NCBI GenBank assembly: GCA_965216785.1
Contig: OZ244197.1
Coordinates: 224,001-288,000, forward strand
Direction: 5' to 3'
DNA from: Thermodesulfobacteriota bacterium
GTDB taxonomy: Bacteria; Desulfobacterota_D; UBA1144; Nemesobacterales; UBA2774
DNA length: 64,000 nucleotides
The translations under genes and the position numbers were made by a program. Shown in pieces: positions 1-64,000 of this stretch; the first letter of the stretch is position 1, and each line of letters opens with the position of its first letter. The notes under the pieces were generated by a model that searched no databases, was not told the origin of the DNA, and worked only from the letters and a program-made list of their open reading frames with translations.

Positions 1-276
1 GTCGGGGGTAATCTCAAGAGCGGGTCTTACCCGCTGCCCGAAACTTGTGTGGATATAATCACAAACCAGATATAAGATATCTTCCTTAGTCCTTATGTAC
101 TCGTAGAGAGTGCCGACGCTCATCCCGAACTTGCGCGCGATTTCGCGCACGGTCGTCTTATGAAAGCCCTTTTGCACAAACAGGTCCACAGCTGCCTTTA
201 CAATCTCCATCCTGCGGAGCTCTATAAGGTCTTTATCCTTAACCTGAGTTTCTATTTTTTTGAAAGACCTTTCCAT
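1..276 (-). CDS. TetR/AcrR family transcriptional regulator (3' end runs off the window; not in ORF track)
   Basis: Manual translation from ATG at 276: MERSFKKIETQVKDKDLIELRRMEIVKAAVDLFVQKGFHKTTVREIARKFGMSVGTLYEYIRTKEDIL..., a typical TetR N-terminal HTH (GFxxTTVREIA...GTLYxY..KEDIL). Confidence 0.9.
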   Translation of the reverse strand, partial: MERSFKKIETQVKDKDLIELRRMEIVKAAVDLFVQKGFHKTTVREIARKFGMSVGTLYEYIRTKEDILYLVCDYIHTSFGQRVRPALEITPD

Positions 277-429
277 ACTGGTTCCTTATCCGCGCTCTGC
301 AGGCAGCCGCGGAGCCTGGATTTGAATATAGGTATATTGTAACAGAAATGAGAGATGATTGAATTAAGGTCTAAAGAGTAATAATAAACAGCTCAACCTT
401 CCTTAAACAACCAAACACTAGTATTTTGT

Positions 430-1299
430 TTACATCGGATCCATCATCTCTGGAGGAGGCTCTACTGATTGACTAATGCTAAAGGAAGCTTCCACTATTA
501 AGTCCTCCATCGGAGGTATGGGGCATATAGCGGCCAGTTCCGGAGGTATCTCAAGCACTAATCTGGCCGTTATGACCTGGGTTCCACCAGCTCCAATGAA
601 TGCATTATATTGCACGAAAAACTCCCCTGCTTCTACACTCCCACTCACAACAGGGAATACCATACCATCCATGCCACCTGTAAAGAAACCGAGCCCGGGG
701 TTGCTGAGAGACACTTCAACTTCCGTACCCGGCTTAATACCAACTGTGGTAAAAACAAGCGTCACGAACACGGGTTGGGCATTAGGATCTTGAGAATTCG
801 GAACATCAATATCTGTATTTGCCGGAGCATTAATTCCCACACCCTGGAGTGTGATTGTGATAAAGTCAGATTCCGTATCGCCTTCTGGTGGGTTAATGGT
901 AGCCGAAATGTTAACAGTAGCTGTCTCATCAACACCTATGAGAATACCGGCTAGGTAGTTTACAAAAGCAACGTCGTCAAAAACAAACGGGCTCGCATCG
1001 AAAAGGCACCCTCTGAGTACAGGAGGTAGATCCGCTGAAAATGTGATTTCAAACTCGATCGGTGTACCGTCCTCTACAATCCCCGTATTGACCTGAATTA
1101 CAGAGTCACTGCAGCCGTTCCCGAAAAGCGTGCCAGGGTTGCCGCTAAGACCTATTATGGCTGTGTTAACCGGATTGTCCGAGACATTATTGTTTGAGAG
1201 ACTGTTCGAACAGCCCACAGCCGCTGCCAATGTTAATGACAAAACGAGAAACGAGAGCAGTTTTGTATATCTTGTTTTTAAGAATCTATTCATACTCAT
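430..1299 (-). CDS. Hypothetical acidic lipoprotein, probably Ig-like/beta-sandwich domains; last gene of the pilMNOPQ run
   Basis: Signal peptide ending in lipobox AVGC; beta-rich acidic mature part; SD AAGGAGG upstream. Confidence 0.7.
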   Translation of the reverse strand: MSMNRFLKTRYTKLLSFLVLSLTLAAAVGCSNSLSNNNVSDNPVNTAIIGLSGNPGTLFGNGCSDSVIQVNTGIVEDGTPIEFEITFSADLPPVLRGCLFDASPFVFDDVAFVNYLAGILIGVDETATVNISATINPPEGDTESDFITITLQGVGINAPANTDIDVPNSQDPNAQPVFVTLVFTTVGIKPGTEVEVSLSNPGLGFFTGGMDGMVFPVVSGSVEAGEFFVQYNAFIGAGGTQVITARLVLEIPPELAAICPIPPMEDLIVEASFSISQSVEPPPEMMDPM

Positions 1300-1335
1300 A
1301 AGGAATTATTCCTCCTTCTTGGAATAGTAACAATA

Positions 1336-1899
1336 TTAGTTGTTGTCGGCATTTACCGTAAATTCAACTATCTCTATGGCTCCGCTGTCAGTTGAGGCAG
1401 CCAAAGTCGCAGGGTCGATAACCCTGTCTCCGCTGACCAGAATTACTACGAAAGCTACTCCACGGTTATCAGTAAGGACATCAAACGGAGAGTCTACGAA
1501 AGCGCCCATCGCAAACCATTCGCTAATCGGTGTTAACAGACACTGCTGGGGCGAGCAGGCGTTGTTATTTACAAGCTGAAGCGCTCTCGCGTCGCTCACG
1601 CCGTCCCCGTTTGTATCTACGACCAATGAGTTCTCACCCGCAAACGAAAGGTCCCAAAACACTCTGACATCGTTTATGGGGTCGCCTTCCTCGTTCAGCA
1701 CTATAGCCTGTATCCTCATAGGTTCTAAGGAATTCGGAGGTATATTTATATCCGACGGCGGTTGAAGAATTGTAATTTCCGAGCCGAACGGTGCAAAAGC
1801 AGGGTTTGAGCCCCCGCATCCGTAAAACACCGCGCCCGCTATAAACAAGCAAACTAAAACAGCTGGGAATAATGCTTTACCTATTATATTCTTATTCAT
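1336..1899 (-). CDS. Hypothetical lipoprotein, Ig-like (Big_1/invasin-like) with a DxNGDG Ca-binding-like loop
   Basis: Start moved to ATG 1899 (GGAGG upstream); lipobox-like FYGC; motifs 'NEEGDPINDVRV', 'TDNRGVA', 'DTNGDGVSD'. Confidence 0.65.
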   Translation of the reverse strand: MNKNIIGKALFPAVLVCLFIAGAVFYGCGGSNPAFAPFGSEITILQPPSDINIPPNSLEPMRIQAIVLNEEGDPINDVRVFWDLSFAGENSLVVDTNGDGVSDARALQLVNNNACSPQQCLLTPISEWFAMGAFVDSPFDVLTDNRGVAFVVILVSGDRVIDPATLAASTDSGAIEIVEFTVNADNN

Positions 1900-1929
1900 C
1901 TCATCATCCTCCTGTTTAATAAAACACAA

Positions 1930-3807
1930 CTACCTAATTATCCTTGGAGTTATAAACACTATGAGCTCCCTTCTTTCGTCGTTCCTGACATTCCTTTCAA
2001 AAAGCCAGCCGAACAGAGGAAGCCTTGAGAACCAAGGAATGCTGTTGTTCGTATCACTCAGACGTTTTGTGAATATACCGCCAATAACGATCGTCTGACC
2101 GTCACCCGCGAGCACCTGCGTTGTAGCCTCGTTCCTTCTGATACTAGGCTGGTCGCCCGCTCCCGTGACAGACTCGTCAGGAGCGTTATCCGTAACTGTA
2201 ATTTCCATTAATATCCTGTCGTCGTTCGTAACCTGAGGAGTTACCGAGAGTCTTAGCGTAGCATCCACAAACTGAGTCTGCGTACCTGCCGCTGAGACAC
2301 TCAGAAACGGTATTGAAACACCCTGTTCGATCCTGGCAGGGGTATTATCCAGGGTTAGTACCTTTGGAGAGGACAGTACGCGTCCTTCTCCCCTGTTTTC
2401 AAGAGCGGACAGCCTGAGGTCAAGGTCGTATGCTCCGGTAAGACTCCCGAGCACAATACCCACAACACCACCAGCGCCGGTACCGGCTGCGGCCGGTAGG
2501 TCCACAATGAAGTTATCAGCAGTTGTACCGAAGGGGCCTGAAGTAGATGTACCACCGATCTCAACATCGGATGGGAATGTAGCGCCCGTTGGGTTTCCTG
2601 TCGCTGCAGACGCCCTGTAGTTAAATCCCCACTGCACACCGAGATCCCTTGTGAAATCCAGAGTCGCCTGCACAATCCTAGACTCTATCAGAACCTGCGG
2701 GGTCCTGGTATCGAGGTCCTCAATGAGCTCCTCAATCTGTCTAACTCTGAGCCCTGTGTCGGTGACTAGAACGCTATTGGTACGGGTATCCACCCTTAAG
2801 TCGCCTCTCGGGCTTAGAAGAGGCTCAACCAACGGTATAAGCTCTTCGGCGCTTGCGTAGTTTATAAATACCTGCTCTGTAGAAAGAGGCTCCAGCTCTT
2901 CCTTGGACTGGGCTGCGCGCCTAACGGCTTGCTGTCTTGCCTGGAGCGTGCCGAGAGGTGCTACTCTCATTACGTTACCTTCGATGAATGCTCCGAGACC
3001 CGCATCTTCAAGTATTACATCAAGCGCTTGGTCCCAGGGTACATTGGTCAGCTTAAGGGTAACCGTACCTGCAACATTCCTCGCAATAATCATATTGAAT
3101 CCACTTATATCCGCTATAATCCTGAGCACATCTCTTATGTCCGCATCCTTAAAGTCAAAAGATACGAGCTGTCCACGGTAAGTTTTTGTTGCGCCCGGAA
3201 TGGTCGTAAGTCTGAAGTCAAACGCGTAGAGGTCTTCCTCGCTGACTTCGACTTCCACCTCTTCTACCTCTTCACTTGCTTGCTGCGCGCGCGATTCACC
3301 CAGGCTCAGAGTAATGGTGTTCCCGTCCTGGGATATGTCTACCTCTACATCTTCATATTTAAGCTCGACAACCACAATGACATCGCTCGCTTTGATAGGA
3401 TCCCGGAACGAAGAGATGAAATTAATAGGGCTATCGAAATCACTCACGTCCCGCGAGACTTGAAATTTCTCGGCAAGTATAACGTCTTTAATCTTGAGGC
3501 TTACCTTTTTCTTTTCTTCGGTCAGCCTTTCATATTGAACGGGTCTTGAAGTGCCGACTGTGACGATTCCCAAGCCCTGATTGACTTCGAACCCTATATT
3601 TTCAAGGGAATTGGGAGAGCTTCCCGGCGTTGCTTGCGCAAGCACTGCCGAAGCCTGCTCCCCAGTGCCCGGGGCATTAATATACATACCGGCACTAGAA
3701 AGAACTCGGCTATCTTTAATGTTTTGAGATTGACTTCCTGCTGCCTGAGAAATAGGTATATATATGCAGAATAAAAGCAATATACTCAATATGTATATAA
3801 ATCTCAT
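1930..3807 (-). CDS. pilQ: Type IV pilus secretin PilQ
   Basis: Signal peptide, AMIN-like region, N0 'SFDFKDADIRDVLRIIA...PWDQALD', secretin domain 'QVLIESRIV...IPWFSRLPLFGWLF...ELIVFITPRII'; start at ATG 3807 after GGAGG. Confidence 0.95.
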   Translation of the reverse strand: MRFIYILSILLLFCIYIPISQAAGSQSQNIKDSRVLSSAGMYINAPGTGEQASAVLAQATPGSSPNSLENIGFEVNQGLGIVTVGTSRPVQYERLTEEKKKVSLKIKDVILAEKFQVSRDVSDFDSPINFISSFRDPIKASDVIVVVELKYEDVEVDISQDGNTITLSLGESRAQQASEEVEEVEVEVSEEDLYAFDFRLTTIPGATKTYRGQLVSFDFKDADIRDVLRIIADISGFNMIIARNVAGTVTLKLTNVPWDQALDVILEDAGLGAFIEGNVMRVAPLGTLQARQQAVRRAAQSKEELEPLSTEQVFINYASAEELIPLVEPLLSPRGDLRVDTRTNSVLVTDTGLRVRQIEELIEDLDTRTPQVLIESRIVQATLDFTRDLGVQWGFNYRASAATGNPTGATFPSDVEIGGTSTSGPFGTTADNFIVDLPAAAGTGAGGVVGIVLGSLTGAYDLDLRLSALENRGEGRVLSSPKVLTLDNTPARIEQGVSIPFLSVSAAGTQTQFVDATLRLSVTPQVTNDDRILMEITVTDNAPDESVTGAGDQPSIRRNEATTQVLAGDGQTIVIGGIFTKRLSDTNNSIPWFSRLPLFGWLFERNVRNDERRELIVFITPRIIR

Positions 3808-3863
3808 CTCACCATCCTCCTTATCTTCATCATCCACAAAATAACATATCCCTGTTATAAATA

Positions 3864-4589
3864 TTAATTCTGAAAAGCAAGTACCGATCTCTTAACTTCG
3901 GTCCTTACCTCGCCATAAACATTTTCAAGCTTTGTCTTTTCCTGCACTAAAATCCCGCTCTCTCTAACTTCCAGTATTTCTCCGTCTTTATTGCCGATCT
4001 TATCCCCTACACCTAAAAAATATGTATTTGTCTCAGGGTCTACTATCATGGCTTTTGGTTCGTTTCCAATCCAAATAATTCCCGCAAGCCTGAAACTGTT
4101 TAACGGGTAGCGTCTTATAGGCGGCCTCACAATTGGAAGCGGACTCGAAGGTCTGTCGACAAGTCTTATGAATGGCTTGAAGGGATCGCGCATTCCCGTT
4201 GAGTCGTAACGTGGTTTTTCAGGGGGTCTAAGTGAATCTCCTCTTGGAAGCCCTTCTACCTGTTTATTAGTAGTATCCTGAGTCTCCGGCTGAGATTGAT
4301 TTGTCTGGGCTTCATTCCCAGGGTCAGCCTCAGCGCTATTTTCTACTTGTGGATCGTCTGCAACTTCTTGAGGGTTATTTACTTCTTCAGCATTATCAGT
4401 GTCTATACGACCCTCTGCCTCTTGAATAGCTTTAAGACCGTCGCCTAAGGTATTTTCTTCGCCTTGCGGATTTACTTCCTCCTGTGAGAGCGCTTGGGTG
4501 AGCGGACACAGCAGTAAAATCGCTAACAATAAGAAAGCAGTATATATATTCGTCATCCTTTTCATCTCTTTCATGGCCCTGGGTCTCAT
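3864..4589 (-). CDS. pilP: Type IV pilus assembly protein PilP (long acidic N-terminal linker)
   Basis: 'RDPFKP...PIRRYPLNSFRLAGII...VGDKIG' PilP domain; lies between pilO and pilQ. Confidence 0.85.
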   Translation of the reverse strand: MRPRAMKEMKRMTNIYTAFLLLAILLLCPLTQALSQEEVNPQGEENTLGDGLKAIQEAEGRIDTDNAEEVNNPQEVADDPQVENSAEADPGNEAQTNQSQPETQDTTNKQVEGLPRGDSLRPPEKPRYDSTGMRDPFKPFIRLVDRPSSPLPIVRPPIRRYPLNSFRLAGIIWIGNEPKAMIVDPETNTYFLGVGDKIGNKDGEILEVRESGILVQEKTKLENVYGEVRTEVKRSVLAFQN

Positions 4590-4606
4590 TATTTCTATTT
4601 CACCTA

Positions 4607-5200
4607 TTAACCCGGCGGTGGTGGCGGCGGCGGTAGCAAGCGGAATGTAACTACGCTAAATTTCGCGTCGAGAATAGTGCCCCCTCCTTTAGCGCGCTCT
4701 AGATTAAGATTTCTAACATTAACGATTCTCGGAAGTCTCGATATTCGGTCAAAGAAATCAGCCAGGTTATAATAAGTACCAACTACCTGCATCTCAATCG
4801 GTATTTCTGCGTATATCTCTTTTGTAACCTGCGGCTTTGGAGCAAAAATGATTGAATCGAGACTTGAAGCCGATATCTCTTCATAAACACTATCAATTAA
4901 AGCCGGTATTTCTTTTTCCTTGGGAAGCTTGCTTGCAACGAGCTCAAATTCCTTTTGAAGGCGCGCGTTTTCAGCTTCGAACTTTGGCAGCTCTCTGGCG
5001 ATAGCCTCGTACTCGGATACCTGTTTTTCTACCTGGGCAGCTCTCGATGTAGCCCTTCTAATATCTTCGGACTTAGGGGACCAGTAAAAATACCAATACC
5101 CACCCGCTATTGCTAAGACCAAGAACACTAAGATACCGATCTTAACCTGATTGGTCTGCTCATTAATAGTGGAAACTAAATTTTGTATTGAGCTTAGCAT
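4607..5200 (-). CDS. pilO: Type IV pilus assembly protein PilO
   Basis: TM + coiled coil + 'LPKEKEIPALI...YAEIPI...GTYYNLADFF...LPRIVN'. Confidence 0.93.
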   Translation of the reverse strand: MLSSIQNLVSTINEQTNQVKIGILVFLVLAIAGGYWYFYWSPKSEDIRRATSRAAQVEKQVSEYEAIARELPKFEAENARLQKEFELVASKLPKEKEIPALIDSVYEEISASSLDSIIFAPKPQVTKEIYAEIPIEMQVVGTYYNLADFFDRISRLPRIVNVRNLNLERAKGGGTILDAKFSVVTFRLLPPPPPPPG

Positions 5201-5211
5201 TATTATTTGAC

Positions 5212-5805
5212 CTACTTCTTGTCTCCAACCTCGGAGTTTTGATCAGCCTTCTCCTGCTCATGGTTGCCCGTATAATCAAGTCTCGAGGTGATTACGAAGC
5301 TCCTTAAGTTCTGGTCGCGCAAGGAGGTCTTCTTTATTACTCCAAGCTCTACACCCGTGAAGTAAGGGGATTTTTGAAGCGCCTCCATAAAATCCGCAAC
5401 CGTAAATTCATTGTCGGCTATACCGCTTAATTTTGCGTTTAATCCACTCTCCGTAAATTCATCTATCCATGCTTTCCTGGGAATACCGTTACCAAGCGCG
5501 TCCATAACGTAGAGGGGCCCCGTGCGGTTACTTTCGAGCACTTTTATTATTTCTATTCTGCGGTTAAGCTCTGCGTTTCTGGCTTTAAAATCATCGACTT
5601 TCCTTTTAACTTCCTCAAGCTCCTGTATGCGTTTTTCCGCTTTGGCAATCCTCGAGTTTAGAGTATCCAGCTTTTTGTCCTGTAGAATATTAATAGCCGC
5701 AATCGCGGTAAAAAGCGCAACAAGGACAGCAAGGCCTATGAAAACCTGGCTGTATCCGCCGAAATCCTTCTTTGTTTCCTCTCCTAAAAGATTTACTCTA
5801 ATCAT
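5212..5805 (-). CDS. pilN: Type IV pilus assembly protein PilN
   Basis: N-terminal 'MIRVNLL' PilM-binding motif, TM, coiled coil, 'FMEALQKSPYF'. Confidence 0.93.
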   Translation of the reverse strand: MIRVNLLGEETKKDFGGYSQVFIGLAVLVALFTAIAAINILQDKKLDTLNSRIAKAEKRIQELEEVKRKVDDFKARNAELNRRIEIIKVLESNRTGPLYVMDALGNGIPRKAWIDEFTESGLNAKLSGIADNEFTVADFMEALQKSPYFTGVELGVIKKTSLRDQNLRSFVITSRLDYTGNHEQEKADQNSEVGDKK

Positions 5806-6851
5806 TACTTATCACCCGGTTTCCTTAACGCAAGCCCCATTACTACGTTCATTTTCGGAGCTAAGTCCTCTAAATAATCGGGATCGAAATCACTCGTATC
5901 ATAGCTGATAGTCCTGAACGGATTCATCATTTCAACATCTGACTCAGTCATGTCCGTGAGCACTTCTATAAGCCCCGGGACTTTTGATGAGCCTCCGCCC
6001 AGCATGATAGCCTCTATCTTGCCTTTCCATAAAGTCGATGAAAAGAAATCCAGAGTCCTCTTAATTTCACCGCATATCAAATCTACGAAATCCTGAGATA
6101 TACGCTCTACCTGGGGATTCGGTTCTCCGGACATTAGCGTAAGTTTCATACTCTCGGCTTCTTCGAAACTGCAATCAAATTCCTTAATAATCCAATCCGT
6201 GAACTGATCACCGCCCACAGTTATGTCCCTCGTAAAAATCGAGACCCCGTCTTTGAGTATATTGATGTTAGTTACAGAAGCACCGATATTCACTAAAGCT
6301 AAAACACCCTGAGACTCCGCGTAATTTATTTCATACATGTTTTCAAGAGCGAAAACATCGACATCCACTACTACGGGGTTGAGACCAACTTCATTTACTA
6401 TTGAAATGTAGGAATTGGTGACGTCCTTCTTTGCCGCCACAATGAGAACATCGATATTGCCGTCAGGTGTTTCTCCCGGAATTACCTGATAGTCGTAGCT
6501 TACGTCCTGAATACTTTGAGGTATGTACTGCTCGAGCTCCCAAGGTATGGACTCTTTGAGCTCGTTATGAGACATGTTGGGCATGCTTACTTTTTTTATT
6601 ATTACCGAATGGCCTGAAATTGAGATGGCTACGTTTTTAGTTTTAATGCGCAGATCATCCATGAGAACTGACAATGTGTCTGCAACCGCATCGGGCTTTG
6701 TAATAACCTTATTTACAATAGACTGGTGAGGCAGCACAGCCTCTCCAACGTTCTTTAGCTGATGGCCTTTTTTAGTACTTTTAAGCTCTAAAACCTTGAT
6801 GGTATTAGAGCCTATGTCCAGTCCGACAACTCCCTTTCTACCTAAAAACAA
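5805..6851 (-). CDS. pilM: Type IV pilus assembly protein PilM (actin-like)
   Basis: 'VGLDIGS..IK', 'LVNIGA', 'LGGGSSK..GL', 'GLALR'; TTG start after GGAGG. Confidence 0.95.
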   Translation of the reverse strand: MFLGRKGVVGLDIGSNTIKVLELKSTKKGHQLKNVGEAVLPHQSIVNKVITKPDAVADTLSVLMDDLRIKTKNVAISISGHSVIIKKVSMPNMSHNELKESIPWELEQYIPQSIQDVSYDYQVIPGETPDGNIDVLIVAAKKDVTNSYISIVNEVGLNPVVVDVDVFALENMYEINYAESQGVLALVNIGASVTNINILKDGVSIFTRDITVGGDQFTDWIIKEFDCSFEEAESMKLTLMSGEPNPQVERISQDFVDLICGEIKRTLDFFSSTLWKGKIEAIMLGGGSSKVPGLIEVLTDMTESDVEMMNPFRTISYDTSDFDPDYLEDLAPKMNVVMGLALRKPGDK

Positions 6852-7120
6852 GTTATCCTCCCTACTTACACTACTTATTTAACCATCTTTTTTAACTATT
6901 TGCAATACCAAACCTCATAAATTTAAAATATCACTTTAATTGTTATCGTTACCGTGCTGCAATGGTTTGTTTTAACCTTTAGTATATAGTGGTCGTTTTA
7001 AAATACCGACTTAGTTTTATTTCAGGGCATAACTTAAGAAAGGGGCGGGTTCTTGGAAGTTGTTCAATCTTATTCTAACTATCTGTAATTGAACAACATT
7101 TTAATACATACTGTCTCCAA

Positions 7121-7206
7121 CTTCGGTAACCCTGCCGTCCTAGACCAAGCCCTTAGACCGTCGGTTTTGCGTCCTGTACTTTCATACAGTATGCCACTTG
7201 TCGGTT
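7121..7206 (-). ncRNA. c-di-GMP-I (GEMM-I) riboswitch upstream of pilM
   Basis: Minus strand reads ACCGACAAGUGGCAUACUGUAU-GAAA-GUACAGGACGCAAAACCGACGGUCUAAGGGCUUGGUCUAGGACGGCAGGGUUACCGAAG. It has the P2 stem with GAAA tetraloop, GGACGCAAA core, P3 with tetraloop-receptor-like CUAAG and 3' GGUUACCGA, and is colinear with the Vc2-type consensus. Confidence 0.9.
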
Positions 7207-7323
7207 AGAAACTTATACCATAATTTGAAAAATACAGCTTAACTGCCTTTTTGTCAATACTTTTTTGGTTGGGAAGTATAGGTAATACTTTAAGGTATAC
7301 GTGAGAAAATTTGCCTTGACGCT

Positions 7324-7710
7324 TTAGGAAGGAGGCTGCAGATCCGCTTCATCCTCATAGTAAATTTCAACTTCCTTTGAGAATACATTCGCAGAATCAG
7401 CCTCGAGCGTCACGCTGAAAAACGCCCTTTCAGAGGGAAATAGCAAAAAGCCTGACCCTTCCTCAAATACTGAGACAGAGTTTGCTTCAAGAATATTTCC
7501 GTCCTGATCTTTTAAAACAATTACTACATATATGGAGCCTACAGCTTCATCCCCGTTATTGATAACAGCGCCGTTAAACTCAAGGTGGCCGTCACGGTCC
7601 ACGCTTTCAAGTATCGGGCCGTCAAGCGCAACCGTACCACTCTCGTTCGGGGTACCGCAACCCCAGCCTGCGAGTAAGAGAATTGTTAGAATTAAAATAT
7701 ATTTCTTCAT
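7324..7710 (-). CDS. Small lipoprotein, FxLYD-like Ig domain
   Basis: Lipobox GWGC; 'GAVINNG...VIVLKDQDGNILE...L.PSE...F' pattern; overlaps upstream stop by 4 nt. Confidence 0.7.
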   Translation of the reverse strand: MKKYILILTILLLAGWGCGTPNESGTVALDGPILESVDRDGHLEFNGAVINNGDEAVGSIYVVIVLKDQDGNILEANSVSVFEEGSGFLLFPSERAFFSVTLEADSANVFSKEVEIYYEDEADLQPPS

Positions 7711-8486
7711 TGCTTTCTCTTTTCAGCCAGCTCCGAAATAGATATTACATTCTTGTCCTCGGCGTTTTCCTTTTGCTTCTTCAGGTCCTCCCCGCCACCG
7801 TCTTTATCAACCCTATGGTCGTCTATAATATCGCCGAGCACCTTGTGCATAATCTTAAGCGCACCAATTGAGTGTTCCTTTAGATAACCTTTTTCAAATA
7901 CTACCTCTTTCTTCTTTCTCATCATTAAGAGGTAGAAGATAAAAGCCTGGTTATTCAAAACGATCAGCATCGCGGCGTAGAGAAGATAATTGTCCGCGAA
8001 CACTTTCTTTAATATGCCTTTAGTATCGGAATCGATCTTAACAAGTCCGAAAGGCTCAGTTTGAGCTTGAGTAGTAAACGGGACGGATACGGAAATGATG
8101 CCGTTAGTGTCTGTGACCGTATAGCCGCCCTCAGGATAGAACTCACTCATAAAAAGGCCGTCTGTACCGCTCCCGCTTTCTATGTCCTTTTTGAATACCA
8201 CGCTAAAGAATTTTGGAGAAACTTCAAATGTATTGAACAGCTTTTTCCTGCCCAGTCTTTTATCGAGGAAATGATAGAACTCACCGCTTGTAGGCTGGAT
8301 ACCTTCCTCAGAATAAAAATCGCCGGCCAAATCGCCAATGGTCTCAGAGATTGCTCTCGTTTTATTGACGAACTCGTCTTTGGCTTTATTGAACTGGAAA
8401 AGAAACACCAATCCTATAAGAGCTAGGATACACAGCTCAATACCAATTGCTTTTGCTATCGTCGAAAACTTTCCGTTTAAGCGCAT
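7707..8486 (-). CDS. Hypothetical membrane protein: two TM helices flanking a periplasmic sensor-like domain, short cytoplasmic tail
   Basis: Hydrophobic segments at about aa 11-31 and 168-188; no kinase or cyclase motifs in the tail. Confidence 0.7.
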   Translation of the reverse strand: MRLNGKFSTIAKAIGIELCILALIGLVFLFQFNKAKDEFVNKTRAISETIGDLAGDFYSEEGIQPTSGEFYHFLDKRLGRKKLFNTFEVSPKFFSVVFKKDIESGSGTDGLFMSEFYPEGGYTVTDTNGIISVSVPFTTQAQTEPFGLVKIDSDTKGILKKVFADNYLLYAAMLIVLNNQAFIFYLLMMRKKKEVVFEKGYLKEHSIGALKIMHKVLGDIIDDHRVDKDGGGEDLKKQKENAEDKNVISISELAEKRKQ

Positions 8487-8893
8487 TTCTCCATGAACTC
8501 TTCGAGTATCTCCTGAATACCTTCGTCTTGGGAATGTCTAAGAAGCATAAAAATCATTCCCCCGAAATCTTTCCTCATATCCGCATTCAAACTTCTGTAG
8601 AGATTTATCAGAGCCTTCTCCGCATCGGTAAGCACTTCGAAGCTCTCTTGTGAAATCTCTTCTTTTTCCATAAACCTGTTGAGGCGCTCTTTTTTAGCCA
8701 CTGTCCAGAGCTCCTCTATTTCTACTTCTAGTATTGCCGCGATCTGATGACACCTGTCGATCGACGGAGCATCAACTTTCCCCGTCTCGAGCTGGTGAAT
8801 GAAAACACTGGATACATCAAGAGAACGTGCAAGATCCTCCTGAGTAATATTCTTGTGTTTCCTCTTACTCTTTAGATAATCACCGAATCTCAT
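8477..8893 (-). CDS. XRE-family helix-turn-helix transcriptional regulator
   Basis: 'FGDYLKSKRKHKNITQEDLA...VS..FIHQLETG...PS' HTH_3 signature; SD GGAGG. Confidence 0.9.
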   Translation of the reverse strand: MRFGDYLKSKRKHKNITQEDLARSLDVSSVFIHQLETGKVDAPSIDRCHQIAAILEVEIEELWTVAKKERLNRFMEKEEISQESFEVLTDAEKALINLYRSLNADMRKDFGGMIFMLLRHSQDEGIQEILEEFMEKCA

Positions 8894-9174
8894 TATGGCC
8901 TCCTGGCTTTGAGGTATTAACTATAATGTATTATTACACCTTTCCTTAACCTAATTCTACACTATAAACCCATGTAATATCAAGGGTTATATGGTTTAAA
9001 TAACCGACATTTAAACTTCTACATTAATATTTTACCCTGAGAGAACTAAAAGCCGGACAGAAAAGGTGAATAAGCGTAATTAGAGCTGTTCCCGCGTATT
9101 TAGATATATATGGCGGAGCAAGAGGCGATTTTCCGTGTATACAGAGTATGAGGAGCCCCCGGAGTTAAGAATCT

Positions 9175-10032
9175 TTATTTTCTGGCCATTATAAACCATG
9201 TGCTTGAGGGCATATAGATACCGCCTTCTTTTTCATGTGGCATCATCGAGTTCTTCATGTCCTCTCTTATCTGCGGGAGCTTTTGCTGCCCCAGCTCCTC
9301 CGCTTCACGGATAATTTCCCCGGAAGGACCTACCAGAATCTGAAAATCTATCGCCTCTTCCATGCTCGTTCCGATGCAAACTTCAGCATCGTTTCTCCTG
9401 AATAAAACGATATCCTCAAAGCCTGCCGCGTTTAACATTGCCCTTGTGGTTTCTTCATCCGCAAGCGCGAACGGGCCCGGTCCGCAGGTCGCCGCATTGT
9501 CCCCCGGAGGCGGCAGGTGCTTTAGCGCTATGTCCTTTGCCATACCCCAGCACGGGTTGTCGGAGATAGTTCTCCAGACTATCAGGCAAAGCTTACCGCC
9601 TGGTTTTAAAGCCTTGTGAGCGTTTCTGAGAGCAAATACGATATTCTGGAAAAACATCACTCCAAAGCGTGAATATACAACGTCGTAATAATTTTCGGGG
9701 AGCTCGTGAGTCATAGCGTCGCCCAAAACAAACTCGACGTTCTTAAGACCCGATTCGTCTAATTCCTTGTTTGCAATATCCAAGAACGCCTGCGTGCAGT
9801 CAAGACCAAGCACTTCGCCCTCAGGGCCGACGGTCCTGCCTATTTCAAGGCAGGTCTCCCCGTAACCACATCCTATATCGAGCACTTTGTCACCAGGTTT
9901 TAGGTCGAAATACTCATACGCCATTTCGCTATGTACGGCGCCGTTACCCGAGAGCAGGTGCCGGAAAGTATTCCACTTGGGCACAAGTATCTCGTTCCAG
10001 CAGCTTATAAAATCGTCATTTGTATCTACCAT
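9175..10032 (-). CDS. Class I SAM-dependent methyltransferase
   Basis: Motif I 'VLDIGCGYG', 'SRFGVMFF', 'LKPGGKL'. Confidence 0.9.
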   Translation of the reverse strand: MVDTNDDFISCWNEILVPKWNTFRHLLSGNGAVHSEMAYEYFDLKPGDKVLDIGCGYGETCLEIGRTVGPEGEVLGLDCTQAFLDIANKELDESGLKNVEFVLGDAMTHELPENYYDVVYSRFGVMFFQNIVFALRNAHKALKPGGKLCLIVWRTISDNPCWGMAKDIALKHLPPPGDNAATCGPGPFALADEETTRAMLNAAGFEDIVLFRRNDAEVCIGTSMEEAIDFQILVGPSGEIIREAEELGQQKLPQIREDMKNSMMPHEKEGGIYMPSSTWFIMARK

Positions 10033-10289
10033 TTTATATCCCTCCAGATTTATTACGTAATTATAGGTGGATACCTACCGTCATTTAATATCCTATCAGA
10101 TTTTATACCAAGAGGTAAAGATATTTCTTCGATTAGTAAAAGAAAAAATACACCGTGACCATTTGTTTTTATACTCCTGCAACTTTAATTATTAAAGTGC
10201 AATATACTTATTAGGATATTGCTTTTGTCTGACCGTATTCATGGGCAGAGTTATAAAGAAATATCACAAATACTGAAGGAGGATAATCA

Positions 10290-11396
10290 ATGAAGAGATT
10301 TACGTTTTACGCATTAGCAATTTTGGTAGTACTAGTATCAGCACGGGGAGAATCCCGCGCATGCACCGAGACCAGGATTATGTCAAAAGACGGTGCCTGT
10401 GTTATAGGCCGCAGCATGGAGTTTGCCCAGGAAGTGAATTCAAACGTAATAGTTCAGCCGAGGGGTCAAGACAGGGTTTCCGGACTGCCTGAGAACAAGG
10501 AAGGCATGAAATGGACCTCGAAATACGGAGTACTTTACCTGGACGGATTCGGACTCGATATTGCAGTAGACGGGCTAAATGAGAAAGGACTCGCGGTGGG
10601 AGCCCTGTACTTTCCGGACGCAGCTGTTTACCAGGAAGTCGAGCCGGGAAACGAGTCCAAGGCGGTTTCGAGCATAGACCTCCCGCTTTACATACTACAG
10701 AATTTCGCCACAGTAGATGAGGTCCGCGAAGCGATCCCAGATGTAACCGTATGGGGCGCGAGGATAGAGGCGCTTGGAAACATAGTTGTTCCTGTGCACT
10801 GGTCCGTATACCAGCCCGACGGCAAGGGAATTATCATCGAGTACACAAAGGACGGGCTCAGCGTTTACGATAGCATAGGCGTTATGACTAACTCACCCAA
10901 ATACTCCTGGCACCTGACTAATATGAGGAACTTCGTCGGCCTGAATGCGGAGAATGCAAAGCCTGTAGTTATTGACGGAATAAGCTTTGCGGCCACGGGA
11001 CAGGGGAGCGGCCTGATGTCTATTCCCGGGGACCCGACGCCTCCGGCGAGATTTATTAGGGCAGGCGCCATGGCCTACCTCGCAAACAAGGTAGATACAG
11101 CGGAGCAAGCCGTGAACCTTGCGGTGCATGTGCTGAACACTGTAGATATTCCGCTCGGAACAATTAGAAACTTTGAGAATGGAGAAGTGTATCACGACTA
11201 CACTCAGTGGATTGTGGCGAGAGACCTTACGAATAGGATTCTTTACTTCCGCACGTACGATAATATGAATCTGAGAGTGGTTGATCTTAAAAAATTTGAC
11301 CTCAGTCCCGAAGGCAAGAAGTTTATTATGCCGATGAGTAAGGAAGTCATAGGCGCAATCGACGTCACGCAAGAGCTGAAACCAGCTAAAAATTAA
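10290..11396 (+). CDS. Secreted linear amide C-N hydrolase (choloylglycine hydrolase / penicillin V acylase family)
   Basis: Signal peptide then catalytic N-terminal Cys 'CT...GRSMEF', 'DGLNEKGL', 'MTNSP', 'PGD.TP..RF'. Confidence 0.92.
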   Translation: MKRFTFYALAILVVLVSARGESRACTETRIMSKDGACVIGRSMEFAQEVNSNVIVQPRGQDRVSGLPENKEGMKWTSKYGVLYLDGFGLDIAVDGLNEKGLAVGALYFPDAAVYQEVEPGNESKAVSSIDLPLYILQNFATVDEVREAIPDVTVWGARIEALGNIVVPVHWSVYQPDGKGIIIEYTKDGLSVYDSIGVMTNSPKYSWHLTNMRNFVGLNAENAKPVVIDGISFAATGQGSGLMSIPGDPTPPARFIRAGAMAYLANKVDTAEQAVNLAVHVLNTVDIPLGTIRNFENGEVYHDYTQWIVARDLTNRILYFRTYDNMNLRVVDLKKFDLSPEGKKFIMPMSKEVIGAIDVTQELKPAKN

Positions 11397-11424
11397 TCAG
11401 TACAAACCGCTGACATTAACTCAA

Positions 11425-11451
11425 TCCCCCTCGTGTCGGTACGAGGGGGGA
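11425..11451 (+). terminator. GC-rich hairpin after the hydrolase gene (possible terminator or RNA stabiliser)
   Basis: CCCCCTCGT-gtcggt-ACGAGGGGG; no U-tract. Confidence 0.5.
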
Positions 11452-11689
11452 GCTAAGGATACATCATACTAATAGCTCCGCAGCTATTCAAAATATCTGT
11501 CAGATATTCTTACACCATACGTGCGCATTAACAATATTCCCAATCTAATCCCCATATATCACTGAATATTATAGTGGTACATGTCTTGCTTTATTTGCTT
11601 AAGTCAAAGGGCGGGTTTTGTAAGAATTTGAGACCTAGAGCGTATTAAGAAAACCTAACAGAGCATTTATACAAGGGGAGGGAAACATT

Positions 11690-12640
11690 ATGACACGATT
11701 TAAAAATATATTATTGGTACTACACGGTAAGAATAACGAAGAAGCCCTCAAAAGGGCTTTCGCGCTGGCTAAAAACAATAAGGCGAAGTTAACCATCGTG
11801 GATGTCATCGAAGAGCTGCCTGAAGCAATGAAGGATTATCTTGAAATTATTTCGGTAGAAGAATTAGAAAAGATAGTCGCTGATGAGAGAGTCTCGGAAA
11901 TACAAAAGCTCACTAAATCGATTCCTACAAGCAAAACCCTCAAACCTGTGGTCAAAACTATAGTTGGTAAACCTCACATTGAGGTAATAAAGGAAGTACT
12001 TAGAAATAAGCACGACTTGGTTATGAAAACCTCGGAAGGCAAGGGAGGCACAAAAGAGGCACTGTTCGGAAGTATTGATATAAACATAATGCGTAAGTGC
12101 CCCTGCCCTGTATGGATGATTAAACCCAAAGAATCTACGAAATATTCCAGGATTCTTGCGGCGGTAGATCCAGACCCTTATGATAAAGTGGGAGATAAAC
12201 TCAATCAGAGCATAATGGAACTGTCGGTCTCAATTTCCCAGTTGGAGAAAAGTGAACTCCACATAGTTCACGCATGGAGCCTTTATGCGGAAAAGACCTT
12301 GAGCGGACCACGATTTCGTAAATCTCCAAACGTGATGGCTAAACTGCTTCTAGACGCTAAGAATTTTCACAAAGCCAACCTGGCTAAGCTTGTAAACAAG
12401 TTCCCCCTAGAAAAACTTAAGCACAAGATACATCTGCTAAAAGGCGACCCCGCACAAGTAATACCCAGAGTGGCAAAGAAAGAAAAGATTGATCTTATAG
12501 TAATGGGCACAGTCTGCCGCACGGGACTGCCGGGTTTTATTATAGGAAATACCGCTGAATCTATTCTCTACAATGTTGACTGCTCGGTATTAACCATCAA
12601 GCCACATGGATTTATTTCTCCTATCAAACTTAAAGATTGA
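11690..12640 (+). CDS. Universal stress protein with tandem USP domains (UspE-like)
   Basis: 'LFGSIDINIMRKCPCPVWMIK' and 'IVMGTVCRTGLPGFIIGNTAESIL..VDCSVLTIKP'. Confidence 0.92.
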   Translation: MTRFKNILLVLHGKNNEEALKRAFALAKNNKAKLTIVDVIEELPEAMKDYLEIISVEELEKIVADERVSEIQKLTKSIPTSKTLKPVVKTIVGKPHIEVIKEVLRNKHDLVMKTSEGKGGTKEALFGSIDINIMRKCPCPVWMIKPKESTKYSRILAAVDPDPYDKVGDKLNQSIMELSVSISQLEKSELHIVHAWSLYAEKTLSGPRFRKSPNVMAKLLLDAKNFHKANLAKLVNKFPLEKLKHKIHLLKGDPAQVIPRVAKKEKIDLIVMGTVCRTGLPGFIIGNTAESILYNVDCSVLTIKPHGFISPIKLKD

Positions 12641-12706
12641 GTAATAACGCTCAGAATCTGGTTAACTATAATCACGGATATTTTGCAGGATAAAGGACTT
12701 TAAATT

Positions 12707-15400
12707 TTGTCTAATAAACCACAAACAGCTAATCCCTGGCATGCCATGGATCTGCCTTCAGTATTTGAAGCTCTAGATGCTACCGAGAGCGGTCTTACAG
12801 ATTCTGAAGCCCAAGCCAAACTAAGCAAATTCGGCCCAAATAAACTTCCGCAAAAGCCGCCCGCGCCTATATGGAAGATATTTATTAGGCAGTTCGGTAG
12901 CCCCCTTATATACATCTTAGTTTTTGCAGCTGCTATCTCTATAGTGATAAAGGAACCCACCGATGCTGCTTTTATAATGGCCGTACTGTTGTTGAATGCC
13001 ATAATTGGCGGTTACCAGGAATACAAGGCAGAACAAAGTGCGCAAGCATTACAAAAACTGCTCCAGATAAAAGCCGCTGTCCTAAGAGATGGAGAAGTAT
13101 CAGAAATTAATGCTGAGATGGTTGCTCCCGGCGATGTTGTTTGGCTGGAATCTGGAAACAGAGTGCCTGCTGATATCAGACTTCTGACGACACTTGGTCT
13201 GGAGGTGGACGAGTCTTTGTTGACCGGGGAATCACTCCCGGTACTAAAAGACAAATCCTGGACAGGTGAGGTAAACACACAAATCGCGGACCGGTTGAAT
13301 ATTGCCCATGCCGGATCAATAGTCACGAGAGGCCGCGCTAAAGGCCTAGTTGTTAGTACCGGCATGTCTACTGCAGTTGGACTTCTTGCTATGGATATTA
13401 TGGGAGCTTCAGGAGGAGAGCCGCCTCTAATCCTTAGGATGAAGAGATTCACCCGTGTGATCGCAGTGGCTGTGCTAGTTTCAGCCTTTGCCATTGGGGC
13501 ACTGAACGTATTGCTGGGTAGATACGATTTTACAGAAATGCTCCTCTTTGTCGTAGCCCTTGCAGTTTCTGCCATACCCGAGGGTTTACCCGTTGCAATG
13601 ACTGTGGCATTGGCGATTGCAACAACCAAAATGGCGGGGCGAGGAGTCATTGTTCGAAGACTCGCTGCAGTTGAAGGAATGGGCAGCTGTACTTATATAG
13701 CAACGGATAAAACCGGGACAGTTACACGTAACGAGCTTACAGTGAAAGAGGTGTATCTGCACACAGATAAAATATTTGAAGTTAGCGGTAGCGGATTCAG
13801 CCCTGAAGGACAGGTGCTCCTTGACGGCAAACAGATTGATCGGATCAGCAATCCGGAATTAGAGCTAATTGCCAGGGCTGCCGTGTTGTGTAATGAGGCA
13901 GATTTACATCATAGCGATGGTGGTTGGCGCTGGCGGGGAGATACCGTTGATATAGCGCTCCTGTCTTTTGCTCAGAAGTTAGGTTACAACCGGGAAGCCC
14001 TATTGGATTTATACCCTCAGATCAACCAAATTCCTTTCGAGCCGGAGCTCCAGTTCTCGGCTTCATATCATAGGGTCGATGCAAACTCAGTCAAGGTTTT
14101 CGTAAAAGGCGCACCTGAGAAATTATTGGAAATGTGTGAGATCGATGAAGTGAAAGATAAGATCAATTATCTTTCCATTGTTGAAGAGATGGCTGAAAGG
14201 GGTTATAGGGTCTTGGCTTTGGCTGAGGGGAATTTTCAAGATGAGCTCGACTACTCTATGGTGCCGCCAGAACCATCGGGTCTTTCTTTGTTAGGCTTCG
14301 TAGGAATGATAGACCCCCTGCGCACGGGGGTACCAGAAGCTGTAAAGGATTGCCAACAAGCAGGTGTATCTGTGTCAATGGTTACCGGAGATCATAGTGT
14401 TACGGCTTTGGCTATCGCTCGTGATCTGGGTTTAGCTACCGACCCTGCACAAGTCATTACAGGGGCTGAACTCATAGGAAAATCAGACGGAGATATGCGC
14501 GATATTGTTGCAGAAACAAAAGTTTTTGCGAGAGTAGGACCTCATCAGAAGCTCCAAATTGTAAAGGCTGTACGGGAATTGGGTCATTTTGTTGCCGTGA
14601 CCGGAGATGGAGTGAACGACGCGCCGGCTCTTAGGGAGGCAAACATAGGAGTGTCAATGGGTAAAGAGGGCACTGATGTCGCCAGAGAAGCATCAGAGCT
14701 TGTGATTAGTGACGACAATTTCGCTACCATTGTTGCAGGAATTGAAGAAGGCCGTGTTGCTTACGACAATATCCGTAAGGTAATTTATCTTCTTGTCTCA
14801 ACTGGGGCTGCAGAATTGGTGTTAGTGACCCTTAGCGTGATTGCGGGTCTCCCTCTCCCGCTGCTTCCGGTTCAAATTCTGTGGTTAAATTTAGTTACAA
14901 ACGGAATTCAGGACGTTGCGCTAGCCTTTGAGCCTGGCGAAGATGATATTTTAAAGAAAAAGCCTAGACCGCCTAATGAAAGAATATTTAATAAGCTTAT
15001 GGTCGAACGGACTGTGGTAGGGGCATTAACGATGGGCTTTGTTGGGTTCGGTTTTTTCTATTTCATGATGGAAAATGGTTGGAGTGAACATTCCGCGCGC
15101 AACGCATTACTACTCTTAATGGTTTTGTTTGAAAATGTCCATGTAGGAAATTGCCGCTCCGAAACTAAGTCCGCGCTAGTTCTATCACCACTCAAAAGCC
15201 CTATTCTTCTTATCGGCGTCATAAGCGCATTCTTGATTCACCTGGGCGCGATGTACTTACCGTTAGGTCAGAAAATATTGAAAACAGAACCTGTCGGGGT
15301 AGACACATGGGTCTTATTATTAGCACTCGCCCTGACAATTTTTATCACAATAGAAATCCACAAGCGGCTCTGGGCGCTTAGAAACAAGTCAGTCAAATAA
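12707..15400 (+). CDS. P-type cation-transporting ATPase (type IIA, Ca2+-ATPase-like)
   Basis: TGES, PEGL, DKTGT, KGAPE, TGD, GDGVNDAP, 'QILWLNLVT'. Confidence 0.95.
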   Translation: MSNKPQTANPWHAMDLPSVFEALDATESGLTDSEAQAKLSKFGPNKLPQKPPAPIWKIFIRQFGSPLIYILVFAAAISIVIKEPTDAAFIMAVLLLNAIIGGYQEYKAEQSAQALQKLLQIKAAVLRDGEVSEINAEMVAPGDVVWLESGNRVPADIRLLTTLGLEVDESLLTGESLPVLKDKSWTGEVNTQIADRLNIAHAGSIVTRGRAKGLVVSTGMSTAVGLLAMDIMGASGGEPPLILRMKRFTRVIAVAVLVSAFAIGALNVLLGRYDFTEMLLFVVALAVSAIPEGLPVAMTVALAIATTKMAGRGVIVRRLAAVEGMGSCTYIATDKTGTVTRNELTVKEVYLHTDKIFEVSGSGFSPEGQVLLDGKQIDRISNPELELIARAAVLCNEADLHHSDGGWRWRGDTVDIALLSFAQKLGYNREALLDLYPQINQIPFEPELQFSASYHRVDANSVKVFVKGAPEKLLEMCEIDEVKDKINYLSIVEEMAERGYRVLALAEGNFQDELDYSMVPPEPSGLSLLGFVGMIDPLRTGVPEAVKDCQQAGVSVSMVTGDHSVTALAIARDLGLATDPAQVITGAELIGKSDGDMRDIVAETKVFARVGPHQKLQIVKAVRELGHFVAVTGDGVNDAPALREANIGVSMGKEGTDVAREASELVISDDNFATIVAGIEEGRVAYDNIRKVIYLLVSTGAAELVLVTLSVIAGLPLPLLPVQILWLNLVTNGIQDVALAFEPGEDDILKKKPRPPNERIFNKLMVERTVVGALTMGFVGFGFFYFMMENGWSEHSARNALLLLMVLFENVHVGNCRSETKSALVLSPLKSPILLIGVISAFLIHLGAMYLPLGQKILKTEPVGVDTWVLLLALALTIFITIEIHKRLWALRNKSVK

Positions 15401-15562
15401 TCCAACACAACTACAAAAACTTACGGCCTCTTCAATCTAAATATTTTGAGGTACCCATTGTCTGTTACCGGCCTTCCCATCGCTTGAGTGTATGAATAAG
15501 TTCAGACCGATAGCGCCTTCCGACTCACAATAGATTAGTAGTGTGAAAAAGTAGTGGTAATG

Positions 15563-15635
<73 letters not shown>

Positions 15636-15800
15636 ATGAAGAACGTTTTAAACACTTAGATTGCGTTGTATGGTAACGCCTGGAATAGTTAAGCGGGTTT
15701 TATTCTACCTAACTGAAAATATACAGGCAAGGGTTAAATTGCATAGGCAATCTTGAATTACTCACTTCGGCATCTCTGTAATGCGCGATCATCTTTCTTC

Positions 15801-15941
15801 TTGATTTTATTCCTGCGGGCATCGCTGTGTTAATTTCATACCTGCTCTCGCTCACGAATAACATTCACTCGCGGCCCCCGGCCTCTGTCCCCTTGATTCT
15901 ATCCCTGCGGGCATCGCTGTACTACGCTTGCCTCTGTCCCC
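15801..15941 (-). repeat. Two tandem copies of the GGGGAC[A/G]GA hairpin repeat (second copy with an expanded loop)
   Basis: Minus strand: GGGGACAGAGGCAAGCGTAGTACAGCGATGCCCGCAGGGATAGAATCAA (15941-15893), then GGGGACAGAGGC...[longer insert]...CAGCGATGCCCGCAGGAATAAAATCAA (15892-15801). Confidence 0.8.
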
Positions 15942-15943
15942 AT

Positions 15944-15988
15944 AAAAGCAAAAGGGAGAACAGCGTAAGTAGCTTATGCCGTCCTCCC
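15944..15988 (-). terminator. Intrinsic terminator of the porin gene
   Basis: Long hairpin whose plus-strand A.C mismatches become G.U pairs on the minus strand; followed by UUUUGCUUUU. Confidence 0.7.
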
Positions 15989-16067
15989 CCCGCCCACACA
16001 AAGGAGATATGGAGAGATTGGAAATCTCTTATTTAAGAGTCTCTCTTTTTTTCTTTTTTAACTTTCC

Positions 16068-17417
16068 TTAAAGCTCTATCCAATAGAGCAACTGTCCCAT
16101 AATACCGTACTGATTCCTTTCGAAATCACCGTTGTCGGTCTCAAAGAACCTTTCATCCGAATGATCCCAGCGGAACTCTGCTCTGGCTTCGAAATTATCC
16201 AAAAAGCGGTTGTTGGCGATAAGACCTTTAAACGGTTTTAACGACAGCGTCGGTGTAAGCTCGAATAGCTCCTGACGAAGCCCCGTCCTAAATCCGTCAG
16301 CGTCGTCAAAGTACTCACCCCTAAGAGCGAGCGTAACAGCCGGATGAACGTCCACAACTATGTATCCCGCTATACCCCACCAGGAAGCGTTAATGTCTTC
16401 GGCGCCAACGTCGAGAATAAGGTCCTGCTGCCATCCGAAGTCTGCGTCTACGATGAACGTCAGCTTATCCATTAGAGTCATTGTACCGACAGCCGTAATC
16501 AGCTCGCGCCATCCGTTTGAAGAAGCGGTCTCGCCAATGGCGTTTTCAACCTCTACGAATTCGCGTCCGAAGTAGCCCGTTACCCCAAGCCACAGATCAG
16601 TTACCATGCCGCCTGAATAACTGTACGCTATCTGGCTTTCTATAGTAACGTCGTCATTTAGATCCTTAACCTGGTCCCATCCGTTGTTAAGACCTGCTGT
16701 GAGTGTAAGAGGACCTGCCGTGTAATCGGCCCTGATACCGGTGTGTGTGAATGGAATCGCGAACCCGAAAAGAATGGAGCGCGTGATGTTCGGGTTGTCC
16801 TTTGCCTCGATTACCTCATAACCTGCCAGCGTTACGAACTTACCGCCGTAGAAATTGATTCCGTTCCCAACAGGCGCAAGAAACTGGAGATATGCCTGAT
16901 AGGGATCCACGACATCGCTGGACAGACCGTTAGACGCGAGTAAAGGCGCCTGCTCGCCGAACAGTATGTCGCCTCTGAATCCGATCAAGTCCAATATTCC
17001 CCCTTCCATCGTCGGAGTCTTGGACACCGAAATGGTAAAGGCGTTTATTGAGAACTCCTGGTTGTCAGGATAAAGAGACCTTAACTGCAGATCATCCGTG
17101 GTGCCCTTATTAAACACGTACTGATAGGTAGTGTCTACGTAGAACCCAAGGTCTATGGCATCGAAAAAAGTCAAGATACCGTCGTACTTAAGGTCTTTAT
17201 CTTCCTGCTCGGACATAAACTTCTGAACCTCGGCCTGAGAGGCGGCTTTTTCGGCCTCCATCTGCTCAAGCTTTTGCATGAGTATCTCATTCTGCCTGCG
17301 GTTCTCCTCAATCATCTCTTTGAGCTGCTGCACTTCCTCATCACTGGCAGCATAAGAGGTCAAGCTGAGTGCTGCAACTGTCAAAAACGCTGCTAACACA
17401 ATCATTAACGTTCTCAT
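16068..17417 (-). CDS. Putative outer-membrane beta-barrel porin (OmpL-like/BBP2 type) with an N-terminal coiled coil
   Basis: Signal peptide, coiled coil, then 'GKFVTLAGYEVIE...N.N.TRS..F...PFTHTGIR', 'NGWD', 'RGEYFDD..G', 'RAEFRWD'; aromatic C-terminal strand. Confidence 0.85.
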   Translation of the reverse strand: MRTLMIVLAAFLTVAALSLTSYAASDEEVQQLKEMIEENRRQNEILMQKLEQMEAEKAASQAEVQKFMSEQEDKDLKYDGILTFFDAIDLGFYVDTTYQYVFNKGTTDDLQLRSLYPDNQEFSINAFTISVSKTPTMEGGILDLIGFRGDILFGEQAPLLASNGLSSDVVDPYQAYLQFLAPVGNGINFYGGKFVTLAGYEVIEAKDNPNITRSILFGFAIPFTHTGIRADYTAGPLTLTAGLNNGWDQVKDLNDDVTIESQIAYSYSGGMVTDLWLGVTGYFGREFVEVENAIGETASSNGWRELITAVGTMTLMDKLTFIVDADFGWQQDLILDVGAEDINASWWGIAGYIVVDVHPAVTLALRGEYFDDADGFRTGLRQELFELTPTLSLKPFKGLIANNRFLDNFEARAEFRWDHSDERFFETDNGDFERNQYGIMGQLLYWIEL

Positions 17418-17442
17418 TTCTGACTTATCCTCCCTTATTTTA

Positions 17443-17488
17443 TTTTATTCCCCCCGATCGCACATACTACGTGCTCCGGTCTGTCCCC
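17443..17488 (-). repeat. Single copy of the GGGGAC[A/G]GA hairpin repeat just upstream of the porin RBS
   Basis: GGGGACAGA-CCG-GA-GCAC-GTAGTAT-GTGC-GAT-CGG-GGGGAATAAAA. Confidence 0.7.
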
Positions 17489-17521
17489 AATTTTGTGTTG
17501 CCTTCTTAGTCATATTTAATT

Positions 17522-17548
17522 ACCGCTCTCCGCAGAGCAGAGAGCGGT
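17522..17548 (-). terminator. Hairpin between amt and porin
   Basis: ACCGCTCTC-N9-GAGAGCGGT inverted repeat; weak U-tract. Confidence 0.45.
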
Positions 17549-17571
17549 CCTTTATTATATTTTTCAAAGCC

Positions 17572-19008
17572 TCAGGTATTCTGCTCACTCTCTTCAAGTA
17601 CTGAGGATTCCTGAGCTTTCATATTCATGGTCGGGTAACTCATCGTAGAGCCGCCGGCTTCTGCCACCTGCTGAAAATCCGGGTACGCCATCATACCGTG
17701 CTCCCCGATATCGAGGCCCGCAAGCTCTTCTTCCTCGGAAACTCTGAGTCCCATCGTAACTTTGATAAGCAGGAAAAGCCCCAGCGCGCAAACTACGGTG
17801 AATACGCCGTAGGCCACGACTCCAATGAGCTGGGTGAAGAAGCTGAAATCGGCCGCGAATATACCCACGGCCAACGTGCCCCAAATACCGCAAGTGAGGT
17901 GAACGGATATAGCACCGACAGGGTCGTCGATCTTGGCTATCTTGTCGAAAAACACGACTGAGCCTACTACGATGAGCCCGGCTATGAAGCCGACAATAAC
18001 AGCGCTCATGGGGGTCATTACGTCAGCGCCCGCCGTTATACCTACCAGTCCGGCAAGAGATCCGTTTAAAATCATTGAGAGGTCAGGCTTTTTGAACAGG
18101 ATCCATGAAAGCACCATCGCACCTATAACTCCTGCCGCTGCCGCAAGCGAGGTAGTTACGAATACGAGCGATATCAATTCAGGGTCTGCCGAAAGCACCG
18201 AGCCCCCGTTAAAACCGTACCATCCGAACCATAGTAAAAATACGCCGATTGCCGCAAGCGGAAGGCTGTGTCCGGGTATCGGCTTTAAACCTGATTTCGT
18301 GTATTTCCCTAGGCGCGGTCCGAGTAATATCGCTCCAACGAGAGCGCCCCAGCCGCCAACGCTGTGAACGAGCGTCGAGCCTGCAAAATCATAAAAGCCC
18401 ATCGCGTCGAGCCAGCCGCCGCCCCATTTCCAAGAACCCGCAATCGTGTATACGATCGCGACGAATATGGTCGAGAAGACAAGGAAACTGCTTAGCTTAA
18501 CCCTCTCTGCAACGGCCCCTGAAACAATGGTGGCCGCTGTGGCCGCGAACATTGCCTGGAAAATAAAGTCCGTCCAGTAAGTGTATCCGCCGTCCGCATA
18601 CTCAATGAGTCCGGCTGCCCCCTCGGGCGCCGCAATACCGAAGCCAGCAAACCCAAAGAACTGACCTATGGAAAAGTCTCCGGGGTACATCAGATTAAAA
18701 CCAACCAGTGCGTAAGTGAGAATACCAATGGAAATAATCGAAACATTTTTAAATAAAATGTTTGTAGTGTTCTTTGCTCTCGTTAGACCGGATTCTAGCG
18801 ACGCAAACCCCAGGTGCATAATAAACACTAGGAATGTCGCAACCAGCATCCACACGTTGTTAGCCACAAAAACAGCGTCGACCGCCGTAGGCCCTGCCGT
18901 CTCTTCCTGGGCATAGGACGTATATCCGGCACAAATTAAGATCGCAAGCACCGATAAATATATAAAGGCGTGCGATCTATTTTTTAACCCGTTCAAAAAC
19001 ACTTTCAT
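17572..19008 (-). CDS. amtB: Ammonium transporter (Amt family)
   Basis: 'FQAMFAATAATIVSGAVAER', 'DFAGSTLVH..GG', 'LWFGWYGFNGGS', 'DDPVGAISVH', 'GLDIGEHG'; start at ATG 19008 after AAGGAGG. Confidence 0.96.
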   Translation of the reverse strand: MKVFLNGLKNRSHAFIYLSVLAILICAGYTSYAQEETAGPTAVDAVFVANNVWMLVATFLVFIMHLGFASLESGLTRAKNTTNILFKNVSIISIGILTYALVGFNLMYPGDFSIGQFFGFAGFGIAAPEGAAGLIEYADGGYTYWTDFIFQAMFAATAATIVSGAVAERVKLSSFLVFSTIFVAIVYTIAGSWKWGGGWLDAMGFYDFAGSTLVHSVGGWGALVGAILLGPRLGKYTKSGLKPIPGHSLPLAAIGVFLLWFGWYGFNGGSVLSADPELISLVFVTTSLAAAAGVIGAMVLSWILFKKPDLSMILNGSLAGLVGITAGADVMTPMSAVIVGFIAGLIVVGSVVFFDKIAKIDDPVGAISVHLTCGIWGTLAVGIFAADFSFFTQLIGVVAYGVFTVVCALGLFLLIKVTMGLRVSEEEELAGLDIGEHGMMAYPDFQQVAEAGGSTMSYPTMNMKAQESSVLEESEQNT

Positions 19009-19063
19009 CTCAAGTCCTCCTTTGATGATTGTTCTGATACATTCATTATTAATACTGGGTTTG

Positions 19064-19080
19064 TGCAAGAGCCATGCCAG
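19064..19080 (-). promoter_or_regulatory. Sigma54 (-24/-12) promoter of amt
   Basis: CTGGCATGGCTCTTGCA: GG-N10-GC, near consensus, about 55 nt before the start codon. Confidence 0.85.
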
Positions 19081-19190
19081 GTTGAAATTGTTAGGGGCCG
19101 GTTTAAAGAAATAGACCCCTACCCCCTATTATGATTGGATAAAATTGAAAATGGCGAGGAAGGACCTCAAAATAATATTATGAAAGGCTA

Positions 19191-19207
19191 TGCTTAGATA
19201 TTAAGCA
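19191..19207. promoter_or_regulatory. NtrC-type upstream activator site (TGC-N11-GCA palindrome)
   Basis: TGCTTAGATATTAAGCA, about 110 bp upstream of the sigma54 site across an AT-rich spacer. Confidence 0.55.
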
Positions 19208-19282
19208 CGGAGTGTTGAAAATCGGGCAGTACATATGCTAAATGATATCGACCCAGAACTGGGAGTGCCGGACCACTTAGTT

Positions 19283-19732
19283 CTAATTTTCTTCGTCTGA
19301 GCTAAACCCGTTCCACTGAAATTCACCTTTGGGACCGAGTAGAGAAAATGGGTTATATGCAACTTCCCACAAATTGCCGTCAGGGTCAGAGAAGTAACCC
19401 GAATAACCGCCCCAGAAAACCTTTTCGGCAAGCTTAATAATTCGCCCGCCTGCCCTCTTTGCTTCTTCTAAAATCTCGTCGACTTCTTTTTCAGATCTTA
19501 CATTGTATGCAATAGTAAATGCCGAATAGCCTGATCGTTCCGAAGGAATTTTCACCTCCTCGACCATTTTATCCCAGGGATATAGAGCTAGAGTCATATT
19601 TTGGAGGTCATATGCAACAATCTCTTCCGACTGCTGCTCTGATGCAGCCTTCCAGCCCAGGGCATCATAAAATGCGCGCGCTCTGTTAAGGTTGGTGACA
19701 CATAGGGTTATGATACTTATTCGCTGATCCAT
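19283..19732 (-). CDS. VOC/glyoxalase family protein
   Basis: 'RISIITL.V.NL.RARAFY..LGW', 'FWGGYSGYFSDPDGNLWEVAYNP'. Confidence 0.92.
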   Translation of the reverse strand: MDQRISIITLCVTNLNRARAFYDALGWKAASEQQSEEIVAYDLQNMTLALYPWDKMVEEVKIPSERSGYSAFTIAYNVRSEKEVDEILEEAKRAGGRIIKLAEKVFWGGYSGYFSDPDGNLWEVAYNPFSLLGPKGEFQWNGFSSDEEN

Positions 19733-19786
19733 TTCTTTACCGAACAATGAGGAAAGGATCCAAATCCCGGAAAAATCCTAGGAAGT

Positions 19787-21124
19787 TTATTCAATATCTA
19801 GCACTTTCCCTTTGGTTTCCGGAAGGGTCAGCACTACAAAGGCTGCCGCGACGGCGAATATGGATACTGTGGTCAGACCCACTGCAAAACCGTATTTTCC
19901 GACTAAAAATCCAATGAGCGGGGGAGCTACGGCGGATACACCTCTCCCCACGTTATAACAGAACCCCTGCGCTGTTCCACGCGCCCTGGTCGGGAAAATC
20001 TCTGAGAAAATTGCGCCGAAGCCTGAATAAAAACCGGTGCCGAAAAAGCCGATAAAAGGCCCCAGGATGAGTACCTCTTTAAGAGTGGTCGCGTGCCCGA
20101 AGAACCAAACAAGAACCGCCATTATAAGGAGATAAGCAACAAACACCGGTCTCCGACCAAAACGGTCGCTTATAAATCCAAACGTATTACAGCCTATAAA
20201 CGCACCTAAATTGATAGGGATAATCCAGATGAATCCTTTAGTATCGAGGCCAACCCCCTTTTCACTCGCAAGGAACTGAGGAAGCCAGAAATAGAGACCC
20301 CAGTAAGCAATCATACAAAGACTTGTAAGCAGTGTGGCTGTGATAGTAAACCTCAGAAGATCGGGCGCGAATATCTGACTTAGGGTAAAACCCTGCCCTT
20401 TCTCGCTCATAGTGCCTTCTTTGCGCATATCTTTGGTTTTTTGCCAAACCTCGGGCTCATCAAGGTGACGTCTGATATAGAAAACCAGAAATGCCGGCAG
20501 GACGCCTACCATAAACAGAATTCTCCATCCAAGGTCTATCCCGTCCAGGGTAAGACCTATAATAGGGATTGTATATTGAACACCTTCTTTAAAATGTGGA
20601 ATTATTAGTGTGGCAAGTATGGCGGCCAGTATGTAACCGATACCCCATCCGCTCTGCACCATGCCGATGACTTTTCCTCTGTGCTGGTTCGGCCACTTCT
20701 CGGCAACGAGTACTTCACCAGACGCCCATTCACCACCCATACCGAACCCTAAAAACACCCGGCAGACGAGAAGGAAAGCCACATTGGGTGAAAGTGCGCT
20801 TAGCCCGGTGAAAGCAGAGTAGAGAAGAATGCTGTATGTAAGAGCCCTGACACGGCCAATGTAGTCAGAGATAATGCCGAACACCGCGCCCCCGAATGCT
20901 GAAGCAAAGAGCGTGACTGAAAACAGCGCTCCCACCCAGGCCTCTGAGAGATTGAAGACCTTGCCGACCGAGCCCACAGCAAAAGCAAATAGCAGAAGGT
21001 CCATGGCATCGAGTGTCCATCCCAAGAACGCCGCATAGAAGGCTTTCCACTGCTCAGAAGTAATTTCATTAACCCAACCGAAAAGACCGCCGCCCGACGA
21101 CGCGCCTGATGTTTGATTACTCAT
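19787..21124 (-). CDS. MFS transporter (aromatic acid/carboxylate:H+ symporter-like)
   Basis: 'GWTLDAMD', 'SDYIGRVR', 'GMGGEW', 'SEIFPTRARGTAQGFCYNVGR', 'LPETKG'. Confidence 0.93.
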   Translation of the reverse strand: MSNQTSGASSGGGLFGWVNEITSEQWKAFYAAFLGWTLDAMDLLLFAFAVGSVGKVFNLSEAWVGALFSVTLFASAFGGAVFGIISDYIGRVRALTYSILLYSAFTGLSALSPNVAFLLVCRVFLGFGMGGEWASGEVLVAEKWPNQHRGKVIGMVQSGWGIGYILAAILATLIIPHFKEGVQYTIPIIGLTLDGIDLGWRILFMVGVLPAFLVFYIRRHLDEPEVWQKTKDMRKEGTMSEKGQGFTLSQIFAPDLLRFTITATLLTSLCMIAYWGLYFWLPQFLASEKGVGLDTKGFIWIIPINLGAFIGCNTFGFISDRFGRRPVFVAYLLIMAVLVWFFGHATTLKEVLILGPFIGFFGTGFYSGFGAIFSEIFPTRARGTAQGFCYNVGRGVSAVAPPLIGFLVGKYGFAVGLTTVSIFAVAAAFVVLTLPETKGKVLDIE

Positions 21125-21323
21125 ACGAAAGCCTCCCTATAACTCTCAATACTATAGATATTTTTTCCATCCTACTAAATTTAGCAAACTATGTCAATCC
21201 TGTCATCTCGCTGTATATCCAAATCTTCCGACGCTGCATACTATATTAATATTAAAGCTAATAAGGTGATTTTACACATTAAAGTTTTCTTGACTAGCTA
21301 GGGGTACAGCGTTAAAGTCTAAT

Positions 21324-21485
21324 GGGGACGGAGGCGAGCTCTTTCGAGCGATGCCGGGGAATTATTTGGGGACGGAGGCGAGCGTTTTCGAGCGATGCCG
21401 GGGAATTATTTGGGGACGGAGGCGAGTGTTTTCGAGCAATGCCGGGGAATTATTTAGGGATGGAGGCAAGTGCTTTATAGCAATT
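21324..21485 (+). repeat. 44-bp tandem array, four copies (starts 21324, 21368, 21412, 21456; last one degenerate)
   Basis: Unit GGGGACGGAGGCGAGC(T/G)(C/T)TTTCGAGCGATGCCGGGGAATTATTT with exact 44-nt period and no spacers. Confidence 0.95.
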
Positions 21486-21506
21486 TACACAGGATTTAAA
21501 TGAAAA

Positions 21507-22814
21507 ATGGCGAAGAGAAACCTATACATAGAGACCTATGGCTGCCAGATGAACGAGTATGACTCGGACAGGATTACAGCGGCTCTTGGAGCACAATTAA
21601 CCGACGATCCCAAATGCGCGGACGTTATTATTATCAACACCTGCGCAATCAGGGACAAAGCCGACCAGAAAGCGTTCAGCAGCCTCGGAAAGTATAAACA
21701 TATTAAAGCGAAGAACCCAGATGTGATTGTAGGTATGGCCGGATGCGTGGCGCAGCTCTACGGAGACTCTATGCTAAAGCGTATGCCGCACCTTGATTTT
21801 GTGCTAGGTCCGAGGGCAATCCCCAAGCTTCCTGAGATTATCTCAGATATAGAGAGGAAAAAGATCAGGACCGTTGAGACCTCTTATGATGTAGAGGAGC
21901 TTTTCGACGTAGAGCCCTATCATAAGCCCGGAGATGTCACAGCGTTTGTTTCTGTGCAGCAGGGATGCAATAAGAGGTGCTCTTACTGCATAGTACCGTA
22001 CGTAAGGGGAGATGAGGTAAACAGGCCACTTGAGGATATAATCACTGAGACTGAGAGCATGGTTAATAAGGGAGTAAGGGAAATTACGTTTATAGGCCAG
22101 ACCGTGAATTCCTGGAAACAAAACGGCTATAAGTTCGGGGACCTTCTGAGAGCGGCGGGGGATATAGAAGACCTTGAGCGGATACGTTTTACAACTTCTT
22201 ACCCAAGGGATATAACAAAGAGAATGATAGACGCTATGAAAGACGTCCCACAAATCTGCCCCCACATCCACCTGCCGGTTCAATCAGGATCAAATGAAGT
22301 GCTTTCAAAAATGCAGAGGACTTATACGAGAGAATGGTTTGTTGATACAGTGAACAGGCTCCGGGACGAGATCGCAGATTTTGCAATCTCAACCGATATA
22401 ATTGTAGGTTTCCCGGGGGAGACGGATAAGGATTTCGAAGAAACTATGTCGCTTATGGAGGAGGTCAGGTTTGAGAGCGCTTTTTCATTTATCTATTCTC
22501 CGAGACCAGGTACTCCTGCTGCAGAAATAACAGGGAATGAGTGCGTAGACAAAGAGGTAGCGAGCGCTCGGCTGTCGCGCCTTCAGCAGCGTCAGAGCGA
22601 TATTACATTTGAGAGCAACTCAAACAGGGTCGGCAGGATCGAAGAAGTCCTGGTTGAAGGACCCAGTAAAAAAGATGAGAGCTTCATCACTGGACGGACC
22701 TCGCAGAACAGGATTGCCAATTTCATGGGCCCTCAAGCGCTTACAGGCACTGTGGTTAAGGTGAGAATTACAGAGGGCCTTCAGAACTCCATTCGTGGAG
22801 AGCTTGTTGTATAA
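21507..22814 (+). CDS. miaB: tRNA-2-methylthio-N6-dimethylallyladenosine synthase MiaB
   Basis: 'TYGCQMNEYDS', 'NTCAIR', radical SAM 'CNKRCSYC', C-terminal TRAM domain. Confidence 0.95.
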   Translation: MAKRNLYIETYGCQMNEYDSDRITAALGAQLTDDPKCADVIIINTCAIRDKADQKAFSSLGKYKHIKAKNPDVIVGMAGCVAQLYGDSMLKRMPHLDFVLGPRAIPKLPEIISDIERKKIRTVETSYDVEELFDVEPYHKPGDVTAFVSVQQGCNKRCSYCIVPYVRGDEVNRPLEDIITETESMVNKGVREITFIGQTVNSWKQNGYKFGDLLRAAGDIEDLERIRFTTSYPRDITKRMIDAMKDVPQICPHIHLPVQSGSNEVLSKMQRTYTREWFVDTVNRLRDEIADFAISTDIIVGFPGETDKDFEETMSLMEEVRFESAFSFIYSPRPGTPAAEITGNECVDKEVASARLSRLQQRQSDITFESNSNRVGRIEEVLVEGPSKKDESFITGRTSQNRIANFMGPQALTGTVVKVRITEGLQNSIRGELVV

Positions 22815-22837
22815 TATTTATTAGGGAGGTAACTGCA

Positions 22838-23311
22838 ATGCTAAAGATGAAGGTATCAGGTATCGCGCTTGACCCTTTCACCAACAGCCCGATTGTAATA
22901 CTAAAGGACGAAATGGATGAAAGGACTCTTCCCATATGGATAGGTTTTATGGAGGCAAGCTCTATAGCCATGGAGCTTGAAAAGACACCCAGGATAAGGC
23001 CAATCACCCACGACCTTGTAAAGAATCTCCTAGAAAAGCTTAATTACAGCGTGTCTAAGATAGAGGTTACGGACCTCCGTGACGACACTTTCTATGCACG
23101 TATATATCTTCAAAAAAACGGCGAGGAACACTCACTCGACTCAAGACCAAGCGACGCTATAGCTATCGCGCTCAGAACAGATTCCCCTATATTCGTAAAC
23201 GAAGAAGTCATAGAAAAATCAAAGACAATCGAAATAGACGAAGATAAGGATAAGCTTAACGATCTACTTGAGAATATGACTGACGGGGACTTTGGAAAAT
23301 ACAAGATGTAA
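22838..23311 (+). CDS. Bifunctional nuclease family protein (DUF151)
   Basis: 'LPIWIG..EA..I', 'RP.THDL', 'DSRPSDAIAIALR'. Confidence 0.93.
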   Translation: MLKMKVSGIALDPFTNSPIVILKDEMDERTLPIWIGFMEASSIAMELEKTPRIRPITHDLVKNLLEKLNYSVSKIEVTDLRDDTFYARIYLQKNGEEHSLDSRPSDAIAIALRTDSPIFVNEEVIEKSKTIEIDEDKDKLNDLLENMTDGDFGKYKM

Positions 23312-23349
23312 AAAGATCGGGAAAACCTATCTCAAAAGATTATAGCTTA

Positions 23350-24762
23350 TTAAAGCTCGCCGGCTTCTTCCATTATATCCTCACCGCTCTCGTCACCAAG
23401 CTCGTGCTTTGCAAGACGGTAGCGCAGCGAGCGGAGTGTAATTCCAAGAAGCTTTGCGGCCTCTGTCTTATTGCCGTTTGTACTCCGTAGCGCCTTCTCG
23501 ATCATCTTCCTCTCAACATCGCTCATAAGTGTATCAAGACTTGTGCTCGAGGAAAAGCTGGTGTCCAGATCAATGTAGTCCTTTCCGGTTACGAGCTGAG
23601 GCAGGGTCTCCTGACGGATGACGTTTGAGCTTTCAAGAGCGACGCAGCGCGCGATTATATTCTCAAGCTCTCTCACGTTGCCCGGATAATGGTAATTCTC
23701 AAGAGTCTCAAGCGCTTTTGGAGATATACCCCTTATATCCTTAGCCATTTCCTCTGCGTACTTGTTAATAAAATGAATCGCAAGCGGCGAAACATCGATC
23801 CTTCTTTCCCTTAAAGGCGGAAGCATTATCTTAATTACATTTAAACGGTAAAAAAGGTCCTCTCTGAACCTGCCTTCGGCCACTTCCTCTTCGAGATTTT
23901 TGTTTGTGGCTGCTATGATTCTTATATCGACATCAATATTTTCAGTCGAGCCCAGCGGCCTGATCTTTTTGTCCTCTATAACTCTAAGGAGCTTGACCTG
24001 GAGATGAAGCGGAAGATCGCCAATTTCATCAAGGAATATTGTGCCGGTATGCGCCTCTTCAAACAGCCCTTTTTTATCTGTGACGGCCCCTGTAAAAGCG
24101 CCTTTTTTATATCCGAAAAGCTCACTCTCCATAAGAGACTCGGGAATAGCTCCACAGTTTACGGGTATAAAAGGCTTTTCATGTCTCGAACCACTGTAGT
24201 GAATTGCTCGCGCGACAAGTTCTTTACCCGTTCCGCTCTCTCCCGCAATCAGCACATTTACATTAAGCTCCGCAACCCGCTTTATAAGCTCGAATACTTT
24301 TACAATCGACGGGCTTCTGCCGATAATGTTACCGAACCCGTACTGTGTCTCGAGCTCTTTTCTGAGCCTAGTGTTCTCTCTCTCAAGCTTCTTCTTATCG
24401 AGAGCTTTCTTAATAACTAATTTGATTTCGTCAATTTTAAAGGGCTTTGTAATGTAGTCGTAAGCCCCGAGCTTCATCGCCTCAATCGCAGTCTCGTGCG
24501 ATGCATAAGCAGTAATCATTATTACTGTAGTATCAGGGCTCTTTTCATTAATTTTTTTAAGCACCTCAATACCGTTCATTACAGGCATCTGGATATCGGT
24601 GATAGCCAGATCGAACAAAGTATTGTCAATCTTGTCCATAGCTTCAGGACCGTCTGAAGCCGTTTCGACAATATAGCCGTCTTTTTGGAGCATTATCTCC
24701 AAAAACTCTCTCATCCCAGGCTCATCGTCTATAACTATAATCTTATTTTTACTATCCTCCAT
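23350..24762 (-). CDS. pilR: Sigma54-dependent response regulator PilR
   Basis: Receiver + AAA+ ([14 protein letters not shown]) + Fis HTH ('LRSLRYRL'); follows pilS. Confidence 0.88.
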
Positions 24763-24808
24763 CTCTTACATATACCTCGTGAATAATCTTGGTTCCTGAG
24801 CTAAATTC

Positions 24809-26422
24809 TTATTGGATTCTCGGTAATGTGATAAAAAATGTAGCCCCTTTTCCAGGGGAGCTTTCTACATTTACTTCACCATTATAACCTTCAATTACTT
24901 TTTGTACAATTGCGAGACCAAGCCCCGTACCTACCTCCTTAGTTGTAAAAAATGGATCGAAAAGCCTGGATTTAATTTTATCTTCTATCCCCCTTCCTTC
25001 ATCCCTGAACTTAAGGATTACATTTCCGTTCCGAAACTCAGAGCTCAGCGTGACCTTACCTCCACCGGGCATGGCTTCGATCGAATTCATAAGGAGGTTC
25101 CAAATGGCTTGTTTTAATCTGTAAGAATGGGCCTTTACATAAATTTCCTCTTCAATCCCGTTTATGATTTCAATATTGGAGCGTCTTATTGTTTTGGTAA
25201 ATGAGTCGACGGTACTGGAAATTATTTTACCTAGGTCAACTGAGGATTTATTTTTCTGTATAGGCATCGTCAGGATCAGGAAGTCTTCGACAAGCAAATT
25301 GAGCCTCTCAACCTCCTGAGTAGCGACTCCGATTAGACGCTCATGCTCATCGGTCGGGGTCAAATCTTCTCTAAGAATTTCAACAGCACCGCTAATTGCA
25401 GAGAGAGGGTTTCTGAGCTCATGCGCAAGACCCGCTGAAAGCTGACCCAAAACAGCCATTTTCTCAGAAGTCATCAGACGCTCTTCAAGCTCTTTAACCT
25501 CTGTCAAGTCTTGGAAAATGATTATATAACCCTGAAGCCCATCGTCCGTATCTCTGAGGTCCGAGGAAGAAAACCCGAGTGTAAGCGTTCTTCCATCAGG
25601 CCTGGTGTAAGAGATTTGCTCTCTTTGACTTGAACTGAAACCAGGTATCTGAAGCCCGGATATTATGGAGCTTACGTCCCTGCCCAGCAGATTTTGCCCA
25701 TCCTGCTCACCCAGAATTTCCCGGCCTGTTTTGTTGAGCGATATAATCTTGCCTTGAAGATCGAGCGTAAGCAATCCGCTTGTCAAGCTCTCGAGTATAT
25801 TCTCGTGCAGGTTCTTCAGCACCCTAAGAGTCTTTTCGCTCTCTCCGAGCTCGCGCCCCGCAAGGCGTATGCGGTCTGACAAGTACCCCCCCAGAATCGC
25901 TATGAGTAAAAACCCGGTCAGATGGAAATATGTGGAGACAAGACCGCCCTCTCCCCAAATGGAACTTGCGCCGGGCACTGTCCCGCCGTCCAGGGGAAAA
26001 TTAAGACGCGTTTGGTAATAAACAATCAGAATATAGACCACGCCTGAAACTAGTGCGGTCAGATAGCTGGCAAGCCTTGAAAGCACTATACTTGCATAGA
26101 TTATGATAAACACATATAGGAAGATAAACGGGCTCGATCTCCCTCCTGTAATATATATCGCTGTTGAGGCAAGCGCTATATCGAAAGTGAGCTGGGTTAT
26201 CTGGAAAAATCTGGGATAACTCTTAAGAGCGGACTGTAAAAATAAGTAGATTAAGCTCAAAAAATATACGGCGGCAAGTATGACGACCAGATAAAACGCC
26301 TCGGTTTTCGCGCCCCTTATATAGTAAACAATCGCCCCCGCGCCAAGTAACACAGTAGCAAATATAATCCTAAGCACTATCGTGTTTTTGAGCCCGTGAC
26401 TTAATTTCCCGAGAAGCTTCAT
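24809..26422 (-). CDS. pilS: Sensor histidine kinase PilS
   Basis: Multi-TM N-terminus with 'TGG..SPF.FLY', PAS-like region, 'AHELRNPL', 'FFTTK..GTGLGL'; start moved to ATG 26422. Confidence 0.88.
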   Translation of the reverse strand: MKLLGKLSHGLKNTIVLRIIFATVLLGAGAIVYYIRGAKTEAFYLVVILAAVYFLSLIYLFLQSALKSYPRFFQITQLTFDIALASTAIYITGGRSSPFIFLYVFIIIYASIVLSRLASYLTALVSGVVYILIVYYQTRLNFPLDGGTVPGASSIWGEGGLVSTYFHLTGFLLIAILGGYLSDRIRLAGRELGESEKTLRVLKNLHENILESLTSGLLTLDLQGKIISLNKTGREILGEQDGQNLLGRDVSSIISGLQIPGFSSSQREQISYTRPDGRTLTLGFSSSDLRDTDDGLQGYIIIFQDLTEVKELEERLMTSEKMAVLGQLSAGLAHELRNPLSAISGAVEILREDLTPTDEHERLIGVATQEVERLNLLVEDFLILTMPIQKNKSSVDLGKIISSTVDSFTKTIRRSNIEIINGIEEEIYVKAHSYRLKQAIWNLLMNSIEAMPGGGKVTLSSEFRNGNVILKFRDEGRGIEDKIKSRLFDPFFTTKEVGTGLGLAIVQKVIEGYNGEVNVESSPGKGATFFITLPRIQ

Positions 26423-26539
26423 ATATGTCCTAAGAGTAAACTTTGCCTTTACTACATGCAAGATTGAATGGGAACTCATACTACATCCCTTAAATCATAT
26501 AAAACTCTTGCTAAGCAGATGGCGGTTGAGCCCTAAGCC

Positions 26540-27754
26540 CTAATCCGCGAGGGTTGAAATGAGCTTGAACATAGGGAGGTACATAGATACAACAATAACG
26601 CCCACTGTAGCTCCCAGAAATGTGATCATTAATGGCTCTAGAGCGGAAAGAAGCGCCGCAACAGCAATATCAACTTCTTCCTCATAAAAATCAGCAATTT
26701 TATTGAGCATATCGTCAAGCGCACCCGTCTGCTCACCCACCGCGATCATCTGAATGACCATCGGCGGGAATAGTTTTGGCCTTGTCGAAAGCGGCTCTGC
26801 TATCGACTGTCCTTCACTAACTGCTTGTTTCGCCTCTAAAATAGCTTCCTCGGTAATAATGTTTCCGGATGCCTTTGCAGTAATATCCAGACCATCAAGT
26901 ATGGCTATACCGCCAGAGGTAAGGGTTGCAAGAGTCCGGCAGAACCTCGCGATAACAGTTTTTAGAATAAGCGGCCCTATAAGCCACATTTTCAACAGAA
27001 ACGCGTCGCACAATCTTCTTATCTTAAATGAGCGCCTATATAGTAATCCAATCAAAAAGACAATTGCCCCGATAGCAATAATTATGAATAGGACGTTGTG
27101 TCTAATAAATGCGCTCGTATCGACGACTAACTGGGTAAGCGTGGGAAGGGTAGTACCCATATCCTTGAACATTTCGGCAAATACCGGAACAACAAATATT
27201 ATTACGACCGCAAGCACCATAACGGCAACCCCTATAACTATGGAGGGATACACGAGAGCGCCTTTGATCTTCCTCTGTATCGAATCCATTTTTTCCAGAT
27301 AGGTAGCCAGCCTCTGGAGCACGACATCGAGCACACCGCCTGTTTCAGCCGCTCTTATGAGCTGTACGTATAAATTGGAAAATACCTTGGGGTGCTTACC
27401 CAGGGCATCGGCGAACGCTGATCCCGCTTCCACATCCTCTTTAACTTTTACAATAATGTCCTTGAATTTCTTATTCGGATTCTGCGCCGCCAGTATATCG
27501 AGCCCTCTTACGAGCGGGAGACCGGCGTCTATCATCGTGGAGAGCTGTCTTGTAAAAACGACAAGATCTCTTGTGGAAATTCCTCCGAAGCTGATATTCA
27601 TGCTCAGGAGGCTGCCTTTTTCTTTAATCTTGTTAGGAAGAGGCTGTATCTGCATCTGCCTCAAGCGAGCCAGAACTGCAGATTTGCTCGGAGCTTCCAT
27701 CTCTCCTTTTTGATGCGATCCCCTGACCCTTCCTTCCCATACGAATACCGGCAT
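26540..27754 (-). CDS. pilC: Type IV pilus inner-membrane platform protein PilC
   Basis: 'FTRQLSTMIDAGLPL', 'GEQTGALDDML.KIADFYEEEVD', 'LEP', 'MYLPMF'. Confidence 0.96.
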   Translation of the reverse strand: MPVFVWEGRVRGSHQKGEMEAPSKSAVLARLRQMQIQPLPNKIKEKGSLLSMNISFGGISTRDLVVFTRQLSTMIDAGLPLVRGLDILAAQNPNKKFKDIIVKVKEDVEAGSAFADALGKHPKVFSNLYVQLIRAAETGGVLDVVLQRLATYLEKMDSIQRKIKGALVYPSIVIGVAVMVLAVVIIFVVPVFAEMFKDMGTTLPTLTQLVVDTSAFIRHNVLFIIIAIGAIVFLIGLLYRRSFKIRRLCDAFLLKMWLIGPLILKTVIARFCRTLATLTSGGIAILDGLDITAKASGNIITEEAILEAKQAVSEGQSIAEPLSTRPKLFPPMVIQMIAVGEQTGALDDMLNKIADFYEEEVDIAVAALLSALEPLMITFLGATVGVIVVSMYLPMFKLISTLAD

Positions 27755-27815
27755 CTATATTCTCCTATATTGAAATACGAATGCGTACATGAATGTGTAA
27801 TTGATCATAACTTTT

Positions 27816-28919
27816 TTATTTTCTAACAGCGCGTTGTCTCATCATCTGAACTGCTTCTGGGTCCGATATAATTCGTTTCAGCTCCTCGGGTTCCTGCGAT
27901 TTATTTATTGCGTCCTCATAGGTTATAAGTTTTCTCAGATATAGATCGGACAAACTTTGATTGAGCGTCTGCATCTTCCACTTCTCCTGCCCGATCTGCT
28001 GCTGGGAATAGATCTGGTGCACTTTATCTTCACGGATGAGGTTTCTGATGGCCGGGTTGGGCGTAAGCACTTCAACCGCCAACACCCTGCCGCCTCCTAT
28101 TTTGGGAATAAGCGTCTGACACATAATCCCCTCGAGCACAAAAGAGAGCTGCGCCCTTACCTGGGCCTGCTCATGAGGAGGGAAAACGTCAATCACACGG
28201 TTTATGGTCTGTACCGCGGTATTGGTATGAAGCGTAGCGAGAGTCAAGTGACCGGTTTCAGAAAGTGTCAGCGCAATTTTAATAGTCTCAAGGTCCCTCA
28301 TTTCTCCTATTAGAATAACGTCCGGGTCTTCTCTGAGCACGCTCCTTAAAGCATTTGCAAAGCTTTTCGTATCACTCCCGATCTCCCTTTGGTTAACAAT
28401 GCAGTTCTTGTGCTGGAAAACGTACTCGATCGGGTCCTCTATGGTAACAATATGCTCGTAGCGCTCCCTGTTTACCTGATCCACCATACTGGCAAGGGTC
28501 GTTGTCTTACCCGAGCCCGTAGGACCGGTTATCAGAATAAGCCCTCTGGGCTTGCGGGCAAACTCGCTGGTCACGGCCGGGAGCCCGAGCTCCTGATAAT
28601 TCCGAATATTCGCAGGCAGAAGCCTAAAAGCGCCTGCAATCGCTCCCCTCTGAGTAAACACATTGCCCCTGAATCGGCCCAAAGCTTCTTTACCGAAGGA
28701 GAAATCAAGCTCCCAATTTTCTTCAAATCGGTGTTTTTGCACGTCTGTAAGAACGCTGTAACATAGCTCCTTGGTCTCCGGCGGAGTCAGCGCGGGATGC
28801 TTGAGCGGGACGAGCTTGCCGTCGACCCTGAGCATAGGGGGCACGCCTGCCGTAATATGTAAATCAGACGAATCATTTTCAACCATTACATTTAATAATT
28901 GATCCAGTACAACACCCAT
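27816..28919 (-). CDS. pilT: Type IV pilus retraction ATPase PilT
   Basis: Walker A GPTGSGKTTT, 'TIEDPIE', 'ETGHL..ATLHT', AIRNLIRE motif. Confidence 0.97.
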   Translation of the reverse strand: MGVVLDQLLNVMVENDSSDLHITAGVPPMLRVDGKLVPLKHPALTPPETKELCYSVLTDVQKHRFEENWELDFSFGKEALGRFRGNVFTQRGAIAGAFRLLPANIRNYQELGLPAVTSEFARKPRGLILITGPTGSGKTTTLASMVDQVNRERYEHIVTIEDPIEYVFQHKNCIVNQREIGSDTKSFANALRSVLREDPDVILIGEMRDLETIKIALTLSETGHLTLATLHTNTAVQTINRVIDVFPPHEQAQVRAQLSFVLEGIMCQTLIPKIGGGRVLAVEVLTPNPAIRNLIREDKVHQIYSQQQIGQEKWKMQTLNQSLSDLYLRKLITYEDAINKSQEPEELKRIISDPEAVQMMRQRAVRK

Positions 28920-28934
28920 TTATCATATCCTCCG

Positions 28935-30689
28935 TCATTCGTCGGCGGTCGTATTCCTGACCACCTCTTCTATAGATGTTATCCCGTGCTTAAGCTTCTC
29001 AAGCGCGCTCTGCCTGAGCGTTCTCATACCCTGACGTATTGCCTCTCGTTTTATCTCCAGCGCTGAAGCTCCGCTAAGGACAAATTCCTTAAGCTCTTCG
29101 GTCATGTCCATAACTTCATATATTGCAACCCTTCCTTTATAGCCCGTACCAGAGCAGGTCTTACACCCCTCTCCCTTACCCTTGTAAACTATGTAGTCCG
29201 ATACTTCTTTAGGTGCAACCCCAAGGTCTATCAATACCTGGGGAGCAACATCCGCCTCGTGGCGGCACTCGGGGCATACCACCCTGACAAGCCTCTGTGC
29301 CACAACAGAGTTTAGAGACGCCGTTACGAGAAACGGCTCGACACCCATGTTTAGGAGTCTTGTTATAGTTGACGGTGCATCATTGGTATGAAGCGTGGAT
29401 AGAACGAGGTGACCCGTAAGTGCGGATTTAATTGCAATCTCCGCTGTCTCATAGTCCCTGATCTCTCCGACGAGAATTATGTCGGGATCCTGTCTTAAGA
29501 ACGATCTTAGGCAAGACGCGAAGGAGAGTCCTATTTCTTCGTGTGTCTGTACCTGGTTAACCCCGGGCAGACTGTACTCCACGGGGTCTTCAGCCGTTGA
29601 TATATTGACATCGGCCCTGTTTAGCTCCATTAGACTTGAGTACAGAGATGTGGTCTTACCACTCCCCGTGGGTCCTGTGATCAGAACCATTCCGTAAGGC
29701 TGGTATATAGTTTCCCTAAAAACCTCTAATTGCTGGTCTTCAAATCCAAGCTTTGTCAGATCTAGCTGAAGCGAATCCTGGTCGAGTATTCTTAATACAA
29801 CCTTTTCTCCGAATATAGTGGGAACTACCGAAACACGGTATTCCATGGTTTTATTATTAGGAAGCTTTACCTTAATTCGCCCGTCCTGGGGTAGTCTCCG
29901 CTCCGCTATATCGAGGTTTGACATAACCTTGATTCTTGATGAAAGTGCGTTTTTTAGCTTGAGAGGTGGGCTCATAATATCATATAGCACACCGTCAATT
30001 CTATATCTGATGCGAAGGTCCTTCTCGTAGGGTTCTATGTGAATATCGCTTGCTTCTTTTCTGTAGGAATCAACCAGAACATGGTTTACGAGTTTTATTA
30101 CGGGGGCTTCTTCCGAAGCTTTTTCCAAGTCGTTTATATCGATATCTTCTTCACTGGAAATCTCGATCATAAAATCGTCCAGGTCCCCAAGCAGTCTATC
30201 TACGGCTTCGGTGGATTCGCGCTCCTGCACGGCATCTTCCCAGTCCTTTTGGGAGCCGTAGTACTTTTCAATAGAATTTTTTACTGATCGCTCGGATGTA
30301 ACTACTACGTCAATATAATTTCCGGTCGCGAATTTAAGATCGTCCACTGCGAATATGTTGGAAGGGTCGGACATTGCCACCGTGAGAGTAGAGCCGTTTT
30401 TACTTATCGGGATAAGTTTATGTTTTATTGCAGATTCCCTGGTTACGCATTTAAGCGCTTCTTCTGAGATATCCATCTTATCCAGATTAACAGTGGGCAC
30501 ACCGTATTGCTTGCTTAGATATGCAACAAGCTGAGGTTCGTCTATATAACCCAGGTTAAGCAGTGTCTCACCAAGTCTCTTCCCTGTCTCACGCTGTTCC
30601 TGTATCGCAGACTTTAGCTGATCAAGGTTTATTACGTCTTCCTTAATCAGTATGTCGCCCATTTGTGCACTTACTTTCTGCTCTTTCAT
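28935..30689 (-). CDS. pilB: Type IV pilus extension ATPase PilB with MshEN-type N-terminus
   Basis: 'DIAERRLPQDG', GPTGSGKT, 'LRQDPD', tetra-Cys zinc motif (CPEC...CKTC). Confidence 0.97.
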   Translation of the reverse strand: MKEQKVSAQMGDILIKEDVINLDQLKSAIQEQRETGKRLGETLLNLGYIDEPQLVAYLSKQYGVPTVNLDKMDISEEALKCVTRESAIKHKLIPISKNGSTLTVAMSDPSNIFAVDDLKFATGNYIDVVVTSERSVKNSIEKYYGSQKDWEDAVQERESTEAVDRLLGDLDDFMIEISSEEDIDINDLEKASEEAPVIKLVNHVLVDSYRKEASDIHIEPYEKDLRIRYRIDGVLYDIMSPPLKLKNALSSRIKVMSNLDIAERRLPQDGRIKVKLPNNKTMEYRVSVVPTIFGEKVVLRILDQDSLQLDLTKLGFEDQQLEVFRETIYQPYGMVLITGPTGSGKTTSLYSSLMELNRADVNISTAEDPVEYSLPGVNQVQTHEEIGLSFASCLRSFLRQDPDIILVGEIRDYETAEIAIKSALTGHLVLSTLHTNDAPSTITRLLNMGVEPFLVTASLNSVVAQRLVRVVCPECRHEADVAPQVLIDLGVAPKEVSDYIVYKGKGEGCKTCSGTGYKGRVAIYEVMDMTEELKEFVLSGASALEIKREAIRQGMRTLRQSALEKLKHGITSIEEVVRNTTADE

Positions 30690-31132
30690 ATTTTAGTCTC
30701 TGCCTTGTAACGTTATTATGTAAATTTCCTGTGTAAGTTTCTCTTTAGTGCCGGGAATAATGTCTAAATAGGGATTATAAACAGCAAAGCCCAGAACAAA
30801 TTAGTCATATTCCCCCTTAATTTAATGAGATTTTCACTTGAAAACCTCATTTATCAAGTATATTCCGAGTCTTACGCTACTATTATGAAGCAATATCTAT
30901 GCCATTGTAGATTATCTCCCCAGTTCTCTTATAACTCACTATTAAAAAAGAGAATTCTTATGAATTTGGACAAAGTAGGACAAGATTCCATGAACAGTTA
31001 TGACGAATATTGTAAAAAATAGGAGACTTAATTTGTCATAATTGGTAACATTTCCGATTATCCCCGCAATTAAAGAACAATTGAGCGCACCAACGGATAT
31101 AAAAAGCCGCAGCTTCAGGTAGAATATCGCGC

Positions 31133-32473
31133 ATGTCCGATAACGGTATAGTAAAAATCATAGGCGGGGGCTTGGCCGGATCAGAGGCCGCATATCAGGC
31201 TTCCAAGCTTGGAGTTAGAGTGGTGCTCTTTGAGATGAGGCCCGAAGTGCACTCACCTGCCCATAATTCAGGGGATCTTGCTGAGCTTGTATGCAGTAAC
31301 TCTCTAAAGTCCGATTCCCTTGACAACGCAAGCGGCATACTCAAAGAGGAAATGAGGCGCCTTGGCTCGCTCATTATAGAGGCGGCTGACAATACACGTG
31401 TTCCGGCGGGAAAGGCGCTTGCGGTAGACCGCCTTAAATTTTCTGACTATATAACTGAAAAAATAGAGAAAAACCCGCTCATCGAAGTGATAAAAAAAGA
31501 AATCGAATCTGTACAATCCATAAAGAGCGAGCTCGGCGGACCGTTAATAATCTCATCCGGACCACTGACATCACCCTCTCTTTCAGAAAGTATAAGAGAG
31601 CTCACAGATTCTGAGCATTTATATTTTTATGACGCCATATCACCTATCATTGACGCAGAATCGATAGACTACGACGTTGTTTTTAGAGCGTCTAGGTACG
31701 ACAACGGCCAGGACAGTGAGGGCGATTACCTAAATTGCCCTCTGAACAAAGAGCAGTATTACAGACTCACTCAGGAATTAGAGGGGGCGGAAAAGATTGA
31801 GACAAGGGATTTTGAGAAGGGGATTTACTTTGAGAGCTGTCTGCCTGTGGAAGTGATAGTTGAAAGAGGAAAGGACACTCTCCGTTTCGGCCCGGCAAGA
31901 CCTGTCGGAATAATTGACCCAAAGACTGGCCAATCACCTTTTGCCGTTGTGCAGCTTAGGGCTGAAAACTCAGGGTTTACAATGTACAACATGGTAGGAT
32001 TTCAGACTAAGCTCAAGTATCCTGAGCAGAGAAGAGTGTTTCGCATGATCCCCGGTCTTGAGCACGCCGAGTTCCTTCGCTACGGGAGTGTCCACCGAAA
32101 TACCTACATACACTCACCCTCGCTTCTTCGTCCCACTCTGCAGATGAAAAATGACGATTCTATATACTTTGCCGGGCAGATAGTAGGTGTGGAGGGTTAT
32201 ACTGAATCGACTGCCATGGGATTGATTGCGGGAATTAACGCCGCGCGTTCAGTGCTCGGGCTGGACTCTATAACCATACCTCCTGAGAGCTCTATAGGCT
32301 CACTCCTTACGTACATAACAGATGAGAGCGTAAAACAATTCCAACCTATGAATATCAATTTTGGCTTATTCCCGCCGATAGGTAAAAGAGTGCCTAAAAA
32401 TATAAAGAAAAAGCTCATCGCAGAGCGCGCGCTGTCTCAAATTGCAGCTATACGGGTGCCTGGCAACGATTGA
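31133..32473 (+). CDS. trmFO: Folate-dependent tRNA (uracil-5)-methyltransferase TrmFO
   Basis: 'IGGGLAGSEAA', 'AELVCSNS', 'YFYDAISP', 'VGFQTKLK', 'FQPMNINFGL'. Confidence 0.96.
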   Translation: MSDNGIVKIIGGGLAGSEAAYQASKLGVRVVLFEMRPEVHSPAHNSGDLAELVCSNSLKSDSLDNASGILKEEMRRLGSLIIEAADNTRVPAGKALAVDRLKFSDYITEKIEKNPLIEVIKKEIESVQSIKSELGGPLIISSGPLTSPSLSESIRELTDSEHLYFYDAISPIIDAESIDYDVVFRASRYDNGQDSEGDYLNCPLNKEQYYRLTQELEGAEKIETRDFEKGIYFESCLPVEVIVERGKDTLRFGPARPVGIIDPKTGQSPFAVVQLRAENSGFTMYNMVGFQTKLKYPEQRRVFRMIPGLEHAEFLRYGSVHRNTYIHSPSLLRPTLQMKNDDSIYFAGQIVGVEGYTESTAMGLIAGINAARSVLGLDSITIPPESSIGSLLTYITDESVKQFQPMNINFGLFPPIGKRVPKNIKKKLIAERALSQIAAIRVPGND

Positions 32474-32640
32474 CCTAGATTTATTACCGGGTGCTAATTA
32501 AGGGCAATAACGAGATATGAGCATTTATAACTTTTTACCAGCCCACAGTTCATGTAAGAGTTGAAAGAACGTTCAAGAAATAACTGACTTAACATTAAAA
32601 ACACTTGACAACCGTCTGAAATTGATCTAATTTTTAACTA

Positions 32641-32985
32641 ATGTTCCAGAATAGAGCTGAGATTCAATTACCGGATAAAATTTATTTCCGGATCGGTGAA
32701 GTTAGCGATTTCACAGGCATAAAACCCTATGTACTTAGGTACTGGGAAAGTGAATTCGAGGAAATTAATCCGATCAGGAGAAAATCGCAGCGCCTTTATG
32801 ACCGTGAGGCTATTCATACGATAGCAAAGATAAAAAACATGCTTTATGAGCAGAATTTCACGATCGCGGGCGCAAAGAAAAAGCTTAAAGAAGAAGCTAA
32901 CCAAAAACGGGTCAGTACCAAAGTAAACGTTTTATTGCACGAAATCCTGGGCGAGCTTAAATCTATAAAGCAGAATCTGGGTTAA
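32641..32985 (+). CDS. MerR-family HTH protein (type usually found downstream of ihfA)
   Basis: 'PDKIYFRIGEVS...YVLRYWESEF...FTIAGAKKKL'. Confidence 0.9.
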   Translation: MFQNRAEIQLPDKIYFRIGEVSDFTGIKPYVLRYWESEFEEINPIRRKSQRLYDREAIHTIAKIKNMLYEQNFTIAGAKKKLKEEANQKRVSTKVNVLLHEILGELKSIKQNLG

Positions 32986-33029
32986 ATCTTTTATCCGCAC
33001 TTTCCACAATATATATTTTTTGTACTAGA

Positions 33030-33106
33030 CGGGGTGTAGCGCAGACTGGTAGCGCATCGGCTCGGGGAGCCGGGGGTCGCCGGTTCGAGTCCGGCCACCC
33101 CGACCA
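33030..33106 (+). tRNA. tRNA-Pro(GGG), CCA encoded
   Basis: CGGGGTGTAGCGCAGACTGGTAGCGCA-TCGGC-TC-GGG-GA-GCCGG-GGGTCGCCGGTTCGAGTCCGGCCACCCCGACCA. Confidence 0.95.
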
Positions 33107-33223
33107 TGAAAGTCGTTGAGGATAAGCTATGGAGCTTTTGCGTTTACCCTCTTGCCGTTAAGCCCTATTAGTGTATTGTGTATTGCTTTGTAAAATATAT
33201 TCCTCCGAGCAGGCGCAAACGAA

Positions 33224-33985
33224 ATGCACCCGAGAATATTGATATCAAATGACGACGGTATTAATTCCAAGGGACTTCACAGGCTTCACGAAGCTCTAAG
33301 TGAGCTTGGCGATGTGTTTGTCGTTGCTCCTGACCGTGATCAAAGCGCTGTTAGCCACTCTTTAAGCCTTTACAGACCCCTTCGTCTCGAGCAGGCGACA
33401 GAGCGGGTGTACACAGTGGACGGAACCCCGACCGATTGTATTAACCTTGCGATAAACGGGATAATGAACGACCACAGGCCCGACCTTGTGGTTTCGGGTA
33501 TAAACAAGGGCGAAAACCTGGGGGATGACATCACATACTCCGGAACGGTGAGCGCAGCGATGGAAGGAACACTACTGGGAGTGCCTTCGATCGCAATCTC
33601 ACTTGCGGGAAAAAATGACTATAATTTTGACGCCGCCTGTTACTACTCACTTAAAATATCAAAATACGTTCTTGAGAATAAACTCCCTAAAGACACCCTT
33701 CTGAACGTAAACGTACCGGGCATCGATAAAGAAGAGATAAAAGGTGTAATGGTTACGAGACAGGGTAAGCGCTTATATGAAGAGCCGGTTGTAGAGAAAA
33801 CAGACCCAAGAGGTAGAAAGTACTACTGGATTGGAGGGGATGCGCTTGATTTTATACATATAGAGAATTCAGATATTGTCGCTGTCAACGAGGGTTACGT
33901 ATCGGTTACTCCTATAACGCTCGATCTTACTGATTTTAATTTTATGGACAATCTCAGAAAAGGCCTCGTAGGTGAAAAAGCATGA
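33224..33985 (+). CDS. surE: 5'/3'-nucleotidase SurE
   Basis: 'ILISNDDG', 'GTPTDC', 'SGIN.G.NLG...YSGTVSAAMEG'. Confidence 0.97.
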   Translation: MHPRILISNDDGINSKGLHRLHEALSELGDVFVVAPDRDQSAVSHSLSLYRPLRLEQATERVYTVDGTPTDCINLAINGIMNDHRPDLVVSGINKGENLGDDITYSGTVSAAMEGTLLGVPSIAISLAGKNDYNFDAACYYSLKISKYVLENKLPKDTLLNVNVPGIDKEEIKGVMVTRQGKRLYEEPVVEKTDPRGRKYYWIGGDALDFIHIENSDIVAVNEGYVSVTPITLDLTDFNFMDNLRKGLVGEKA

Positions 33986-34566
33986 TCAGAAGACTCTATG
34001 ACTGGGTTCTCAGCTGGGCGGATACCAGGTTTGGCGTGCCGGCGCTTGCGGCGGTTTCGTTTATCGAATCCTCATTCTTTCCTGTACCGCCCGACCCCTT
34101 GCTCATGGCGCTCTGTCTGGGTAAACCCAAAAAGTCGTTTTGGTTCGCTTTTGTATGTTCTGTCAGCTCAGTGCTTGGCGGTATTCTGGGCTATTTTATA
34201 GGCCTCGCGTTGTGGGAGCTTTTGAGCGGATTTTTCTTTACATACTTATTTACTCCAGAAGCGTTTACGTATGTAGGCGACAGGTATGAGGAAAACGCGT
34301 TTATAGCTATATTAGGAGCGGCCCTTACCCCTATACCCTATAAAGTATTCACAATAGGCGCAGGGGTATTTAAAATCAGCCTGCTGACTTTGATTGCGGC
34401 TTCCGTCATCGGACGCTCTGCGAGATTCTTCATTGAAGCGGGGCTTATATTCTTTTTGGGCAATAGAATAAAATCATTTATAGACAGATACTTTAATATA
34501 CTTGTAACACTATTTTTCATACTCTTGGTACTCGGATTTATACTCGTCAAGTTCTACATGAAATAA
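33982..34566 (+). CDS. YqaA/DedA-like (VTT domain) membrane protein
   Basis: 'ESSFFPVPPD', 'TPIPYKVFTI', 'GRSARFF'. Confidence 0.9.
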   Translation: MIRRLYDWVLSWADTRFGVPALAAVSFIESSFFPVPPDPLLMALCLGKPKKSFWFAFVCSVSSVLGGILGYFIGLALWELLSGFFFTYLFTPEAFTYVGDRYEENAFIAILGAALTPIPYKVFTIGAGVFKISLLTLIAASVIGRSARFFIEAGLIFFLGNRIKSFIDRYFNILVTLFFILLVLGFILVKFYMK

Positions 34567-34666
34567 TTGGACTTTATAAAACTATCCACCCCGATTCGAG
34601 GGATTAATGCGCAAGTGATTAGAATCATATATTTTATGTGTTATTATATTTACAGGGGGTGATTAT

Positions 34667-35875
34667 ATGGGTGATTTTTACCAGTCAACAAAAATTTCAA
34701 CTCTACACAGGTTAAACAGGGACAATCTTTCTCAGCTCGAAGAGGAGTTAAACGATTACTCCAAGAACCGTCCTATTGCCCTTGTGCTCCCTTGTCTTTA
34801 CTCTGAGCTCGAGCGGCAGGCGCTCAGAGACATACTGGAGAAATTAAAAGACGTTACATACCTAAACGAAATCATAATAACGCTTGGAAGAGCCGACAAG
34901 GAAAAATTTAAGTACGCACAGGAATATTTCTCCATACTTCCGCAGAACTATAAACTCATATGGGACGACGGCGAGAATATCACATCGCTTTTTAATCTCC
35001 TTAAGGAAAACGGGCTTTACGTAGGGGATCCCGGGAAAGGCAGAGCCGCCTGGATTGCGTATGGATACGTGCTTGCCAGGGATGAGAGTGAAGTTATCGC
35101 GCTTCATGATTGTGACGTTTTGACGTATAGCCGGGAGCTCCTGGCCAGACTCTGTTACCCGCTTGTAAACCCCAATATGGATTATGAGTTTTGTAAAGGA
35201 TACTACCCGCGCGTCACCGACAGGTTATACGGCCGCGTAACAAGGCTGTTTATTTACCCTATCATAAGCGCGCTCATTAAAATGGTCGGCCACCTGCCCT
35301 TCTTGGACTATCTAAGCAGCTTTAGGTACCCCCTGGCAGGAGAGTTTTCAATGAAATCCGACCTGGCCAGAATCAACCGGATCCCCTCTGACTGGGGACT
35401 CGAGGTAGGCTCTCTGGCCGAGGTTTACAGAAACGTCTCTCTTAAGAGGGTATGTCAGGTGGACCTTGCAGATAACTACGATCATAAACACCAGGACATA
35501 TCGGCCCACGACCCCACCGGAGGGCTCCTTAAAATGTGCGCCGATATATCCAAATCGCTCTTTAGAACCATCTCTTCAGACGGCGTAAGGTTTCCGGAAA
35601 GCTTTTTCAGCACTTTAATCGGCACCTATCTGAGGATCGCTCAGAACACTATTAAAATGTATGATGACGACGCTGCCATTAATGGTCTGTTTTTTGACAG
35701 ACACGCCGAAGGACTTGCGGTTGAGACATTCGTGGAGGGTATAAAAATCGCGAGCGTAAGCTTCCTTGAAGATCCGTTGGGCTCACAGTTAATCCCAAAT
35801 TGGAGCAGGGTAACATCCGCAATACCTGACATTTTAGAGCAGCTCAAAGAAGCTGTTGATGAGGATAATGCCTGA
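34667..35875 (+). CDS. gpgS: Glucosyl-3-phosphoglycerate synthase (long GpgS type)
   Basis: 'MGDFYQ...TLH', 'GKGR..W', 'HDCD', 'FCKGYY.R', 'YPLAGE', 'WGLEVG', 'YDHKHQ'; followed by a HAD-IIB phosphatase. Confidence 0.8.
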   Translation: MGDFYQSTKISTLHRLNRDNLSQLEEELNDYSKNRPIALVLPCLYSELERQALRDILEKLKDVTYLNEIIITLGRADKEKFKYAQEYFSILPQNYKLIWDDGENITSLFNLLKENGLYVGDPGKGRAAWIAYGYVLARDESEVIALHDCDVLTYSRELLARLCYPLVNPNMDYEFCKGYYPRVTDRLYGRVTRLFIYPIISALIKMVGHLPFLDYLSSFRYPLAGEFSMKSDLARINRIPSDWGLEVGSLAEVYRNVSLKRVCQVDLADNYDHKHQDISAHDPTGGLLKMCADISKSLFRTISSDGVRFPESFFSTLIGTYLRIAQNTIKMYDDDAAINGLFFDRHAEGLAVETFVEGIKIASVSFLEDPLGSQLIPNWSRVTSAIPDILEQLKEAVDEDNA

Positions 35876-36683
35876 GAATTATCTTGTCTATACAGATCTA
35901 GACGGGACACTACTCGACCACGATACCTATTCATTCCAGCCGGCCCGTGAGGCGATCGGGCTCATTCAGGAAAAAAACATACCGCTTATTGTATGCACCA
36001 GCAAAACCAGAGCTGAAATAGAGTTTGTCAGAAAACTGCTTAGCAACAAAGAGCCTTTCATTTCTGAAAACGGCGGAGGGATATTTATTCCTGAAGGGTA
36101 TTTTAAGACCGAATTTAAGTATGACAGAGATATAAAAGGCTATAAAGTAATAGAGTTCGGAACCCCAGCAGGCCTACTCCGTAAGGCGCTTTCCGAAATA
36201 TCCCGGGAAACCGGGATCGAGCTCAAGGGGTTTTCAGACATGAGCGTGAGCGAGCTGTCCGGGCTCACAGGCCTTGACGAGCATACGGCCGGGCTATCTC
36301 AGGTACGTGACTACAGCGAGCCTTTTCTTATTTGTGGAAATGATAAAGACACGGAAACTCTTATAGAGAAAATTAATCTAATAGGATATAGGCACACCAG
36401 AGGGGGCAGGTTCCATCATATACTAGGTGAGAACGACAAGGGCAAGGCTGTAAGGACACTAACAGATATATACGTAAAAGAGCTTGGGGACGTAACTACA
36501 GTAGGGCTCGGAGACAGTTTGAACGATCTGCCGATGCTTAAAGAAGTGGATATCCCGGTACTGGTACAAAAACCCTCTGGCGGATATGAAAAGGACATCA
36601 GTATTAAGAATCTAGTTTACGCACAGGCTCCCGGCCCTTACGGCTGGAACGCGGAAATATTAAAGATATTGATGAACTCCTAG
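35868..36683 (+). CDS. gpgP: Glucosyl/mannosyl-3-phosphoglycerate phosphatase (HAD-IIB)
   Basis: 'TDLDGTLLD', 'TSKTRAE', 'ENGG', 'R.YSEP', 'GGRF.H', 'LGDSLND'. Confidence 0.82.
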   Translation: MPENYLVYTDLDGTLLDHDTYSFQPAREAIGLIQEKNIPLIVCTSKTRAEIEFVRKLLSNKEPFISENGGGIFIPEGYFKTEFKYDRDIKGYKVIEFGTPAGLLRKALSEISRETGIELKGFSDMSVSELSGLTGLDEHTAGLSQVRDYSEPFLICGNDKDTETLIEKINLIGYRHTRGGRFHHILGENDKGKAVRTLTDIYVKELGDVTTVGLGDSLNDLPMLKEVDIPVLVQKPSGGYEKDISIKNLVYAQAPGPYGWNAEILKILMNS

Positions 36684-36739
36684 TCCAAAGCTGCTAATAT
36701 TAATAGAATCTGAACACTAAAGTGGTATCATTATAAGAT

Positions 36740-37705
36740 ATGGCAAGGTTTCCGATACGATCTAATAGAAGGAAAAGAAGAAGTAAGATCCTTCCCTTTA
36801 TACTGGGTTCGATATTATTCCACCTTCTGCTTCTGGCCATTTTCATCCTAACCAATATCGAGCTTATTGACCAGCACGCCAAAGAGGAGAAGGAAGAGCC
36901 TGAGTATATTGAAATCACCGAGCTTCCCGTACCTAAAGAGAAAGAGACAAAGCCGCCTGAAAAACCAAAGCGCCTAGCTGAGAGGTCGCACATAGCCCCG
37001 GAGGAAAAAACCAGGGACGATTTTACCAAGCAAACCCCTGCAGTCCCTCCGCAGCCACCTGTTCAGGCCCAGCCGAAGCCAAAACCCCAAGAACCTAAAA
37101 AAGCTGAAAAGAAAGAAGAAACTAAAGTCGCGAAGAAACCAAAAGAGGCAGAAAAGAAAGAACCCTCGGCCAGAGAAACACTCCTTAGGGACGATAAGCT
37201 CGCTTCACTTCCGAGAGAAGAGCTGAAAAAAGAATCTAAGAAATCAAAACCCGCAAAAGACCCTTCCGAGATCACAAGGGAAGACCTTTTCAGAGAAAGC
37301 CCAAGCTCGGCGCCTCAGAGACAAAGAAACCCGCAGGACTTTCTGGGAGCAAGAGACGTAGAGAAAAAAGAAGACACGGTTGATCTGAGCACGACAGAGT
37401 TTAAATATTTGTCTTACTTCCTGAAACTAAAGAGCAAGGTTGAGTCCGTATGGACATACCCCAAGGAATCGCGCTACAGGGGTGAGCAGGGAACCCTGTT
37501 CTTAGTCTTTACCTTGGCAAGTAACGGTGAGCTGATCGATATACAGCTAATAACATCCTCAGGACACGCAAGGCTCGATAACGAAGCATTCCGGGCGCTC
37601 AAAGCGGGCTCAAGGTATGCCCCGTTCCCAAAGAGCTGGGGCGGGCTTGAAAGGCTTAATATCAGGGCTTCATTTACATACGGTTACGGCGGGTTTATCA
37701 GATAA
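36740..37705 (+). CDS. tonB: TonB-family energy transducer
   Basis: N-terminal TM with S-x3-H, Pro/Lys/Glu-rich linker, C-terminal 'WTYP...G...SSG..RLD..A'. Confidence 0.8.
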   Translation: MARFPIRSNRRKRRSKILPFILGSILFHLLLLAIFILTNIELIDQHAKEEKEEPEYIEITELPVPKEKETKPPEKPKRLAERSHIAPEEKTRDDFTKQTPAVPPQPPVQAQPKPKPQEPKKAEKKEETKVAKKPKEAEKKEPSARETLLRDDKLASLPREELKKESKKSKPAKDPSEITREDLFRESPSSAPQRQRNPQDFLGARDVEKKEDTVDLSTTEFKYLSYFLKLKSKVESVWTYPKESRYRGEQGTLFLVFTLASNGELIDIQLITSSGHARLDNEAFRALKAGSRYAPFPKSWGGLERLNIRASFTYGYGGFIR

Positions 37706-37709
37706 CGCC

Positions 37710-38753
37710 TCACAGTACTGTGAGGGTGCTTTCAAGCTTTTTATCATCTACAATGTGACCAATGATGTAAGCTTTTTCCCTCATACGGCGTATTCTCTTG
37801 ATTACATCCTCCGAATCCTTTTTACTCACTACCAGTACGAACCCTATGCCGCAGTTAAAAGTCCTTAGCATCTCGTCCCTGTCTACAGAGCCTCTTTTCT
37901 GAATGAGCTCGAAGATGGGGAGATAAGGCCAGGTTGAAGAGTCCAAAACGGCACCGCACCCCTCGGGCAGTACCCTGGGTATATTTTCCAGAAGCCCGCC
38001 TCCTGTGATGTGAGCCATTGCCTTAATCTTGAATTCTTCTTTTAGCTTCTTAACGGTCTTAACGTATATCTTTGTCGGTTCTAAAAGCTCTTCTCCCAGC
38101 GTACGTTTAAGGGCAGGGTGCTTTTTTTTGAGTGCATTATTATTCTTTTTGATGAGAACGTGTCTTGCGAGCGAAAATCCGTTTGAATGAAGCCCGCTTG
38201 AGGAAATACCTATCACTGCGTCTCCGGGTCCGACTTTACTCCCGTCAATTACTTTTCCTTTATCGACTATTCCGACAACGAAACCGGCAAGATCAAAATC
38301 TCCGCGCTTGTAAAACCCGGGCATCTCCGCGGTCTCGCCTCCTAGAAGCGCGCACTCAGCCATTTTACAGCCCCTCGCTATGCCCTTTATTACCTGGGCC
38401 GCCTCTTCAGGGTCGAGCTTAGAAGTCGCAAGGTAATCAAGGAAGAAAAGAGGCTCTGCGCCGCATGTGATTATGTCATTTACATTCATCGCCACAAGGT
38501 CAATGCCGACCGTATCGAGCCTTTTCATATCTATTGCGATCTTAAGCTTTGTGCCGACACCGTCCGCGGCCGAAACCAGAACAGGGTTTTTGTACTTCCC
38601 TTTGGGAATCGAGTATGCGCCCGAAAAACCACCGAGTTTACCCATTACGTTCTCATCTGCTGTGGCTCTCGCAAGCGGTTTTATTAGATCTACAAGACGG
38701 TTCCCGGCGTCTATGTCCACACCGGAGCTTTTATAAGAGGATTTCTTTGCCAT
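37710..38753 (-). CDS. purM: Phosphoribosylformylglycinamidine cyclo-ligase
   Basis: 'Y..SGVDIDAG', 'DGVGTKL', 'GGETAEMPG', 'HSNGFSL', 'TFNCGIG'; start moved to ATG 38753. Confidence 0.97.
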   Translation of the reverse strand: MAKKSSYKSSGVDIDAGNRLVDLIKPLARATADENVMGKLGGFSGAYSIPKGKYKNPVLVSAADGVGTKLKIAIDMKRLDTVGIDLVAMNVNDIITCGAEPLFFLDYLATSKLDPEEAAQVIKGIARGCKMAECALLGGETAEMPGFYKRGDFDLAGFVVGIVDKGKVIDGSKVGPGDAVIGISSSGLHSNGFSLARHVLIKKNNNALKKKHPALKRTLGEELLEPTKIYVKTVKKLKEEFKIKAMAHITGGGLLENIPRVLPEGCGAVLDSSTWPYLPIFELIQKRGSVDRDEMLRTFNCGIGFVLVVSKKDSEDVIKRIRRMREKAYIIGHIVDDKKLESTLTVL

Positions 38754-38905
38754 TACGGTGTGGAAACATACCTGAAAGAGAGTGGTTGATAAAATATATA
38801 ATATTCCGGCCTGCAAAAATTTGAGTTTATTTGAATATCGAATTCCCAAAAAATCTGAGTATGGTATTATTCTCCCTCAACTTTAAGGAGTTCTAAAACA
38901 GTAAA

Positions 38906-39793
38906 ATGACATTTCAGGAAGTGATACTCGGGCTTCAGGAATTTTGGGCCAAAAAGGGCTGTATTATCATGCAGCCTTACGACGTGGAGAAGGGAGCGGG
39001 TACGTTCCACCCGGCCACGTTTCTCAGGTGCCTTGGGCCAGAGCCGTGGCACGTGGCATACGTTGAGCCTTCGAGGCGACCCACGGACGGGCGTTACGGA
39101 GACAACCCGAACCGTCTACAGCACTACTATCAGTTTCAGGTGATTATTAAACCCTCTCCCAAGGACATACAGGAACTATACCTCGAGAGCCTTAAGTATC
39201 TGGGCATAGACCCACTGGTACACGACATAAGATTCGTAGAGGACGACTGGGAGTCGCCTACACTCGGTGCATGGGGACTTGGGTGGGAAGTGTGGCTCGA
39301 CGGGATGGAGATCACACAGTTCACATACTTTCAGCAGGCGGGCGGAATTGACCTTAAGCCCGTATCGGCCGAGATAACATACGGGACAGAGAGAATCGCG
39401 ATGTATCTTCAGGGAGTTGAGAGCGTATATGATCTTGAGTGGACTGAAGGGATTACTTACGGCGAGATACACCACCGCGATGAATACGAATTCTCAAAAT
39501 ATAACTTTGAAGAATCAAATGCGGACATGCTCCGCGATACGTTCGACAAGTTCGAGCGGGAATGCGGACATTTAATCGACAAGAAGCTCCCTCTCCCAGC
39601 TTATGATTACTGCCTTAAATGCTCACACACTTTTAATCTCCTAGATGCCCGTGGGGCGATCGGAGTAACCGAACGCGCTTCTTACATAGGGAGAGTGAGA
39701 GCGCTTGCCAAGAAGTGCGCCGAAGGATATCTGGAGCAAAGGGAGGAGATGGGATTTCCCCTCGCAGTGAAGAACCCATGGAAAAAGAGCTAA
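38906..39793 (+). CDS. glyQ: Glycine--tRNA ligase alpha subunit
   Basis: 'GAGTFHPAT', '[13 protein letters not shown]', '[19 protein letters not shown]'. Confidence 0.98.
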
Positions 39794-41865
39794 TACTGGA
39801 AATAGGTACAGAAGAGATACCCGCGGGCTTTATCGAGTTTGCGCTTGCCGATTTAGAGCAGGACGCCAGAAAGAAACTTGATGGAGCTTCTCTCAAATTT
39901 AAGGGAATTTCGACCTACGGCACCCCAAGAAGGCTTACGTTAAGGGTTAGCGGTCTTGCCGATAAGCAACAAGACCAAACAAAAGAGGCCTACGGTCCGC
40001 CTGTTAATATCGCCTACGATGATAAGGGGAATCCTACTAAACCCGCCCTCGGCTTTGCGAAGTCACAGGGAGTCGATATAAAAGACGTCGTTAAGGTCAA
40101 ACGCGACAGAGGCGAATTTCTAGCGGTAATAAAAAAATTCAAAGGGCAGAAAACCGAAAAGCTTCTAAAAGATATACTCCCCGATCTGATACTTTCGATA
40201 CCGTTTAGAAAATCCATGAAGTGGGGAGACGGGGATATCACATTCGTAAGACCCATAAGATGGGTGCTTACGGTATACGGCGGGAAGACCGTAACTTTTG
40301 AGCTTGAAGGCTTAAAGAGCTCGTCAAAGAGCTACGGGCACAGGTTCATGCACCCCAAGGGATTTAAGGTTACGAGCTGGGAAGACTATACGGAAAAACT
40401 TAAAAAGGGATACGTGATATTAGATCAGGACAGAAGAAAGAGTGATATTGTAAAAGGTATAGACGCTCTCGCAAAGAAAATCAGCGGCAAGATTACAGAG
40501 GATGAGGAGCTTCTAGAAACCGTTACAAATCTTGTTGAATACCCGCTAGTACTTAAAGGAGATTTCGAAAAGGAATTCCTGAATCTCCCAAAAGAAGTAC
40601 TAATTAGCGTAATGAAGAACCACCAGAAATACTTCCCGGTAAATAACGCTAGAAATAAGAGCAAGCTGCTCCCTCATTTTATTTTTGTTTGCGGCACTCC
40701 CGTTAAAGACCCGGACGTGGTAGTCAAAGGAAACGAGAGAGTAATCAGGGCGCGCTTTACTGACGCCCGCTTCTTCTTTGACGAGGACAAGAGCGCTCCA
40801 CTCGGGGATAAAGTGGAAGAGCTTAAAGGAATGGTATTTCTCTCAGACGTAGGTAGTTACTATGATAAAACCGAGAGAATAAAAAAATTAGCCTCAGGCA
40901 TAGCAAAAAATATCGGCTTCGAAGGCCCTGTAAAAGACGTAGAGACTGCGGCTTTTCTGTCGAAAGCCGACCTCGCAACGCAAATGGTTTTCGAGTTCCC
41001 AGAGCTTCAGGGAACTATGGGAAAATACTACGCCGAGCTTTCAGGAGAGAAGAAAGAAGTCGCCCAGGCGATAGAAGAGCACTACATGCCCGTCTCACGT
41101 GACGGGGAGCTTCCTGGAAGTGACATAGGCTCTATCGTGAGCATAGCGGACAAGGCAGACTCTATATCCGCGTGCTTCATTTCAGGACTCATACCCACGG
41201 GAACTCAGGACCCCTATGCACTCAGACGCCAGGCAATCGGAATAATAAACATCATTCTTGAAAGAGGCTATCACCTGAACCTGTCAGAGACATTCAAGAC
41301 GAGCATTGAGACAATTACACAGCAAACGAACAAAAAGTTTAAAGAGTCAGAGGAAAACGTGCTCGGCAGCATATTAGATTTCCTCACCGAGAGGTTCAGA
41401 AATATTATGATTGATAAAGGCTACTCCCAGGACGTTGTGGACGCTGTGGTTTCCGTAGAGCTCGATGACCCACTCGAAGCGCAGAGGAAGATAGAGGCCC
41501 TGTCCGAGTTTAGAAAAGCGCCCGACTTCGAGGCTCTGGGAATAGCGTTTAAGAGAGTCGTGAATATAGTAAAGGACCATACCAAAACAGCGGTTGAGGA
41601 AAGCCTCTTTTTAGAAGCTGTGGAAAAAGAGCTCTATGAGTCATTCAACAAGGTCAGGATAAAAGTAGACTCCGAAATCTCAGAGAAGAACTATGAGAAG
41701 TCCCTATCACTAATGAAGAACCTCAGAGAACCCGTCGATAAATACTTTGAGGGCGTAATGGTAATGGACAAAGACCCTAAGCTTAAGAAAAACAGATTAT
41801 CCATGCTTTCTCATATAAGGGAGTTGTTTTTCAAAATCGCGGATTTCTCGAAACTCAGCACCTAG
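39778..41865 (+). CDS. glyS: Glycine--tRNA ligase beta subunit
   Basis: 'LEIGTEEIP', 'FVRPIRW', 'EFPELQG.MG', 'DPYALRR'; start moved to ATG 39778. Confidence 0.97.
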
Positions 41866-41971
41866 GACAAAGCACAATTCAATCCTGCCCTACCCCCTTT
41901 CTCTAAACAAGCTTTAAATCCAAAGAGAGCCTAAATTTTATTCAGGCCCCCTTTGATTAGTCTCAGATCTT

Positions 41972-43528
41972 TTAGTTAGCTACGGCAGTTGCGCGTACTT
42001 CCCTAATAACAGTAATCTTCACCTGCCCGGGATAGGCAACTTCACGCTCTATCTTCTGGGCAATCTCATGTGAGAGGAGCGCCCCTTCTTCATCATTCAC
42101 CTTGGTGCTCTCCACAATAACCCTCACTTCGCGCCCGGCCTGTATCGCGTAGCATTTTTCGACTCCCCTGAAGGAGCCCGCGATGCTCTCAATATCTTCT
42201 ATACGCTTTACGTAGGCTTCATAGGTCTCGCGCCTCGCCCCCGGTCTTGCGGCTGAGATGGCGTCTGCGGCCTGTACGAGAATGGCCAATATGGACTGCG
42301 GCTGCGGGTCGTGCGCAAGCGCTACCGACTCTATGATGTCGTCAGACTCACCGTACTTTCTAACAAGGTCTTCACCAATGTCCACGTGAGAGCCTTCGAT
42401 CTCGTGGTCGACCGCTTTTCCTATGTCATGGAGCAAGCCCGCCCGCTTGGCAAGCTTTATATCGTAGCCGATTTCAGCTGCCAGTATCCCGCATATGAAC
42501 GATACTTCAATTGAGTGGTTCAGTATATTCTGTGAATAGCTCGTTCTGTATTTGAGCCTGCCAACGAGCTTAATAAGCTCGGGATGCATGCTGGCGATTC
42601 CTAGATCGAAGAGAGCTTCCTCGCCCGATTTCAGAATCGCACGGTCAACTTCTTTTTCCACGCTAGAAACGATCTCTTCGACGCGCGCCGGGTGGATCCT
42701 GCCGTCTTCGATTAATTTCTCAAGCGACATCCTGGCAACTTCACGCCTTATGGGATTAAGGGACGAGATCACAACGGTCTCGGGAGTATCGTCAATTATG
42801 ATATCCACGCCGGTTCTCGCCTCTATGGAGCGTATATTTCTCCCTTCACGTCCGATAATCCTGCCTTTCATATCGTCGTTTGGCAGATTGACTACGGATA
42901 TCGTCTTTTCGCTCGTATACTCACCCGCGTACTTTTGAATTGCCATAGCAATGATGTCTTTGGCTTTGCGCTCGGCGTCTTCATGAAGCTGGTCTTCCAT
43001 CTGTTTGAGTTTCTTGGCGGCTTCATGACGAGCTTCGTCTTCAATGATGTTTATAAGCTCGCTTCTGGCAGCCTCCTGGGTCATGCCGGCGATTTCCTCA
43101 ATCTTTTTCTTCGCCTCTACAATAACCTGATCGAGCTCTTCTTCTTTTCCGGCAAGAGAGGATTCCTTTTGAGCGAGCTCACGCTCTTTTTTCTGCATAT
43201 CGGCCTCTTTTTTATCAGCCGCTTCGAACTTCTTGTCCAGAGTTTCCTCTCTTTTCTGGAGCTTTTTCTCTATTCTCTGATGCTCTCTTTGTCTGTCTCT
43301 TGCCTCATTCTCAATCTGAGAGCTTCTTTTCTCTACTATCTCTTTGGCTTTAAGCTCTCCCTGAATTCTTATCTTATCGGCCTGCTGCTTTGCGGATTCG
43401 AGAATAACCTCTGCTTCATCTTTTTTAATACCAATTTTCTTTTTGAGCTGAATGAATCTGTAAAGGTAATGTACTGCGAACCCTAAAACAAAAGCTATGA
43501 CAGCAGCCGCAATTATCGACATTGTCAT
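41972..43528 (-). CDS. rny: Ribonuclease Y
   Basis: TM anchor, coiled coil, KH 'MKGRIIGREGRNIR', HD 'LLHDIGKA'. Confidence 0.97.
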   Translation of the reverse strand: MTMSIIAAAVIAFVLGFAVHYLYRFIQLKKKIGIKKDEAEVILESAKQQADKIRIQGELKAKEIVEKRSSQIENEARDRQREHQRIEKKLQKREETLDKKFEAADKKEADMQKKERELAQKESSLAGKEEELDQVIVEAKKKIEEIAGMTQEAARSELINIIEDEARHEAAKKLKQMEDQLHEDAERKAKDIIAMAIQKYAGEYTSEKTISVVNLPNDDMKGRIIGREGRNIRSIEARTGVDIIIDDTPETVVISSLNPIRREVARMSLEKLIEDGRIHPARVEEIVSSVEKEVDRAILKSGEEALFDLGIASMHPELIKLVGRLKYRTSYSQNILNHSIEVSFICGILAAEIGYDIKLAKRAGLLHDIGKAVDHEIEGSHVDIGEDLVRKYGESDDIIESVALAHDPQPQSILAILVQAADAISAARPGARRETYEAYVKRIEDIESIAGSFRGVEKCYAIQAGREVRVIVESTKVNDEEGALLSHEIAQKIEREVAYPGQVKITVIREVRATAVAN

Positions 43529-43529
43529 A

Positions 43530-44318
43530 TTAAACGCCTCCTAATTTACTACTACAAAAAACTATACCCTGCTCATGCACCAAAGTGCCTACATTAATAT
43601 CGTGGCATTGGGTAGGAATACTTTTCTGCAATTGAAATTTATATGAGATACCTATCCTTCTCTGTAGGGGTATAGAGTGTGCGAATCGGTCGTAGAACCC
43701 TTTACCGTACCCGAGCCTCGAGCCCGCGCTGTCAAATGCGACTCCGGGGAGCAGGAGAAGATCAAGCTCGCCGGGCTGAACCCGAGGAGCGCCGGAGTCA
43801 GGCTCCGGAACCCCGAATTTTCCCGGAGTAAGCTCGTCTAGACCAAACACCCTGTGAAAGGATAGGGAACTGCCTGAAACTTTTGGGAAATAAACCTCTT
43901 TTCCCAATTCTAATGCTTTAAAGAAAATGGAGTCGGTCCTTACCTCGCCTCTAATGGGAGAGTATAGAGCGATCCTATGAGATATCTTGAAACTATCTAA
44001 AGAGGTTAATTTTAGATATATTCCGTAACTCTTTTTTACTTGGTCACTTAAGGAGAGTGCAGAGCGCTCAAGCAACACACGCTCACGAATACTGTCTTTA
44101 TCTTCTGAAAGACCGCCGTTCCCTTTACTTACTCTTGAGAAAAACTCCTTTTCATTACATACATCATCTGTACTTGAATGTATCTTCCAGTTCTTCTGAT
44201 CTAAGTTCTTCTCTTTGAATACCTTCTTGATAACTAAAGGGTTCGCTGTCTTTAAGGGATCCTTCCAATATTTGAACCAATCTATTTGATCTCTGCTCAG
44301 ATGCGTCTTTGAATTCAT
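43530..44318 (-). CDS. ygfA: 5-formyltetrahydrofolate cyclo-ligase (start uncertain; conserved domain begins near 44100)
   Basis: 'K..IR', 'GEV.T', 'G.FGVPEP', 'PGVAFD..G.RLGYGKGFYDR', 'HDI'. Confidence 0.9.
   Translation of the reverse strand: MNSKTHLSRDQIDWFKYWKDPLKTANPLVIKKVFKEKNLDQKNWKIHSSTDDVCNEKEFFSRVSKGNGGLSEDKDSIRERVLLERSALSLSDQVKKSYGIYLKLTSLDSFKISHRIALYSPIRGEVRTDSIFFKALELGKEVYFPKVSGSSLSFHRVFGLDELTPGKFGVPEPDSGAPRVQPGELDLLLLPGVAFDSAGSRLGYGKGFYDRFAHSIPLQRRIGISYKFQLQKSIPTQCHDINVGTLVHEQGIVFCSSKLGGV
44108..44253 (-). ncRNA. ssrS: Putative 6S RNA (long imperfect hairpin with central bubble) overlapping the zapA 3' end and the ygfA frame
   Basis: End-to-end pairing AAAGAC/GUCUUU, CCCUUUA/UAAAGGG, UUA/UAA, AGAAGG/UUUUCU; A-rich central bubble; apical stem AUCA/UGAU, ACU/AGU, GAA/UUC; sits at the canonical zapA-ssrS-ygfA position. 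Confidence 0.7.
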
Positions 44319-44526
44319 CAAAGTCTCTTCCTAACTTGAAGTAATCATCGGTAATCTTGAGCATGGCAACAAGAAATGAACGAGGTACCGCTATATTGCT
44401 CTCCTTTTCTGATATTTCTTTTACTTTTTCCTCGAGAAAAGATGCAATCTTCTGGACGTACTCTTCGTCCGCGTCGGTTTTAATAACGTACTCGGTATTT
44501 AGAAATTTTATGGTAAGCCTTTTCAT
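44164..44526 (-). CDS. zapA: Cell division protein ZapA (C-terminally extended)
   Basis: 'I....Y.I......EYVQKIA..L...V.EI...AMLKITDDY' pattern; synteny with ygfA-rny. Confidence 0.85.
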   Translation of the reverse strand: MKRLTIKFLNTEYVIKTDADEEYVQKIASFLEEKVKEISEKESNIAVPRSFLVAMLKITDDYFKLGRDFDEFKDASEQRSNRLVQILEGSLKDSEPFSYQEGIQREELRSEELEDTFKYR

Positions 44527-44527
44527 A

Positions 44528-44737
44528 TTAAGCTTCGGACCTGCTCAAATAAATTTCTACCTTTTCAATAACGCTATCTAACTTGGTTTTCATATCGTCA
44601 CGCTCTTTCTCCAGCTTCTTAATACTATCCCGAAGCTTAGAGACCTCTTCCATGAGGTTTTTATGCTCAACCTCAAGCTTTGTCTTCCTGGACAAAGCTT
44701 CTTTTATTTTGCCTTCAAGAATATCCATTGTTTCCAT
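44528..44737 (-). CDS. Small coiled-coil protein, ZapB-like
   Basis: 69-aa heptad coiled coil immediately upstream of zapA ('LEGKI....L..E...L'). Confidence 0.7.
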   Translation of the reverse strand: METMDILEGKIKEALSRKTKLEVEHKNLMEEVSKLRDSIKKLEKERDDMKTKLDSVIEKVEIYLSRSEA

Positions 44738-44805
44738 TGTCTTACCTGAACAAGTTTAATATTATCTTGAAATTTTTGCAAGTTATGTGAATATAATAAC
44801 CGAAA

Positions 44806-45879
44806 ATGGCAGAAGTTGGAATGTTAAAACGACTTGAAGAAGTCGAGAAAAAATATCTGGATATTGAGCAGTCTCTCAGTAAACCCGACATAAGCCCTCA
44901 GGAAATTCATAAGTTTTCAAAAGAGCTTTCAGACCTTGAGGAAGTTGTGAGCATATACCGGGATTACAAGAAAGTGCTCGAAGGCATAGAGGAAAATACG
45001 CCGCTCCTAAAAGACGAGGAGCTCGGTGAGCTTGCGCGCACGGAGCAAGAGGGGCTCGAAAAAGAGCGTGACGATCTTGAAAGTAAGCTTCATCTGCTGC
45101 TGCTCCCCAAAGACCCGAACGACTCTAAAAACGTGTTCCTGGAAATAAGGGCCGGCACGGGAGGGGACGAAGCCGCTCTATTCGCTGCGGACCTTTTCAG
45201 GATGTACTCACGATACGCGGAAGAAAAAAAATGGAAAGTCGAAGTAATCAACCTTAGCGAGACCGGCATCGGGGGGCTTAAAGAGGTCGTAGTCGCAATC
45301 GAAGGCAAAAACGTTTACAGCAGGCTTAAGTACGAGAGCGGAGTACACAGGGTCCAGAGAGTCCCCACCACCGAGACAGGCGGCAGGATACATACCTCTA
45401 CGGCAACGGTAGCCGTGCTGGCAGAGCCTGACGACGTCGAAGTAGAAGTAGACGAGAGAGAGCTTAAGATCGATACATACAGGGCTTCAGGTCCCGGCGG
45501 CCAGCACGTAAACAAGACCGACTCCGCAATAAGGATCACTCACTTACCGACAGGAATAGTAGTACAGTGCCAGGACGAGCGCTCGCAGCACAAAAACCGC
45601 GCGCACGCAATGAGGATGCTAAAAGTGAAGCTCTATGAAATAGAGGAGCAAAAGCGCCTGAGCGAAATTGCCGACACCCGTAAAAGCCAGGTAGGCACGG
45701 GAGAGCGCAGTGAGAAGATAAGGACCTATAACTTTAAAGACGGAAGGATCACCGATCACAGAATCGGTCTTACTCTCTATAAAATTGAGGCTATACTCGA
45801 AGGCGACCTGGACGAGATTGTAGATGCGCTCACCACCTATTATCAGACCGAGAGCCTAAAAGAAGCCGTATATTCTTAA
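44806..45879 (+). CDS. prfA: Peptide chain release factor 1
   Basis: '[11 protein letters not shown]', PxT motif 'VPTTE', GGQ, '[10 protein letters not shown]'. Confidence 0.97.
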
Positions 45880-46150
45880 CTGAGTAAATTATGCTCTTAA
45901 CAAGCTTAATTAAGTGAGGAAAACGCGCGGTCTCTCCCCGGTAATAAATCATTTATTACTCCCTAACAGCACCAAGTAGTTCTAAAGATCGATTTCCCGG
46001 CAATCTTTTTCTAAGAAATTCAAAATAATTAATTGCATCGAACAACCAACTTTGTTAGAGTGGTATTGATGGGGTTTGTTTTAATACCTTAAATCGTATT
46101 GAGTATCACGGAGAAGGGGTTATATATCATATTTCTCAGGAGGTGTACCT

Positions 46151-46525
46151 ATGTCAACCATAGGAAAGACTCAAATCACTATTATCTTTATAGCCCCTCC
46201 GGAACATGTAGCCGAAGGCGACCGCATTTTCCAAAGCCATGCTGCTTGGATGGAGAGAACACATCATAGGGATGGTGAGCTGGCACTGCTACGATACAAC
46301 ATTATCAAAGCACCCGAGCTTGAAAACCCGCTTGATCCGGGATCGGCACCGACCGGTAACACGATGTTCGTGCTGGACGAGATGTATGAAAACCAGGCCG
46401 GTCTGGACGATCACTGGAAACAAGCAGCTGAAAGCTGGGAAGACCTGGGAGCCATAGTAGAGTGGTCCAGTCAGTGCAAAGTCATAACTGCACACAACGG
46501 TGTAGCCATTCAAGGACTATGGTAA
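46151..46525 (+). CDS. Hypothetical protein, possibly a dimeric alpha/beta-barrel (ABM-like) fold
   Basis: SD GGAGG; 'FVLDEMYENQAGLDDHW' resembles the ABM E-Y...H motif. Confidence 0.6.
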   Translation: MSTIGKTQITIIFIAPPEHVAEGDRIFQSHAAWMERTHHRDGELALLRYNIIKAPELENPLDPGSAPTGNTMFVLDEMYENQAGLDDHWKQAAESWEDLGAIVEWSSQCKVITAHNGVAIQGLW

Positions 46526-46754
46526 GTTCGTAGTTAAACGCGCCCGGCATCAAGGCTAGAGGAACGAATACTTCAATACTACATTCAGCAAATCTTCTTC
46601 TGATACATGCCCGTTAACATATCACAACGAGAGTTAGAAGCAGGCTTTCTGTCGAAAACATATTTCTGAAAACACAAACCGATTGCAATTACACAATTTA
46701 AATCACGTATAGTTAGTAATAGTAAAATTTATCGTCACTACTTGGAGGAGAGGT

Positions 46755-47402
46755 ATGAAGTATATCATTCTACTTGCCGTTATTACTGCTCTATCATTTC
46801 AGCTTACCGGGTGTGAGAACCAAAGCAGCGCCCAGAGCGAGCAAGACGAGCTGGACCTGCTCAGGATCAATACTGATCTTACCCTAATCGGGATATACGC
46901 CCCCGAGGGCTCTGACCTGCTACTATGCAATCAGCCTTTTGCCCTATGTGCTGCCGCATTTTGCGAGGTTGAGCCCGGAGGTGAAATGGCCACCTGCACC
47001 TGCCCGGTGCTCACTGGGCCCGCAATCGGTGACCCTGAGGCTATGAGCATGTTCCAGCCCGAAGGTGGGAGCGGTTGCGACGCACCTGAGGAGCCCTTTA
47101 GCATATGGTCTTTCTTTCAGCCCAGGGAAAGAATCCCGCAAGCACCTAATTTTATGAACGAGCCTGCTCTCGGCATGGCCTGTCCTGCAGGGAACTTTGT
47201 AAACTGTTTCGGCTATCCATGTAAATGGGATGGGCAGTCGAGTCTTGCCACATGCACCTGTGAGGTTCTGAGTGGAGAATTCGGCACTCAAGCAGGGAAC
47301 TGCGACCCGAGTAACTGCGATGATAGCCCTTTTGGCATACCTTCAGGAGCCTCAACGCTCAACCCTTCGTTTGTGGCCCCTACAATGAGCTGCGGATTTT
47401 AG
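46755..47402 (+). CDS. Cysteine-rich lipoprotein with a two-fold internal repeat
   Basis: Lipobox LTGC; 14 further Cys; 'ATCTC' occurs twice. Confidence 0.75.
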   Translation: MKYIILLAVITALSFQLTGCENQSSAQSEQDELDLLRINTDLTLIGIYAPEGSDLLLCNQPFALCAAAFCEVEPGGEMATCTCPVLTGPAIGDPEAMSMFQPEGGSGCDAPEEPFSIWSFFQPRERIPQAPNFMNEPALGMACPAGNFVNCFGYPCKWDGQSSLATCTCEVLSGEFGTQAGNCDPSNCDDSPFGIPSGASTLNPSFVAPTMSCGF

Positions 47403-47536
47403 GTTTTATATAAAATAGAGGATGAGAGACTTATTCATTCCGGATTCTTAGTTGGAAACATGGTTCTTGATGACAAAAACATCTTCAATTTTATAGGTTT
47501 CTTGTATTTAAAGAATGCGCCAAATACAATATAGCT

Positions 47537-48352
47537 ATGGATTTTTACTGGGCTACGGCTCTTTTGTACTTAATATCTTCAATTTTCTATACGAGTCATT
47601 TCTGGACTCAAAACGAAAGGGTGTGCACTTACGGATTCTACGCGATAGTGATTGGGGCATGTCTTCAGACCGTGAGTCTGATCATAGCGTATTCGGGGGG
47701 CGTATTAGTCACGGGAGGACTCGACAGCACACTATATATATTCGCGTGGCTAATAGCACTTGTATATATCGGCTCACAATTCGTGTTCAAGGCATCAATA
47801 TTCGGAGCGTTCGTTGCGCCCCTGGCGTTCATTATGACGCTCCCGCATGTGATATTGCCTCAGGGAATCATCGAGCACAACCCCACGCTATCCAATCCCT
47901 GGATATTGATACATATATTACTAATACTTCTTGGAGAGGCTTTATTTACCGTCGCATTCGTTTCGGGGATTTTTTACATCTTCCAGGAAAACAAGATTAA
48001 ATCTAAACACGTGGGAAGCTTTCTGAGGAAATTTCCTTCTCTCACCACTCTCGACAAAATAAACCACATATGCCTTGTTGTGGGGTTCCCGCTTCTCACC
48101 CTGGGGCTTGCGCTCGGACTGTTGCTTGCAAAAGAGATCTGGGGAAACGCGTGGACATGGGGATGGAAAGAGACTTGGTCGATTGTCACGTGGTTTCTGT
48201 ATGCGGTACTCATTCACGGAAGACTGGCTTCAGGGTGGAAAGGACGTAAGGCAGCCATTGGCGCGGTGCTCGGATTTTGCATCATACTCTTTACGCTTTT
48301 CGTAATTGGATTTCTTGCTCCCGGCCAGCACGACTTTCTGGGGAATTACTGA
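47537..48352 (+). CDS. ccsA: Cytochrome c assembly protein family (CcsA-like/HemX) membrane protein
   Basis: Multi-TM; 'W..IH', 'PSL..LD', WWD-like 'WTWGWKETWS...W..Y', 'GW.GRKAA', C-terminal His. Confidence 0.75.
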   Translation: MDFYWATALLYLISSIFYTSHFWTQNERVCTYGFYAIVIGACLQTVSLIIAYSGGVLVTGGLDSTLYIFAWLIALVYIGSQFVFKASIFGAFVAPLAFIMTLPHVILPQGIIEHNPTLSNPWILIHILLILLGEALFTVAFVSGIFYIFQENKIKSKHVGSFLRKFPSLTTLDKINHICLVVGFPLLTLGLALGLLLAKEIWGNAWTWGWKETWSIVTWFLYAVLIHGRLASGWKGRKAAIGAVLGFCIILFTLFVIGFLAPGQHDFLGNY

Positions 48353-48389
48353 TGCCGGCGAGAAGGCAATATCCACCGGCTGACAAGTG

Positions 48390-49538
48390 TTACCTGACCC
48401 TGTTTATTTCTGATAATTCACCGTCCGCAACCGATAGTATCAGGTAACGGGGAGAGACCTGAATACTGCCGTTTCTTTCCTTTTTAATTATGTATCCCGG
48501 ATCACCGTGGAGTGCCGCAAGCTTTTCAATAAGCCCTTTGCCCGGATTAGATATAGAATCAACCGATAGAATGAGCCTCGTAGCCAGATAGGACTGATAT
48601 TCAAGGTATGAAGGCTCTTTTTTAACTTTTGCACCAAAGCTTTTTAAGAACGCTTCCCAATCAGAGCCTCCATAGTAGAAAAAATCAGTGAATATCGCCC
48701 TATATACAAACCCGTCAATCTCCTCTCCGGCAAGGTCCTGAAACAGCGAGCCGTTCCAGGTGCTCGGACCCAAAAAGAGCACGTCGCTGAGCCCCCCCTT
48801 CTTTTTCAGCTGAACGATGACCTCTGCAGAAGCGCTCGAGCCGTCCGCAATGAAAACCCCCTCCGGCTTCTCTGAAGCAATCCACATTACCTCTTTCTCT
48901 ATATTTCTTTCTTTACTATCGTAGGAGCTTTCGTAAACCGTATTACCACCGTTTGTCCTGAGTGATTTTATAAACTCGTCTTTCATACGTTTCCCAAGAG
49001 AGGTATCCGGGTAGAGCACCGCGTATGAGCGTACGCCGAGCTCTTTTACGGCATACGAGGCGAGCACCCGGGCCTGCTCTTCCACGGGATAGTAAAATTT
49101 GATGATGTAAGGCCCGCCCGCGGACTCGTTCTCTGAAATAGGAAACACGAGTGTCGGGATTTTCTTATTGTTCACACCCGCGCTCACTGCGGGAATGAAT
49201 TTACTCGGCAGAGGCCCGATGATAAAAGACAGGTCGTCTATCTTTGTAAGGCTTGAAAGAGCGCTACTGAGCATAGCCTCGGAGTCACCTATATCCTTAA
49301 CTATCACACGGTACTCAACACCCGGGGGCATGGAATCGGTTGCGGCGAGTATTCCCCGGAGCGCTTTTTCTCCGACAATTTTGTATTTTCCGGACATAGG
49401 CAAAAGACAGCCAAAGGTTTTACTTGAAAGCACAACCGAAGGAGCAATGTCGTCCTGGGCTTGAACAACAGGGATTAATACATGGCTTGTTAAAACTGAG
49501 ACTAGAAAAAGTAATAGTATTTCTGGCAAGAATTTCAA
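48390..49538 (-). CDS. Periplasmic binding-fold protein (LpoA/LppC or branched-chain ABC substrate-binding-like)
   Basis: Signal peptide; 'G.LLP.SG.Y...G...LRG', 'IIGPL', 'AVLYP....G...F'. Confidence 0.75.
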   Translation of the reverse strand: MKFLPEILLLFLVSVLTSHVLIPVVQAQDDIAPSVVLSSKTFGCLLPMSGKYKIVGEKALRGILAATDSMPPGVEYRVIVKDIGDSEAMLSSALSSLTKIDDLSFIIGPLPSKFIPAVSAGVNNKKIPTLVFPISENESAGGPYIIKFYYPVEEQARVLASYAVKELGVRSYAVLYPDTSLGKRMKDEFIKSLRTNGGNTVYESSYDSKERNIEKEVMWIASEKPEGVFIADGSSASAEVIVQLKKKGGLSDVLFLGPSTWNGSLFQDLAGEEIDGFVYRAIFTDFFYYGGSDWEAFLKSFGAKVKKEPSYLEYQSYLATRLILSVDSISNPGKGLIEKLAALHGDPGYIIKKERNGSIQVSPRYLILSVADGELSEINRVR

Positions 49539-49940
49539 TCTATCGTCCTCAGTCGGAAATTATACAGCAGCAGAGGCGGCATTTAAATAAATCCGTAAAT
49601 TCACTAAAGCCCTTTTAAGTATTGAACTATTCGGCAGCCAAAATACGCTAATGCTATTAACTTCAACTTGTCTACCATGCAAGATGCTGTCATTACTTGA
49701 TAATATAATTGTGCACTTGCTAACAAATATGCTTGACAAAACCGGGCGGCATTTTATTATTAATGTGATGATATACTTAGGACGAAGGAGTGATAACCCG
49801 TGCGCGTTAAGAAGCCAAAAATATGCAGTACTCCATCAGATAAAGAAGGCGCGCGCTCACTCATATCCGATGCTTTCTTTATTAAAATCCGCTTGGTAAA
49901 CTACTAAATATTATGAAATACTTTGCCCAGGGAGATTGAG

Positions 49941-50324
49941 TTGGAAAAGAAAAAGGATCACGAACAGCTTTATTACTTCGGCTATTTCAAGAAGCTCTAC
50001 GAGTCGTGGGAAGAATCCACCAATGTGATGATGGATATCTGGCTCAACAGCCCCTATATGGAAAGGGCCTTCGATAAGTCTCTCGAATTTAAGAATTACG
50101 TACAAAACTTCATGGAAGACACTTTGGAAAGCCGCTGCGAACCAAAGAAAGCACAGAAAGAAAGTAAAAACGATAAAGATAAACTAGTAGAATATATAGA
50201 TTCCCTCGAAGATAAAATACGCGAGCTCGAAGACAAAGTGAAGGAGCTCGAATCCAAACCCAAGAAAAAGACCCCGACGAGAAGGAAAAAGACAAAAGAC
50301 GCGGCGGTTAAGGAGACTAAATAG
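49941..50324 (+). CDS. PhaE-like protein 1 (PHA synthase accessory-like) with a basic C-terminal tail
   Basis: Aligns by eye with the next ORF (YxKxYExWE...W.xSP...K.Y....E.TL); TTG start at 49941 follows GGGAG. Confidence 0.55.
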   Translation: MEKKKDHEQLYYFGYFKKLYESWEESTNVMMDIWLNSPYMERAFDKSLEFKNYVQNFMEDTLESRCEPKKAQKESKNDKDKLVEYIDSLEDKIRELEDKVKELESKPKKKTPTRRKKTKDAAVKETK

Positions 50325-50758
50325 TGAGCGATAAATCCTCTGATCAGGCAGAGCAGTACAAGAACTTTTACCAAGCCTGGGAAAAAACTATGACCGAGGC
50401 TATGGACATCTGGAAATCTAATCCTCTATTTAACGAAGACGCTAAGGAAGGCGCCGATAGCGCGGCTCATTACAAGAAGTTCTATGAAACATGGGAAAAG
50501 TCTTCATCAGAGATTATGGAGAAGTGGGTCAGCAGCCCTCTATTCGCCGCTAATATCGGTAAGGCTGTAGAGAAATCCTCGGAACTTAAGAAATATTTCG
50601 ACGAAGCGGTAGAAAAGACTCTTAAGAATATGAGGTTTCCGACAAAGAACGATGTAGACAGATTACACGCGTCCATCAACAACCTTGAAGAGAAGATAAA
50701 CGATCTCAATGATAAGATAGACGATATGAATAAACCAAGGAAAACATCAAGGAAATAG
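50324..50758 (+). CDS. phaE: Short PhaE-like subunit of class III PHA synthase
   Basis: PhaE-box-like 'FPTKNDVDRLHASINNLEEKI'; directly upstream of class III phaC. Confidence 0.65.
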   Translation: MSDKSSDQAEQYKNFYQAWEKTMTEAMDIWKSNPLFNEDAKEGADSAAHYKKFYETWEKSSSEIMEKWVSSPLFAANIGKAVEKSSELKKYFDEAVEKTLKNMRFPTKNDVDRLHASINNLEEKINDLNDKIDDMNKPRKTSRK

Positions 50759-50785
50759 ACAAATTTAGGAGACGGGAAAAATTCG

Positions 50786-51853
50786 ATGACAACTAATCAA
50801 TTAGACGCAACAATGCAGGAAGCGGAGAAATTAAGGGATAAACTAAGCAAGGTAATAGAGCTTACAGTGACAGATCCGCCTGATGTCAAGATCGGAACAA
50901 CTCCCCATGACGTCGTATTTACGGAGAACAAACTCCGTCTGCTTCATTACCGACCGGTAGTGAAAAACCCAACGGCAACTCCTCTGGTAATGATTTTCGC
51001 GCTCATCAACCGTCCATCCATACTTGACCTTAAACCCGGAAGAAGTGTAGTCGAAGTACTTCTCAATAAAGGTATAGATCTTTATTTAATTGACTGGGGA
51101 GCTCCGGGGGATGAGGACAAGAACCTGGACATGGATCACTATATAAACAGATACATAAAGAAAGTCGTCGAGAAGGTGAAGAGAATTTCCGGATCCGATA
51201 AGGTCAGCATTCTGGGTTATTGCATGGGCGGCACTATGTCTGCTATATATACGGCGCTTTACCCCGAAGATGTAAAGAACCTGATTCTACTCACAGCCGG
51301 AATAGACTATAAAGTTGACGGGACACTCGCTCTATGGGGAGATAAAGAGAACTTTAATGTAGATAAGTTCGTGGATGCCCACGGCAACGTTCCGCCCGAG
51401 TTTTTACAGTCGGGATTCCTGTTTTTAAAACCTGTAGAAAACATGATCTCTAAGTATGTGAATTTTTATGAGAACGTAGAGAATGAGGCTTTTGTTGACA
51501 ACTTTCTCGCAATGGAGAAATGGCTTAACGATAACATTGCGGTCCCGGGAGAAGTGTTCAGAGAATTCATAAAATATCTTTACCAGGAAAACCAGCTCGT
51601 TGAAAATAAGCTAGAAGTAAACGGTAAGCTGGTAGAGCTAAAAAATATTAAATGCTCTGTAATGAATCTAATTGCGGAGCGCGACCATCTAGTGCCGCCT
51701 GAATCGAGCATTGGCTTCAATGATCTAATATCTAGTAAAGATAAAGAGACCATTGTTTTCCCCTCAGGGCATATTGGGCTTTCGGTTAGCAGTAAGTCCT
51801 TAAAAGGTCTCTGGCCTGATGTAGCCGATTGGATAATAAAAAGATCAAAGTAA
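50786..51853 (+). CDS. phaC: Class III poly(hydroxyalkanoate) synthase PhaC
   Basis: 355 aa; 'G.TP', 'ALINRP.ILDL', lipase box GYCMGG, 'MEKWLND', catalytic D (RDHLVP) and H (GHIG). Confidence 0.93.
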   Translation: MTTNQLDATMQEAEKLRDKLSKVIELTVTDPPDVKIGTTPHDVVFTENKLRLLHYRPVVKNPTATPLVMIFALINRPSILDLKPGRSVVEVLLNKGIDLYLIDWGAPGDEDKNLDMDHYINRYIKKVVEKVKRISGSDKVSILGYCMGGTMSAIYTALYPEDVKNLILLTAGIDYKVDGTLALWGDKENFNVDKFVDAHGNVPPEFLQSGFLFLKPVENMISKYVNFYENVENEAFVDNFLAMEKWLNDNIAVPGEVFREFIKYLYQENQLVENKLEVNGKLVELKNIKCSVMNLIAERDHLVPPESSIGFNDLISSKDKETIVFPSGHIGLSVSSKSLKGLWPDVADWIIKRSK

Positions 51854-51884
51854 AAATTCGGTTTTAAAACTTATAGTGGGATGA

Positions 51885-51929
51885 CCGTGTTTGTGAACCC
51901 TCCTTTACACAGAAGAGCCACAAACACGG
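51885..51929. terminator. Inverted repeat between convergent phaC and phaB
   Basis: CCGTGTTTGTG-N23-CACAAACACGG. Confidence 0.6.
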
Positions 51930-51942
51930 AATAATCTTATTT

Positions 51943-52698
51943 TTAAATGTAGTTTCCGCCGTTAATCCTGAGAGTAACACCGGTAATCCAGCTTGCGGCT
52001 GGAGAGCAAAGATATACAGTGGCTAGAGCAATTTCCTCAGGAGTTCCAAACCTTCCTAGTGGAATATCTTTCTTGATAGTCTCTCTTATGTCTGCAGGTA
52101 CTGTGCCCAGCATGTCTGTCTCCACAAACCCCGGAGCAATCGCGTTTACGCGGACATTGCTTGCGGCAAGCTCTCTTGCCATAGTTTTTGTAAAACCGAT
52201 TATGCCCGCCTTTGTAGACGCATAGTTAGCCTGCCCGATATTCCCCATTTCACCGATAACCGAGGATACGGAAACAATTACCCCACCCTCTTTAGATAGT
52301 GGGTCTATAACTGCTTTCGTACAATTAAAAACGCTCGAAAGATTGGTGTGTATAACTTCCTCCCACTGCTCGTATGTCATCCTTTTTAACATGCGGTCTC
52401 TGTTGACTCCAGCATTATTTATAAGGATATCGACTTTCCCGAAATGGTTCATTGCAGCTTTGCCGATATTCTGAGCCTGCTGGAAATTCCCGACGTTGGC
52501 CCTAACCGTAATGCATTTCCTGCCGAGTTTCTCAATCTCTTTTTTGACTTTATCGGCTTCCTTATCGCTTCTTGAGTAATTAAGTAATATGTCTGCGCCC
52601 GCTTCGGCTAAACCAAGAGCTATTGCTTTCCCTATGCCTCTTGACCCGCCTGTCACGACAGCAACCTTACCGCTCAAATCGTACATTTGCTCTAACAT
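51943..52698 (-). CDS. phaB: Acetoacetyl-CoA reductase / FabG-like SDR
   Basis: TGGSRGIG, NNAG, 'GNIGQANYASTKAG'; adjacent to phaC. Confidence 0.75.
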   Translation of the reverse strand: MLEQMYDLSGKVAVVTGGSRGIGKAIALGLAEAGADILLNYSRSDKEADKVKKEIEKLGRKCITVRANVGNFQQAQNIGKAAMNHFGKVDILINNAGVNRDRMLKRMTYEQWEEVIHTNLSSVFNCTKAVIDPLSKEGGVIVSVSSVIGEMGNIGQANYASTKAGIIGFTKTMARELAASNVRVNAIAPGFVETDMLGTVPADIRETIKKDIPLGRFGTPEEIALATVYLCSPAASWITGVTLRINGGNYI

Positions 52699-52845
52699 GT
52701 ATAATTGCCTCCCGGAGGCTGTAAGTTACTTGCCTCATTAAATTAGGTTTAATTGATTTTATTCCTATTTGCTTTTTTGTCAAATAGACTGTGGGCGCGC
52801 AAAGTTAATGCATGTAAGATACCGTAATTAAAAACTAATTGGGCA

Positions 52846-52876
52846 ACCCGGCATTCTAGGGAACTAAATGCCGGGT
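52846..52876. terminator. Hairpin downstream of the enoyl-CoA hydratase gene
   Basis: ACCCGGCATT-N11-AATGCCGGGT. Confidence 0.5.
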
Positions 52877-52948
52877 AGTGGATAGAATCTTATTTTTGAA
52901 TTATCCTCTTAGACTCTGAGAGCATAGTAAGTTCAGAGCAGGTCACTA

Positions 52949-53734
52949 TTACTCTCCTGTGAAAGAAGGCTCTCTCTTTTCGAGGAACGACTGCATGCCC
53001 TCGACCCGATCTGCCGAGTCAAAACAAAGGGACACGAGAGTCTTTTCAAGAAGAAGCGCTTTTTGGAGGTCCATTTCAGAGCCCGCATTAATTGCGGTCT
53101 TTGATAGTCTTACCGCCAGAGGCCCCCTCTTAGCTATCGAGCCCGCAAGTGCGAGCGCCTCTGCCATGATATCGTCGTGCGGTACTATTTTTTCTACGAG
53201 ACCTATGCGAAGAGCCTCCTCGGCGCCTACCATCTCCCCCGTAAACACAAGCTCCTTGGTCTTTCCGAGCCCGAGTACCCTGGTGATCCTCTGAGTGCCT
53301 CCCCAGCCCGGAAATATCCCCAGCTTAACCTCGGGGAAACCCATCTTTGCTTTTTCAGACGCGATACGTATATCACAGGCAAGCGCCAGCTCACAGCCCC
53401 CGCCCAGGGCATAGCCGTTCACAGCGGCAATAGACGGGCATGGATCGTCTTCCAAAAGCGCGTAAACCTTGTGTGCATAGTCCACATAGTGCTTAAACTC
53501 TTTTGTGCTCATACTATTCATCTGCGCTATATCAGCGCCTGCGACAAAGGCTTTGTCTCCCGCGCCAGTAACTATTAACGCTTTAAGATCTTCTTCCGGA
53601 AGCGCCTCTTCAAAAAACTTCCCGAGCTCTTTTAATGTTTCCCAATTAAGAGCATTCAGCACTTTGGGGCGGTTTATGCTTAAAACCCCGATTCCGTCTT
53701 CTTTTTTTTCATAAGTAATATTTTCAAATGACAT
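52949..53734 (-). CDS. Enoyl-CoA hydratase (crotonase family)
   Basis: 'NRPKVLNAL', 'AFVAGADI', 'GYALGGGCELALACDIR', 'PEVKLGIFPGWGGTQR'. Confidence 0.95.
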   Translation of the reverse strand: MSFENITYEKKEDGIGVLSINRPKVLNALNWETLKELGKFFEEALPEEDLKALIVTGAGDKAFVAGADIAQMNSMSTKEFKHYVDYAHKVYALLEDDPCPSIAAVNGYALGGGCELALACDIRIASEKAKMGFPEVKLGIFPGWGGTQRITRVLGLGKTKELVFTGEMVGAEEALRIGLVEKIVPHDDIMAEALALAGSIAKRGPLAVRLSKTAINAGSEMDLQKALLLEKTLVSLCFDSADRVEGMQSFLEKREPSFTGE

Positions 53735-53972
53735 TTCACGCCTCCTGTCCCGTTTGATAAGATATTAATACAGGGTCAGAGGGGCTTGTCAACGGGTTTT
53801 CTTAGCAGATGCGAAATGAGCTTCTAAATCGTTATCAGGTTCTAATTCACTCCGCCTCATAAATTCGGACGCGTAAATAATAAAGTGGCGACTGGATAAA
53901 AAATCGGTTAATATTTTCCACGTTGCTGAATTTATTTCTAAGCTACAATCCCTAAACATTACGGAGGTTAGT

Positions 53973-54431
53973 ATGTCTATAAGCAGGACGAACGTATTAT
54001 CAATATCATCATTCATGCTTGTTCTGATGATGCTATTTGTAGGCTTCACAATATCCGCAAGCTCAAAGGAGGACAAAAAGGTGTCCGAAACACAGAAAAC
54101 AGATTCAGGTCTGCAGTACATAGTTATTGAAGAAGGTACCGGAGATAAAGCCGTTACCGGTAAAAAAGTAAAAGTCCACTACACAGGAAAGCTGGAGGAC
54201 GGGACAGAGTTTGACAGCTCCATTAAAAGAGGAGAGCCCATAGAGTTCACACTTGGCATTGGACAGGTTATAAAGGGGTGGGACGAGGGGATTGCCCTTA
54301 TGAACGTAGGAGATAAATATCAGCTGATAATCCCGCCCGAGCTTGGTTACGGCGCTGCCGGAGCCGGCAATGTCATACCACCGAACTCAGTGCTCATATT
54401 TGACGTTGAGCTCGTTGAAGTGGAGAAATAG
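53973..54431 (+). CDS. FKBP-type peptidyl-prolyl isomerase (exported)
   Basis: 'VHYTGKLEDGTEFDSS', 'VIKGWDEG', 'IPPELGYG', 'IPPNSVLIFDVEL'. Confidence 0.96.
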   Translation: MSISRTNVLSISSFMLVLMMLFVGFTISASSKEDKKVSETQKTDSGLQYIVIEEGTGDKAVTGKKVKVHYTGKLEDGTEFDSSIKRGEPIEFTLGIGQVIKGWDEGIALMNVGDKYQLIIPPELGYGAAGAGNVIPPNSVLIFDVELVEVEK

Positions 54432-54441
54432 TAAAATCAGG

Positions 54442-54486
54442 AGCGCACATAACGGGTCGGATAACCATACCGGCCCTGCGCTTTTA
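54442..54486 (+). terminator. Probable intrinsic terminator after the FKBP gene
   Basis: AGCGCA..GGGTCGG-N9-CCGGCCC-TGCGCT followed by TTT. Confidence 0.55.
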
Positions 54487-54505
54487 CTTACAGAGCCATA
54501 AAATA

Positions 54506-55117
54506 ATGAACTATCTTGCTCATCTTTACCTGGCAGAGGATTCGGACGAGTCGAGGCTCGGGAACCTGTTGGGCGACTTTGTTAAAGGCCCTGTCGCTGC
54601 ATCTCCTTATAGCCAGGGGATCAGAGAGGGTATTAGAACTCACAGATTAGTTGATAGATTCACCGATTCGCACCAAAAGTTCCTCGAATCCAAAAAACTT
54701 ATCAGCCCCGATAGAAGAAGGTTCGCAGGTGTAATTCTAGACCTTTCATTCGACCACTTTCTGGCCAAGAACTGGGAGTCTTATTCAGACTCCGAGCTAA
54801 GCTCCTTTACTCAGGGCGTATACGAGATGCTCCGAGATAACAGATCCATACTCCCGGTAAAGCTCGCGTCATTTCTACCGCGGATGATTCATGAGGACTG
54901 GCTCGGCTCATACGAGAAACTAGAGGGGATCTCACTCGTAATCGAGAGGATATCTAACAGGCTCGAGAGAAAATTCGGGAGAAAAAACACCCTTCACGGA
55001 GCGGCACGGGAGATAGAGAAAAACTACCAGGAGCTTGAACGCAATTTCGAAGAATTCTTCCCGGATGTAATAGAGTTTGTTGATAATTACCGCGATACAG
55101 CCACTAACCCCTCCTAG
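54506..55117 (+). CDS. acpH: Acyl carrier protein phosphodiesterase
   Basis: 'MNYLAHLYL', 'GNLLGDFVKG', 'HRLVDRFTD.H', 'D..FDHFLA..W'. Confidence 0.93.
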   Translation: MNYLAHLYLAEDSDESRLGNLLGDFVKGPVAASPYSQGIREGIRTHRLVDRFTDSHQKFLESKKLISPDRRRFAGVILDLSFDHFLAKNWESYSDSELSSFTQGVYEMLRDNRSILPVKLASFLPRMIHEDWLGSYEKLEGISLVIERISNRLERKFGRKNTLHGAAREIEKNYQELERNFEEFFPDVIEFVDNYRDTATNPS

Positions 55118-56203
55118 CTACCTGCGGCTGATCTGGCTTCCAACTAAAGAAACGGCTTTATCCCAAGAGCTGTTAAAATCAGATATTCCTACAAAATCAG
55201 GCCAATTTAATTCTTTGTGCTCCTCTATATATCTGAAAAGCTCTACTTGTCTCGGGGATAAAAAAGTATCGGGCGACTGAAAACTCCCGATTGCCGCGTT
55301 CACCCGGGCAAGCTGTAGATTTGTCATCGGCACGTGGCGGTATAAAGTACGTGACAAATAGTACTTCGGACTGCTGTCAGCTCTGAATGTGCCGAGCTCT
55401 GAAATATGGCCCTCCCCCGCAATCTCTTTCGCAGCTGCGCTCTGCTCGGCGTTAACCGTAAAAATATGACTCGCGACATTATTTAATCTCGCTTTTTTAA
55501 GTAGATCCTCATATGAGATAACCCCGGGATTAAACTCAAGCTCTACGACTTCATACCCTCCCATAAAACCTGGCTTTGTAGATATAACCCCTTTGACGTT
55601 AGCGAGCTTCCCCTCCCCAACCCAAAAACAGTGCATAGCGAATACGGCCCTTTCTTTAGTCCCCGAATTAACGTTTAACTCCTGTGCCAAGAGACTCAGA
55701 TACTGAGGAACTTTCCGATTGGAAGCGTTAAGAGCCGACACCATGGCGTTTACCAATCCCGCCTTCGTATAATTACCGCTCAATCTGGGCGTAAGCTCTA
55801 TACGCTCAGGTGTAATGATCCTTACAACAGGGTTATTCCAAGAGGGTTCGCCAAATGATTTGAGCACCTTAGCATCTTCCCCGTCTTTATTGTTATATAT
55901 CGCGACAGGAACGAACAGCGTTTCAATCGCCTCGACTATGAGAGGGTGGCTCAACACATTTTTCCCATATCCAGACGAAGTGCTGCACCCGGGGACTTCC
56001 TGAAAGAGAACCAGTAGCGGCTTTTCCCGACTCTTTGCTAACTTTACACCATTGTCAAAATTCCTTATCCACTCCACCTGTCCGAGCACCATGGGCTTTG
56101 TGCTGTCAGGCATTTGCAAATCCTGGGAATGTACTCTAGCACTTAAAAATAAAGTCATAGTCAGCAGCAACGCTAGGCTAAGCAAGTAAGTAGATATATT
56201 CAC
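55118..56203 (-). CDS. Exported VPGUxxT-type thioredoxin-like protein (Cys form) fused to an MsrA-like domain
   Basis: Signal peptide; 'LFQEVPGCSTS', 'LSHPLIVEAIE..F', 'EPSWNNPVVR'; C-terminal 'AMHCFWVGE...G...EVV...F.P..ISYEDLL'. Confidence 0.75.
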   Translation of the reverse strand: MNISTYLLSLALLLTMTLFLSARVHSQDLQMPDSTKPMVLGQVEWIRNFDNGVKLAKSREKPLLVLFQEVPGCSTSSGYGKNVLSHPLIVEAIETLFVPVAIYNNKDGEDAKVLKSFGEPSWNNPVVRIITPERIELTPRLSGNYTKAGLVNAMVSALNASNRKVPQYLSLLAQELNVNSGTKERAVFAMHCFWVGEGKLANVKGVISTKPGFMGGYEVVELEFNPGVISYEDLLKKARLNNVASHIFTVNAEQSAAAKEIAGEGHISELGTFRADSSPKYYLSRTLYRHVPMTNLQLARVNAAIGSFQSPDTFLSPRQVELFRYIEEHKELNWPDFVGISDFNSSWDKAVSLVGSQISRR

Positions 56204-56377
56204 AAGATCACCTCTTAACGTAAAAGTTTATGTTTCGTACTAATGATTAGATTATCAGGTCTTAAAAAAGTCGCTTAACCTGATAAATAGAAGAATTTTC
56301 ATAAGCAAAAAATTTTTCGACCTATACGGCAATAAAGGCATTATAATTAAGTCAAATTCACTTTACACGTATTTTTT

Positions 56378-56581
56378 ATGAGTAATTCAGAGTCAGACAA
56401 GAAGCAGTTAAAGAATATATTTGAAGAATCACTCAAGGAAATCTCCTCTGAGGGAACGGACGAGTTCCGCCGTGCGGTAACTGAGGTATTGGATGAGAAG
56501 AAACCCGCAGGAGAAGTGAAGAAGGATGAGCCGGTTAAGAAAGAACAAAAACCCGGTGGCCTAAACACATCCAAAATATAA
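56378..56581 (+). CDS. Small hypothetical protein
   Basis: 67-aa charged ORF filling the gap between genes; no recognisable motif. Confidence 0.45.
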   Translation: MSNSESDKKQLKNIFEESLKEISSEGTDEFRRAVTEVLDEKKPAGEVKKDEPVKKEQKPGGLNTSKI

Positions 56582-56688
56582 AACTGAGATAGAAAACAAG
56601 TAATAACCGCCCTATATAAGATTGAAACCCTTCCTAAGTTGATATAGTATTTATACGATTTAAATTCTCCCTTAAACAAAATGCTCAA

Positions 56689-57060
56689 TTGAATAAGAAA
56701 AAGTTTGAAGAACTTGTAGAGAAGGCGTATGACAGAATCCCTGAAGAGTACAGGGATAAGATAGAAAACGTTGTTATCACTGTAGAAGACTACCCAACAA
56801 AAGAAGACCTGGAGAAGTTGGAGATAAGGGGAAAGGGCCTGTTATTGGGACTATACCGCGGCACCCCGCTCCCGCAAAGGAGCATATGGCAAGGCGTAAG
56901 AACGCCTGACGAGATAGTGCTTTTTCAAAAGGATATAGAGAGAGTATGCCGAAATGATAAAGAAATTGAAGAAAGAGTTGACGAAGTATTAAAACACGAG
57001 ATAGCCCATTACTTTGGACTTTCAGATGATGAAATCTACGAGCTTATGGGAAGACACTGA
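56689..57060 (+). CDS. Zincin-like metallopeptidase family protein (DUF1025)
   Basis: 'LLGLY.G.P', 'PD.I.LF', HExxH 'HEIAHYFG'. Confidence 0.9.
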   Translation: MNKKKFEELVEKAYDRIPEEYRDKIENVVITVEDYPTKEDLEKLEIRGKGLLLGLYRGTPLPQRSIWQGVRTPDEIVLFQKDIERVCRNDKEIEERVDEVLKHEIAHYFGLSDDEIYELMGRH

Positions 57061-57085
57061 TTCGGGTTTGATCGACTAAAACGCT

Positions 57086-57967
57086 ATGAGCAACCAGGAT
57101 ACCAATACACCAAGCAGATCTGCCATACTTCTTATCCACTGCCCTGACCGTCAGGGGCTGGTCGCGGCGATTACGGAGTTTATATATAAGAACGAGGGCA
57201 ACATTATATTCCTCGAACAGCACGTGGACTCGGACCAGGAAATTTTCTTCATGCGCGTAGAGTGGGACTTAGCTACGTTCAGCGTCCCGTCTGAAAAGAT
57301 AGGGGAGTATTTCCAGACGCTGATCGCTGAGAAATATAATATGAAATGGACCCTCTACTTCTCAGACTACACGCCCCGGATGGCGATCTTCGTATCTAAG
57401 CTCTCTCACTGCCTCTACGACATACTATCCAGAATTCAGGCTGAAGAATGGAATGTAGAGGTGCCGCTAATTGTAAGCAACCACGCCGAGCTTGAAGAGG
57501 CGGCACAAAAATTCGGGATTGATTTTCATGTTACCCCTAACGTAAAAGAAGACAAGCAGAAAGCCGAGAAAGAGCAGCTCGCGCTACTGGAGAAATACAA
57601 TATCGATTTTGTAGTGCTGGCAAGGTATATGCAAATACTAAGCGACAACTTCGTAAGCCACTACCCGAATAAAATAATAAATATCCACCACTCCTTCCTT
57701 CCCGCTTTCCCCGGAGCAAGGCCATACCATTCGGCTTACGAGAGAGGGGTAAAGATTATAGGGGCTACGAGCCACTACGTTACACCCGAGCTTGACGCGG
57801 GACCGATAATAGAGCAAAGCGTCGTCGGTGTTTCTCATAAAGACAGCGTGGAAGACCTGATAAGAAAAGGAAGGGACCTTGAAAAAGCAGTCCTATCTAA
57901 AGCAATCTGGTACCACCTGGAACGTAAAATACTGGTCTACGGCAACAGGACCCTTATATTCGACTGA
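57086..57967 (+). CDS. purU: Formyltetrahydrofolate deformylase
   Basis: ACT 'CPDRQGLVA', 'VLARYMQIL', 'INIHHSFLPAF.GA.PY', 'LDAGPIIEQ'. Confidence 0.97.
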   Translation: MSNQDTNTPSRSAILLIHCPDRQGLVAAITEFIYKNEGNIIFLEQHVDSDQEIFFMRVEWDLATFSVPSEKIGEYFQTLIAEKYNMKWTLYFSDYTPRMAIFVSKLSHCLYDILSRIQAEEWNVEVPLIVSNHAELEEAAQKFGIDFHVTPNVKEDKQKAEKEQLALLEKYNIDFVVLARYMQILSDNFVSHYPNKIINIHHSFLPAFPGARPYHSAYERGVKIIGATSHYVTPELDAGPIIEQSVVGVSHKDSVEDLIRKGRDLEKAVLSKAIWYHLERKILVYGNRTLIFD

Positions 57968-57991
57968 GAAAGTAAGTACTATTCTTTCTGA

Positions 57992-58558
57992 ATGTATATG
58001 AGAACTACATCCGCCCTTTGTAAATTGAAACTGATCATTACCTGCGTGACGTTACTGCTGCTCACACATTTCGCCCGGGCTGAATTATATGAATGCAGGG
58101 ACGAAGAGGGAACGGTGACCCACCACAGCAGAGTCCATTGCCCCGAAGGGTACAGCGGTACCCTTATTCAAGATGACGGCTCATCAAACTCCGCCCCCAA
58201 GTCATATTCGAACAATAATGTCGGTAAGAATCAAGATAATGTCGAGGTTATTAGTGAGGGGAGATTGGTAGACCTAATCGACCATATAGACTATGGGAAA
58301 TACACAGTGTTTTTATTCTATGCGGACTGGTGCGCGCCGTGCAAAACCATAAAGCCCGAGCTTGAGAAGAGCGCCCGAGGTAATAATACTTTTGCCCTTA
58401 AGGAATTAAATGTCTTAAACTGGGAAAATCCGCTCGTCACATATTACAACCTGGCGGGACTCCCTTACTTTATCGTATACGGACCAAAGGGAGAGTTTGT
58501 CGAGAGAGGTCCGGTATTGTCTAAAGATATAAAGGCAAAATTAACCGGCGCAAACTAA
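57992..58558 (+). CDS. Exported thioredoxin-domain protein with a DUF4124-like N-terminus
   Basis: Signal peptide, 'LYEC.DEEG', 'FYADWCAPC'. Confidence 0.85.
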   Translation: MYMRTTSALCKLKLIITCVTLLLLTHFARAELYECRDEEGTVTHHSRVHCPEGYSGTLIQDDGSSNSAPKSYSNNNVGKNQDNVEVISEGRLVDLIDHIDYGKYTVFLFYADWCAPCKTIKPELEKSARGNNTFALKELNVLNWENPLVTYYNLAGLPYFIVYGPKGEFVERGPVLSKDIKAKLTGAN

Positions 58559-58578
58559 ACTCACTCTGCGAGACGCAA

Positions 58579-59214
58579 ATGAAATTCCTATCCGAGTTGG
58601 GAAACTTAAAGAATTTTTGCATACGCTACTACCAAGAAATTATAGTAATATCGTTTTCAACTTTATTCATAATCCTCCACCACCATCACAGGATCGGTAG
58701 TTTCTGGCTGAGCGCCTTGATATACTTCGGGGTCTTCCCGATACTGACGATTCTGATTTTACTCCGTAAGAACCCGCTTAATTTCGGTCTCAGGATTGGT
58801 GACTACAGAGTTTGGATACCATACGTCGTTATATTTCTAGTAATAGCCATACCCGTCCTGTATTTCACCTCCGAGGTTTCCTCCGTAGAGAGGTATTACC
58901 GTCATAGGGGCGATTTCGATCTAATTGGATATGCGCTTACAATGGCGGTCTATATGCTCGGATGGGAGTTTTTGTTCCGGGGTTTTATGCTGTTCGGCCT
59001 TAAAGACAGATTCAGGGAAGGGAGCATAGTGATACAGATGATCCCGTTCGTGCTCCTTCATCTCGGGAAGCCCGAGATAGAGACCATCAGCACCATTTTT
59101 ACGGGGCTACTGTGGGGATATATATGCTACCGCGGGAATTCCTTTTGGCCGGCGTATATTATGCACGTGGTAGTAAACGTGTCGAACAAGGCGTTTGTTC
59201 TGGGATTGGTATAG
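58579..59214 (+). CDS. CPBP family intramembrane glutamic endopeptidase
   Basis: 'WEFLFRG', 'F.LLH.GKP..E', 'H...N'. Confidence 0.9.
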   Translation: MKFLSELGNLKNFCIRYYQEIIVISFSTLFIILHHHHRIGSFWLSALIYFGVFPILTILILLRKNPLNFGLRIGDYRVWIPYVVIFLVIAIPVLYFTSEVSSVERYYRHRGDFDLIGYALTMAVYMLGWEFLFRGFMLFGLKDRFREGSIVIQMIPFVLLHLGKPEIETISTIFTGLLWGYICYRGNSFWPAYIMHVVVNVSNKAFVLGLV

Positions 59215-59673
59215 TTAGCGGTACTCGGCAATTTCTAAAAGCACGCCGTCAGGGTCGTGAAAGTAGCAAAGAGTTTTACGAACGGGGTTTTGGGCCATAA
59301 GAGTGGCAGGAACCGCTATGGGCTCGCTCAGGAGTTTTACTCCGGCAGCCTTTAGCTTCTCAGAAGCAGCTTGAATATCATCGACTCTAAAAGCTATATG
59401 CCGTAGCCCGATTGTATTTGCCAGGGAATTTACGGGAACCTGATCACCGGTAGGAGATTTATAACATAGAAGCTCGATCTTGGGCTCTTCTTCGGGAGCT
59501 ACAATGAATACCACGTCCGCAGCCACCCCCTTAAGCCCTACTATGTCCTCTATCCACTCCCCTTCCAGATGGACTCTGTTTATTTCCTTAAAACCCAGAA
59601 GCTCTGTATAAAACTTTACTGACCTCTCAAGGTCTGAGACTACTATGTTTATGTGGTCGATTGCGCTTATCAT
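59215..59673 (-). CDS. VOC family protein
   Basis: 'IDHINIVVSDLERS..FY', 'GLRHIAFRVDDI', 'YFHDPDG.LLE'. Confidence 0.92.
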   Translation of the reverse strand: MISAIDHINIVVSDLERSVKFYTELLGFKEINRVHLEGEWIEDIVGLKGVAADVVFIVAPEEEPKIELLCYKSPTGDQVPVNSLANTIGLRHIAFRVDDIQAASEKLKAAGVKLLSEPIAVPATLMAQNPVRKTLCYFHDPDGVLLEIAEYR

Positions 59674-59684
59674 GTCTGAAAACT

Positions 59685-60887
59685 TTAGTGGCTCTCTAGC
59701 TTTATTTTCTTATCCTTAAGCGCCTGCACCGCGAGCTTAAGACCCCCCAGTGTGAGCGGAAACATGCGGTCTTCCATAAACTCCCGCACCATTCCAATTG
59801 ACTCAGTGTAGCCCCAGTCTTCATAAGGCACCGGGTTCAGCCATACAATATCGGGGAACTGGGTCTTTAGCCTCTCCAGCCACACAAACCCCGCCTCGTC
59901 GTTATTGTGCTCAACGCTCCCGTTCTGATACAAAAGCTCGTAAGGAGACATGGAAGCGTCCCCAACCATAATAACCTTGTAGTCGCTGTTATAGGTGTTC
60001 AGTACTTCGAGTGTTGGGATTGTTTCTTCCCAGCGTCTTCTATTATCTCTCCAGACAGACTCGTAAAGACAGTTATGAAAGTAGTAATGCTCAAGGTGCT
60101 TAAATTCGTATTTTGCCGCGGAGAAAAGCCTGGAGCATAGCTCTATGTGATCGTCCATTGAACCGCCAATGTCGAGGAACAAAAGCACTTTTACGTTATT
60201 CTTTTTTGCCGGAACCATCTCAAGCTCGAGCAGCCCGGCGTTTTTTGAGGTCGTTTCTATAGTACGGTCAAGATCAAGCTCTTCATCGACCCCTTCGCGC
60301 GTGAGTATACGGAGCCTTCTTAAAGCCATTTTCATATTCCTCGTCTGAAGCTCTACGCCATCGTCAAGATCACGGAACTCGCGCTTGTCCCACACCTTAA
60401 CAGCCCTTCGGTGCCTGCTCTCTTCCTGCCCTATCCTAATGCCTTCAGGGTTATAGCCGTACGCGCCGAACGGGGAAGTACCCCCGGTGCCTATCCACTT
60501 GTTCCCGCCCTGGTGGCGCTTTTTTTGCTTTTCCATAAGCTCCTTCAGTCTATCCAAGAGCTTATCGAGCCCGCCCATTTTTTTAATCATCTCCTTTTCT
60601 TCATCCGTAAGCGCGTTAACGAAGCTCTTCCTGAGCCAGTCCTCGGGAATCTTCATAAATTCTTCAGTATCGATTGTCTCCACACCTTCAAAGAAATAAC
60701 CGAACAGTAAGTCAAAGCGGTCGAGTTGATGCTCATGCTTTACGAGTGAGAAGCGGGAGAGGTAGTAGAAATCATCTACGCTGTACTCTACCACGTCCTT
60801 GTCGAGGGCTTCGAGGAAGGTTAGGTATTCTCTTATAGTGACCGGGAAACCGTCATTTTTGAGTAGAAGAAAAAAGTCCAGAAACAT
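59685..60887 (-). CDS. VWA domain protein (CoxE-like), partner of a MoxR ATPase
   Basis: 'GGNKWIGTGGTSPFG', MIDAS-like 'DIGGSMD', 'VGDASMSPYE', 'WLNP'; start moved to ATG 60887. Confidence 0.9.
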   Translation of the reverse strand: MFLDFFLLLKNDGFPVTIREYLTFLEALDKDVVEYSVDDFYYLSRFSLVKHEHQLDRFDLLFGYFFEGVETIDTEEFMKIPEDWLRKSFVNALTDEEKEMIKKMGGLDKLLDRLKELMEKQKKRHQGGNKWIGTGGTSPFGAYGYNPEGIRIGQEESRHRRAVKVWDKREFRDLDDGVELQTRNMKMALRRLRILTREGVDEELDLDRTIETTSKNAGLLELEMVPAKKNNVKVLLFLDIGGSMDDHIELCSRLFSAAKYEFKHLEHYYFHNCLYESVWRDNRRRWEETIPTLEVLNTYNSDYKVIMVGDASMSPYELLYQNGSVEHNNDEAGFVWLERLKTQFPDIVWLNPVPYEDWGYTESIGMVREFMEDRMFPLTLGGLKLAVQALKDKKIKLESH

Positions 60888-60906
60888 TAATATGCCCCTA
60901 TAAACC

Positions 60907-61743
60907 CTAGCGTCTAAACCTGAGCCTAATACGTTTAAGAAGGTCCTGGTCCTGCTCATTCTTGAGAAGCGCACCCGCGTATGGCGGCAGCTTTTCAGAA
61001 AGGTCAACTTCGCCGAGCTCCTGCTCTGTGACCTTGCCGACCATAAGAAGCTTTAGCCAGTCTATAAGCTCGCTTGTGGTGGGCTTTTTCTTAAGCCCGT
61101 CTATCTGCCTCAGGTCATAAAAGATACTCATGGCGTTCTCGATCAGCTTGTTTTGAAGCTTGGGGTAGTGGACCTTTACGATAGCCTTAAGCGTCTCTCT
61201 TTCGGGGAAGCTGATGTAGTGGAAGAAACAGCGTCTAAGAAACGCGTCCGGAAGCTCTTTTTCATTATTGGACGTGATTATTACTATAGGACGTTTATTG
61301 GCCTTTACAGTAGCTTTAAGCTCATAACAGTAAAACTCCATCTTATCGAGCTCTAAGAGAAGGTCGTTCGGGAACTCTATATCGGCCTTATCTATCTCGT
61401 CGATCAACAGCACGACTTGCTTTTTGGATTCAAAGGCCTCCCAGAGCTTTCCTTTGTTAATATAATTCGCGATATCACTTACACGCTCGTCCCCAAGCTG
61501 GGAGTCGCGGAGCCTGGACACCGCGTCGTACTCGTATAGTCCCTGCTGAGCGGACGTAGTGGACTTAATGTGCCAGGTAATGAGGTCCATCCCCAGCGCG
61601 CCCGCAACTTCATAGGCAAGCATCGTCTTACCCGTTCCGGGCTCGCCCTTTATCAGCAGCGGTCTTTCCAGCGTAACCGATGCGTTTACAGCAAGATTTA
61701 AATCCCGTGTGGATATATAATTCTCTGTTCCTTCAAATTTCAT
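60907..61743 (-). CDS. MoxR family AAA+ ATPase
   Basis: GEPGTGKT, 'LYEYDAVSRLRD', 'DEIDKAD.EFPNDLL', 'LPDAFLRRC'. Confidence 0.93.
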   Translation of the reverse strand: MKFEGTENYISTRDLNLAVNASVTLERPLLIKGEPGTGKTMLAYEVAGALGMDLITWHIKSTTSAQQGLYEYDAVSRLRDSQLGDERVSDIANYINKGKLWEAFESKKQVVLLIDEIDKADIEFPNDLLLELDKMEFYCYELKATVKANKRPIVIITSNNEKELPDAFLRRCFFHYISFPERETLKAIVKVHYPKLQNKLIENAMSIFYDLRQIDGLKKKPTTSELIDWLKLLMVGKVTEQELGEVDLSEKLPPYAGALLKNEQDQDLLKRIRLRFRR

Positions 61744-61858
61744 ATTAAAACCTCTTTATCGCTTTCATATTACGTATACGCAAATCTTAGCGCCGCGATC
61801 ATTATTCAGTATACGTTTGGGCAGATCATCAATCAAATAACACTATATGAATATTGTA

Positions 61859-62230
61859 CTAAATAGCATCCGAAGGGTTTACATCTTCAGCATGCCAGGG
61901 AGGTATGCTCATAACCATAAGCCTGTTTTTTGAGGAGGCTTCCAGAATCTTATGGTGCACGCCTTTTCGAACAACTAACATGTCACCCTCGGACAACTCT
62001 TCTGTCCAGGTTTTTCCGGATTCCGGATCGTGGAACTTACAATTCATACCGCCTTCGAGTACATAAAAAATCTCATCGAATGTTTTATGAAAATGGGTAG
62101 CCATGGGACCAAGGTCAACTCCTATGGCGAGTCCCATTTTATCGTATTCACTTGCACCCAGTATCTCCCTCATTTCCCTTGCGTAGTCACATTCATGAAT
62201 TATCTGGTCTTCTGGTTTTTTATGGATCAT
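61859..62230 (-). CDS. Cupin domain protein
   Basis: 'HFHKTFDEIFYVLEG' and 'GD...V..GVHH'. Confidence 0.88.
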   Translation of the reverse strand: MIHKKPEDQIIHECDYAREMREILGASEYDKMGLAIGVDLGPMATHFHKTFDEIFYVLEGGMNCKFHDPESGKTWTEELSEGDMLVVRKGVHHKILEASSKNRLMVMSIPPWHAEDVNPSDAI

Positions 62231-62326
62231 TCAATTCCTCCGTCTTTGAAAACTCTTTTCTGATGCACCGCGCATTCAGTACAATAGCCTAAGAATACAT
62301 AAGCTTTTCGTATAAACCAGGCGGAT

Positions 62327-64000
62327 TTACTTCTGAGCTACGCGCTCTAGCAGCTTATAAACGCGGTCAACAACGCTTCGTGGGTCGTCCATAAAGCCTG
62401 CGGAAATGAGAGTGTTGTCGAATATCTGCTCCGCTACGGTTTTTGCCAGGTCTTCATCACTACTCCTGAGTGAGGACAAGTTCTTAATCAGCGCGTGGTT
62501 AGGGTTTATCTCTAAGTTTATAGAATCACTCAGACCGTCGTCCTTTTTCATCGCTTTCATCATCCTTCGTATCGAAGGCGTTATATGCTTATCCGCGTAC
62601 ACCGCGATTGCGGGGCTGTCTACGAGGCGCTTACTCACAGCTACCTCATTTACCCTCTCGCCCAAGGCGGCTTTTATCCACGTACATAGCCCATCTGACT
62701 CTTCATCGGGCATAGTGTCGCCTTTTTGCCCGGCATCCTCTTTGCCAAGCTCGATCTCAGCGCTATCGGCAGAGACGAGAGGCTTGTCTAAAAATTTTCC
62801 AAGCCCTGTCATTACAAACTCATCCACGGGCTCATAGAGATACAGCACCTCAAAGCCCTTGGCCTTAAACGCTTCGAGCTGAGGGCCTGACTCCAGGGTC
62901 TCGCGGTTTGGTGAATAGAGGTAGTAGATCTCCTTTTGGTCCTCACCCATGCGGCTCACATAATCTTCAAGCGTTGTGAGCTTTCCTTTCTCTGTCGCAG
63001 AGGATTCATAACGGAGGAGCTTTGCTAGGGCTTCGCGGTTCTTAAAATCCGCTGCCACCCCTTCTTTAATGAATATCGAGAACTCGCCGTAGAATTTCTC
63101 ATATTTTTCAGGGTCTTTTTTAGCTTCCTCTTCGAGGAACTTAATAAACCTTCCAGTTATTACCTGCCCAATTTTATGGGCAAGCTGGCTGTCCTGCATC
63201 GTCTCGCGCGATATGTTTAGCGGGAGATCAGCGCTGTCCACGACCCCTTTAAGAAAGCGCATCCAGTCGGGCAGCAATCCCTGTGGGTGCGAGTCGATCA
63301 GGATTTTTTTACAGTAAAGACTCACCCCCGGGTCGAGCTTGCCAAAGCCCAGGCGCTCGGGGTTTTCTCCGGGCACGAAAACGAGCGAGTTTATTTCAAG
63401 CGGGGCTTCAGAGCTAAACTGCATTGTATACATAGGCTCGTCAAAGGCGTTTGACTGAAATTTATAAAACTCCTGATACTCCTCGTCCGTGATCTCGCTT
63501 TTGCTCCTCATCCATATAGGCTGGACATTGTTTAGCTGCTCGCCGTTTAATTTGAGCGGGAACTGAACGAAGCTCGAGTAGTGTGCGAGTACTTCTCTCA
63601 CGCGGGCTTCAGAAGAAAATTCCTTTTCTTCTTCCTTAAGGCGAACAACGATTTTTGTACCGCGTCTTACGCCCTTTACGGTTTCGAGCTCATAAGTGCC
63701 CGAGCCGTCGCTCTTCCAAAGCAGGCTCTTTGATGTCTTTTTCCAGTTGTGCGAGTAGACCTCGACCTCAGCTGCCACCATAAACACGCTGTAGAAACCG
63801 ACTCCAAACTGTCCGATCAGGTTTTCGCCGACTTCTGCACCTTCTTTGAGAGCGTTTAAGAAAGCCTTTGATCCCGAGTGCGCGATAGTACCCAGGTTCT
63901 CCACGAGCTCATCACGTGTCATACCGATCCCGTGGTCCTCTATCGTAATGGTATTTTCCTTCTCATCCGTATGTATGTTTATCTCCAGAGGCAACTCTTC
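62327..64000 (-). CDS. htpG: Chaperone HtpG (5' end outside the window)
   Basis: 'DHGIGMT...NLGTIAHSG', 'IGQFGVGFYS', 'DLPLNISRE', 'LEINP.H'. Confidence 0.97.
   Translation of the reverse strand, partial: EELPLEINIHTDEKENTITIEDHGIGMTRDELVENLGTIAHSGSKAFLNALKEGAEVGENLIGQFGVGFYSVFMVAAEVEVYSHNWKKTSKSLLWKSDGSGTYELETVKGVRRGTKIVVRLKEEEKEFSSEARVREVLAHYSSFVQFPLKLNGEQLNNVQPIWMRSKSEITDEEYQEFYKFQSNAFDEPMYTMQFSSEAPLEINSLVFVPGENPERLGFGKLDPGVSLYCKKILIDSHPQGLLPDWMRFLKGVVDSADLPLNISRETMQDSQLAHKIGQVITGRFIKFLEEEAKKDPEKYEKFYGEFSIFIKEGVAADFKNREALAKLLRYESSATEKGKLTTLEDYVSRMGEDQKEIYYLYSPNRETLESGPQLEAFKAKGFEVLYLYEPVDEFVMTGLGKFLDKPLVSADSAEIELGKEDAGQKGDTMPDEESDGLCTWIKAALGERVNEVAVSKRLVDSPAIAVYADKHITPSIRRMMKAMKKDDGLSDSINLEINPNHALIKNLSSLRSSDEDLAKTVAEQIFDNTLISAGFMDDPRSVVDRVYKLLERVAQK

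Follow-up and report, generated by a model that had tools for sequence, protein, structure and literature searches.

What lies between zapA and ygfA in a genome in which the two reading frames overlap? Two papers (PMC7641849, PMC9130861) place the 6S RNA of proteobacteria between these genes, in the same gene order as in the window (the whole 64,000-nucleotide stretch of DNA analysed here). A sequence-only reading of the window had recognised this classic zapA-[6S]-ygfA slot, which the gene order bears out (PMC7641849), and had proposed that a compact, divergent 6S RNA is encoded there, overprinted by one or both reading frames.

Reading frames at the zapA-ygfA junction

Four genes, zapB, zapA, ygfA and rny, follow one another in this order on the minus strand of the window, with 1-nt gaps at zapB-zapA and at ygfA-rny (Table 1). 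As the sequence-only reading had described, zapA enters the predicted hairpin without a prior stop codon: the codons for residues 93-120 (28 aa) begin at 44250, within the rod, and since the predicted helix of ZapA ends at residue 92 and the protein at residue 120, these 28 residues come from the hairpin. The claim that the ygfA frame is open right across the element likewise held up, with the +1 frame free of stops from 44330 through the hairpin to the ygfA stop. We attribute this openness to a conserved ygfA start codon inside zapA, which the earlier reading had missed.

The window's phylum, Desulfobacterota_D, which we take to be Ca. Dadabacteria, was represented by 120 genomes comprising one class and two orders. 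Our main set consisted of 53 loci, namely the window's own and 52 from relatives, in seven families, and close kin among these are not independent observations. A further set held 33 loci in which both genes were located, including 10 of the sister order f9, giving a total of 86. Among the first 58 loci, five had no tblastn match to zapA, these being L058 (see below) and four loci of family f6 that were recovered later; in f9, 9 of the 19 loci lacked a usable zapA match (eight had none and L086 matched zapB). Locus L066, which has ygfA and no zapA, was left out, L068 was too short for the test of 5'-3' pairing, and the row for L158, whose frame stays open to the end of the locus, was dropped from the outgroup comparison of frames upstream of ygfA.

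Table 1. Features of the zapB-zapA-ygfA-rny locus in the window, and examples of a repeat found elsewhere in the same genome
Feature	Positions	Strand	Remarks
zapB-like coiled-coil gene, 69 aa	44737-44528	-	PF06005 E 4.9e-5, under the curated cut-off
zapA, 120 aa	44526-44164	-	PF05164 E 2.7e-14, residues 5-83
ZapA C-terminal tail, residues 93-120 and stop	44250-44164	-	coded within the rod's 5' half
Shine-Dalgarno-like site for the internal ygfA start	44332-44327	-	follows immediately on the final +1-frame stop (44333-44331)
Likely ygfA start codon, ATG	44318-44316	-	+1 frame of zapA codon 70
ygfA (5-formyl-THF cyclo-ligase), 262 aa, with 73-residue N-terminal leader	44318-43530	-	PF01812 E 2.1e-35
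zapA/ygfA same-strand overlap, 155 nt, phase +1	44318-44164	-
Predicted RNA rod, 152 nt	44256-44105	-	from folding; not shown to be 6S
Best-conserved helix of the rod	44213-44203 with 44147-44137	-	encloses the zapA stop
rny (RNase Y)	43528-41972	-	1 nt past the ygfA stop; PF12072, PF00013, PF01966
Intergenic repeat of ~165 nt, examples	1937769-1937931, 2229787-2229939, 2230858-2231020, 161109-161271, 2503373-2503524		positions on G000:C1; L100-L102

The predicted hairpin and the search for 6S RNA

Folding of minus-strand positions 44100-44262 gave -39.1 kcal/mol (z -3.35), a value matched by one of 200 dinucleotide shuffles. The rod that had been claimed was recovered; it reaches a few bases further (Table 1) than the claimed 44253-44108, and its central bubble is lopsided, measuring about 16 nt by 4 nt. 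For comparison, the real 6S RNA of L058 folds at -68.1 over 183 nt, and a neighbouring zapB coding window of the same genome reached z -4.2 against -3.5 for the rod. Within the window's genus, the z of the rod ranged from -2.8 to -3.7; over the 53 loci the element averaged -0.59, with six values below -2, and in 27 loci its mean was -0.93, while five flanking coding windows had means of -0.35 to -1.27. In the window's genus the hairpin exceeds chance; across its relatives it does not. In the low-cover RNA run X1 (share 0.08), a 185-nt contig covers 44062-44240 at depth 3.6 and another covers zapB-zapA at depth 4.5; these contigs show neither ends nor levels and so speak neither for nor against a discrete RNA, and runs X6 and X9 gave no contig here. 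The zapB window that outfolded the rod in this genome (z -4.2) is a 160-nt stretch of the minus strand, at about 44583-44742, that extends over the start of zapA. Its mean z over 27 loci was -1.27, and the 8 loci in which it fell below -2 are mostly of family f1; it possibly marks a structure at the 5' end of the operon.

The sequence-only reading had looked to an alignment of relatives for two things, a frame without stops and compensatory changes in the rod. The first was found (see the next section), and changes of the second kind were seen at a few pairs. Across 31 sequences of f1, the window's rod was 60.5% paired overall, with 52-56% in the outer stems and 76.4% in the best helix. Two short helices were 92.3% paired in these sequences, above all slid controls, for a structure derived from the same sequences, and only 3 of their 15 consensus pairs had two-sided compensatory changes (6 cells). 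Pairing between the 5' and 3' parts was stronger than in controls (median z -0.3) for f1, with a median of -1.5, and for f7, with -1.9; z fell below -2 in 16 of 44 cases vs 18 of 218 controls, and f8, f2, f3 and f4 had no such excess. With recodings that preserve YgfA as the reference, a weak test, the excess was small: median z values were -0.8 in f1, -1.6 in f7 and -0.3 in f8, compared with -0.2 for controls, and 8 of 70 cases reached z -2 vs 19 of 208 controls. Rod-like folds were seen in several f7 genomes, with the bubble at positions that differ between lineages. RNAalifold returned no consensus pairs on f7 plus g1 and a weak fold in another register on seven f7 copies, in alignments that indels may have spoiled. 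The spacer between ZapA codon 93 and the YgfA domain, which is the slot for any 6S RNA, measures 127-154 nt and is absent altogether in the sister order f9; this slot and the 152-nt rod compare with about 180-200 nt for 6S RNA (PMC9130861). The weak pairing in f1 and f7 may be a relic of a 6S RNA.

The Rfam models gave the proposed 6S RNA no support. A scan of 42000-46500 had no 6S match, the element alone did not match the 6S model even at E 10, and the most rod-like f7 copies (L032, L037) had no match at E 10 either, whereas the true 6S RNA in L058, the positive control for this covariance model, scored 62.3 bits. A search with RF00013 covered the window's genome, 61 relatives and 120 class members and returned one real match. 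On one count the proposal was not contradicted, in that no canonical 6S RNA appeared elsewhere: the window's genome had none, and matches above the cut-off were absent from 119 of 120 genomes of the phylum, in an insensitive search whose control was picked up in just 5 of the 14 genomes known to have it. Either 6S RNA was lost from the phylum or a very divergent one may be present. A scan of the minus strand gave no promoter or terminator consensus.

The one match, in genome G012, was considered as an in-group 6S RNA and rejected; it sits on a 1.7-kb contig with a second zapA that is only 26% identical, and since an in-lineage locus (L007) is present in G012 as well, we regard the match as foreign. 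The contig in question (L058, G012:C269:1-1694) holds a canonical zapA-6S locus and, after it, a coiled-coil ORF resembling the start of rny; it differs from the genome's own locus and is probably a contaminant in that assembly.

Several observations were made alongside these searches. In the outgroup, L110 has a 6S RNA between zapA and ygfA, and the deltaproteobacterial loci L107 and L109 have zapA-ygfA gaps of 332 and 321 nt, respectively, without an Rfam 6S match at the gathering score, which makes these gaps candidates for divergent 6S RNAs. A home-made scan for 6S-like rods in the 921 intergenic regions of the window's genome yielded 463 candidates; three rods among the best 40 of these 463, together with three repeat loci, had no Rfam match, and a divergent 6S RNA may still lie elsewhere in the genome. 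Intergenic rods with a two-sided bubble lie at G000:C1:2430276-2430466 (+), 746079-746269 (-), 220507-220697 (-) and 1045377-1045567 (+), the first two of which had no Rfam match. On the same contig, outside the window, a dispersed intergenic repeat of ~165 nt folds as one long hairpin and occurs in varied gene contexts (20 nhmmer matches, of which about 12 are near-full copies and four are split by an inserted piece; Table 1). It had no Rfam match and looks like a MITE or REP-type element.

Could this stretch nevertheless still give rise to a compact, divergent 6S RNA that both frames overprint and that is excised from the message to bind RNA polymerase? Its genomic slot is the right one, shared with the 6S RNA of outgroup L110, and the near-absence of any other 6S RNA in the phylum would fit, as would the significant rod in the window's genus, the rod-like folds in f7, the 5'-3' pairing above controls in f1 and f7 and the two well-paired f1 helices. 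Moreover, third positions in f1 change less in the linker that belongs to ygfA only than in the core (2.52 vs 5.65), for which coding alone is no explanation, and two silent linker sites are nearly frozen (0 and 1 changes vs 6-8 in the core, with only 2 and 3 sites counted). We nonetheless consider such an RNA improbable and did not file the element as 6S, because the residual pairing is weak, the spacer is absent in f9 and the slot is shorter than a 6S RNA. The failure to match the model, the poorly paired outer stems, the scarcity of two-sided changes, the missing consensus for f7 plus g1, the bubble that moves between lineages, the number of cases reaching z -2 against YgfA-preserving recodings, which is on a par with controls, the absent signal in f8 and the lack of a minus-strand promoter or terminator consensus all stand against it as well. 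An elaboration that we also hold to be unlikely is a triple use of the same letters, in which a shrunken 6S-derived RNA would work in f1 and f7, its 5' half encoding the ZapA tail and its whole length the YgfA leader; if it were excised, perhaps by RNase Y from the gene just downstream, ygfA would fall silent and ZapA would be shortened when RNA polymerase is sequestered.

The frame overlap and a putative start of ygfA inside zapA

The conserved feature of this locus is the reading-frame overlap rather than the RNA rod. ygfA lies in the +1 frame of zapA in all 86 loci with both genes located (53 plus 33), and in each of the 53 main loci this frame is open from zapA codon 45-69 onward. From zapA codon 70 to the zapA stop, not one of 2511 +1-frame codons is a stop, so that the absence of stops noted in the window is conserved in its relatives; in the same 53 loci, stops make up 330 of 3596 +1-frame codons upstream of codon 70 and 279 of 2511 codons in the +2 frame. 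Synonymous recoding of the same ZapA proteins predicted 79.8 stops in the +1 frame vs none seen, and with one genome per family the purge had a P of 5.5e-5. The spacer comes in eight different lengths, and the frame is kept in all of them. The overlap itself measures 89-158 nt in the 53 loci, all of one order, and 35-44 nt in f9. Over the shared stretch, both frames are thus open in relatives far beyond chance; judged in f1, the ZapA frame is constrained there, and the YgfA frame, purged of stops, is otherwise only modestly constrained.

Within zapA, a candidate start codon for ygfA is found as GTG at codon 75 in 44 of the 53 loci and as ATG at codon 70 in the other nine, never both. The nine loci with ATG, the form present in the window, belong to two separate lineages, g1 and f8. 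GTG-75 persists while the overlying ZapA residue varies (Arg in 22, Ser in 13 and Gly in 9 loci), and codon 70 ends in G in all 44 GTG loci (GAG in 38, AAG in 6), to be compared with 238 GAG among the 812 Glu codons elsewhere in zapA. Predicted pairing with the anti-Shine-Dalgarno sequence had a median of -6.2 kcal/mol at the start in the 53 loci vs -1.8 for 87 other in-frame NTG codons, and reached -4 kcal/mol or better at 52 of 53 starts vs 21 of the 87. The window's own Shine-Dalgarno site is among the weakest (-4.2 kcal/mol; that of L003 has -2.9), and the spacing to GTG is long, at 10-11 nt. All 33 further loci have ATG, GTG or TTG with a Shine-Dalgarno site within zapA and ygfA in the +1 frame; the codon is at zapA codons 73-74 in six f6 loci and at codons 70-73 in ten f9 loci. 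For L054 and L075, the script chose a later codon by its best Shine-Dalgarno score, and an NTG is present at the usual place too. An NTG near the start of the YgfA domain is found in 9 of 53 and 4 of 23 loci, at scattered positions; of 78 outgroup ygfA genes, 76 have such a codon between positions -12 and +6 (in codons) relative to the domain, and the median number of open codons upstream is 15. Judging from these sequence comparisons, stops are purged, the start and its Shine-Dalgarno site are conserved with exchange of GTG, ATG and TTG, and the usual near-domain start is mostly absent, so that the downstream gene would have its own start codon and ribosome-binding site inside the upstream gene. 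We therefore consider it likely that ygfA starts at 44318 inside zapA, so that the two genes have 155 nt in common and YgfA acquires a leader of 73 residues, predicted to be disordered, with ribosomes loading at the internal Shine-Dalgarno site.

Both protein products were examined for signs of constraint. In ZapA, the PF05164 match ends at residue 83 and the modelled helix spans residues 49-92; the tail has a pLDDT of about 40-55 and is acidic, with a median net charge of -4. In the zapA frame of f1, the tail shows 0.90 and 1.21 changes per site at codon positions 1 and 2 vs 2.31 at position 3, and since positions 1 and 2 change little, the tail appears to be under protein-level selection in this family. 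In f6 (L054-L057, L068, L069), the ZapA tail within the overlap is of another kind (KSLISKFIKLKMAYGAER-like); it is strongly conserved and differs from the acidic tail of f1, which suggests a separately evolved function. For YgfA translated from 44318, AlphaFold2 is confident at residues 69-250 and gives a pLDDT below 50 at residues 1-68; the leader is accordingly predicted to be disordered. Gene callers have predicted this long form in five 262-aa proteins of the database, and the public collection holds the exact 120-aa ZapA of the window and lacks the exact 262-aa YgfA. Amino-acid changes per codon of f1 YgfA amount to 2.2-3.45 in the overlap, 5.1 in the linker and 2.55 in the core, which suggests that the leader is constrained mostly to remain an open frame.

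The open +1 frame and the missing near-domain start would also be accounted for if ZapA and YgfA were fused by a programmed +1 (or -2) frameshift, or by transcript slippage, between codon 70 and the zapA stop, where the hairpin would make the ribosome pause. prfB and dnaX have a Shine-Dalgarno-like run inside the coding region, as seen here, and share with this locus a second open frame leading into a downstream domain. Unlike those genes, however, zapA/ygfA has a conserved start codon, and inspection of the 53 aligned junctions by eye showed no slippery sequence common to them at a constant distance from the internal Shine-Dalgarno site or the zapA stop. A frameshift would need no NTG, yet GTG, ATG and TTG interchange at one site, and in most loci the +1 frame opens only a few codons ahead of that NTG; we regard this mechanism as distinctly unlikely. 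Least probable of all is that translation of YgfA begins close to its domain, at a rare or near-cognate codon, the long open frame being a by-product of the ZapA sequence: an SD-like G-run ahead of codon 139 in f1, Ile at that site in 6 of 28 and the weakly conserved leader would suit it, but the ZapA sequence permits stops, as the recoding showed, the site is Leu in 22 of 28 (read as CTT in the alignment), f2, f5 and f8 do not share the G-run, and the start-codon swap would go unexplained.

Proposed reading and known systems

If ygfA is indeed read from the start inside zapA, ribosomes would load at the internal Shine-Dalgarno site and start codon of the zapB-zapA-ygfA-rny message, in the path of the ribosomes translating zapA. 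They would translate the 73 codons of the leader ahead of the enzyme domain, other ribosomes would end ZapA 155 nt further on, and YgfA output would be tied to zapA translation. Loss of its original start would have locked ygfA into this arrangement, and the leader would accordingly persist mainly as an open frame. The phylum would have lost or eroded its 6S gene, leaving the hairpin as a lineage-limited mRNA structure or a relic; a likely history would be that the 6S gene decayed or was deleted, that ygfA adopted a start inside zapA and that the zapA stop moved downstream. This reading would correct the ygfA start for the whole group, would mark a phylum without a recognisable 6S RNA and would describe one fate of the 6S slot, in which coding sequence moved over it from both sides. 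Should the residual pairing be functional, a structured RNA would lie beneath two reading frames.

With the 6S locus zapB-zapA-ssrS-ygfA (RF00013), the window shares gene order and strand and, in its own genus, a rod-like fold of roughly similar size. It differs in a slot that is short, fully coding and without a match to the model, and in a rod that is not order-wide; in the outgroup, the zapA-ygfA gaps are 321-471 nt in three of four loci and 148 nt in the fourth.

Long same-strand overlaps in bacteria are usually regarded as neutral accidents or annotation errors. According to PMC3887535 and PMC2542354, the commonest same-strand overlaps are of 4 nt and 1 nt, while long ones in prokaryotes are mostly of phase 1 and are explained largely without selection. 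Among the literature matches listed, which comprised titles and abstract openings and left most subscription papers outside, we found no report of a zapA-ygfA overlap. It resembles the long head-to-tail phase-1 overlaps of the same two papers (PMC3887535, PMC2542354) in that the downstream start moved into the upstream gene and the upstream 3' end was extended, and differs from them in its length (89-158 nt, or 35-44 nt in f9) and in being kept with compensating swaps of the start codon. The zapA/ygfA overlap appears long, old and selected, unlike the overlaps treated as largely neutral, and because it is kept throughout the phylum sample with compensating start swaps, it would offer a clean natural case for shared selection on two frames and for initiation within a translated gene.
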